From assembly GCA_965637545.1 (NCBI GenBank), contig OZ281498.1, forward strand, positions 22,382,001-22,446,000: 64,000 nucleotides of DNA, given 5' to 3'. This DNA comes from Phallusia mammillata. Lineage: Eukaryota. The position numbers and the translations under genes are program-made. Below the pieces are notes generated by a model. It was not told where the DNA came from. It searched no databases and saw nothing but the letters and a program-made list of their open reading frames with translations. Positions 1 through 64,000 of this stretch are shown one piece after another. Positions within the stretch are counted from its first letter, which is position 1; each line of letters begins with the position of its first letter.

Positions 1-2500
1 CTCAATGAAGGACGCAGTAGTCAGTATAGCTTCTGGGAACGACCACATTGTGATGGTTTCAGCAGTTGGCACGGTTGGTATTTTGTTCAAGTAAAAACAT
101 GCTACTGTTATGTGTGTATTGGTGAGTTATGCATTTCTTGCGTTGCAGGTATTTACATTTGGCTGTGCTGAACAAGGTCAACTGGGAAGGATTGCTCGAT
201 ATTTCACCGACAGAGGTGGAAGAAGAAGTTCAAGTAAGCCTTGTTAAAAATTTAACATCAAAACATTTCAAATCATTAGCTTTTGACAATGTCGAATATG
301 TATGAACATACAGACAGTATATTTCCAACTCCTTGAGTAAATGTGCATAGTGTGGCCATACACTTTGTTTAGTGTAGTAAGGGTTTCCTTGTGGGTTGAG
401 ATTGTGTAAGGAGTGTGCAATTACATGAGCTGTAGAAGAAAATATTAGTCAGTGTTTACATGTCAGTTAGGCTATCTTTGCCAAAATACCACCAGTATAT
501 ACATCAGCTAGTTCAAAGTGCAGAAAATTAGTTTCAATGTTTAGAATATTTGACAGAAAGAATTTTTGCATATTATACAACATTTACAGAACCTCATAAG
601 AGCAAGGAAACAGAAGCAGAAGTGAAAGGTAAACATCATAAAGTACAGTACATATAAAAGTTAACAAGTCAAGTGGACCAGCATTATTAGTTATATTTTT
701 AAGTCAGTACAGTCTATAGAAGGACATTTTTTAATGGGTTAACAAAGAAAACATATTATGCCATTTAATAATAAAACACTATGTTGTTTAGATTCATTTC
801 TTCGTCCTTGCAAGGTCAGTATTCCTCGTGTGAACAAATCACGATCACTGATTGTTCAAGCTTTTTGTGGTGCTTACTCAACGTGGGTGATAGCAAAAGA
901 TGGAAGTGTGTTTGGATTCGGATTGAACAACTATAATCAGCTCGGTAAGGACATGGCAAATATGTGGTATTTTTCTGCAGTTATGTGGGGGACAAATTTT
1001 TTTTTATTTGTTGACATGAGTGCTGTTTGTGGTTGCAGTTGACTTATACTGTTTGTCTATAGGTTTTCCTGATAGCGAGAACAGGTATCTGCCAGAACTT
1101 GTGCCAGCTCTATCGGGCAAAAGTTGGAAGCAACTGGCAGCCGGACAACATCATACATTGTGCCTAAACCAAGAAGGTAAGTTACAATGTATTGTGAACA
1201 AGAGTTAGTGCATTAAAAACTCTACATGTTTGGTCGCAAGTTGCAAATCATTTTGTTAGGCTTGGCGTGTAGCTTGTAACTTACCTTCGCTTGTACTTAC
1301 CTTGTTAGGCTTGGCGTGCGTTTGTAATCCATCCAACTTTTTTTATAACTCCTCAAACATTTTTTATAACTCCTCAACATTTTGCAACTATTTCTGACTT
1401 GGTGATATTTTGTGATGCCATGATTTGGTGAACCAAAATCTCAACCAAAATGCCGAATTAGTATAAAATAACGCCCCAGTAGCAAATAAACTATTGATTT
1501 CGTAGCACCATAAATAGTTATATTTATTAGGTATTGAATACCCATTTAAATGTTTCTTAAATGTTGATTGATTGCTTAAAACAATAGCAGTATGACCACA
1601 TGTGTTTCTCTTAGTAAGTGATGTAAACGCTGCAAATTTTATTAGATAGGCAACTATCTTGTTCTACTAAATTGTGACGTTAATGCATGGTGTGTGCTTT
1701 AGCATGTTATTTCAATTGTAAACATGTTAATTAAGTCAATTTTTCTCACAGGCAAGGTTTATGCGCTTGGAAGGGGAGACTATGGTCGGTTAGGACTTGG
1801 TGAAGATATTGAACAGGCCGACACACCTACACATATCCCAAGTCTCACAGATATTGTCTCAGTTGCTGCTAATGGATGTGTCTCATTTGCCATTGACAAA
1901 GCAGGTAAACAATTTTCTTGAACTAAAGCAGTGGTTTTCAACTTTGCAGTAACAGACGTATGTTACACATTCATTGAATATCGCTGTTAATAAGCTGTAT
2001 ATTTCCTGTTTTCAATTATAGCATAGTATTTTATGTGCTTTTTTGAACTGGACATATTCTCCGTAATTATCTTTACAAGGCCAAAATATTAGTTTTAGAC
2101 TAGATAATGAAACCAAATATCTTGTATGTTGCTTAAAGGTGTTTTCAATTATAGTTTTGTATTTTTGAACACATTTTCTGAACTGGACATATTCTCCATA
2201 ATTGTCTTTCCAAGACCAAGGCTAGATTATAATAAAATCAATTATATGTCTAGCAAAACAGTTTGATATTAATGAACAGCCACGTACTGGACAGTTATGC
2301 TTAAAATCTCCTGTTTTATAGGAGCTGGCTACGGGTGGGGAATCGGCACCAACCTCCAACTGACCACTGGCGACGAAGATGACGTATGGGAGCCGGTCAA
2401 ACTGACTGGACGCAATCTAGAAACTCGCCAGGTGGCGCAAGTGGGCTGCGGGGGACAGCATACTGTTATCATCGCTACCGACCGCACAGAAGAAAAATGA
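1..2500 (+). CDS. RCC1: Regulator of chromosome condensation 1, 3' part (5' end lies upstream of the window)
   Basis: Exons 1-73, 149-233, 792-944, 1063-1176, 1752-1904 and 2322-2500, all with GT-AG junctions. They splice to RCC1 repeats (SGNDHIVM, FGCAEQGQLGR, FCGAYSTW, FGFGLNNYNQLG, GQHHT, LGRGDYGRLGLG, GWGIGTNLQL, CGGQHTV-stop) collinear with the C-terminal half of vertebrate RCC1. Confidence 0.95.
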
Positions 2501-3335
2501 CCAAAAGCGAGATGTTACAAGCGATGCAAAGTGCCCCCCTATCCTACCACGATAAGGAATAGTCGGAAAAGGTCCGCGGTTTTGGGCTCTTCGTGGTGTA
2601 CATATTGGGCAAGTCAATGATTTAAGTAAGGGTAAAATGATAGAAGTAGCAAATTCTATTCTTTAGGCGAAATTCGAATTGTAATGATTTAAATTTGCAT
2701 TGCTATTATCTCATATATCAAGACAATATGCTTCACCACTTACTGCCATAATGTAATTTAAAATAGCCTACCACGTGCCAATACAGTGTGTATTGAGAAA
2801 GGATGGCTTATTGAATCATTGCAGTTTTACAAAATTGTCGTCTTGTGTGCGTTCTTTGACCAATCCGTATTCTATCTATACTGTAGTATTGAAACGTTGA
2901 ATGGCATATATATTTCAATTCCGTCTTTGTTGTGATTTAAAACTGACCACTTTTGCTGTTTACGATTAATTGCAGCTTATTGCGACATTTATTTGCGCAA
3001 CGGCGCCAATTTTCTATTGCGCTGTTTTAAAGGCTCTTCTTTTACGCTATTTGTTTTAATATGAGACATATTACGCCTTCGAAAGTATGTGGGCAACTTT
3101 GTTAAACGTATCTTTTCCCAATTTTCTAATTTGCTGGCCTTTTCCGTCTGTTGTTTAAGCCTTTCTGCTGATACTACCATTTGAACACACGCCAAGGCTG
3201 TCTGCATGGACATTACATATATTCAGGTTGTTTAACCAAAATATCAGAACACATATGCAATTCAAAGTGGTTGGCGTTTTATCGCATACAATAATAAACT
3301 TGAGTTCTTTCTTACAGTTGTGTCATATATTTCAT

Positions 3336-3512
3336 TGAGTTGAGTGATTTTAGCTTGGTGAAAGAACACCGCGACACAGTAGCACTAAAACAATCACCAA
3401 GCCGAAATGAGCTGCGCAACGGTAACGGTAAATCACCAAGGCTATGGGGGCACAAAACAGTGGAATTGGCGGATGATGGCTTAACGCGCTGCAGCAACAC
3501 CGTATTATAAGC
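3336..3512 (-). mobile_element. 3' end of a retroposon (LINE/SINE tail family ending in AACTC repeats)
   Basis: Aligns by eye with 17988-18163, 23360-23545 and 44815-44983 (shared GCACTAAAACAATCACCAAGCCG, GCTGCGCAACG, GCTGCAGC-ACACCGTATTATAA). It ends in a GAGTT/AACTC microsatellite. Confidence 0.65.
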
Positions 3513-4749
3513 GCAGTTGGTAAACACGCATTGGACAAAAAACTACGTGCTATCTTGACACAAGCTTTGCATCAAAAATGCATTTCCCCTAAAACTTCCG
3601 ATGGTATTTTACACCGCCATAGGTGAATACTTTATTAGACGAATTAAAATTACTAACAACAGAAATAATAGATGTAAGATTTAGGCAAGGGAGTCAAAAC
3701 CATAAACTGAATAAAATCCGTGCTTTTTATTTATTCTATTTGAAAGAATGCCAAAAACGCTTTTTGAAAATTCCAATATTGACGCATAAATTTAAAACTT
3801 AAGTCGATAGTAGTTGATAGAAGATATTTACAAAGCAGCCGATGTCAAAAAAGGCAACGTGAGAGTTTAAAAATAGCGCATGGACGGTTTAAAAATGTCG
3901 AGAATACGAGGCTAGGGCAACACACCACTTTTCAACGCCACAAAATTAATTAATCAGTCGGTCAATTTTGTCAACTAAATACGTCCATCCCACATCAGGG
4001 CATCATTCTGAAATAGTGCACGTTAACTATGCAACAAAAGGAAAAGTTTTTTTTTACAAGTCATTCTATCACGTGTTATCACATTCCTCCTTGTGCCTAC
4101 CTTCAGGTTTTTTGATGGTGTACAATAGTAAAATTTTAACCGTTATTGAACATTACCAGCAATTATCATAGTGTTGTCCCTTCTTAGCCATTGTGCCAAT
4201 CAAAAAAGTGATTTTTAATAAGGTATTTTTTATTTTATTGCTGTATTGTCTTGCTTTATGTTGCATGCTAAATAATTTATTGATGTTCAGATACAGCTAT
4301 TCCATTATTCGCCTTTTAACTTCACAAAACTGCCTGTCAGATACAAAAGCATTTCGGTTTCAAAATGTTGCCGTATAAATAACCAATGAAAATAGGTGGC
4401 AAAGGAAAATGTTTCCCCTATTTGCCCTTTCCAGTATTGTTATTTATGACCCTCACTCTTATGGGCCAGTTTGAATAATACGAAAGAATAACGCTGACGA
4501 AACCAGGCGCGGCAACGAGTCTATTTGGCGGTTGTGGAAGTTGGTTTCGCTTGGGTGATACAAAAATAAACACGTCAAATAAAAAGCCCCAAATACACTG
4601 AATGCTAATAGGGCTATGCACCTTTATATGTTGAAGGCGACGACGCTAAAGGTCCCAACGAATAAATAAACCATATTTCTCCTTTACAACAAGTGAATCA
4701 CAGACGGCCAAATAAAGCGGTTGTATACTGACGTGGCTGTCCCTGAGAC

Positions 4750-4925
4750 CAGAATTGTAAGCGGGCGTAAACCCGAAACACGGTTGAAATAAAGCCTGAA
4801 AGTTGGATTTACCTCGGTGAAATTTCGGCACAAATGTGATTTTATGTGAAGTCAGGCCCGAAATAAACCCGTTTTATTCGGACAAAAGCCCGTAACCGGC
4901 CCGAAAAGCATAACTTACAATTCTG
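4750..4925. mobile_element. Small non-autonomous TIR element (hAT-like MITE)
   Basis: Perfect 12-bp TIR CAGAATTGTAAG / CTTACAATTCTG around a CCCGA-rich interior. No TSD is preserved. Confidence 0.6.
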
Positions 4926-7546
4926 CATAAATTTTAGACGCCAAACCTTGAAATATTGGATTTGTTTGTTGTTTTGCATCTGCGATGGAAATTGGTTCGA
5001 AAAGAAGCGAAACTATCGGTTTGGTATAGAGGTTGGACAAACGAGAAATAACAAAAGTTCAAGACAATTGATTGTTTAAACAGCCCATTATTGGCCACTG
5101 ACTACCTACGTATGGTATCTTCTGTTCCAATGTACACAGGGCGGGTCCAGGGCGCTCGGCAAATTGAGTAGAATCTTAGCATTGTCACTTGACAGATTAT
5201 GTGTGTTTTTAATAGTCCTTCTCCTTACAGTGTTTGCAGTACAAATTTCCTGAAAACGTATGGAAGTAACCTAAAATTAAGTTTCGTAATGTTCGATCGT
5301 TAGAAAACGCGGGGTTTGAAATGGTCTGACAACAATTACGTCAGCATAAGATACTTTGAAAAAAATTAAAATAAAACAAAGGGTAACACGGAATTTTCTA
5401 TATTCCGTCTTGTAGTAGAAAGTATATCTTAATGTAAAAGCGGTCAAAATTGTTTCGAAATTGTAAATCGAACCGGGCTGTGACCAAGTAAAGAAAGGAG
5501 CTTTTGGGCCCCAAATTCATATATTTGTGTGGTAATTTTGTATTGAAACACTTAATTTTCATGCCAAAATGGTTTATTACAGTAACTTAACATTCAGGAA
5601 TAGAAAAAAATCGGGTTGAGGCCTAACAATAGTTTATGAAGTGCTGTTGTTTTTGCGTTTCCGCTTGTCTGGAGATAATAGGCACATTAGGTACTTATTG
5701 TAGAGTATGTTTACCAGGCCTTTAGGTAATATATATTTGTTTGTTACAAAATCACTATGGACGCATCAAAACCAATTGCTATGCTCGGTTTTGAATCAAT
5801 CGCGCATTTCCATGACGGTTCGCGCTGTTCTTATGCCGCGAAACCACACGACGGCTCCAGTCTGCGTGAATGTTGCTCCCGGCTTGATAAGGCACAGAAA
5901 AAGGCCGCTGAGTCGTGAAGGGATATTTCCAATTATTATTAGTGGTGCTATCCCAAATGACACCAGTCGGCTATGTGGGCGTTCGAGCTTCCATTATCAG
6001 CTCTGGTGGCGAACCCAAACCAAGGAGTTAGCTTCTCAAGGGACCCCCGCGCTATACGTAATGCTCTACAGGTCAAATAATGCGGATTTAATCAGGGTTT
6101 GATTTCGTTTGAAGATGTGTCGACGACTGTGTGAGGTTTTACAACATTTAGAGACTGATTGTGTTTTAATCAGTTTAGCCGTTAGGTTGGCGAGATTAGT
6201 CCGAACTGCGTGTTTAGACTGATTTGTCGTGATTATTGAAGCAGATGGGTAGAATTTTGAACAAAATACAAGTTTACAATTAGTAGCATTGCGAGGAAAA
6301 TAATGGCAAAAATAGACTTAAAATGCCATTATGGACATACCATCATCAGTGATAGAAGTTTCCTCAATAAACTGTTGAACGGCGTTTCATTAGCATTACC
6401 TTTCGATAAAATTTGATTGGAAGGCTGCGCCAAAAAAGTCACTTGTGGTTTACGCCGTTAATGTTCACTGCACAACCCTTCCATGAACACGTCTAGCTGG
6501 AATAAATACAGATTTCGAGTTAGTTAAATTCAGCAACTGCCATAGTAACAAAGATTAAGATTTTGTAACGTTTATTTTTGCTTACGTCAACATAATACCA
6601 ACGACATGGTTTCGATTTTTAAGAGAAAGGCATTGAAATGTTATATTTTTTGTGCGCAATTGCCAGAATAACGTTATAATGCAATGTTCAAATTAAAATC
6701 TTTACTTTTGTTTCCCTGAAGGAAACAAGATGACATTCCTGAGAAATGAATATTCGATTTATCGAAAACCGTTTCACGTTTCCCATTCTCGTTTACCGAA
6801 ATTAAGACCCATCAAGACAAACTTATTCTTTTTTTAAACCAGAAATGGAAATATTAAAATAATATTAGCAATACATAACATACAGGAGTACGACAGCCCC
6901 GTATGTACTACACTTTTACAAGCATTGCTTACGGTCTTAGGATTAGCGCAAACAAAAGTTAAACGAGACTATTTTAAAACTTTCAAATTTGTTTAACAGT
7001 TTAAGTCCTGTTCATCGTAACGAAGCTTCATTTTCAAACGATCGAATATTACGAAACTCCGTAGATGTACGCTTGGTAATATGGGCTTTGAACGCTTAAC
7101 CTTTCCATTTTCCAAACACAGGAAATATGGAATCAGGCGCTATTTTTCCGTAACTTTACAGACTGGCGCCAAGCCGCGTATTGTACAAGTACACAAGCAT
7201 GTAAATTGCCACTATTAGCGATTGTTCTAAATAAAGTTATCAAGGAAATTCCCAATTACCAACAAACTGCGTGGCGTTGCCATGGTTTCAAAGTGATTTG
7301 TGGGTAATTTCCTATTAGATTGCGTCACAGTTACGGTAGGTTTTGACAAGGTCAAATTCAAGGTTTTAAAAGAACAGACTGCTTGTGAAAACTTAAAACT
7401 GATTGATAAAAAGTAGTTTGTTTCAGCATTGCAGTTTTTCATTTTTTTTTAAATACTAAACATTTAAAACAAACACTTAAAACATCTAGATAACCGATAT
7501 CTAGGATAACGAACAACAGTTAAAACATCTACGATAACAGATTCAA

Positions 7547-7999
7547 GAAACTAGCCGACGTTTAATTCTCTGTTTTTTATTTATATTGCGGTCAATCAAA
7601 CCAAGATAAGTAAGGGGAAAATCTATGCAGCCAAGCCCTAATGACGTACGATCGAAATAAAACCAAGTGGCACAAAAAACGCGAGACTTAACATGTTAAA
7701 ACATATACTACAACACATTCGAGAAACTAGCCGACATTTATAATGCTCTGCTTTTTATTTAAATTGCAGTCAATCAAGTCAAGAGAAGGGAAAATCTATG
7801 CAGCCAAGCCCTAATGACGTACGATCGAAATAAAACCAAGTGGCACAAAAAAACGCGAGACTTAACATGTTAAAACATATACTACAACACATTCGAGAAA
7901 CTAGCCGACATTTATAATGCTCTGCTTTTTATTTAAATTGCAGTCAATCAAGTCAAGAGAAGGGGAAATCTACAGCCAAGCCCTAATGACGTACGATCG
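7547..7999. repeat. Tandem repeat, ~175-bp unit, ~2.6 copies
   Basis: GAAACTAGCCGAC recurs with its C at 7551, 7727 and 7901. Copies 2 and 3 are nearly identical. Confidence 0.95.
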
Positions 8000-8480
8000 G
8001 CCGCAGATAGTGTAGAGTAACATACGAGTTTCGTTGCCACAAATAGACATTGCCGCTTTCGGTGACTTTACTTGGTCTATTTTACGTCGGTCATGGGCTC
8101 AGTATTTTAAAGTTTCATCAAAACAAATTTTTAAAACTCCATGTCGAGCCGTAGATGTTCACGAAATCGTTTAGAAAATTAGTCAGCGCGGGGGCCTTAT
8201 TGAAAGATGATTAAAATACCGCAACAGAAAACAGATGCAAGCCTGGGTTTGGTCAAAAATTATGAGAAAGTATTCGAAACAGAACAATATTTGTGTGGAA
8301 AGACGTTTACCAAAAGTTTGAGTTAGTTATGACTACGTTTTTTAAAGTTATTTCCAAAAACAATTTAGTTCCCAGTAAAGCTATTATAAGTGTGTGTTGC
8401 CTTGCATACTTAACTTATGCTTTTTCAACAGTATTAATTGTTTAAACATTTTGTTCTGTGAAGCTGAATTACTGGGAACC

Positions 8481-11400
8481 ATGACGGCAAGGCTACTACT
8501 TTTCTGTTTCATTATTGGTAAGTTGGTTGTATAAAACGTAATATTAGTGCATGGCCAATTGAAAACATTCTAAACAGCGCAGTAGAGCCTAAAAAACTAC
8601 TGCGATAAAACGATTTTGGAACGGCAAAAGTGTTTTGAAATGAAGCGAAGATTATCGATAGGACTGCAGGGAAATATCCACGAAATAATTTGGCGCAACT
8701 TCGTGCAAACTTATTATTAAAACCAGTGGTTATACACTATTTTTGTTACTTTTTCACAAATGGGCCAACACAGCCATAACTTTGGTACCATATCTCGTAC
8801 CGCCTACTTTAGTGCCACAGGTTAGGAAACCGAGCCTAAAGCAGAGATCAGCAAACTTCAAATCGAGCCGTCAATGAGGTTTAACAAGTCGCACAGAAAC
8901 AATACATAATATACGGTGGCAATAGGAAAAAAACATGGGTGTCATCGACTTATAGTACTTAACAGCCCCATGTCTCTCGCTAATCAGCGTTTTTATACGG
9001 TACAAAATGTAACACATGCACTGAACAACTTTATGACTTTTTTGGTAACCTTAACTGTATCGTAGCTAGAAACTGTTTGCCGACGTAATCCAAACATTTT
9101 TTTGGCAACGCTAGTAATAAATCGGCGATTATAGTGTTTTTTTTTCAAAAACTGGACGCCTTAGTGTAGCTTATCAGAAATGAAACCTCCAACTGCAGGG
9201 TTCAGAAAAAATGCGAAACTACATGTAGAAATTGTGTTCAACGTTCGTCACAAGTTACTATCGTTTGGTTTTATTTTCACAAGCCACCCTATTGGTAACA
9301 TTTGGCACCACATTTTGCGCATTGTAAACACCAGGTCAAGATGATATATCAATTACCCAAATATTAACGACTTTTAATTGAAGGAAGTCTTGCGACATAT
9401 GAGACAGTGAATATACTACGGCGATTTAGGGCCAATTAGAAATCTGTCGGATATATAACGATACTGTGCAATATATGTGTCATAGGAAAATCAAATTGAG
9501 ACAAAAATAGCGTTGCGATGTGAGTGCAGACAACTTCACATTTAGAAAAAGCATTTACATTAGCATGTTTTGTAAGCAAGGGTTATATTATGCATAATCC
9601 CTTGAGGTGATTTTGCTTTCCTACATTTGATAAAACCTTATGTGTCTAATGAGCCTTTAACCTTTAATTGATAAAGAAAATTCGACCACTAAATCAGTTT
9701 TTTCAACAACTGCAGAAATTAAATCCAAAAACGCAGAACAAGTCATCAAATCTCACATTACCCAATGACAACATTACTTCATTGCCTATCTACAATCTGG
9801 ATATTATCAACATTGACTGCATATTTACAGATTTAAAAATGCGACGCACCAGGAAGCCATTTTGTCATGAAAGAAAAGCAACAAACGTAACTTTAAAAGT
9901 CGTAAAAAAACTTTTTTAAAAAAAGTGTGGTTAACTTACAGAAAATTCAAGCATTAAATCAACTTTATAAAAACCAGCAACTAACGAAACTTTGCAAGTC
10001 GTGGTAAACGTTTTGTTTTCAAAAAGTGTGTTTAACGTACGCAAAAAATTCGACCTAAAAACAGCCTTATAAACACCACATGGCAACAGATACTGAAAAC
10101 AACTAACTGACCTTAAAATCGACGTAAACGTTTTTTGCAAACTGATCTGACAGCGAATATTTGTAACTTCCAGAATGTCAGTTTGCAGTTTTTAAAAATA
10201 CTAAACTTAAATCTTGTTATAAATTTCATAAAAGATATAATGTATTTGTTGGGTGCCAAATTCCACAAAAACAACAACAACAACAACAACAAAGAAGCAA
10301 TTTATCAATTTTTAAATAGTTTATTACCCATATGCACTGTATATCAACGAGAAAAATCATCGCTTTGTTGGTCGGTAAAACAGATGGACTTTTCTGGCCG
10401 AGTTCAAGATGTGGCTTGACTATTAGCATTCGAAACAAAGTGGTTATTCGTAAAGACCTTGATAATACGACCCGATAATATCAAACCTGTTTGTGGTTAT
10501 TTTCGAAACATTTGTTTCACAAAGGCGACTTCTTTTTTTGCTTTACCTCCGACTCAAAAATCATGTGTATTGGCAAGGCTAAAGCATAGACCAGTGGTTC
10601 TCAACCTTTTGTAGACCGTGGCCCCCTAAAAGTAACTTTTTGGCCTTGTGGCCCCCTTCAAGTATCCCTGTAAGACCTGTGCCCCCCTTAAAAATGTAAA
10701 TGACAAACTCGTGTTGGAATTCGGTACTAATTTCGGCTTCAAACAGGTCGAATAGAGTAAACAAGAATCAATAATCATTAAAACCCCAATATAGACAAAT
10801 AGTGTGTAAAATAGTTGATTAAATTAGGAATAAAGTTAAAGTTATCAAAAAACAAAAAGGCTTTTAGGCCCTGGTTGAGAACCACTGACATAGACGTTTC
10901 ATGTAACTTACGGTGGGTTACGCAAAGCCCTAATTTAAACCGTTTCTGCCAGAGTTGCAGACGGACCCGAATTTAGGGCCAAACCCGTAAATACAAGTCA
11001 AAACCCACCATAACCTATTTTTAACAAAGCCCAAATCACACCTGAAAGTTGGTGAAAAATGCGGCCGAGTGTAAGGCCAGACCCGTTCAGTGAAACTCAA
11101 GCCCGAATCCAACCCGAACCCGGTCCGAAACGCACGGCCGGACTCACAACTCTAGTTTGTGTCAAATTGGTTTGAATTTTCGCGTGCCATAACATTTACT
11201 TTGTATCGTTTATTAAATGCGTGTTTCTGTATCGTGGAAGTTTTAGGATGACTTTGTAACTACACTTTGCTGCTTGCGTTGTGAAAAAGTATTTTTATCA
11301 CCGTTTATGAATAAAACGATTGCACAATGTCAAAACCATTGAAAAGGCCACAGAAAATCCAGATTCGTCACATAGCATAAATAAATATATAACGGTTGCA

Positions 11401-13956
11401 GTAATAAAACTGGCGGAAGAGGAAAATAGTAACACAATGAATTACATATAAACCATTGCATAGTTTTTCAATTAAGGTTGAACTGTACTCCTGAAACTAG
11501 AAACACAGGGTGTGTGTCTGTACCTGTATAAAATGAGTGTCAGCATACTAAAACGATATATTTTGTCTTACTTGACAGGCATGGCTACTATCAACACAAC
11601 TCAAGCACAATCAACCACTGACTCCGATTTTATCATGGAAGGTATTTTGTCATTTTTGTGGTAAATTTTACACATAACCATGACTCCTGGGACCATTAGA
11701 TGCACTTTGCCAAGTTGTTTAAATTGCACTTTGCCAAGTTGTGGACTTCTCTATAGGTCTACTGGTCTATACAATTTGACGACAAAAGTATTTTAAATAT
11801 ATCCAATGTACTTTATAGATACTAATACTCTATTGTCTCATGTAGGGACATCAGTCAATTTATCAACTGCAACAACAGAAGATCCAACTCATTTACCGAT
11901 CAATGAAACAACTACCACGCCTGTAGATCCCACAGCGTTTGCTACAACAGATAACACAACTGCTTCTATGTCCAATGACTCTACAACCACACCTGTAGAT
12001 CCAACTGATTTATTAATTAATGACTCAACAACCACACCCATGAATCCAACAACATTGGCTGCAACAGACAGTGCAACAGTATCTATGTCCAATGACTCTA
12101 CAATCACACCTGTAGATCCAACTGATTTACCGATCAATGAAACAACTACCATACCCATGGATCCAACAGCGACTGCTGTAACAAACAATGCAACAGCTTT
12201 AATGTCCAATGACTCTACAACCACACCTGTAGATCCAACTGATTTACCGATCAATGAAACAACTACCATACACATGGATCCAACAGCGACTGCTGTAACA
12301 AACAATGCAACAGCTTTTATGTTCAATCACTCTACAACCACACCTGTAGATCCAACTGATTTATCAATCAATGACTCAACAACCATACCCATGGATCCAA
12401 CAACGACTGCTGTAACAAACAATGCAACAGCTTTAATGTCCAATGACTCAACAACCACACCCATGGATCCAACAGTGATTGCTACAACAGACAACGGAAC
12501 AGCTTTAATGTCCAATGACTCAACAACCACACCTGTAGATCCAACAGTGTTTGCTACAACAGATAACACAACAGCTTCTATGTCTATCAACTTAACAACC
12601 ACACCCATAGATCCAACTGATTTACCCATCAATGAAACAACAACCACACCTGTGGATCCAACAGTGTTTGCTACAACAGATAACACAACTACTTCTATGT
12701 CCAATGACTCTACAACCACACCCATAGATCCAACTGATTTACCCATCAATGAAACAACAACCACACCTGTAGATCCAACAGTGTTTGCTACAACAGATAA
12801 CGCAACAGCTTCCATGTCCAATGACTCAACAAACATGCCTGTAGATCCATCAGCAATTGCTACAACGGACAATGCAACAGCTTCCATGTCTATCAACTCA
12901 ACAACCACACCTGTAGATCCCACAGCGATTGCTACAACAGACAACGCAACAGCTTCCATGTCTATCGACTCAACAACCACACATGCAGATCCAACAATGT
13001 TTGCTACAACAGACAACGCAACGGCTTCCATGTCCAATGACTCAACAAACATGCCCGTAGATCCAACAGCAATGGCTACAACAGACAGTGCAGCAGCTTT
13101 AATGTCTAATGACTCAACAACCACACCTGTAGATCCAACAGTGATTGCTACAACAGACAACACAACAGCTTCCCTGTCTATTGACTCAACAACCATGCCT
13201 GTAGATCCAACAACATTTGCTACAACCCTTTCAAATAATTCATCAAATACACAGGCAAATCAAACCACCTCTGCTTTTCAAAGTATGACTACATCTGTTA
13301 CCAACATGGCAACAGAAACAGTCACAAGTTCTACATTACAAACTACACCAACAGTAACTATTGCTATGACTACAAGCAACATAAATTCTACGGTGACAAC
13401 AAGTTCCACCCCAAGCATGACAGAAGCAACAACAATAGTGGCAACTACACAAAGCCCTACATCAAAAACAAATGCATCAGATGAATCAACAATTACCATG
13501 GAAACAATAACAACAGTCAGCACTGGAAGTTCCACACCAATGAAAGAGGAAACTTCTGTTAACCCTACAACAGTTGTGAATGTAGCAACAGCAAATGCTA
13601 TGACAGATACATCAACAGTCAGCATGGCTACAGATGCAAGTTCTACAACAAAAACGGCAAACATAACAACAGCAACAACTGTCAGCACTGGGACAGGCCC
13701 AACAACCAAGTCAACTATCATGACAATGACTAGTGGCTCCACTACAACCCAAGCAAATTCTGCAACAACAAATGCCAAAATGACAACAACTGTTAGTTCA
13801 ACGACAACCACAACAATACCAACTACTACTACCATCCCCACCACTACCACAGTAGTTGATACCACAAGTTCAGCAATTACTTTGCGTCCAGCTTTAACTG
13901 TTTCCAGTCTTTATTTTACTATAATCTCACTATTGTTGGTTAACATATCAATTTAA
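8481..13956 (+). CDS. GPI-anchored, Thr-rich mucin-like glycoprotein (736 aa)
   Basis: Exons 8481-8517 (MTARLLLFCFII, signal-like), 11579-11641 and 11846-13956 are all phase 1 and total 2211 nt. They encode TTTPVDPT-based repeats and the C-terminal tail TTSSAITLRPALTVSSLYFTIISLLLVNISI-stop. AATAAA lies at 14313-14318. The link between exon 1 and exon 2 is inferred from phase and signal-peptide logic. Confidence 0.8.
10592..10887. mobile_element. hAT (Charlie-like) MITE, 296 bp
   Basis: TIR CAGTGGTTCTCAACC / GGTTGAGAACCACTG. The 8-bp TSD is GCATAGAC / ACATAGAC (7/8). Confidence 0.9.
10950..11154. mobile_element. hAT-like MITE related to 4750-4925
   Basis: Ends are CAGAGTTG / CAACTCTA, the interior is CCCGA-rich, and the flanks GTTTCTGC / GTTTGTGT match 6/8. 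Confidence 0.55.
11873..13225 (+). repeat. Coding minisatellite with 72-bp (A) and 45-bp (B) units
   Basis: GATCC anchors at 11998, 12115, 12232 and 12349 give a 117-bp A+B period. The unit order is about (BA)5 A2 (BA)2 A5 plus a partial A. Confidence 0.9.
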
Positions 13957-15529
13957 GTCAAAACTTCATTTGTATGGATCACCTACTTGTGTAGTAGCAA
14001 ATTTTGTTTAGCAAGTTAGTAATGTTCACCTTGTTTCTGTTGGTGTATTTTGATCACTGAAACACTGTTTTGCGGTGTGATGTACACCAACTGATGAACA
14101 TATTTGTTTTGCTATGTAGTTGTTCTGCAGCAACATGTTGCCTTGCTTTTCAGCAAATTTTCATTCCTAAAAATGAAAAGGAAATGCCAATTGTCAGTTG
14201 CCTTAAAATTTTCTTTTTATATTAACATGCATATTGCTCAGGCACATTTTTTTACAGTATCTTGCAGTTCTGTACATATGTAGCTTGTTGTTTATACTTT
14301 GCAACTGTGATCAATAAAGATTTGTGCATTTTGATGTAATGTTAGTGATATCAACAAAAAGTAATTAAAAAAAACTCACACCTACAAATTCCAATTTTGT
14401 CTTTAAGTGCTTTGTCTATGGCATTTACGGGTTATGGTATACAAAAGGGTTGTTACATAAACGATACTTCTACATAGAGTGACACATTGCTGTTATCATG
14501 ATAAAATAACATGTAAACATCATTAAATACATCTTACACGTAGTGGATTCATGGGTTGAGGTTAATGGCACATCCGGTACAAATATTGCAATCCATATAT
14601 TTCCAAATTTTCAGTGGGTATCATACTCCATTTCATTTAACTGCCAACTACACAAAACGCGTAAAAAGACGACCTATGTAGTCTGTGGAAAGTTAGTTTG
14701 TTAAATAATTGGACATGTTATAATGTGTTTAAGTCCTTGCAATTATCAGACAAAGACTGTTATTGTAATCAGAAAAAGGGGTAAAATACGTTTACAAAGT
14801 TGCAGACCGTCAGAACTCGAAAGTTGTGAAAGCGGATTTTGCGGGAAGTTGCTCAGCCATGACGGTTTAAACTAAGCACAGACAGCGTATAAAGATTGGC
14901 CAGATACAAATTTTCTTTTTACTTTTTACAGTAAGTACTTTTATAATATAGGTTGTATAAAAAGTGTTTTTTTAAGCAAAATTATGTTTGCTCTGCGACA
15001 AACCAGGAAAAATACAAAATTGTTATTCAAGTTTTGTAACATTAAAATTGTACAAACATGAGAAGAAAAAAAGTTTTAAGCAATACTTCAAATAATTAAA
15101 AAAATAAATGAAGGCAATCATGATTTTCAATTTTTCAATCACCTGTTTTTTTACCGCTGGATTTACAGATTGTTAGACAACCAATAAATAAATCCTGAGC
15201 CGCGTGGGTAAAAATTAACGCAAACTTGTTTAAAAATTCAATCTATTTTATCTTACCACTACTTTTTACACCTATGTACTTATAAGTTCAAAATTCTCTA
15301 TTATTGGGCCTTTAATTTTCTTTTTAGGCAAAAGATTAAAAAATATTTGTTTTTTAAATAATCCCACACTGAACCGGATTTGACAATGCAGTGTTGAAAT
15401 TTCGCACAGGAGTACATAGTTACGAAAGAAGCTTGGTTTGTTTTCTGAAATTGTTACTGGCATAAAACGTAAATTTAAGCTTAACATAACGAAGAGAATT
15501 GAGTGAAAACATTTGGTGGGTTCCATACC

Positions 15530-18500
15530 ATGCCTCCCGCTCCCGAACCGGTAAGTTTATGTGTTTGAAAAGTACAACATATTTCAAAATTTGCATTTTG
15601 TTTTGTCGTTGCTAATTTCATGTCAAAACAGCACTATATGCATATATATTGTTTTGTTTTAAGGGCATGGATGAACAAGCTTCTAGAAACATGATTTTGT
15701 TTGATCAAACCAAGAAGGAATTGTTCACTCTTGGAAATGGCTATAAATCATGGCACAGAAAACTTAGAAACACATGGAAAGTTGCACAGTGAGTGCAGAT
15801 CAAAATAAATAGACTATTGTTGAAAACTATGAAATCTAGTGGAGTTAAATATATTTCAGACATTCACAATAGAGTAAGCATGAAAATTAGTCTTTTGACA
15901 TGTTTAAAAAAATACCAATACATTTTGGGACATGTTGGTTATGTACACCCAAGATCTTGTCGGAATCGCCATATTCTACAGACTGGTGTATATACTTTCC
16001 AAATGGATAATTTGTATTTGTAAGAAACACTTTACCCATTAAACTTGTTTTCTCTATTGTAGACACAAAGATGAGATATTGGAAGACAGATTAAGTCAAG
16101 CTCGTGTTTTTGTTATTGCTGCTCCCAGAGAAAAGTTCAGCACATTTGAAGTAATAACAAAAACACATTTCATTCCTATACATATACTGCACCTACATTA
16201 TTTGTCATTACTCTGATGAGCTTGCTTATGTTGTATTTTAGCTATGTAGTAATAAGTTTAGTAGTTTTTGTGATTCTAATTGTCGCTATTATAAGCTAAT
16301 TTCACATTGTAAACCGTAAAACAAATGCATTTCGCTTTTCGAAGCATCATCATGTCCGAAAACACAGATATGTAAGACTGGGATAAAACCAAATTTCCTG
16401 ATTTTATTTAACGGCCCTGAATCATCGCAGTCTTGCTTTACTTGAAAGAAGATTTCATTAACAAGAAAACTTTAATGCCGATTTCACATTTTGTTTTTCC
16501 TAGTTTGACAATCTGAAACGATACATAGAAGGTGGCGGGAGTCTGTTAGTGATGCTGGGTGAAGGTGGAGAAGGGAGTTTCAATACAAACATCAACTTTC
16601 TACTTGAAGATTACGGCATCATGGTTAACAATGGTAGGTAGTGTTACAATTACAAGACACATGATGCATCGTACCTTTATTAGATGAATAAACCTACTAT
16701 TTTCTGTACCTAATACACAAGTAAAAAGTAATTTTATATCAAAACTATAAGCAGTCAAATGCTTTCACAATTGGATTACATAAACATATTCAAACATCTG
16801 AAAGTTTGGATAATCCATGTTTGTATATGCAGAGTAAATTCGATCTCAATTTGTTTTCAGATGCTGTTGTGAGAAGTGTGTATTACAAATACTTTCATCC
16901 AAAGGAAGCCTTGGTAAGCAATGGGGTACTGAACCGTGCAATCAGTCGTGCTGCTGGAAAATATGTTCCAGGACTAGATGACGATGAAAAAGACAGAGTC
17001 AGCTCGATTTCACAGTAAGCTATACACACACTTATACTGTAAAAAGCAGCTGTTACTGACTAATGGATAACCATTTTGATTTTTTCAGGGCACTGCAGTT
17101 TGTCTACCCCTATGGTGCAACTTTAAATGTAGCCAAACCATCAACTGCAGTCCTGTCAACAGGGTCTGCTTGTATTCCAGTGAACAGACCAGTCATTGCA
17201 ATGTACAAGTCAAAAGTAGGTCTACTGTTATGGTCGTGTTTTGTAAAAATTGGTATACAAAAACTTGTTGGTGAATACTTAAGAACCAAGCATAAATGAT
17301 TGTGCAAGAAATTATGCAGGGGGTATTCATGACTCTTAAGTATGGATTATATAGGTTACTGGCTTAGTAACATATCTTCTTTGAAAACGTTGATAAGTTT
17401 TTTGAATAATTTGTGTTTTGTTAATTTATTTGCATTTTAGCATTCCAGTGGAAAGTTGGTAGTGGTCGGTTCTGTTCACATGTTTCATGATCAATACTTG
17501 GACAAAGAAGAAAATGCAAAAGTCATGGTAGGATTTATCTCTTTGGCATTGATATTTTTGTTATTGCAAAAAATCCCAGCCGGAAATATATATCTTCTCA
17601 TGCCACTATTACTTAAAACAATTTAAAATACAGATCTGTGCTTGATCCAAAGCATAAGTGGCATATTGATCCTATAAATTGAGATAATTTTCAATTTTAG
17701 GCAGATATTTAAAATAATTTGGCTCCTAAAAAATAAACAGAACTGACACAACTGTTCTCTGTAGGATGTTGTGATGAGATGGCTGACAACAGATGACATA
17801 GAACTGAACACAATTGATGCAGAAGACCCAGAAATATCTGATTATCACATGTTACCGCACACTGAAAAGCTAGCAGACAGGTAACATTATACTACTATCA
17901 GCAAAATCTGATCAATTCAAACCCTCATAGTAATGCTTTAGTCTAGATTTTGCTCATTATAAGGCTATTGTTAAGTTTCCCACTGAATGAGTTGAGTTGA
18001 GTTTATTTCGCTTGGTGAAAGACAACATAGCAACACAATTGCACTAAAACAATCACCAAGCCGGAAATAGCTGCGCAACGTTAAAACGTTATGAAGCGCA
18101 AAAAAGTGTCGGGCACAATTGGTGGAAAGTGGTACAACGCGCTGCAGCTACACCGTATTATAAGGCGTTATATGTCGGGTGCTCACAAGAAAGTGAGTGT
18201 GGCGCAAAATGAGTATAACACGACTGGGGGGGAAACGATGGTGGGACCAGTCGCGGGGGCCCTAGAATCTAACCACCCGTGTTAGGGAAAGAGGGTGGGG
18301 TTCGACAGGAAAAGAAACCACCGAAAGAAACCCTGCCGGATAGTTTCAAGCGCCGGAAGGAAGAACACACAACAAATCCCTAGTCGCCATTAATAGTTAA
18401 CCTTGGACTCACTTGCAGTTAAAATTATTGATGAGTATTTTGGCAGTTGATTTAGTCATTTAAAATAAAGAATGTCATTTTTAATATTGAGGTTTTTTTT

Positions 18501-20747
18501 GTAAAAGCAGGTCAATTCAAAATAACTTTGGTCGAAGCCAAAAAAGACCCAAACCTAAGTGTTAAATAGGTTGCAAGTTATTTTTGTCATGAAGTTGGTT
18601 TGTGTTAGGTATGTATGTAAATTGTATTATGTGGCAATATTTTATTACAGACTGAAAAGTTGCTTGCAAGAAGGGGACGACATTCCTAACGACTTTACAC
18701 AGCTCTTTGACAAACAACTTTTCAAAATGGACAACAACATTGTACCCAAGATTTTAAAGTAAGAATTGAACAGTTGGAAAATTATTCGCAAAAAAAATCC
18801 TGCAGCATAATACTTTGGCAATGTTGTTTTCGGTTCTACACTATCAAGCCAGTGGTGTTACAAATTTATGCAAATACCTCTTGCATGTGGGTGTTTTCTG
18901 TTTCCATAAGGATTCAAGTTACTGTATTATATAGTATTTATGCATTTACTTATTACTTCACAGTGCATTTGATCAGCTAAGCATCAAGCATGAACCTTTG
19001 ACTCTTATTCCTCCAAACTTTGACACTCCGCTTCCTCCCTTGCAGCCAGCGGTAAGATTACTAATCAAAAGAACAAACATATCATACTATGCAAGAAATC
19101 TATGCAAAATAATGAATATTTGTAGAATGTTGTTCAATCAGTTTAAACAAAGCAAATCATTTCTCTTTACGCATGCCTAAGGGTTTTTTATAGTCTTGCG
19201 ACGGACTTGCAATCATGAAATGACCAATCAATGATTTTTTTGATATTTTGAGGATTTCAAATGGTCTTGAAACTAAGGTCTTTCAATTTTCAAGTTTATC
19301 TGTAACTGCCTTGCCAATTGCTTGTCACCAGTTGCACTGATGAGAACTTACAAGTCAAAACAGTGTGCACTGTCTGCACCTTACTTATATGCAATTGTTT
19401 GGTATTTAACCACAATTGTTCAGCTTTGCCGAATGGGTATTACCAAGAAACTTTTGTAAAAACTATCTTTTTTTAGGTTTTCCCACCCGAATTCCGTGAC
19501 CTGCCTGGTCCGCCTCTCGATCTGTTCGACCTGGACGATTGTTTCTCGTCCGAAAAAGTCCGTCTAGCTCAAATCACAAACAAATGTAAGTCAGCAACTG
19601 CGCCACCTTTTGGAGTCAGTTTGTTACGTCACTAACAGTATTCCGAACTCAATCTGCCGTGTATGTATTTTTTCCTACAATTACACCAAATTTTCTTTTT
19701 TAAAATTTAACAACCTTATACAGTGTATAATATACACAGGCCTTCTTATAAGTCGAAATAGCAACGTTTGACAAAATGAAGCATCTCGGTTTTTTTCTGT
19801 CGATTAAGGCCGTTACATGTCTAATAATACCTTCAAAATTACTTATATTTATGAAGGGACCGCAGTTGGCACGAATTTAAGTGTATACGCTACGCTACTG
19901 TTAAAAAAATGAATGTTCCTAATTTAAGTTAAGAAGTTCATTACAATAAAAGTATAGTCTAAAAACTAAATATTGGTATGAATTCTTTGTAGCACGAAAT
20001 ATTAAGTAGTAGTTTAATCTGTAGCAAAAAAAATGTTGTGGCAAAAATTGAAGCAGTAGCAAGTTTATAGAGCTCCTCTGGCAAATGTATTTTTTTCCGA
20101 CGTTTCGACGTCCTATACAGGTCGCCTTCATCAGGGTAAATAACACTGAATGCTTATTTATTGAAGCAGTAGCTTAATCTGATTTCGCTGTTGGTGTTGT
20201 TAATAGGCAACGACGAGGACTTGGAATATTACGTGCGCGAATGTGGAGACATCTTGGGAATTTCGCCTAAGCTGCCCAAGGACGAACGGGATGCGAAACA
20301 TATTCTAGAACACGTCCTGTTTCAGATCGTCGAATTCAAGAAGGCGATTCTAGTGAGTCCAATCGTTTTTGGTCTTTGACCCCAATTAGTAATGCTTATA
20401 CGTCCAACCCTTTGCGGTACTTGTTTTGTTATGATAATTACGTTACATTGTGCGATCCATGGGCCTAATACACAAACTAGCATACACAGTTAGTAATGCT
20501 TATAGAACAGCTTTGAAAAAAGTACCTTAAGCAAAAACGTGTTATCCAGGGAGCTTGTATGTAACAAATTTCATTAAAAAACGTGAATGGTGTACCTACA
20601 TTTCATAAAATATTATGTGTAGCAGTTCTCCAACAGTTATGTTATTAATCAGACAACATTTACAGCATTTTCTGTTTTTTTATGTCTTCAAAATGCCGAT
20701 GTATTTTTCAGGACCACGACATGGGCGCCGGCTCCTCAACCCCATGA
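15530..20747 (+). CDS. IFT52: Intraflagellar transport protein 52 (444 aa)
   Basis: 13 exons (15530-15550, 15664-15788, 16063-16150, 16504-16633, 16861-17014, 17089-17215, 17441-17527, 17765-17880, 18651-18758, 18964-19051, 19477-19585, 20207-20352, 20712-20747) total 1335 nt. Motifs MLGEGGE, YFHPKEALV, FVYPYGATL, DQYLDKEEN, DAEDPEISDY and HILEHVLFQIVEFKK match IFT52. AATAAA lies at 21195. Confidence 0.97.
17988..18163 (-). mobile_element. Retroposon 3' end, (AACTC)n tail family, in IFT52 intron 8
   Basis: On the minus strand it reads ...GCGAAATAAACTCAACTCAACTCA. It is collinear with 44815-44983. Confidence 0.7.
19333..19378 (+). ncRNA. Type I hammerhead ribozyme motif with a G12-to-A core substitution (probably inactive)
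   Basis: TGCA-CTGATGA-GAACTTACAAGTC-AAAAC-AGTGTGCACT-GTC-TGCA. Stems I, II and III can all pair, but GAAA reads AAAA. Confidence 0.7.
20093..20140 (-). ncRNA. Minimal type I hammerhead ribozyme motif (Penelope-like)
   Basis: Minus strand: TTTACC-CTGATGA-A-GGCG-A-CCT-GTAT-AGG-A-CGTC-GAAAC-GTC-GGAAAA. The core is intact, stems I and II pair, and stem III is reduced to the ACGT palindrome. Confidence 0.75.
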
Positions 20748-22899
20748 CGTCATATTACGTCACCACTGAATACGTCACATCACCGAATCAGGTTTGCAAA
20801 TCAACTTATAGCAGACTGGAATGAACGCATGGTTACCCCTATTTTTGTGTTCAAATTGGTTTGCATCTTTCCTGACAAAATGTTTTTTTGTTTCTGTAAA
20901 GAAGTCATTTATTTGTTTGCTTATACTTTACATCGACTGTTTTGTCCTGTTTGTATGGCATGTAATTTAACATTTAGATTGTATGCGATTTTGATTTTGG
21001 TAGTTTAAATCCCTGAAGATTGAAAATCGTCTATTTTTTGTGTTTTTTGTTTTTGGATTTGCGGCAATTTTTCACTGCACGTTTTGTTTCGGTTCAGTGA
21101 ATTTTCGGTTTCGGTCACGCTCAAATGAGTTTCACGTTTGACCCTTTATTTCTGACTTGTGCATTACCGAGTTTATTTTTGTACAAACAAACCTAATAAA
21201 ATTTTGAACTGTGCTAGTTTGTATTACAATCCTTCCAAAATGACAGCAGCTTGACCTATTGGTCCTTATTTCAGGGTTTTACTCATAGTATGTGGACATT
21301 AGGGAATGGCTATGTTTTCAACCAAAATTGCCAAAAAACAATAGAAGTTTGAGCATTTTTTATGGAAAATTTGCGTTTTTGCGGCTCATTCAGATCGACG
21401 TGCAAGTGTTTTTAAACTGTTCTTCCGGTTTTGAACTGTGCTGCCCTATTTGCAACAGTCAAAGCATTCGTACGTTTTACTACACACCATGCGCATTTTC
21501 GTTTTTCTGGCCATAATCGATTAAACAACGTATCGACAAAGCACAGTATGTTATGTTTGGTTTGTTTGTGGCAACTATCCAACATTTTGGCAAACGTTTT
21601 TTTCGAAACATAAGTACATGTGTCTCAAGCCTTACAATACAGAATACACGTATGTATAGATAAACGCATTTAAAGCTATTAACTGAATATAGGAACCGCC
21701 ATGAACGTCGTTTCGTTTAGTTCTTAGTAACACAAAACGCCCGCACGTCTATAAAGTGACGTCACTGGCTTTGTTAAGTACAGCAGTGACGTAATAGTGC
21801 TGTGGAGGGCGCTTCCTGTGTATCATGCCCACAGAATTGCAACACGGAACGAACAGTTGTAACAACTTTGGCCTCCTTGGCTGTTTGAAGCTGTATAGGT
21901 GATACTATAGTTCAACTGAAATGCCCCCGAGTCAGATAGCACTGTATAGTTGCTATTTAGTCAGCTAAGAAACAGAAACTATTGCATATACTACGTATAG
22001 TTGCTTATCAGGTAGCTTCCAACGTGGTGATGTTATGAAATATACGTTTTACAAAACTGTTAGGTGACAATACAACACAAAATGCAGCGTCTGCATAGAC
22101 GCTTCAGGGCTGATCCCGGTTATGAATTTATGTTCATCTTAAGACAGAACAATTTGTAAATTTAGCAAGTTTTAGCTCAGTCTTTCAAATCCTTTTTTGT
22201 ATCCTGTTTGAACCAGTCGTCCTGTTTGAAGTTTAACTTGTTTGGCTTCCGGAAGTAGACTTTATTAACCTGTTATGCACAAACGCGATTAAGTTACGAC
22301 GTTACACGACAAAGGCCTTAACTGCAGTGTATTGTTAAAACATTGTAGTCTAATTGATCATTGTCATTCGAAAAAATGTTCCACAAGGCACGTACAGTCA
22401 CTTAAGATCATTAGAAATCGTTTAAACAAAACCACCTGTTGCGTTAGTAGGATGTGTACTTTCATTTTTGATGTTTGTTGCCTTTGTTTACGAAAGCTAA
22501 GGTAATGTTGCTCTACAGCCATAAGTGTGGCGAATCTAAGTATTCAGTCGCAGGAAGCCGTTGTTAGGTATTCGTTACATATAAGTTCTACTTTGCATGT
22601 TGACCAACGAAAGTTGCAAACGCTAAAGGAAATAGATATTTATATTTTGTCTTTAACGACGTCTAATTCATAAGGTTCTAAACCGGGAATCAATTTGGTA
22701 AGTTTGACATGATTTGGGGTTCAATATTAGTAAGTTATCGATTTATCTGTTATGATATTAGTAAGCTGTAGATTTAAAGACAAAAATTTGGTCTTTAAAA
22801 TCTATCAAGCGGTAAATTAGATGCTACAAACCTCTGTTTTAAACTCTTTTATTATTTCAGCGCTGGATAGTTAACCTATTGGGGCAAAAAAGTAGGGAA

Positions 22900-30231
<7,332 letters not shown>

Positions 30232-30909
30232 TTTTATTTGCACCAATTTTATTTCCAATTGTAGGGAAGCATGTAAAAGCTGGCCACTGTAAGATCATGC
30301 CTGTAACCATTAGCTAAACTACACTGCGAAATTGTACTTGTTTGTCAAGCGACTTTGCACATACTCCTAATGCACAAATTCATGTGTTGTATGCTTGACT
30401 TTAGATAATATGGGTTGCTATAATATTTAGGCAACAATTTGTAGAATTTGCAGACTGCAGACTGCAGACCTACCAACTGGTTTTATGATTAAACGCCCGT
30501 TGCCAATGTTTACTTTTCTTGTGTCTGGGCATACATACAAGCTCCATTTAAGCAACGCTATTGGCCTGGTTAATTTACAGTTCATGTTTTATGTGCATCA
30601 TCGATTTATGTGCTGAGTATTATTCGAGCATTGTGCACTTACGCAAGGGCACACTGGTGGTTGACTTGTGTGCTTCTGGTTGTTCTTTTGCAGAATATTA
30701 AGTTGTTTTAATGATTTGTCAAGTGAAACTGTTACTGTCCATGCGCTTTTTAACATTGGTAAAATCCAGCAAAACCATTTCTAATGTTGTGTTTTTTACT
30801 ATTGATTAACGGTATAGTCCCATTGTACGCTTATATTTTAAAGTAAAAAAAGTAATAAAAAAGATTAAAGTGTTTTCAATATATAAGCTATTGCTGCCAG
30901 GCATAATAT

Positions 30910-30973
30910 CAAGTTTGTAGAGCTCTTCTGGCAAATGTAAAATTGCATTTGCCAGAAGAGCTCTACAAACTTG
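30910..30973. repeat. Perfect 28-bp inverted repeat with an 8-nt spacer
   Basis: CAAGTTTGTAGAGCTCTTCTGGCAAATG-TAAAATTG-CATTTGCCAGAAGAGCTCTACAAACTTG. Confidence 0.95.
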
Positions 30974-32406
30974 AAGAAGTGTTTTCATTGACATTTTTTA
31001 ACTTTTGTTTCGTTGTTGCTTTATTGGCACTTTTTTCAAACATTTAATTTCTTTTTAGTATATTTTAAATCTTACTAAATCGAAATCCCTTGCATTTGTG
31101 TAGCCTTACAATGCGATTTATTTTGTGTGGTCGATACTTATGTCCTCGTTACTGTTTAATTGTCTTCGCTGTTTTACAAATATCAATAAACGACCACACT
31201 TTCCTGTGTTTACACTTCAACGGTGAAAACAGTTTGGAATGTATAGTATCGTATTTTGTCTTTTCCAAATTACCATAGAGTGCAAATCATGGTACGCCAG
31301 ACCTATTGAAGATGCGATACCGAATCAAGTCAGTCTGTGCCTTGCCATATGGGAATGCTTGAGAGATTGACTTGATTCGGTATCAAGCCTTTAATATACC
31401 TGACGTACTTTGATTTGCAATGAGTAGAGCGTGATCGCTGGTCTACATCTACGCTTCAGGGCTGATCCCAGTATGAATATATTCATCTTGCTTACCATGA
31501 AGTGTGCGGATTTTTTTCCTCAACGAACTGTTGGTTTAAAAAACACCTATACGTATCTTTCATGCACGAATTGTTAGAAGCGACAAAGTTAAACGAAAAA
31601 GATTCATCGCAGAAATGTGTTCTTGATGACGGCTGCAAATTTACTGACTAATTCTTTCGCGTATGTCGTCAAATTTCAAACGCGTTTCGCCATACTAAAT
31701 TGAAAGCAACATTCTACTTGCTATTACTTGTTTAATGGTCGTTTAAAGGGAAGAAAAAGCTTGTTCATTTCATGTTTTACGCGCAAGCGGTTAGTTTTTC
31801 CGGGCCACTTACAGTCCTCCAACGCCAAGGCAAGTTTAATATGTAATAACTTTAATATGTGATAACTAATATGTGATAACTACGCGTCAGTGAAGCGATT
31901 TTGTCTCTTGAGAAACTAGCAAAAATTAAGCGTTTGACGATTTTTTTATTTATGTTTTATCACTACTGCTACCATTTTCATTTTTCAGCAAACAAAATCA
32001 GGAAGAAAAATAAGCGTTGATGTCAGTTATGAAAAAAGTTAGTTGTTTTTGTAGAGTATGTTCCGTTTACTGTGTGGAATTTTACTTCAGTTGAAGGACC
32101 TCATTTTACCCGAGCAATAGGGTAGATTAAACCAGCTGTCGTGCAATATTGGATCCAATTTTTCCATCAGTGTTACCGAAATGTTTCAACGCTTTCCGCA
32201 AAAGTGTCCTATTATAGCCCGCTTTTTCCTGCTAGTAGTTCTATTCAGGGCAATTAAAACGCTTCAGCACATCGATTTGTTCAACGTAAATCAAATAGCG
32301 TAGGCATATCATTTGAAATTGATAGTTTATTGGCAGGATACTCCATAATGTGTAACCTCCCATCCTAGGTGTTTAGCAAGCAGAATTGGATAGCAAAATA
32401 TACAAT

Positions 32407-35400
32407 ATGTCTTATGAGGATGTTCTTGAGCAAGTAGGTACTTTTGGCGTCTACCAGAAAAGAATTTGTTTGTTTTTGTTCTGCATTGGCTTCAGTGGTG
32501 GCCTGGGTAGTCTGACCATGATCTTTACTTTGTATTCACCCGACCACCATTGCAGGGTGTCTGGATTGAACAGGAGTCAGGTACAAATAAAACTTAACGT
32601 GCATATTTGTCCAAGTCACATAATTGGTTTTAATTTATGAAGGAATTTCATCCGTCAAACAACATGAATATCTCGGCCGAAGACAGATGCAAGGAACTGG
32701 TTTTGAATTCTGGGAATAATTCTTCAACAATACGATATGTGAACTTCACTAACAACTGCTGTTCGGAAGGTTGGTCGTTTGACGAACCTGAGGTCTCGAC
32801 CGTCATAACTGAGGTTAGAACCCAAACGATTACACTTATCCATTAATTCTCAGCGTACATGAATCCCAAAGCCTTAAACTTACGACACAAATCGAAAAGG
32901 CTAACGCGAAAGGGTTACCAATTCTTGGCGATAAATCATAGTACGCCAGGCCTATTAAAGACGTGTACCGAATCAGCTACTCTTGGTGATATGCATGATA
33001 TACCCAGCACTTTTTTTCCAATGTCAGATGTTGTAAAGGTATGTAATCTATAAACATCTGTAATCACACCACAGTATACAAGTCGTATTTGAGAAGCTTC
33101 GCCGTAAAATATTATCACGTTTCAGGTGTTCTTTAACAGTTTTTTTTTGCCTTTTTAGAAACTTGGTGAATGTACACTGAATACTGATAAATACTAAAAC
33201 CGTGTATGTGTGAATGTACATTGTGTTCGATAAATTCTGTTCTTACTTTTTCTAGTATAACTTGGTGTGTTCTGACGCTTGGAAAAAGCCGCTTGCTATA
33301 TCCATGTTTATGTTGGGTGCAATTGTGGGAATTTACATTGGAGGACTACTCTCTGACAGGTTGCCTTTGAAACCTATGCTAGAATCCTATAGTGGTCATG
33401 ATTCCCTTTTTACAAACTTGTCTCTATGTGTAGATTTGGAAGGAGGCCTATTCTCTTGGCATGTGTGCTTCTGAAATTTTTGCTCATGTTCGCCCTAGGC
33501 TTTCCCACTACCATCACATCATATATTGTGCTGATGGCATTTGCGGGTGTTTTCCTTCACGCGAATTACTGCACTACATTCGTTCTTGGTGGGTCATCGA
33601 TCTATCTATTGTACAGTTGTACATAGCACAACTCTTAGGTCTTTTTTTAAATTTTACGTTTGTTATTCTGTTGAACCGGCAGGGCAAGAACTTGTAGGCA
33701 AAGAACACAGGAATAAGGTTTCGTTCAGTTTATATGGAGGCTACTGCTTTATTGCCGCTACAGTTCCGATTCTTGGTTGGATTTTCAATGACTGGCGGTG
33801 GCTTATGAGATGTACGGGACTTATAGGGCTACTTTACATCCCACTATACTGGTGAGGAAATGTCAGATAAAATGCACATTTATCGATTAGTCGTGGTCAC
33901 GTTTTGTTGACCTGGTTCTAAACTCATTTAGTAGAGAGACGAGTTTCCGGTGTAATTTACCAATTGCAATGGCAAAAAAAAACATCAAAGCGTCGAAGTA
34001 AACAACGATGCTCTGTTGATCTGGAAATATAGGTTGGTACCGGAGTCACCTTTGTGGTATCTCTCATCTGGCCAAGGCGAGAAAGCCACAACTGTGCTTG
34101 CTACGATTGCAAAAGTCAACGGAAAACCTCATCCTGGGCAACATGTTGTGGCAGTGTTTAAGTCGAATGTGAGTACCAATGGGAATACTTTATTTCCAAC
34201 TACATCTTCGTACGTGCAAAAAGGCTTTGTTTTTGTTGGTTGCTTGCGCAGGAAGAATCAAAACTGGTTGATGGTGAAGCGAAAATGGAAATGTCTGCAA
34301 GATATCAGATGCTTCAAATAATTACAGTCCCAACAATTCGTCTCAGAATTCTTGTCGCAAGTTTTTCATGGTAGGTTTTTTACCATCTGCCAAATGGAAA
34401 TTAGGACTTTTTAGCAAACTTCGTTGTGTTGAATTATCATCGGTTTGTTCACTAGTCAAGTGTACAACATGTCAAATCTAAGTCAAGTATTATGCCTAGC
34501 AGCAATACCTTATATATTTGTCAAATCTAAACAAGTACGTGTATTTGTCACCCTTTGTGCTCAAAACAAATCAGCGAACTCTATATCGGCGGTTGTTCAA
34601 GTAGAATTGCGGATTACAGCACAAGGTTTTAAAGCATACAAAATGATTTATTTCTAAACTACATCCGCCTTTGTAGGTTGGTGACAAATATGGTTTACTA
34701 CGCTCTTGCTTTGAATATCAGCGCTTTCAGTGGCGATCGGTTTATAAACGCTGCCATTTCTGGGCTTCTGGAATATCCAGGAATCATTATGGGGTCACTG
34801 ATTATCCAGTGGATTGGAAGACCTGTGTCTTTGTCGCTTCTCATGGGAGCAGGGGGAATGTGTCTTGCCGCGGCTCCCTTTGCTCAAACAGGTGAAACTA
34901 AGTTGAGCGATTATCGGCCTTTTCGTGCTCTGACAACACGCAAAATCCTTATGCTAATCTTAAATTTGCGCTAATCCCAAACGCACTTCATTGAAACACA
35001 CATTTACGATCCGTTAGCTTTGATCTTTAAAGATTTTTCATGTCTTGAGGTAAACGATGTACCAGAAGCTGTTTTGGGCATTAATAATAACGCAAACCAA
35101 ATAAAATCCCTCCATTGCGCTATGCTAGTTGATCTACAAAACCCAGTGTGGTAATTTGCACTTTTGTGCGACTTTGAGAACGAAAAACACGTTTCGTAAA
35201 ATGTTAAATTTCTCAGGATAGTACTTGAGACACAGGGTCTCTTAATAGTACATTTTCACCAATTTTTGTAATATGCAACATAAAGAAACATTTATTTTCA
35301 GTAAGCGCTGGTTTTACCACGGCGTTGGTGATTATCGGAAAAACTTTCATCATCGGAGCATTTTACATCAACTTCAGCATCACAGGAGAAATGTCGCCCA

Positions 35401-36351
35401 CTCTTCTGCGAAACGCTTCCATCGGTGTAACATCTGCCATAGGAAAGATTGGAAGCTTTCTAGCTCCTTATCTTATGTTTCTAGGTACGTTTGTTTCCAA
35501 CCTCGCAACAATTAGAGAATTTTTGTAGAATCCAGGCCAGCAGTAAATTGATTAGGACCCGGAAAGACTCCCGTCGTGGGTTCGAATCCCACCGCAGGCT
35601 AGATTTTTCTAGCCTACGCTATGCCATATGGTGGTGAATGCTTGGTGCGGTCGGTTGATTCGGTATGACGCCTTCAATAGACCTGGCGTACTATGATTTG
35701 AATAGGAATTTGTGATAACGTACGAAAATTTAAAAGTTGTATTCTTAAACGTTGACTTAAATTATTTGTTTTCGAATCAAAGGGGTTTGAAGGCAAACTG
35801 CAAAAGGCTCATCGAGATGGTTAGTGTTGATTGCTTTATAATTATTTTGTGCAAAGGTGAAACCAACCGTTATCTCCCGTTTTTTGTCATGGGCGGTCTG
35901 TCGTGCATTTCATCGCTTTTGACGATTTTGTTTTTACCGGAAACAATGAAAAAAGTTCTGCCCGATTCTCCTGCGGACGCTGAACGCCTAAAACCGTAAG
36001 TAAAAATACTCTCTTAAGTGTATTAATAAAAATCCCGATTTTTGAACATGAAAAAAAGAAATCACAAAATGTGTTTTGCTCTCCAAAGATTAAACACATT
36101 TTAAATTATTCAACTTACCGACATACACTATCTTTGTTCTTATAAACGTGTTGGCTAAAAAACTTGTTTTTAATTAGTTATATTTGATTTTACCAAGGCT
36201 CTTGAACATATGAATCAGAGTTTTCATGATAGTGAATTGTCTGCATAAACTGGAATTACACGTTGCATTTTTTTGTATTTTTTTTCAAAGTGTGATCAGG
36301 AACTGTTGCGTAAAACGGAAAACTGAGTTGGTTGCAACCGGGAACCTGTAA
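32407..36351 (+). CDS. SLC22 organic cation/carnitine transporter-like MFS protein, copy A (541 aa)
   Basis: 11 exons (32407-32580, 32643-32813, 33256-33359, 33434-33588, 33683-33851, 34033-34168, 34252-34370, 34677-34891, 35302-35484, 35857-35995, 36291-36351) total 1626 nt. Motifs MSYEDVLEQVGTFGVYQ, DHHCRV, YNLVC, LSDRFGRRP, VPESPLW, GEMSPTLLRN and FLPET are typical of SLC22. Confidence 0.93.
35532..35705 (+). mobile_element. tRNA-derived SINE remnant
   Basis: Pol III B-box GGTTCGAATCC at 35579-35589 followed by a non-tRNA body, with no cloverleaf. A second B-box remnant lies at 29796-29808. Confidence 0.55.
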
Positions 36352-37119
36352 TTGTGGATTTGTAAGTGAAGCACGTGGCCATCCTTCCATAAAAGCACAC
36401 TAACCCACAACGCTCAACACACAAATGATTAATAACTGCAATTGAGTTCATCCATGCAATAAAAGACGGAACAATTAATAAAGTATCGCTTCCAGTGCAA
36501 ACTATGTTTTGATTATTTTAGTTTAGAAATATATATTTATTTTGTAAAAACAATTCCCTCTACAACTGGGCTGTAAACTGGCTTCGTTATTTTTTTGTTT
36601 TTATGTTAAGATATATCACTACGCATCCATTAGCAAGCGGATTAAACTTAGTTTAACTTTACTCAGTTCAAAGTAATTTTATCACCAATTTGTCCCAGGC
36701 TAAAAGATAATATTAGAAATTCGTCACCATATTGTATTTGATCCGAAATCAAATCTACTGAATTCAAATTGTTCAAGAGGTCAAGATGCCGTAAAGAGAA
36801 TGAAATGTTTTCCACATTTAAAAAACATAACTTATTTTCACACTTTCTTGGTTTGGCAGTTTATCCGATTTTATGTAAATGCTTTGCCCCACTGTAGTTC
36901 TGTAAAAAAATTTGACGTCACTTCTGCTACACCAAAATCACCAAACCTGATTAATCATGGGTGCTTATCAACAAAATAAAAAAGAGTAATTTATAATCAA
37001 AACTGAGTCATATACACGCGGCGCCACATTGATATTTGCAGCTTTTAGAAATATTATTTTCATCTGATTTTGTTGCGTAAAACTTTCATACATATGTGTA
37101 CGTTTTGTCTAGCTGGAAA

Positions 37120-38111
37120 ATGGCAGTTGTTATTCTTATGTCTTTGTATTTTTTGAAGTTCGCGTTAGTGTCTTGCCAGAATTACTATACAGGTAAGGTT
37201 AGGCACGTAGTAATTCCACTGAAAAACAACACTAAGATTGACTATACCATTTCAGCAAAGTACGAAAATCTTGGCTGTTGGAAAGATGTGGAAGGTTTGC
37301 CAGCGATCGCTGAAGCCAGAAACAAATTAAACGTTTTGGATGGTGATTACAAAACTCGAGAGCTGGCAATAGTAAAGTGTGCGAGAGAAGCTGTTCACAG
37401 TTCGTACGAAGTATTTGCACTGCAAGTGAGTACTACTTTGACGAATATTCATTAAAACTTTCAAACATGAAATAAGTGGCAAACAATTTTATATCTGTTG
37501 TCACGCAGTTTGTTTTATTTTCAGGACAATGGGAAATGTATGACGTCATGTGACGCAATACACAGGTATTCCATGTTCGGTGAATCCCACAATTGCAGAA
37601 CAAACGGCAGGGGAGGGTTGAACGCCAATCAAGTTTACAAACTACGAACAACTGCAACCGGTATGATGTCGAAATCGCGTAATAAGCCAGAATGTGTTGT
37701 TTGGATGACTTTAGTTACATTCTTGTATAGTTTTTCAATATTTAAACAACATGTTAACAAATCGATCAGTGGATATGTATTCTTATAATTGCAGTAACTC
37801 TGGATGACCTTGGCTGCTGGAACTTCACCAGACCGCGATCAATCCCACGTTTGGAGGAATCTCACCCTTTATTGACTGGTAATTACAGAAATAGAAAAGA
37901 GGCCATCGCAAAATGCGCCCAAGTTGTCTACGAGCGAGATTATGAGGTGCTTGCCCTTGAAGATGGTGGGAAATGCTTTAGCTCGGCAGACGCAAGTGAA
38001 ACTTACAACGTCCAAGGGGCGAGTGATGCATGCGCCGAAGATGGAAAGGGTGAAGAATCGGTGATTCAGGTTTACCGAATCCGAATCGTTGAAGAAGTTT
38101 CGTTTCATTAA
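37120..38111 (+). CDS. Secreted protein with two tandem WSC-like domains, array copy 1 (231 aa)
   Basis: Exons 37120-37192, 37256-37425, 37525-37660 and 37795-38111 total 696 nt. Signal peptide MAVVILMSLYFLKFALVSC. Each domain reads LGCW..AIxKC..LQ/EDxGKC..C..G.G..QVY. Confidence 0.85.
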
Positions 38112-39125
38112 AGTTGAAACAATGCTACTAATGACAATTGAATGTCACCCGTGTTATTCTTTATATGCTACATTGGAAAACCGTTTTCATAACACGTTGT
38201 TTCACATTAACTGACTTGAAACGAATTCTGCTTTAGTTGAAACACCGTATTGTTGCCTTTAAAACTCGCTAAATGTGCGTGTCTCTTGTGCTGCATTTTA
38301 CACAAACAATTATAAACCATAGAACGAGTCGCTAAATAATTAACAGCACATTAAATAAAAAACATGTGGCCAAACGACGGTTCTCTAAAAACTTAGCGAT
38401 CATTTTATTTGCCATGACTTCATTACTGTAAATATCAAGTTGAGCTTCAAACAAAGAGTTAATTTTCACCCTAAAATGGTGTAATATTGTTCCCAAAAAC
38501 GTGAATGTAAAGCGTTTTAAAGCAGTTTACTCTCAGATGGTTAATAAGGGGCATCAGCTATGCTTCGAAACCCAACTAATTTGCGCACATAGCTTAGGTA
38601 ATCTATAGCCTGGTACATTTAGTAGCTGTATCTGCCGCCGTAAAGTTTGTTTTCTTTGCCTAAAAACAAAACCGTCCGGTTGGCCTAAACACAACCCATT
38701 ACGCTTTAATGAAGTGCAGCATCGATTTTGAAATTTGACAACTTAAACAAATAAGTTAGCCTTCGTTTAATTAGCTGGAAAATGTTTGTTTTCCGTTAAT
38801 CTATTAACCAATGGTAATCTATACGAAATGATTTAATATAAAGCGATGACTGAGCAAAAAATCACAGCCAGTATTTGTGCGTAAAACATGACGATGTCGT
38901 TTTTGGTTTTACAAAAAAAAAAACGATTTTAGGTTACAACAGGTCACCCAACTATGATTCATGCCAGTTAATCATTCATCTAGACGTCACAAATATGAAC
39001 CCAAAATGAGTTTACATTTTAGAACCAAACCGCACGAAAATATTTCCATCATCCCGTTGTTATTAGCAGTTAAAGTCATTGACATTCAACTCGCCCTGAT
39101 TTTCTAAAAAAATGCTACAAAGTTG

Positions 39126-39177
39126 AGCTGCAAACAGGGAACACTGTTTCGACCTATAATGTCTCATCAGTGCAGCT
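39126..39177 (-). ncRNA. Type I hammerhead ribozyme motif with an intact core
   Basis: Minus strand: AGCTGCA-CTGATGA-GAC-ATTATAG-GTC-GAAAC-AG-TGTTCC-CT-GTT-TGCAGCT. It has a 7-bp stem I, 3-bp stem II, 4-bp stem III and a GUU cleavage triplet (predicted cut between 39133 and 39132). Confidence 0.8.
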
Positions 39178-39420
39178 GGTCGAAACAGTCTGCACTGATG
39201 ATTTTCTGCTACCAAGTTGTTTTTACGAAACCCGAGTATTTGCACTGAAAATGCGCGTCAATTTAGTTTGATATATATAGAAATAACTGTTTAAGTTTGA
39301 TTTATGATCGTCTCAAATTCACTGATATGAAAAGTTAATAGAAACATTAATAAAATTCTATTGTCCAGTTTATTATGTTTGGTCTTATGGAAAATATACG
39401 ACATCATATAACGCAATACA

Positions 39421-39517
39421 GAGCTATTCTAGATTCGGGGAATACCAAAACTTCAAGAAAAACGTAAGTGGACGGTTAAACGCAAATGAAGTTTACAAAC
39501 TACGTTCAACTGCAACC
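39421..39517 (+). pseudogene. Degenerate exon-3 remnant of the WSC-like array
   Basis: AACGCAAATGAAGTTTACAAACTACGTTCAACTGCAACC matches the 3' end of exon 3 (NANQVYKLRTTAT). The upstream part carries indels. Confidence 0.75.
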
Positions 39518-40000
39518 TGCGCTTTGACGTGGTTTTATACCAAAGTTGTTCTCGGCTTTTGTGTAAGCTAGGCAAAACTTACTGAAAATCGGGTCTTATA
39601 ATGAATGCATTATTATTAATTGTTTGGCCACGTATATTTCTTTGTTATTCACCAAACCTAACCAATACTACTTATGCATTAACACAAACATCGTCATATT
39701 TTTGTACATTTTCCTAATGCAAACAAAAGGTTACTCTAAAGCCGCCGGTTTATTTCCAGTAACAAAAATGCATCAATTTTTGTGTGGATTTTTTGCTGTT
39801 TCGCAAGGTCATTATGGGGTGACCAAATCTGAATAATGTTGATTACTCACTAACACTGTGTTGTAAAGGTGAATCAAATTTACATCCCCGTTATATAACT
39901 AAAACTAAGAACAAAAACATGCGTTATATCATTGCGTTTGTTGTACATGTCATTGAAAATAGTTATAATTTAGTTTTACGTTCAGGTGCCGAGTTTTAAC

Positions 40001-40921
40001 ATGTCAGCCGATATGTTCATGATTCTGTGGTTTATTGGTTTTACGTTTGTTGGTGGTCAGAATTATTATGCAGGTGAGGATAAGAAAGCCTGTAGGAACA
40101 TTGCTCGAGTACCAACTCTGATTTAAATTCATCTTTTGTGCAGCAAAGTACGAAAATCTTTGCTGTTGGAAAGATGTGGAAGGTTTGCCAGCGATCGCTG
40201 AAGCCAGAAACAAATCAAATGTTTTGGATGGTGATTACAAAACTCGAGAGCTGGCAATAGTAAAGTGTGCGAGAGAAGCTGCTCACAGTTCGTATGAAGT
40301 ATTTGCACTGCAAGTACATGCTACTTTGACGAATATTCTTGTTCAAAACATGGCAAAAACTTTACATCTTTTGTCACGCCGTTTGTTTTGTTTTCAGGAC
40401 AGTGGGAAATGTATGACGTCATGTGACGCAATACACAGGTATTCAATGTTCGGGGAATCCCTAAACTGTAGTGAAAACGGAAGGGGAGGGTTGAATGCTA
40501 ATCAAGTTTACAAACTACGAACTGCCACAACAGGTATGACTTCAATATTGCCTAAAGTTCATTTTCAGAATGTTTATTAAACATTTTAAAACTAGTAAAC
40601 CTGGACGATCTTGGGTGCTGGCGTGACAGTGAGGAACGTACAATCCCGTTATTGGATGGAACTCACCCTTTGTTGATGGATTGGTTTAGAGATCGTAAAG
40701 ATGCCATCGCAAAATGCGTCCAGGTTGCCTACGAATTAGGTTATGATGTCATCGGTTTGCAAGAAGGGGGGCAGTGCATTAGTTCGGCAAACGCAAATCT
40801 AACTTACATCAATTACAATCCAGCAAGTGACGGTTGCGAGGAACATGGAAAGGGTGGTATATGGCGAATACAGTTCTACCGAATGCGCGCCGTTGAGAAA
40901 AAGCAGTTTGATCACTGTTAA
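40001..40921 (+). CDS. Secreted double WSC-like protein, array copy 2 (234 aa)
   Basis: Exons 40001-40073, 40144-40313, 40398-40533 and 40596-40921 total 705 nt. Signal MSADMFMILWFIGFTFVGG. Exon structure is the same as copy 1. Confidence 0.85.
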
Positions 40922-42288
40922 ATTTCTGCTACTCTCGTGGAACACGACTTTACTGTATTTTAAAGTGTGGGCTACAATTGGTCGTTTGTATTTCCAGAAA
41001 CCTAATCATAATATAACACTGTTGTCTAAAGTTAAGTGATCCGTTTGTATTTTTGGTCGTTACTCCGTAGTAAGCATTGTATACTACTCAGCGCAAGTTG
41101 TTAATACCCAAAAATATTCCCTCCAAAATGCCCCACACGCAAATTCGTATCTTCTCATCATCAGGAAACTGGCTTTCCTTTCCAAAACAGATTTAACATC
41201 AGTCTTTGTTTTCTATTTGATAAAACTATGCGTCAAACGCAACTGCAGCATCCATTGTATTTGTTCATTACCTGTAATAATTGCTGTTTACAAGTGCACC
41301 TTGTTTACGCAAGCCTTTCAAATTCTTCAAAAACTAGCACATAGCCTACTTTTTTGTGTGACGCTTACCGAAGGCATCTGTTTGCTTGAGATGTGAATCA
41401 CTCAGACACAATCAGTGTGGACTTTAGTATGGTGATTGTCAAAGGATTTTAACGAGTTCGTTTTTACCCTCTTTCGAATAGATATAACAAACGATGATTT
41501 AGTGTACAGTCGACCCTTTATGTTATGTGTTAAATACAATTGAAGCGTTTCAACATTTTGTGCACTAACATCATACATGTCAACTACATGTGAAACGCTT
41601 TAGATATGACTTGAGATTTCAGGGTCTTTATCGAAATAAAAGCGAACTGAAAAGGACTACAAATAATACATTTGCTAGTAGAGCGTTATTAAGTTTATAG
41701 AACTTGTACAAAAACTACAAAACTGTACAAAACGTAAGGCCAGGTTAGCAGAAAGTTTGCATTCCACGACCAATAAAACTTTTTGTTTAATCCTCGGTTC
41801 ACTCAAGGCGTTAAACTGAAGCTTTGTGGATTTGGGCTTAAAAATTGATTTTTTCCCTTACTTTGAAGCCGCCACTACAGGTTTGTTACCATTTAATTTG
41901 TTATCTGAATTAACCACAAAATATAATGGCATATATAAGACAATTGACTAGCTTTACCAAACCTTACATAACAATATAATGCATTGACGTTTGTGGGGCA
42001 AAAAAAGTTAGCTAAAAGGTTACAAATAAATTCACAATGTCATCAGCCGGTCACAACAGCACCATATTATGATTAGTGTTAGTTATTTATCAATACGTTG
42101 TCACATAGGTGAACCCATTTCAAATTCGTATTTCAAATATTCGTATTTTCATCAAAAAAAAAACTGAAACAAAAATTATGCGTCATTTTTATTATCATGC
42201 AGGTTATGCAACAGTGGTTTGTATTTGCACTTGTGGTATAAAATGCCAACAAATTTAGGGTCTTTGTTCACAACGCGAACCCAACAAA

Positions 42289-43204
42289 ATGGCGGTTGTT
42301 ATGTTAATGATATTGTTTTTTTTTTGAGATTTTGCTTGTGTCGTGTCAGACTTACTACACGGGTAAGATTGAGACAGTCTGTATCAACTTAACAAGTCTA
42401 TTTCCAATAACTGTTTTTCAGCAAAGTACGAAAATCTTGGTTGTTGGAAAGATGTGGAAAGTTTGCCAGCGATTGCTGAAGCCAGAAACATATTAAATGT
42501 TTTGGATGGCGATTACAAAACTCGAGAGCTGGCCATAGTAAAGTGTGCGAGAGAAGCTGCTTACAGTTCGTATGAAGTATTTGCACTGCAAGTGAGTACT
42601 ACTTTGACGAATATTCTTCAAAACATGAACAAAACATGGCAAAAACTTTACATCTTTTATCACGCAGTTTGTTTTGTTTCCAGGACGATGGGAAGTGTAT
42701 GACGTCATGTGACGCAATACACAGGTATTCCATGTTCGGGGAATCCCATAATTGTAGTGAAAACGGAAGAGGAGGGTTGAATGCCAATCAAGTTTACAAA
42801 CTACGAACAACCGCAACTGGTATGATGTCAATATTGCTTAAAGTTCATTTTCAAAATATTTATTAAACATTTTAAAACTAGTAAACCTGGACGATCTTGG
42901 GTGCTGGCGTGACACTCCGGACCGTGCAATCCCGTTATTGGATGGAACTCACCCTTTGTTGATGGATTTCTACGGAAGTAGGAAAGATGCTATTGCAAAA
43001 TGCGTCCAGGTTGCTTACGAATTAGGTTATGACGTCATCGCTTTGCAAGATGGCGGAGAGTGCTTCAGTTCGGCAAACGCAAATGAAACTTACAACATTT
43101 ACGGGCCAAATAACCAATGCGAGGAACATGGAAAGGGTGGTACGTGGTCATTACAGGTCTACCGAATGCGCGTAGTTGAGAAAAAGCAGTTTGATCACAG
43201 TTAA
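42289..43204 (+). CDS. Secreted double WSC-like protein, array copy 3 (1-nt frameshift in exon 1 as assembled; 233 aa if corrected)
   Basis: Exons 42289-42362, 42422-42591, 42684-42819 and 42882-43204. The T10 run at 42316-42325 creates TGA at 42325-42327, whereas T9 restores a 24-codon exon matching copy 1. Confidence 0.75.
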
Positions 43205-44661
43205 ATTTAAATTTTTGCTACTCCCGAAGAACACGACTGTTGGCTTCAGTTGATTTAATTTAATGAAACTTGATCACAATGTAAAAAAAACTTTTGTTTA
43301 AAGCTGTGTGATGCGTTTGTATTTTCTGTTGTTAAGCACTGTATACTACTCAACACAATTTTCTTTAATATACCAGAATGCTTAAAGATATTAGCATATT
43401 CGAGCAAGTTTCGAAGGCCCATCTCTTTGCCTCTGGTGTATCTACACGTGTTTGTTACAAGTGATGAAATAATAAATTAAGTAATTTGAAAAAAAACCTT
43501 AAAATTTCCCCATAGGCAAATTCGTACCCTCTCACTATCAGAAAAATCATTCAAACACGATTGTATGTGGACTTTAATATGGCAATTGACAAAGGAGTTT
43601 AACGCGTTCGTTTTTACCCTCTGTCGAATAGATATAACAATCAATAATTTAGTGTACAATCGACCATTCATGTTATGTGTTAAATACAATTAAAGCGTTT
43701 CAACATTTTGTGCACCAACATCATACATGTCAATTACATGTGAAACGCTTTAGATATGACTTGAGATTTCAGGGTCTTTATCGAAATTAAAGCGAACTGA
43801 ATAGGACTACAAATAATACATTTGCTAGTAGAGCGTTATTAGGTTTATAGAACTTGTACAAAAACTACAAAACTGTAAAAAGTTTGCATTCCAGGGCCAA
43901 TAAAACTTTTTGTTTAATCCTCGGTTTCACTCGAGGCGGTAAATAGAAGAAAATATATTTTTTCCACACAATCCAAAATTATAGTGTGGGCAAAGTGTCT
44001 AAATCGCTACGGAAAGGCTTTAGCGTTTTTGATTCTCATTAGATACACACATTTGATGAATTCGAAAAAAGAAAGTTTAAAAGTAGCATGGCGACACTTT
44101 TGCCCAAAAATCAAATTAAACCAAAAAAGTAGACAATTCACAAATTCGTAATTTTGAAGCAGTAATTTTCATTATCAATGAAATTCAAGGAATAGTTAAA
44201 ACAAAGTATCTTTACAACACAACATTTTTGAAGCATCTGAACACAGTCAAATCGAACGTGGCAAGCGTAACATGAAAATTCATGTTTTTCGAGATATCCA
44301 AATCTTAACCATGATTGTTCATCATTTTTTTTTCGAGCGTCTACCTGGACACATGCTCAGAGACATTCCAGAGATTTCGAATCAGGGTTGTTTCCCCTAG
44401 CCTTTCACAAACCAATGCGTGACTTCAAGGCAGCAGTTGCCTCGAGTGGGGAGCCGGTTTAGTCGACAGCCACTCGACCCGCGACAGGTTGTACTGGGCT
44501 ACGTGGTACCAGTAGCAGGTATAAGCCTGACCTGACAGGTCAGAGAGGGATGCGATCAGAAGAAAGAACCTTGTGTCCATCAAAGCGAGGGGACGCCAAG
44601 TCCTGAGCATTGAATAATTTGATTGAACCCTGATTGAACCCAAAATTCCAAAAGCCCAAAA

Positions 44662-45290
44662 GAATCCCAAAATTGTGGAACAAATGGTACTGGAGAGTTG
44701 AATGCTAATCAAGTTTACAAACTACGTTCAATTGCAACGGGTAAGTTAACGCTGTTCATATAAACTAACTTGTGTTGTTGATCTAAGATAGGTTTCATGT
44801 TAAGCTGCGAAACGCTTGTAGTAACGGTGTAGCTGCAGCGCGTCTACCATTTCTCCACCAATTGTACCCTCAACTTTGTCGCGCTTTTTAACTTCTGAAC
44901 GTTGCGCAGGTATTTCCGGCTCGGTGAATATTTTAGCGCAATTGTGCTGCTACGAGTTTGCCCGGCGAAATAAACTCAACTCATACTGTAGCTTTACGGT
45001 ATTAACACAATATAGTAAGGAACAGTAAAAATGTTCTTAACTTATTCGCAGTTACCTTCGATGACCTTTGTTGTTGGAAAGATAATATGCAACGTGCAAT
45101 CGATATGAGGCTGGATGGAACTGACCCTTTATTGACAGGGTGGTACCAAGATCGAAAAAATGCCTTTGCAAAATGCACCCAGGTTGCTTACGGGTTGGGT
45201 TTTGATGTAATTGCTTTACAAGATGGAGGAGAATGCTTCAGCGCGCCAAACGCCAATGAGTCATATAATATCCACGGACCAAGTGATTTT
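44662..45290 (+). pseudogene. Broken array copy 4
   Basis: Only the 3' half of exon 3 (ESQNCGTNGTGELNANQVYKLRSIAT, to 44740) and exon 4 from 45052 remain. Exon 4 is cut after HGPSDF by MITE-like sequence, before the last Cys. I found no exons 1-2. Confidence 0.8.
44815..44983 (+). mobile_element. Retroposon 3' end, (AACTC)n tail family
   Basis: Ends GGCGAAATAAACTCAACTCA and is the reverse-complement match to 17988-18163. Confidence 0.7.
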
Positions 45291-45447
45291 TGGGGTGCAA
45301 GAAACTGTTACTAGGGGGTGCGGGGATGCTTGTATAAAAGTTAAATTACAATGGTTTTGTTATTAAAGCTATATTACAGAAGGGGGTGCGAAAATTGGGT
45401 GGTGATTTGAAAGGGGTGCAGCAAGGAAAAAAGGTTAAGAACAACTG
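45290..45447. mobile_element. Truncated hAT MITE (right end only)
   Basis: GGGGTGC subterminal motifs and right TIR AAGGTTAAGAACAACTG (reverse complement CAGTTGTTCTTAACCTT). The left TIR is missing. Confidence 0.65.
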
Positions 45448-46040
45448 TGCTAGAGGTTAAATTATTTGTTATTCGAGTTGAACCATACTCTAAATGTGTC
45501 ATCAGCCATTTGAGCCTGTTCCGGACATTCATGTTTAAATATACCAACATGTTATCAACAAACCTGTTGTAAACTAGCTCACTAAAACGTTTGAACAGGT
45601 ATTTAGTTCATTTTAAAAATCATCGAAGGGTTTACCCAGCAGTTTCGGTTTGTGTCACATAACAGATAGACACAATTGGTCAACTCGCTTCCTACAGCTA
45701 GGATAAGCTTTGGTTTGCTGAAGAACTGCAAACAAAAGTGACAGAGATAAAACAACGCCGTGATGCAATTGTAAAACCGTTTTAGCGGGTGTCTGAGCTG
45801 AGTATGTTTCATTTTTAGGATCGCCCCACATTACCAACACAACAATCTATTGTTAAAAATCTAACTAGAACAACATTTCATAGATGGTAGGCCTATTAGT
45901 ATTAAGAAGAAGAAACACACTGCCAATATATTAGTGTAATTGAAGTATCAAATTTTTGGGTAAAACAGTGACAACATTGCCTATGTTTGTGATATCTTTT
46001 AATTATTGTTTTGATGGGTGATGATTTTACTCATTTGTAA

Positions 46041-48953
46041 TGTTACCGTAATTTTTGCGTTATGTTTCACCTTGTTTCTCGTTAGCCACCACTAGTGTAC
46101 TGTCTTGTTTTGTCGGTTTATTAAGTTTGTTTTATGTGTATGTGCTTATTTTCCTGAAACGGAAGTTATTACCTTAATTTCACGATGTCTTTTTCATGTT
46201 TTTCACTTAATCGCATTCACATCTTTTTGTTACGTTCACGTTTATCTTTTAACTGTTCGATTGCTTTCCTGTGCATTGTTTTCAATTATACGGGAATTTA
46301 ACCCACGGCACACCTTGTGTTCACTGCACCTTGCTTTAACTCCTCCCCTGCCGTTGCCTTTCGCAGCATTCCGGCTACAATCCCAGGTGTTACATTCTAA
46401 AGTAAGCCGCTAGGGCGATGATAATTGACCGGTGCGTTTCGACCACGTGACTTGTGAGTTTCCTTGTTTCTTTTACTAGTTTTGTCGCGATCCCTTTTTC
46501 GAGTGTTTTGCAGTCCTTTTGCGGGCCACGTGTTGTTGCAAAAAGTTCTTCCCCAGCTGTCGTACTGTTAACTTGTGTTCGTTTTTGTGCAGCGCAGTGA
46601 CTTTGCCAATATTGTAGAATTTTATATAGTGTTTTTAAATAAAGACAGCAGTGCTCGAACGCGTCTAAACTAGGGTTTTTCGTGACTAGCCGTTAGTGCA
46701 GTGTTCGAGGGCTTTTGGCAACCATTAAATTGGGCGCCACACAAATTGGCGAGCACGCCAGGAACTTGCAGTCACGCAGGCGCGTTCATAGCACAGGGGA
46801 AGGGGTCTGGTTTTTGTTGGTTTTATTATGTCTTTTAATTTGAGTATGTCGCCTCCGTATTTTAAATGCGGTGACAATTTTAATACTTTTTTAATGCTTT
46901 TTAACTCGTATTGCGCAAGTGTCAAGGCTACAGACGACGTCAAACGCCATTTGTTCTTAACCCACGTCGATAAAGACTATTTGTGGGACCTTAGCAAAGG
47001 AACAGGCGACGTGTACCAATTATCTTTTGAAGAACTTGTGACAAAGGCAAAAGCCCGGGGAAACAGCCATGCGAATTTAGCAACATTGCGTAATGAACTC
47101 CTAGATCGTGCACAAGGGCCTCAGGAAGGAGGGCGTGCGTTCGTTTATGCCTTGCAGTCACTTGGTGAGCGCGCGTATCCCGCCGAGGTGGAAGCTGCGA
47201 TTAAAAATGAGGTCTTGTTTTTGGCTTTGTTGCGCGGCCTTCGTGACCGCCAGCTTGCGGCCTCTTTAGGGCGTGAAATTGTTCAACGCGACTTTTGCAC
47301 CGCAGCCAGCAGAGTTGCCGATATGGACGCCCGACCCCATATCCTTCCAATGACGACGCTTCAAGGCCCAACGGAAAGGCAAGAAGTAAAGGAGATGCTG
47401 TCCAAGATGGGCGAACACTTACAGCAGTCCGTCTGTATGCTTCGATGTTAACTTAACGAGGTACGGGCAGAAGTTGCAAGGATATGCTATCAAGATCATC
47501 GTCTGACGGCATATGACAGGCACCGTCCGGCCTTTCGTCCAGCGAGTAAGTTAGTGCGAAAATGTTTTATTTGTAACGCTGAAGGACATTTGGCGAGAAA
47601 TTGCAAAGCGAATACACGTAGGCAGCAGCCGTCTATACATTCCAGGGACGCACCACAAGATTTCAGTAGAACCAGAGTGGTGAGGAACGTTCAGTGGAGT
47701 GGTCAGGAACGTTCAAAACACGGAGACTCTCCACACCAACCGGGCGTTCGTGTAGACCGGCTCATTACCCCACAAAAGATGCGACATGATGCGATTTCGG
47801 CTCTACATAACCCACCTCACGGCGGTGGACACCTTGGAGTGGCCAAAACGCGTTCCAAAGTTGGCGATCGGCACTGTTGGCCAGGGTGGCCTGTGGAAGT
47901 TGAAGCCTACGTTCGGAGCTGTACAAAATGTGAAAGAATTAAGAAGTTCAATGCTCGGCCCAGGGCGCCTTCAGGCGAACTAAAGCCGATGGAACGCTTG
48001 GAAATTGATATCCTGGAACCTTTACCTCTGTCGGTGGCTGACAGTACACGGTGTACCCGATATATAAATGTTGCGACCCAAGACGAGGCCCCAACATTAC
48101 AGCGGCAGCCACGAGATGGCGTAAATCTCCCTTTCGAAGGTAGAAACTTTGACTGTATCGCTAACCGTCTCAGGGAAAATCGGCGGCGGCCGAAGTACTT
48201 TGCAGATCTGTAACGGGTTGCACAGGAGTGCAACGATATAGGGTGGGGGGTGTGTTACCGTAATTTTTGCGTTATGTTTCACCTTGTTTCTCGTTAGCCA
48301 CCACTAGTGTACTGTCTTGTTTTGTCGGTTTATTAAGTTTGTTTTATGTGTATGTGCTTATTTTCCTGAAACGGAAGTTATTACCTTAATTTCACGATGT
48401 CTTTTTCATGTTTTTCACTTAATCGCATTCACATCTTTTTGTTACGTTCACGTTTATCTTTTAACTGTTCGATTGCTTTCCTGTGCATTGTTTTCAATTA
48501 TACGGGAATTTAACCCACGGCACACCTTGTGTTCACTGCACCTTGCTTTAACTCCTCCCCTGCCGTTGCCTTTCGCAGCATTCCGGCTACAATCCCAGGT
48601 GTTACATTCTAAAGTAAGCCGCTAGGGCGATGATAATTGACCGGTGCGTTTCGACCACGTGACTTGTGAGTTTCCTTGTTTCTTTTACTAGTTTTGTCGC
48701 GATCCCTTTTTCGAGTGTTTTGCAGTCCTTTTGCGGGCCACGTGTTGTTGCAAAAAGTTCTTCCCCAGCTGTCGTACTGTTAACTTGTGTTCGTTTTTGT
48801 GCAGCGCAGTGACTTTGCCAATATTGTAGAATTTTATATAGTGTTTTTAAATAAAGACAGCAGTGCTCGAACGCGTCTAAACTAGGGTTTTTCGTGACTA
48901 GCCGTTAGTGCAGTGTTCGAGGGCTTTTGGCAACCATTAAATTGGGCGCCACA
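46041..48953 (+). mobile_element. Non-autonomous, internally deleted Ty3/Gypsy LTR retrotransposon
   Basis: TG...CA LTRs at 46041-46741 and 48253-48953 (701 bp each, no difference found by eye) and a 4-bp TSD GTAA. PBS TGGCGAGCACGCCAGGA (46747-46763) resembles the complement of the tRNA-Arg(ACG) 3' end. A G-rich PPT precedes the 3' LTR. Confidence 0.96.
46828..48213 (+). pseudogene. gag fused to an integrase zinc-finger fragment, with an in-frame TAA at 47449-47451
   Basis: ORFs 46828-47451 and 47554-48213 share a frame. They carry the CCHC knuckle CFICNAEGHLARNC, then LHNPPHGGGHLG...CTKC...LEIDIL (integrase HHCC and start of the core). No protease, RT or RNase H motifs are present. Confidence 0.85.
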
Positions 48954-49046
48954 GTAATACAGGATGACGTTCACAATTCATGTGCGTTATATACAATACC
49001 AGAGGTAGTCCACGTATCCACGTAGCTACAAATCAAAACAAAGCAA

Positions 49047-52000
49047 CTACAAGTTGTCTGTCGAACCAAAGTCGGTTTTCCGTTTTCCACAACAGTTCTT
49101 AATCACCCTACAAAAATAAAGTAATTGCAACAAATGTGTTTAGGCACACAATGTACCAACATAAAATTTCTAATAATATGTAAGAGTCAAGGCGATATAT
49201 TCTAATAAATTAGTGTTTTGCTGTTTACCACCCTGTAAATTGCAATCAACAAATACGGCTGATGCACACAATGCATCGTAATCAAAAATCATAAAAAAAA
49301 ATCAAGTCCGGATTTTTTATCAACACAGATACAAGGGAATGTTTTTTATGCAAGAGAGGCGGTTGAGTTACTCACGGTTTAAGGAGTTCAGCGTCCGCGG
49401 GTGAGTCGGGTAAAACCTTACCCTTTGTTTCAGGCAAAAACAAAATTGTCAAAAGAGATGAAATACATGCCAGGCCACCCATGATAAGAAACGGTAGATA
49501 ACGGTTGGTCGTTTCACCTATTCCAATGAACAAATTGAGACATCATTTCATGACTCAAAACAATATCAGTTTGTCTGTTTGAGCAGCACAATCACTTGAG
49601 TGTTATACCAATAATTAAAACGAAATCAGTCAGTTTAAAGTCCCTTCGAAAAAAAGTCTTACTTTTTCAGCATCATAAGTCTCTCATTAAGAAAGAATCA
49701 TACAAATAGGAAACGTCAAAATTAAACAAACATTTTTCGCATACCCTGAGTACAACGTAACCTACAAATGACTAACAGCTATCAGGCTGGACACAAACGT
49801 ACCCAGAAACATAAGGTAAGGGGCTACAAAGCTTCCGATCTTTCCTGTGGCTGATGTTACACCGATGGAAGCGTTTCGCAGAAGTGTTGGTGACATTTCT
49901 CCAGTGATGCTGAAGTTGATATAAAATGCTCCGATGATGAAAGTTTTTCCGATAATCACTAACGACACCGTAAAAGCAGAGCTCACTGAAAAGTATGTTC
50001 GGTTTCGTTTATAATTTGCAAAGAATATAAAAACACTTTTTTAAGGAACAAAGCATTATCTAAGCCAGTGGTCTTCAACCTTTTTAAAGGCGACCCCAAT
50101 TTGAAAATTAAATCAGCATTTACATGCGACCCCATTTTTTCCGATAGGGAGAAAAATGTTTGTAGTAATGCAGAAACTGAAACTGAAACTATTTTTATGT
50201 AAATATGACCGCTAAATTTTCCAGTATACTTTAACTATTAACATTCAGCGTGCGTTATTACGCTCAAATGTTAGAACCCAAACGTTTTATTTAATTTGAC
50301 CAGTCTAATTCGCTTTAAAGCTCACCAGCAGAAATCAGTAAATTCATGTATATTTCCCTATACCCGCTGTATTATTTTGGACACAATATGTCATTAATGG
50401 GGCTCTATGGCGTAACAATGGGTTAGAAGACTTGTGTTTCATATGGATTACTGCATTACAATTAGATTGTGACTAGAGCTACCAAGTTATACTGCAGAAC
50501 ATGAGCAAAGGTTGCGAACTAGAACAAAAACGTATCATTTTTTTGGTAATAAATTTAAACGCCAATAAATTGAAATCAATAGCGACCCCCCCCCCCAAAA
50601 AAAAAAGTTTAGGCGACCCACACACTTGGGGTCGCGACCCACAGGTTGAAGACCACTGATCTAAGCATTTTGCTCAAAATAACTAGTCCTCAATTGTAAA
50701 AACCCTCACACCATAAACTGTGTCAAAGTTTCAAAAGAAGTCCCTAAAGATCTTAATGACAACGACTAAATGTTTCACCTGATTGAGCAAAGGGAGCTAC
50801 AGCAAGACACATTCCCCCTGCTCCCATGAGAAGAGACAAAGACACAGGTCTTCCAATCCACTGGATAATCAGTGACCCCATAATGATTCCTGGATATTCC
50901 AGAAGTCCAGATATGGCGGCATTTATAAACCGATCGCCACTGAAAGCGCTGATGTTCAATGCAAGACCATAGTATACCATATTTGTCACCAACCTGTCAA
51001 AGTAGGCATAGTTAAGAATAGGGAGAACAAAGAAATTCACTGTTGAAGTATGCTTTAAAGTCGTTTTTACGCTGTGTTGAATGACATGAAGGATACTTTA
51101 CTGGTTGAATAACGTTATTTATAATCATTGTAAAAATTGGGCAATTAAGCACAAAATTGGCAAAAGGTTGGAAGCCAATAATTTTGATAAATAGGTTTTA
51201 AGACTAAGCAAAAAGCACAAAAACAGTTGGAATGTGCATTCAAGGTGTTTTGCATTTTATGTGTACACCCTGGTTTAGAATTTGCATTTTATGTGTACAC
51301 CCAGGTTTTTTTTTAAGGTTTGGTTTGGGTGACCGCTAAGTAGTTTTAAGAGACCGCAAGTGTTTCATTTAAATACCAAAAAATAGCCATATTTGCTTAT
51401 TTGGAAAACCGCTGGAGAAATTTGAAAAACACCTTAAAAAAACACTGTGTACACCATTGAGCACACGTCGGCGTTTACTTAACCAAACTAGCCCTTCTCC
51501 GCAAAACGACCATTGTGACTTTCCACTGAAACCTACCAAGATAAACTAACGACAAGAGTTCTGAGACGAATTGTCGGGACTGTAACTATTTGAAGCAACT
51601 GGAATCTTGCAGACGGTTCCATTTTCACTTCACCATCAACCAGTTTTGATTCTTCCTGCGCAAGCAAATCACAAAAAGGAAATTCCAAAATCGGTTTCTT
51701 TGCAATTAAGGTTTGAATACCAACATGTTCGTTAGCACTCACATTGGACCTAAACAGGGCCGTGGTGTTTTGACCAGGATGAGGTTTTCCGTTGACTTTT
51801 GCAATCGTAGCAAGTACAGTTGCGGCTTTCTCACCTTGACCGGATGAGAAATACCAAAAGGGAGACTCTGGTACAAACCTATATTTCCAGATCAACAGGT
51901 TATGAGTATGCGGACACGATATATTTTACCACATCCATAATAGATTAGGTCCACACTTTAACAACAGACAATTTGTTTCACAACAGAAAAAGTTGAAAGC

Positions 52001-54798
52001 AAAGTTGATACTGTTTTTCAAACTTGTTTTCTGTGTGGTCAGTTATTTGAGTGGTCTGTTATAAGGACTCAATGACCACTGTTAAAAGCCCAACAGTTTG
52101 AGAAAAGAAATAGCAAAGAATACGGTAATGTAAGTTTTAGCTGCTAACGTCTCACCAGTATAGTGGGATGTAAAGTAGCCCTATAAGTCCGGAACATCTC
52201 ATAAGCCACCGCCAGTCATTGAAAATCCAACCAAGAATCGGCACAGTAGCGGCAGCGAAACTGTAGCCTCCATATAAACTGAACGAAACCTTATTCCTGT
52301 GTTTTTTACCGACAAGCTCGTTTCCTGTAGGAAGAATATAACACCACAATGCGCCATCAAAAACTAAGATCAAAAATGTTGAGATGTAAGTACACACCAA
52401 GAACGAATGCAGTGCAGTAACTTGCGTAAAGGAAAAGCCCCATAAATGCCATCAACACAATGTATGATGTCATAGTAGCGGGAAAGCCTGTTGCAAACAG
52501 GAACAAAAACTGCAGAAGCAGGGATGTCAGTTGAAGAGGCCGCCTTCCAAATCTAGATGTAAAGCACAGCACAAGGTTGTGAAAAGTAACATGTAATTAT
52601 TTTAGGTTGATGTCTAAATTTCAAACGACTTAAGATCGTTACAGAAATTATGAAACAAACCCGTTGTTCAAACAAAAACATTCTATTTCAGACGTTTCAG
52701 TTTTTGTCATCATTATTGTAAAGTAAGCCACTTTTTGAGGCTGAATCTAGTGTTCCTTTGATTGTAGTTGAGTTATTTTCATTCTGTTAAAACATCGAAT
52801 AACTGAATCCAAGTTGTAACCTATCAGATAGTGGTCCTCCAACGTAACATCCAACCATCTCGCCCAACATAAACATGGAGATAGCAAGCGGCTTTCTCCA
52901 AGCGTCGGAGCACACCAAGTTGAACTATAAAAAGTGAAAAATATTTACTGAGCTTTTGTTGAAAGTCGTCGGGACAACTCTAAAATGGGAAGTGGTTTTG
53001 CCTCATTGATGACAGAAATAAGTTCGGCGAATTTTTGTCGCAAAAGCTCCCACAATCTGTACCCAAACTATGGGCTGAAATTATGCGATGGGACCTAACT
53101 GTATGTCTTTTGCAACAGTTAAACAGCATATTAATGAGATATTTCATAGTGATTTAAGTGTGAAAAAAGTGTTAGCCGTTTTTTAAAAAACGCTATTCTT
53201 CAAAGCAAGTGGTTCCCAACCTTTCTACACCGCGGGACTGGTAAAATTGTAAAAAAAATCCACGGACCGGCAACAAAAGATCGTAGTAAATGCAACAGAT
53301 ATTTGTAAGCTTTTTGTTCACCAAAGTTGCGCAACATAATGCAAGATATAGTTTTAGCCTATGTATAAAGGACGAAAAAAATAACCAAATTGCAATCAAC
53401 TCAACATAAACACGAAAACGCCAATCTATTTACATACAAAATCAATGGTAGTGGGATGTTTGCTGTTGTTTTGCTGCCAGTATGAATCTCATCTCAAAAG
53501 CGAAGAATAACTTTGTTTTTCCAAAAAAAAAATTAATGCTAGACACAGTTTATGACACACAATCATAAACGTCACAAAAGCTTTATTAAACAATTTTATG
53601 AGCTACCCCAATTTTACAGCCAAGCGTAAAATGAGTTTCGCAGGTACCAACAACTTTGCAATAGGCCTACTTATCACTCCATTTTAAAAAGTAGCTTGGC
53701 ATAAAGTAAGATAATTTGCGGACCGGCAAAATATTTACGCAGACCGGCACCGGTCCGCGGACCGGCGGTTGGGAACCACTGCTTTAAAGAGGTATATCTC
53801 AAGTATAAGCTAATGTAGCACATCCATTACATATTTAAACAACAGTTTGCGAGAAAGAATTAGTTTGATTTAACCCATATGTGTAGTCCGTCAGAAATCA
53901 CACAAATTGGACAAGTCTATTGCATTACAATTCTCTGAATGTATAAAGTTCTCATTTCTCTAACCTCTGTCATGACGGTTAAGACCTCAGGTTCGTCAAA
54001 CATCCAACCATCCGAACACGACTTGTTAGTAAATTGAACAGTTTGTATTGTTGTGGAATCGTTCCAAGATTTTACCACCAGTTCTTTGCATCGCTCTTCG
54101 GCTGTGATATTTACGTTGATCGCCGGATTAAATTCCTTTACAAACAAAAACTTGTCATATTCTGTGAACTTCACAGTGTGAAGCATTATGATCCCTTTAA
54201 GAAAAGGCTGTAAATATGGCGTTTTTCTTCAAGGGTTAATTCTAGTTTCAATAAGGCCAATAAGTTTGGTTACATGGAAATTATGTACATACGTATATAC
54301 GGTAGAGCTACTAACACTGAGCTTGGGCTGGCCCCCGGCCTAAGAACTTCTGGTAGGTGGCGCAACAGAGCATAGGCGTTTATGGTGCTGTTACAGCAAT
54401 TTGGGTTTATGGTAAGAATAATTGCTGAGTCAGCACCATAAACGCCTATGCTCTTTTGCGCCACCTACCAGAAGTTCTTAGGCCGGGGGTCAGCCCAAGC
54501 TCAGTGTTAGTAGCTCTACCCGTATATACAGCTCATTTCGACAAGTTTCTAGTCGTGGACAACTTTGCACAACAGCTTGGCAAACAAAGCCATTGAGAAA
54601 CCTTCATTTGGGGTTAGATTGTACCTGACTTTGGTTCAATCCAGACACCCTGCAATGATGGTCGGGTGAATACAAAGTAAAGATCATAGTTAGAGTGCTC
54701 AGGCCACAACTGAAGCCAATGCCGAACAAAAGCAAACAAATTCTCTTCTGGTAAACGCCAAAAGTACCAACTTGCTGAAGAACATCTTCATAAGTCAT
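49047..54798 (-). CDS. SLC22 transporter-like protein, copy B
   Basis: Start MTYEDVLQQVGTFGVYQ at 54798. Exons match copy A one-to-one (RFGRRP, VPESPFW, GEMSPTLLRN, FLPET). The last exon, 49107-49047, encodes VIKNCCGKRKTDFGSTDNL-stop. Confidence 0.92.
50066..50658. mobile_element. hAT (Charlie-like) MITE, 593 bp
   Basis: 16-bp TIR CAGTGGTCTTCAACCT and perfect TSD ATCTAAGC (50058-50065 and 50659-50666). Confidence 0.95.
53206..53781. mobile_element. hAT (Charlie-like) MITE, 576 bp
   Basis: TIR CA(A)GTGGTTCCCAACC / GGTTGGGAACCACTG. TSD CTTCAAAG / CTTTAAAG (7/8). Confidence 0.9.
54301..54520. mobile_element. Foldback MITE with 90-bp TIRs and a 9-bp TSD (Mutator-like)
   Basis: Arms 54301-54390 and 54431-54520 are complementary at 88/90 positions. 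CGTATATAC lies on both sides (54292-54300 and 54521-54529). Confidence 0.88.
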
Positions 54799-57019
54799 AG
54801 TGTATATTTTGCTGTCCAATTTTGTATGTTCAACACCTAAAAAGGATAAAATAATGGAGCATCCTAACAATAAATGATCAGTTTCATATAGTATACTATA
54901 AACACATATTGTCCATCTTTTTACTCTCAACTTTCGAAATGCCGCCAAAACTGAAAGTTATCACAAACAGGAATAGTAGGCTACCCAAGACATCCACTTA
55001 AACTAAAACAGATTTAGACACCGTGGCATTAGTAGGTCGCCAAAAAAGGCCTACTTCGTATTGCCCCGCTCTCTTGTAGGTAGATACTTTGTCAAAAACA
55101 CGTCTACAACATTATGTTGTTTACATCGAGCCAACAAATTGCTTGCACGTAGTATAGAAACATGTGTGTGGCCGAAAAGCCGATGTAAAATTGCATGTTG
55201 AGTAAAAGATTGACCAACACGCTTACTCTTTTGTCAAAAAATGCTTAGGCTAGTTGAGAGTACATTATGTACGAAAACATTGAATGTAAATGATGTAAAC
55301 GGAAAAAAATACACAACATCCGTTTGGTTTCCTGGTACCAAATAAATTTCTAAAAGTCATTTCAGATAATCGGCTTATCGTTTCTACCAAATAAAATTCG
55401 GAAAAAATATATTCATCTTTCTGCTGAACACGGTAAAACCAATTTAAGATAAAAAGCTTGACAGAACCAACTGGCCGGACTCTTGTAGTTCTCATTTTAA
55501 CCGACAATAAAATGAGCCACTTGGGTAACAAAGGGCTTGAAGTACGTCCAGCAGCAGAGCTACGACCACTTCAGTTTGTAAATCACAACATCGGCAAGTT
55601 AAAATGTTATAAAGCCTGTAAGGTCCATTGATCAAAGCTGATTAACCTAACAACCACATTCAACAAAGCGTTAACTTTGTTAGTAGAGGTTTTACAGACT
55701 GTTGTGGGCATTTGGGTCGACCTTAAATCGAGAACCTTCGAGAAACGCAATAAAGTAGTTCAAAGAGACGTTTTACGTCTTTGCGAGTTAAAGAACAGTA
55801 GGCTCGAACAAAACATACCAAGCAGAACAAACACAAAACCCGCCAACAATGTAAAATGTGGTTAATTTTTATTGCACTTACAGCAGGTAAAACCGTTTGA
55901 ATTGTCTTTTATTTAACTACCTACTTTCGCAAAGTTACCAATAAAGAGCAACCGAAGGTCACATGAAGTAGTGTCGACAATATATTTTCAGAGAAGATCT
56001 AAAGAATGGCATATTTCGGTTAGAAATGACATTGTTTCGAAACCAAAGAGCCTGATTGAGCGGAGGGTAAAAGAAACCCTTTCCGCAATCAAGACAACAT
56101 AGTGTTGGTGACGTCATCAGTTGTTGTGAACCATTAAATAAAGAAGCCGTTTAGGAAGTGTCGCAAAGGTATCAATAAAATACCAGATGGAATGATAAAA
56201 TCGATCTTCCACACGTAGGTGTGAAAATGATGTAACAATTTTATTTGTAATGGACCGTGACGAAATGTGTTCAAATTACGACACGGCCCACTACAAAATC
56301 ATCCATAACCATTTTTGCCAATGTACTTATGTACATACTGTAGTGTTTTATAACGTGCCGGTTACCATCTTGTGTCGTCTGTTGCATGAACCGTTGTGTG
56401 CATTGTTATTCTACCTAGCGTGTGCTGCGTATTGGACAGCAACATAATAAATCTGGTTTAATCCCGAAAAGCATGAGTGAGACGCTACACATACGTTTAT
56501 TACACATTTCTTTTGAATGTGCCAGAACCGGAGAATGAAAATGCATTTTTTACAGACAAAAAAAAACTTCGAGTACACACAGACTTTCTAAAACAGACCA
56601 TCACTCTTTGTTCATGTATTATTGCCTGTTAAGCCCATCAGGTCAGGTTTTCTGGCCAGCTTCAATCCTGTTCAGCAACTGATATGATATCCAAGTCCCA
56701 ATTGTATTTTTTTTACTTACCTGGTAATTACTATAGCTTATTTTAAGTCCAATACTTACATATTATTTGTAACTCAGCCATGTTGCAGCCAAAATTGAGA
56801 ATGAATGGAATATGCAGTTAATCTTATTCATCTGCAATGGTGGGAATGGTACTGACATTGATTTTCTTGTTTCAAGAACAGAAAAGGTTGCAAATGTTGT
56901 TAAATGGCACTTCAACACATCTTTCCCTGTGGCACATGCTGATTTAAGTGTTTAAAATGTTGACACCCACTTTGTGATACAGTTACACAGAAAATGCAGC
57001 AAACCTCACAAATGACTTC

Positions 57020-58009
57020 CCTACAGTGTTGTAATTTCAGGTTGCCCGAAAGACAAAGCATACCACTTTTTACCATCTTACTCAAAGGTAACATCCATAA
57101 TCAGGAAAAGACATTGAGATTTGAAATACAATAAATAGATTCACTTTGTCAGTTCCAAAACCATCGAAAATCTGTACAAAATGGTCATTTTTTAAACAAA
57201 TAAAGATTCAACAATTTAAGACAAGTAGATCTTTCAATCTGTTTACTCCAGTGTGTACAGATGTTTATTTACAATATCTAGCAATAAGATTTCATCCAAA
57301 AACTTAGATATATTAACAAGTGCGTATCCCGTATAATTTCAAAAAGTTTGAGGAGTAGGTGGGCTTTCACATAGCAAACACAAAAGAGTATTTTTCATAA
57401 GGTTGAATGTTGTACAAGTAACACTTTTTTAGAGGAGTTGCTATAGCAATTTAAATTGCGTTTATAACTTACCTGTGTATTCTTTAATAAGTTCTGCAGT
57501 GCTTGTGCAAATTGTCAAGATTGCCTTGGTTTATTGCATTTTGTTTCATATTCCCCAACAGACCTTAAAGCATGTTATTCCTTGACTTTGGATTTTGGCA
57601 ATCTTGTTGCAGCAGAGGAAACATTCGATCAACTTCATATTCCTTCAACAGTGAGTATTCAGCAATCAGTCCAAATTGCGCAGTTAATTCTGGATTTAAA
57701 ACAAAAGACTACAAAATAAAACTGAAACAGATAAAGTTAAACAATATTTGACACTCGAAAATTGTAATATAAGATAACATGTTGACAGCAAATTTGTTAC
57801 ATGTTTTATATAAAATACTGTCTGCAAAATACTTATTTGAGCTATTTTATGTCAAAACCATATTACAGTTTTACATGTTTACCTTGCTTGCTTCCCGTTC
57901 CGGCGCGTTTGCCAAGTAGTTGCAGTGGCCAGCGGCTTTCTCTTTGAGTCAACTCGATCAAATCCAAATTAATACAGCCCGTTGATAAATGCGGGGCTGA
58001 TGATGCCAT
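57020..58009 (-). pseudogene. VPS33A: Internally deleted, frameshifted VPS33A duplicate
   Basis: Exon-1-like 58009-57883 (MASSAPHLSTGCINLDL). Exon-2-like sequence from 57708 (ELTAQFGLIAEYSLLKEYEVDRMF, out of frame) is joined directly to mid-gene [10 protein letters not shown] (about 57472). A remnant at 57100-57020 aligns with the intact exon at 63170-63027. Confidence 0.85.
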
Positions 58010-58321
58010 TCAGGGCATTCTAGAGACTATAAAAATGTACAAACCATTCTGGTGAAACAATAAACCTCGCCTACATTTTAATTTTAATGAAGTAATCGAA
58101 ACAAGAAATTTGCGCTCATCCGATTTTAATTTTGGGAGTTTTTCTGTTTTCATTTTCACTGCAAAAACTTGCTTATATTAAAACCAATGCAAACACGTTT
58201 ACTTTTATTCAAGATCCCCCAAAAAACAAATACATATCTAAACTTGCAATGTTTTTGTGGAAACATCGTTTTATTTTATTTTACATTCCAACTCAACTCA
58301 AGAAATTTAAACACATTTTTT

Positions 58322-60001
58322 TCATTCTGGAAATTTAAACATGGCTTTGGAAGCTTTTCCTGATTTTAGACTCTCCAGAGCAACCTTGTAATTGGACAAA
58401 TCAAAGGTCTTTATTCCAAGCTTTTGATAATCCAAGTAACCAGATGCGCCAAGTTTTTCCATTAGTGTCAGTGATTCCTCGAAGCAGAATGGATTCGTAA
58501 AAGAACCAACGATGGTCAACTCCTTCCAGTAGATTTGAAATGGTTCAACAGGGATTGTTTTACCAGCTGGGCAGCATCCAAACCATGATACAGTGGCACC
58601 ACGACGAGCAAAATCCAACGCCTATTATCGCAAAAAAACAGTGCTGCTAATATACGCCACATTTGTAAGGAGAGTATAGGTACAAAAGGGTCATGGTTGT
58701 GTCGACGCAGTGCGGAAAAAATCAATCAATAGCGAACTACAATCAACGGCATTTTTTCAGAACTACAAAGCAAAAAAAAACCTAAATAGCTTAATTACCT
58801 TTTGACAGGCTTTTGGATTTCCCGTACAATCAATAATCAGGTGAAATCCATGTTTGTCCACATCCTTTCCAGCTAATTTCAATTCCAGCTCTTGTGGGTG
58901 AACGACATCAAATCCTAATCCCATTCCTACAAAAATGTCACCAAGTTTGAAAAATAAAATTGTCTACAAGTCATTGACAAACTCTGTCTTTTCTATATTG
59001 GATACAAGTATTTGAACTTATAATTAGATAGATAGGGTTTTAGGCATGCATTGACTGAATCTAATACCAGAGCATAACTTTCTTCTTTCGTCATTGGGTT
59101 CCGACACAGTGACGTTTTTGTAACCATGGTGATGTAGCAGTGTGACAAACAGCGAGCCAATTATGCCTGCTCCTTGTACAAGAACGGGCACATGGGTTTT
59201 GGGAAGGACTCCCAATTTGTTCCAACCCCTTATTACACATGAGTAAGGTTCAGCCAATGCTCCCTGTTCCAGACTAATCGAATCTGGAAGCTTGTGAACC
59301 TGCAATTTTCGTAATAGTTAATTCAACGACCAACACGGTGGCATTGTGATATATTTGCAGGGCGTCAAATACAAGGTAACACTTAAAGTAAGATAAGAAG
59401 AAAACATCACTCATAACGGTTAACCAGTTGGTTTGTCATGAATAACATGTCCATAGTTATCACCATAGCATCAGGAACCACACAATATTGACCCCAACCA
59501 CCGTCGCGTTTCACTCCAGCTATAATGCTCGACTCACAGAAATGGGGAAAACCTTTGTCATTCCAATCGCATTTTCCACAACAAATCATTGGATTTACAC
59601 ACACTTTGTCGCCGACCTAGTGAAAGCATTGGGTTCAACGTTTAACAAAACAAACATTTATTCTCTTTGATTGGGAGAGATTACCTACCTTAAATGACGA
59701 TTTTGCTGCCTCCCCTAATTCAACAACCACTCCAGAAAACTCGTGACCGAGAATAACCCCATCCTGTTTGGGGGTAAACTTTCCCATCTCGCCACTCATG
59801 AAGTGAAAATCACTGCCGCAAACGCCTGCAGTGTCCGAATCAGTTGAAAAGCCAATAATATTGAGCAACAAACGTTGTTGTCAACTTACCGGAATAAGCC
59901 ACTTTGATTTTTACATCATTCGGTTTAGTAACTTCAGGTATCTTCCATTTTTCTTGGTGCGACAAATCTTTTTCAGTGCCCCAAAACCATAAAGCTTCCA
60001 T
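58322..60001 (-). CDS. Zinc-dependent medium-chain (polyol/threonine dehydrogenase-like) alcohol dehydrogenase, 353 aa
   Basis: Exons 60001-59890, 59825-59689, 59616-59464, 59299-59068, 58926-58799 and 58621-58322 total 1062 nt. Motifs GVCGSD, LGHEFSGVV, LAEP, GAGIIG and DCTG. Confidence 0.93.
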
Positions 60002-61884
60002 TTCAGCTACTACCAACAACAAACTACCAGAAACAGGATTTCTGTGACAAAAAATGTTGACAATCCAAACAAAACTTCCTTTATACATTGACGACCACAA
60101 CCATGCAAACATTATACATAAGCACGTTGTGCCCAAACCTAGCTGTCTATGCGCAGTATTGAAATTCTACGTGCATTGCGCAGTTTTGTAGTTTAAAAGA
60201 AACATTTTGCAAAAATATGCAATTATTACGCTAAGTAAAGAATTTATTCATACTCCCGTTTCAACCGCTTTGAATTGAGCGTGGTAGAAAACGGCTAACT
60301 AGAACAGTTAATGATTGACCGCAGTTTTTTTTCCTCTTGGTTACTCGCACCTTGCATTTTTTCATTTTGTTACTCTGTGACGTCATCACTGGTTTAACGG
60401 TGCTTTTTTCATTGCGTGTAATGTGGGCTAGAGAACATAAATTAAACTAGAGGTTTTCCACCAGAGTCTTACAAATACGTTATATGTTTGCAGACAAAAT
60501 GGTTTAGAAACCCTGGTATTGACACTTACTCTCATGATAACAGCAATTGTTGAAACGTCTGCAAAATGTAAATAGATTATTTTGCAGTTGCTGCTCCTTA
60601 TCTAGAGATTACAACATTGCATGGGTACGTTAGAAAGTCCAGGGCACACCAGACACTTGGGTTCCTGGTACCAAATGAATTTCTTAAAGTCGGTTTCAAT
60701 TCATTCAAGCATAGCATACACCATTCTTACCAAATCAAATTAGGGAAAAAAGCTTTAATCTTTCTGTCACGTTTTTCTGCCAAATTTGTTCTGCTTCAAG
60801 ATAATTAGCTGTCGAAAAAGTTAACTACGCTAAACTATATCGTACTGCAAGTTTTTAGTCAGCAGACATCAAAAGTTATACCTTGACTTCAATTTATAGT
60901 CAACTGCTTGCGAATTATAACTTTTTCTTGAGCGTTTTCGTCTGTGGTGTATTTACTTGAGCATGTTTGTGAGTTAGGGATTAAGCCATCGCTGTTTCCT
61001 TTCGTTATCTTGTGTCAGGATTTCCATGTATCCTGTCGTGCGCCCTTGGTGTTATTTTGTGTGCCGTTTTGACTTTTTGTTATTGTAGGCTATATTTTCT
61101 TCCATGCATATTTCGTATCATGCGTTCGCGAATTCAAGGTCTGGTATTTTCGCTATGTCTCTCTCTTGTCGCTGTATTTAACTATTCCTTCAACAAGTTA
61201 GATCTGCGCACATTTAAGCTCTGCACGAGTCAACTAGCCACACCAAGGGAACGTCGACAAGGCAGTTCCTGTAGTAATGTAAAACCAATCGATGCATCGT
61301 TGTGCAAACCTTCACCGCTACACACTGGCCATCAACAAGTCAAGGCGGTGAAGTTTATTATTGCACTTGTAGCGGGTGAACATGACACCCAGTTAGACTT
61401 TACTTGTTCGCTTATGCAAACTGGTACTCTTGCCATTACATAAAATTAATAAACCTTTTAAAATTGCCGAAATAGTAATTACTTCGGCTACAGTAACAAC
61501 AGGGCAACAATTATCATGCACAGTTGTGTCGAGGAATTAGCTGGACATGAAACATAAATACATCAAATAAGGAAATTTTAAGAGTATGATTTTTTGATGG
61601 CATCGTGTATGCACTACTTTCAAACAAAGAAACTGCAGACGTTCTGTGTCTCATTCGGATAAGAAGTTGGCATACCTTAATGAAATTAGAAGCCATACAT
61701 TCATTATTAGTAAAGTTTACAGAACCGGTCAAAAATTCAATTATCTGCCGTCTGGTAGAATTCATAATTTATCGCAATTGAAATCACATGGCATCACTTC
61801 GAAGCAAGATACTGCAAATCTTTTACGATTCAGGGTACAAGAAACCCATTCGTAATAAATAACAACATAGCATCGGTGGTCGTA

Positions 61885-63688
61885 TCAGTCGTTGTGAACC
61901 AATGAGCGAAGGAGTAGGTTGCCATTGACAACATTGGTCGCGGCTACAATATACTCGTGTCCGTCGTTTTGCGCTGAGAGATAACGCAGAGCGGACAACT
62001 CGCTGTATGTCACCCCGCCGACGTAAAACACCAACGTGACAGTGGAGGAACTACTCCCACTGTCGCTCCCCACACTGCCCTGCCCTGTGGAAAAGTGACT
62101 GGTTAACAAGCGAGCTTTGTTTCAATTGACCATGAATACGTTTTGACAAGCTGTTTAGGAAGCGTTGACTGGATAGTTTTTGATGCAATCGGAAATCCAA
62201 AATAACAAAGTTGTTGCGATATTTTGCCAATTTAATGCAACCATGACAATTTCTCCCGAAAGCACACATTACCTTGGGATGTGTTTGAAACCAGGGTTGA
62301 GAGAATTTGGGATGGCCGTGTTTAAAGCCATACATACAGAAAAACGAAAAACAGTGATCTGTGGCAAATAAATCATCACTCTTCGGGTACTAGTGCCTAT
62401 AAACCCATTAAGTTCAGATCAGCTTCCATCCTGACCAGCAGTTGGTACACTGTCAAACTACTAACTGCAGTTTCAACTTACCTGCTGGGTACTAGAGTGC
62501 CATTACTTCAGGTCTCATACTTACATATTTTTTGTAAACTCTCAGACATTTCACCACCCATACTTACACTTCTTTTTGGGAACACCTTGCTGTAAGCCGC
62601 TTACAGTTGGCCCAGGAATAATCTTTAAAACCTCTTCAATGCTTCTCCAACCAGGATGGCTGAGGATTTGAGCAAGACGGACACTTAGAGGGGCATAACC
62701 GCTGTGCACATAAGCAATGTCTTGGGGCTCCTTGAAAGAAGAGTATTCAATTTGCTAAAGGAATTTTATCCAATTACCCAAACTTTTTAAACAAAAGACA
62801 AGGTACACATCACAATTTTCACAAAAACAAATGGAATATGTGATTGACCAGTATGCAACTAGTCCTATTCAACTTTTTCAAGCAACCAAAAGCATTGGAA
62901 ATCTAGTAACTGGTGTTTCTGCAACAAATTTTGCCATAAGGCACAGTCTGACTTTAAACATGTTCAAAATAAATAACGAAACCTTCTCACATGGCACAAA
63001 TAAATAGAATTATAAGTAATAAACCTTTTCATTAATATCTTCAACAATAAGACGGAGAGATTTTCGCACAGTGTTGTAATTCCATGGGCCTCCCATAGGA
63101 CGAAGTAAGCCACATTTTTCCAGTTTACTCAAAGTTATCAAATGCTTGTAACCATATGTCTGTTCAAAAATAGTTCATGATTTAGTTAACAGTTCCTTAT
63201 TTAACAAATAAAAAACTTTAGAACAACTTTAAAATTCCTAAACAAATCAAAAAAGTTTATAAATGCCGAAAATTTTAAACAAAACACTTGTATCTACCTG
63301 AAGGATTTCACGCTTGTAGTAATCATAAACTTTTGGTTTAAATCCATTGTTTGTGATGCATTGCAGACATAACAGTCTCAAAACCTGGACAATCGGTCTC
63401 TTCTGGAAAAGGCAATCTTCAATAAAGGGATTTATTTTGTCTGTTCCAATACCATTCAAAAACTCTTGCTCCACTGACAAAGTTTCAAGAAAATCACTTT
63501 CCTCTGCACAAAACGAATGTTATTGAATGTTGAAGTTGCATAGTTTTTGTTTCACATTTACCTGTGTATTCTTTAATGAGCTCTGCAATGTTTGTGTGAA
63601 TTGCCAAAGCTGCTTTTGCTTGTTGCATTTGTGGAAGATGAGAGACAAATTGTTTCATTTCACCAACAGTTTTTGCTGCATGTCGTTC
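61885..63688 (-). CDS. VPS33A: VPS33A (Sec1/Munc18 family HOPS/CORVET subunit), 3' part; continues beyond the window
   Basis: Exons encode [60 protein letters not shown] and [11 protein letters not shown], collinear with the C-terminal half of VPS33A. Confidence 0.95.
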
Positions 63689-63731
63689 CTTAAAAAATAA
63701 ATTTTAGATGAATGAGCTTGTTTCTGTATAC

Positions 63732-63946
63732 CAGTAGTTCTCAAACTTTTTTTGTTGCGACGCCTCTGGAAAACTTTTCTGGACTTGCTACGCACCAGCA
63801 AATAAAAGTTAATAAGGAAACTTATTATTTAAGTTGTGTTTATTGACACAACAACCAAAAGTTACGAAACGGAAATATTCTGTGATGCCTTTGGAAAATT
63901 GAAACGACGCACCAGGGCGTCGCGACGCACAGTTTGAGAACTGCTG
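63732..63946. mobile_element. hAT (Charlie-like) MITE, 215 bp
   Basis: TIR CAGTAGTTCTCAAACT / AGTTTGAGAACTGCTG and perfect TSD CTGTATAC (63724-63731 and 63947-63954). Confidence 0.95.
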
Positions 63947-64000
63947 CTGTATACTATAATTATCGAAAGTAAGAATTTATTCCACTAAAATATAGATGAT

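Follow-up and report, generated by a model that had tools for sequence, protein, structure and literature searches.

A tandem array of genes in a 64,000-nt window of the Phallusia mammillata genome (assembly GCA_965637545.1, contig OZ281498.1, positions 22,382,001-22,446,000, forward strand) forms an isolated local branch within a gene family that has over 50 members and whose domains are a divergent four-cysteine (PAN/apple-like) form of the WSC domain. It is probable that this lineage-specific array has been shaped by ordinary birth-and-death, with relaxed constraint on, or at most episodic change in, the second domain of its products; sustained diversifying selection is not supported. According to this explanation, copies would arise by tandem duplication, segments would be exchanged between copies by gene conversion or unequal recombination, and copies would decay via transposable-element insertion and small indels. 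Between two copies, c2 and c3, the second domains have taken approximately three times more replacements than the first domains at equal synonymous divergence. Most of these changes lie in surface loops, and most are on the side of c2; they are best read as relaxed constraint on one domain after duplication, and other young pairs of the family behave alike, in either domain. As it stands, the locus shows the usual traits of a young tandem family, namely, conversion, decay and a transiently raised dN/dS, and opens no new question.

Organization of the array

The array comprises three four-exon genes, a remnant of exon 3 and a further copy that dispersed repeats have broken up (Table 1). The genes span positions 37120-38111 (c1), 40001-40921 (c2) and 42289-43204 (c3) of the window, and all of their introns are of the GT-AG type, with phases 1/0/1. 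Exon 1 encodes the hydrophobic N-terminus, exons 2 and 3 together encode domain 1 (D1), and exon 4 encodes domain 2 (D2). Unbroken reading frames encode 231 aa in c1 and 234 aa in c2, and the proteins of the array are probably soluble and secreted. In the assembly, a T10 run at approximately 42310-42319 extends exon 1 of c3 to 74 nt instead of 73, resulting in a stop within the signal peptide. In a different individual, X3, contig 13 is one base shorter at 42315, which puts this exon in frame; therefore, the fault in c3 is a polymorphism or an assembly error. An earlier note on this DNA described three complete copies, one broken copy and one remnant of a four-exon gene; the array, the remnants and the four exons stand, but c3 is not complete in the assembly. 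Positions 36500-46500 gave no match in an Rfam scan (gathering thresholds) or in a tRNA scan.

Table 1. Positions in the window of the exons, remnants and dispersed repeats of the array.
Feature	Position	Strand	Remarks
c1 exon 1	37120-37192	+	start codon and hydrophobic signal-peptide-like N-terminus; 73 nt, phase-1 donor
c1 exon 2	37256-37425	+	D1 first half (YENLGCWKD ... FALQ)
c1 exon 3	37525-37660	+	D1 second half (GKC..SC ... GRGG..NQVY); divergent allele in X3 and X4
c1 exon 4	37795-38111	+	D2 and stop codon; Pfam WSC E=1e-4
Exon-3-like remnant, isolated	39387-39517	+	75-79% identity to exon 3 of c1-c3
c2 exon 1	40001-40073	+	signal-peptide-like N-terminus unlike those of c1 and c3
c2 exon 2	40144-40313	+	D1 first half; LCCW where the family has invariant LGCW
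c2 exon 3	40398-40533	+	D1 second half
c2 exon 4	40596-40921	+	D2 and stop codon; sequence used for structure model
c3 exon 1	42289-42362	+	74 nt; extra T in T10 run frameshifts signal peptide
c3 exon 2	42422-42591	+	D1 first half
c3 exon 3	42684-42819	+	D1 second half
c3 exon 4	42882-43204	+	D2 and stop codon
Two dispersed repeats (~220 bp, ~85 bp)	44316-44627	.	45 genomic matches, 82-97% identical
Broken copy, exon-3-like 3' part with donor site	44662-44743	+	-
Broken copy, exon-4-like stretch, ~78 codons	45052-45290	+	carries LCCW; homology stops before last conserved Cys
Short dispersed repeat, ~155 bp	45292-45450	.	hundreds of candidate copies

The first two repeats stand where the broken copy would have exons 1 and 2 and the first half of exon 3, and the third begins where its exon-4 homology ends. 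Thus, dispersed repeats lie at both edges of the broken copy. The two decayed copies of the array, bounded by dispersed repeats, bear out the birth and death that had been proposed for the array.

A predicted divergent WSC fold

In searches of Pfam, D2 of c1, c2 and c3 matched the WSC family (PF01822) with E values of 1e-4 to 4e-4 and scores of 21-23 bits, against a cut-off of 27.8, and the D1 exon pieces gave no Pfam WSC match. WSC was the sole family matched, by 135 of 146 aligned domains. The D2 profile matches P0003, P0007, P0013 and P0024 at E values of 1e-66 to 1e-198, and these score 35-74 bits on WSC, above the cut-off, in the matching stretches. An ESM Atlas feature search also indicates WSC clusters. 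Profile searches of PDB sequences returned nothing significant, and WSC was seen there by fold comparison only. An AlphaFold2 prediction from 21 in-genome sequences (pLDDT 53) was set aside in favor of a deeper alignment, which gave a model of c2 D2 with a pLDDT of 91.7. In a Foldseek search with this model, the top seven matches were all WSC-containing entries; VIA-align Z values were 10.0-10.9 to the WSC structures 9n3u, 5fw* and 7pz2 (glyoxal oxidase, Kremen1 and Wsc1) and only 4.2-5.6, well under these values, to PAN modules. The weak Pfam matches, the transitive homology and the fold uphold the WSC-likeness suggested earlier.

Similar to the WSC domains of human Kremen1, yeast Wsc1 and Fusarium glyoxal oxidase, the domains of the array open with Y-x-x-x-G-C-x-x-D and close with GG...VY, and the c2 D2 model, like solved WSC domains, has one long helix packed against a five-stranded sheet. 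The WSC fold is a PAN/apple-like arrangement of sheet and helix around which the long L5 loop is wrapped. Canonical WSC domains have eight conserved cysteines forming four disulfides, including a WSC-specific intra-L5 bridge and a CGG motif (PMC9024836, PMC5014086). This eight-cysteine pattern is not seen here: D2 has four invariant cysteines (C7, C40, C60 and C80), all kept in c1-c3, and CGG is replaced by K/E-G-G. Because of the four cysteines and the altered CGG, we assign the domains to a divergent four-cysteine clade of the WSC fold and regard them as non-canonical. D1 contains five cysteines, except in c2, where there are six; the earlier note counted 4-5 per domain. The placement of the cysteines in the secondary structure of the model suggests that the beta1-to-L5 disulfide and one of those between helix and sheet are preserved; the intra-L5 bridge and the other helix-sheet bridge of solved WSC domains are missing.

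Unequal divergence of the two domains of c2 and c3

Between c2 and c3, 9 of 100 residues differ in D1 (dS 0.20, dN 0.045, dN/dS 0.22), and the ratio is below neutrality (p=7e-4); D1 is under clear purifying selection. In D2, there are 24 substitutions plus a gap in approximately 105 residues (dS 0.20, dN 0.15), and the dN/dS of 0.75 is indistinguishable from 1 (p=0.32). The contrast between the domains is significant on residues (Fisher, p=0.006), with p=0.02-0.05 on nonsynonymous and synonymous counts, and dN is 3.3-fold apart at an equal dS. Intron 3 is identical at 57 of 62 positions (92%) and intron 2 at 89%, a similarity no greater than dS predicts. The residue counts and the intron 3 identity agree with those given in the earlier note.

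In the D2 loop columns, which were defined independently from other species, dN/dS between c2 and c3 reaches 1.6-1.8 (16-19 nonsynonymous versus 2-3 synonymous changes), but the excess over 1 falls short of significance (p=0.29). The replacements form 10 adjacent pairs, compared with 6.1 expected (p=0.04), and the longest unchanged run is 20 residues (p=0.05). Of the proposed clustering of D2 changes in four patches, the replaced sites do lie inside the named patches, but the clustering itself is modest. Codons with two or three changed bases, for example, GGG/AAT and GGT/CAA, number 12, versus approximately 6 expected by our own estimate. The loop ratio and these multiply changed codons are compatible with positive selection and to that extent speak against the explanation we prefer.

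The changes are unevenly shared between the two copies: c2 departs from the family majority at nine sites and c3 at two. Among those in c2, a Gly to Asn and a Val to Phe replacement affect positions that show no variation in the family alignment from this genome and are at least 90% conserved across species, and c2 D1 carries a Gly to Cys change (LCCW). Since family-invariant residues are replaced, c2 looks like a copy that is losing constraint. When the D2 differences were compared with c1 and the broken copy as a check for micro-conversion as the origin of the D2 patches, the signal was mixed, with 18 sites favoring the c3 state, 13 favoring the c2 state, 6 split and 9 unresolved. This comparison revealed neither clean tracts nor a local donor of the codons unique to c2.

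It is unlikely that the whole array is decaying, with copies that are, or nearly are, young pseudogenes and a D2 that diverges by neutral drift. The fact that two of the five copies are fragments, the frameshifted signal peptide of c3 in the reference, the loss of invariant residues in both domains of c2 and a D2 dN/dS not different from 1 would all fit such decay, as would the transcript data: contigs of X7, the one RNA-labelled run compared with this stretch, touch only its repeats, with none on the genes. However, D1 is strongly constrained between c2 and c3, c1 and c2 retain frames of 231-234 codons with all splice sites, c3 is in frame in X3, and all four structural cysteines of D2 are retained.

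Probable mosaic ancestry or conversion of c1, and variation among individuals

The relationship of c1 to the other copies changes along the gene. Compared with c2 and c3, dS is 0.22-0.28 in D1 and 0.92-1.2 in D2, and between c1 and c2, it is as low as 0.06 in exon 2. Intron 1 cannot be aligned among the copies despite 94-97% identity in exon 2. The odd copy out is c2 in exon 1, c3 in exon 2 and c1 in exon 4, where c1 is the odd one at 74 sites versus 18 and 13 for the other copies. Homogenization of the block from exon 2 to exon 3 among c1, c2 and c3 accounts best for these values and forms part of the birth-and-death explanation, which as a whole we consider probable. Since the synonymous divergence of D1 is equally low, the seemingly constant D1 of c1 relative to c2 and c3 points to mosaic ancestry or gene conversion.

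That the constant D1 results purely from recent gene conversion, with both domains equally constrained, is nevertheless very improbable for the array. The low dS of c1 in D1 and exon 2 and the disagreement from segment to segment are as such a process would leave them, but for c2 and c3, it is rejected because dS is equal in D1 and D2, whereas dN is not, and introns 2 and 3 are as similar as dS predicts and no more. D1 identity through conversion, with matching synonymous identity, which the earlier note named as an outcome contradicting its proposal, is therefore indicated for c1 versus c2 and c3 but not for c2 versus c3.

In contigs of three individuals, a c1 haplotype approximately 8% different over 37536-38380 (845 nt) is seen in X3 and X4, compared with 0.5-1.4% in neighboring stretches, although the divergent sequence may be paralogous. 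In X4, no contig covers c3 at 93% identity or above. This haplotype and the absence of a c3 contig would also fit balancing selection, which is a point against the preferred explanation.

The family in the genome and in other animals

There are 93 domain matches in this genome, clustered on five large contigs, and the more than 50 genes of the family, each with two domains, lie in tandem clusters. Among 27 two-domain paralogues from elsewhere in the genome with the same exon layout, pairs have dN/dS values of 0.15-0.7 in D1 and in D2; the faster domain differs by pair, and some pairs have a D1 value near 1 and a D2 value near 0.1. A rule of constant D1 and variable D2 is absent among these 27 paralogues. 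When nine independent pairs were pooled, the loop columns had dN/dS values of 0.57 (D2) and 0.66 (D1), both significantly below 1, and the core columns had values of 0.24-0.28.

Outside this genome, relatives of the four-cysteine domain number 2351 cluster representatives at E<=1e-3 and 101 at E<=1e-30, the nearest being approximately 40-54% identical to the domains in the window. They occur in Styela clava, Clavelina lepadiformis, Branchiostoma, Ptychodera flava, Lingula anatina, corals and sea anemones, and all named relatives are annotated as uncharacterized. Some of these marine invertebrate WSC-repeat proteins also have two domains in approximately 220-240 aa. Many differ in being giant repeat arrays (38 repeats in 5602 aa), and in others the WSC-type domains are combined with Ig, fibronectin type II, C-type lectin, VWA, F5/8C, SUEL, CUB or VWD domains. 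We found no paper on the function of the four-cysteine WSC clade and none on a WSC domain in ascidians.

Possible roles of the encoded proteins

A passage in PMC7816849, citing Wawra et al. 2019, describes Serendipita indica WSC3 as a secreted fungal lectin that consists of three WSC domains alone and binds long beta-1,3-glucan. The array proteins are likewise small, secreted and made of tandem WSC-type domains alone, and WSC3, as described there, sets a precedent for a multivalent soluble glycan-binder; unlike them, it is fungal, has canonical eight-cysteine domains and has a tested ligand. From the fold and this tested lectin, we infer only that the proteins may be soluble and bivalent and may bind glycans or other ligands outside the cell. 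The general annotation of the WSC family also favors carbohydrate binding. In addition, the variable patches of D2 contain aromatic residues, resembling the aromatic clusters that are functional in yeast Wsc1 (PMC9024836), which is a further point against the preferred explanation.

The earlier note went further and proposed a diversifying recognition family. We regard it as rather unlikely that D2 is a recognition surface under diversifying selection and D1 a constant scaffold or effector, in a soluble lectin-like innate-immune or allorecognition set. This reading gains from the excess of D2 over D1 replacements at equal dS, the raised loop ratio in columns defined from other species, the weak clustering, the multiply changed codons, the deeply divergent c1 haplotype, a c3 that is absent or divergent in one individual, the large and tandemly expanded family, and the fact that WSC domains can be lectins, as with WSC3 on beta-1,3-glucan (PMC7816849, in the passage cited above). 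On the other hand, the ratios themselves speak against it: no test is significant for dN/dS above 1, the whole-domain value is below 1, the pooled loops are significantly below 1, and the asymmetry between the domains is no family rule. Moreover, the family-invariant residues replaced in c2 resemble lost constraint, and the runs X7-X21 (most of them guessed to be RNA, from unidentified tissues and stages) contain almost none of the sequence words of the locus. A lectin, immune or allorecognition role is thus something we only infer.

Snail FREPs, sea urchin Sp185/333 and protochordate VCBPs are fast-evolving, tandemly expanded invertebrate recognition families. The array resembles them in its secreted products, tandem arrangement, apparent copy-number and haplotype variation, and patchy variation; those families are set apart by documented expression in immune cells and significant evidence of diversification.

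It is quite unlikely that the family is an unrecognized large set of soluble bivalent four-cysteine WSC lectins, serving as a pattern-recognition or allorecognition repertoire, with loops under episodic positive selection and balanced haplotypes. If this were true, each duplication would soon be followed by new specificities in the loops of one of the two domains, and balancing selection would keep divergent haplotypes such as the c1 allele of X3 and X4. Thousands of members of the four-cysteine clade are spread over cnidarians, brachiopods, hemichordates, amphioxus and tunicates; if these are soluble glycan binders, they would provide an additional lectin class for invertebrate extracellular biology, and the array, with three genes and very different D2s, would be a handy small test case.

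Gene structure and decayed members of the array

The array is a WSC-type, birth-and-death family of probably secreted proteins. Between positions 36500 and 46000 of the window, three genes with one common layout (c1, c2 and c3) were read on the forward strand, with splice sites and frames examined by script. All introns follow the GT-AG rule, with phases 1, 0 and 1 in that order. The earlier note had counted three complete copies; this holds for c1 and c2, but in the assembled sequence the T10 run in exon 1 of c3 has one extra T, which causes a frameshift and a stop. In a contig from X3, another individual than the assembly's, one base is absent at 42315, which would restore the exon 1 frame. 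The c3 frameshift is thus a polymorphism between individuals or an error of assembly.

A BLAST comparison of the individual loci with the window detected two decayed copies, the broken copy and the remnant described before. Dispersed repeats of the assembly lie at both edges of the broken copy; one of them, ~155 bp long and with hundreds of putative copies, begins exactly at the end of the exon-4 homology. The decayed copies and these repeats bear out the proposed birth-and-death turnover. In database searches the first domain (D1) was used as two exon pieces and the second (D2) as exon 4; exons were joined in local scripts only, for translation and codon counts.

Features of the array (window positions) and the common exon layout of c1-c3
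Feature	Position	Strand	Length	Remark
Exon 1, common layout		+	73 nt	start codon and hydrophobic N-terminus
Exon 2, common layout		+	170 nt	encodes D1 with exon 3
Exon 3, common layout		+	136 nt	encodes D1 with exon 2
Exon 4, common layout		+	317-326 nt	encodes D2; TAA at end
c1	37120-38111	+	231 aa	frame open throughout
c2	40001-40921	+	234 aa	frame open throughout
c3	42289-43204	+		exon 1 of 74 nt
Isolated exon-3-like remnant	39387-39517			BLAST against window
Broken copy, 3' part of exon 3	44662-44743			BLAST against window
Broken copy, exon 4	45052-45290		~78 codons	BLAST against window
Dispersed elements	44316-44627		~220 bp and ~85 bp	one edge of broken copy

The hydrophobic N-terminus is followed by no further hydrophobic stretch, and this pattern suggests a soluble, secreted protein. 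The family-invariant LGCW is changed to LCCW in D1 of c2 (40158-40166) and in D2 of the broken copy (45064-45072); the replacement of the Gly before the first Cys is independent in the two copies, where it affects different domains. In D1 of c2 it brings the Cys count to six, beside the additional Cys that the subfamily has in GKC..SC, and a new disulfide is conceivable.

The domains form a divergent clade of the WSC fold

The WSC-like character suggested in the earlier note was supported. In Pfam, D2 matched WSC (PF01822) alone, at E ~1e-4 and 21-23 bits, below the cut-off of 27.8. A profile built from 21 D2 sequences of the genome was run against 1.84 billion cluster representatives; it matched 2351 proteins at E<=1e-3, of which 1090 reach E<=1e-10 and 101 reach E<=1e-30, with up to 38 repeats per protein. 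The named matches, from Styela clava, Clavelina lepadiformis, Branchiostoma, Ptychodera flava, Lingula anatina, Oculina and Actinostola, are all 'uncharacterized'. The matching stretches of these homologues score 35-74 bits on WSC, above the Pfam cut-off, and 135 of 146 aligned domains matched WSC and no other family. Their partner domains include Ig, fibronectin II, C-type lectin, VWA, F5/8C, SUEL, CUB and VWD. Some homologues are giant, unannotated marine-invertebrate proteins with dozens of four-Cys WSC repeats, such as P0001 (5602 aa, 38 matched repeat stretches) and P0152 (5975 aa, Styela clava).

An AlphaFold2 model of D2 built from the 146-domain alignment had a pLDDT of 91.7, and all of the top seven Foldseek rows were WSC-containing entries. 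VIA-align superposed this model on the WSC domains of Fusarium glyoxal oxidase, human Kremen1 and yeast Wsc1 with Z scores of 10.0-10.9, compared to 4.2-5.6 for PAN/apple modules. The canonical WSC domain carries eight Cys, paired in four disulfides, together with a CGG motif (PMC9024836, PMC5014086). In contrast, the window's clade has four invariant Cys, placed by their positions in strand 1, the helix, the next strand and the L5 loop, and the CGG position reads K/E-G-G; the previous remark on a low Cys number (4-5) was correct. Given these features and the WSC fold, the domains are filed as a divergent four-Cys clade of that fold.

The nearest tested analogue is WSC3, a secreted fungal lectin with three WSC domains that binds long beta-1,3-glucan (PMC7816849). 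Proteins can be ligands of WSC surfaces too, the Kremen1-Dickkopf pair being an example (PMC5014086), and in yeast Wsc1, clusters of exposed aromatic residues are essential (PMC9024836). In D2, the variable patch that precedes the helix has aromatic residues in all copies (DWF, DFY, NY, WY); its likeness to the Wsc1 clusters is suggestive only.

D1 and D2 evolve at different rates in c2 and c3

The residue counts claimed for c2 and c3 were reproduced: 9 of 100 residues differ in D1, and 24 plus a gap of ~105 in D2, while the intron before exon 4 is nearly identical, as stated (57/62). By the Nei-Gojobori method, dS is 0.20 in both domains, dN is 0.045 in D1 and 0.151 in D2, and dN/dS is 0.22 and 0.75, respectively. 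The two domains differ significantly (Fisher p=0.006 for residues; 0.02-0.05 for nonsynonymous/synonymous counts), and since dS is equal in D1 and D2, gene conversion does not explain the asymmetry. D1 is clearly constrained (p=7e-4 versus neutrality); D2 as a whole is not distinguished from neutrality (p=0.32). In this one young pair, D2 really does evolve faster than D1. The replaced sites of D2 sit in the patches claimed in the earlier note: following GCW, ahead of the helix and of the last Cys, in the hairpin that follows ALQ, and within the final strand. Their clustering is only modest (10 adjacent pairs versus 6.1 expected, p=0.04; p=0.05 for the longest unchanged run).

Comparisons with c1 are different. 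Between c1 and c2 or c3, dS is 0.22-0.28 in D1 and 0.92-1.2 in D2. Exon 2 is 94-97% identical across the three copies; intron 1 is unalignable and intron 2 is 81-89% identical. The odd copy out is c2 in exon 1, c3 in exon 2 and c1 in exon 4 (74 sites versus 18 and 13). This shift of the outlying copy along the gene implies that the copies have exchanged or homogenised their exon 2-exon 3 block and that exon 4 of c1 is older. Low synonymous divergence that matches the D1 identity, which the earlier note had named as a sign of recent gene conversion, is therefore seen in the c1 comparisons and not between c2 and c3, and part of the constancy of D1 is attributed to conversion.

Tests for selection on the D2 loops

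Variable columns were set from homologues of other species only, a definition independent of c2 and c3. In these columns of D2 the pair shows 16-19 nonsynonymous and 2-3 synonymous changes, and the resulting dN/dS of 1.6-1.8 is not significantly above 1 (p=0.29); in the core columns dN/dS is 0.4-0.5. By our own estimate, ~12 codons have two or three changed bases (40598-40918 versus 42884-43201), against ~6 expected; examples are AAT/GGG, GGT/CAA and, for the same Arg, CGT/AGG. Strong rate differences among sites, mutations of several nucleotides at once, a conversion donor outside the sample or selection could each account for such codons.

A simple relative-rate count with c1 or the broken copy as reference gave 9-10 unique residues in c2 and 4 in c3, and c2 departs from the family majority at 9 positions, c3 at 2; the larger share of the change thus falls on c2. 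Among the c2 changes are Gly to Asn and Val to Phe, both at sites that do not vary across the family alignment from this genome. Losing such residues suggests relaxed constraint rather than a tuned binding site, though not decisively.

The family in the genome

In the 240-Mb assembly, the D2 query gave at least 93 matches, ~50 of which cover most of the domain. The window is C5:22382001-22446000 of this assembly. Tandem clusters lie on the window's contig, C5 (3.0, 10.75-10.82, 11.17-11.2 and 19.6-19.8 Mb), on C2 (8.0-8.7 Mb) and on C3, C4 and C6. The best identity of the other matches to c1-c3 is ~54% at most, so the array is an isolated small branch. Identical or near-identical copies stand ~8-9 kb apart at C5:10803635-10803919 and C5:10812668-10812952 (loci L005 and L006), with the same spacing at C5:11167265, 11175209 and 11183049 (L007, L008 and L013), pointing to very recent tandem duplication of larger units.

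From the fetched loci, 27 distinct genes were extracted, with D1 on two exons and D2 on one, as in the window. In pairwise comparisons of these genes, dN/dS mostly lies at 0.15-0.7 for D1 and D2 alike; there are pairs with D1 near 1 and D2 near 0.1, and others with the reverse. Accordingly, a family rule of constant D1 and variable D2 was rejected: the faster domain varies by pair, and the asymmetry of c2 and c3 is not general. Paralogue locus L052 (C5:3029818-3032976) is their mirror, with a faster D1 (dN/dS ~1, weak profile score) and a conserved D2 (~0.1). dS is often unequal between the domains of one pair, which implies that mosaicism is common.

When nine independent close pairs were pooled, the loop columns gave dN/dS of 0.66 for D1 and 0.57 for D2, and the core columns 0.28 and 0.24, each significantly below 1. 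Values above 1 occur in single young pairs only, in either domain and with very small counts. These ratios conform to the usual picture of dN/dS transiently raised after duplication. With neither the whole-domain nor the loop ratio of D2 in c2 and c3 significantly above 1 and the pooled pairs below 1, diversifying selection on D2, as proposed earlier, is not demonstrated. The earlier observation is sound apart from the frameshift in c3, and its interpretation is partly supported.

Other individuals, sequencing runs and a nearby repeat

DNA data sets of three studies contain the stretch, and only about half of its sampled words are present in two other individuals. In contigs of X3 and X4, both other individuals, the c1 haplotype differs from the reference by 66-71 letters over 37536-38380 (~8%), compared to 0.5-1.4% in the flanking DNA, and downstream a 187-bp stretch (38380-38568) is deleted, with 17 letters in its place. 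In exon 3, 10 synonymous and 2 residue changes were counted from the listed differences. The distance from c1 is paralogue-like; a paralogue, a product of conversion or a deep haplotype could each explain the sequence. X4 has no contig of at least 93% identity over exons 2-4 of c3 (42315-43114), while the DNA just upstream is covered; c3 may vary in presence among individuals, or its X4 allele may be very divergent. Almost none of the stretch's words occur in runs X7-X21, most of them presumably RNA, which is an absence of evidence only; within the window, X7 contigs fall on repeats only. An Rfam scan of 36500-46500 at gathering thresholds found no family at 39141-39180, a very high-copy repeat with many different flanks, whose summed contig depth in X1 is ~79,000 versus ~100 nearby.
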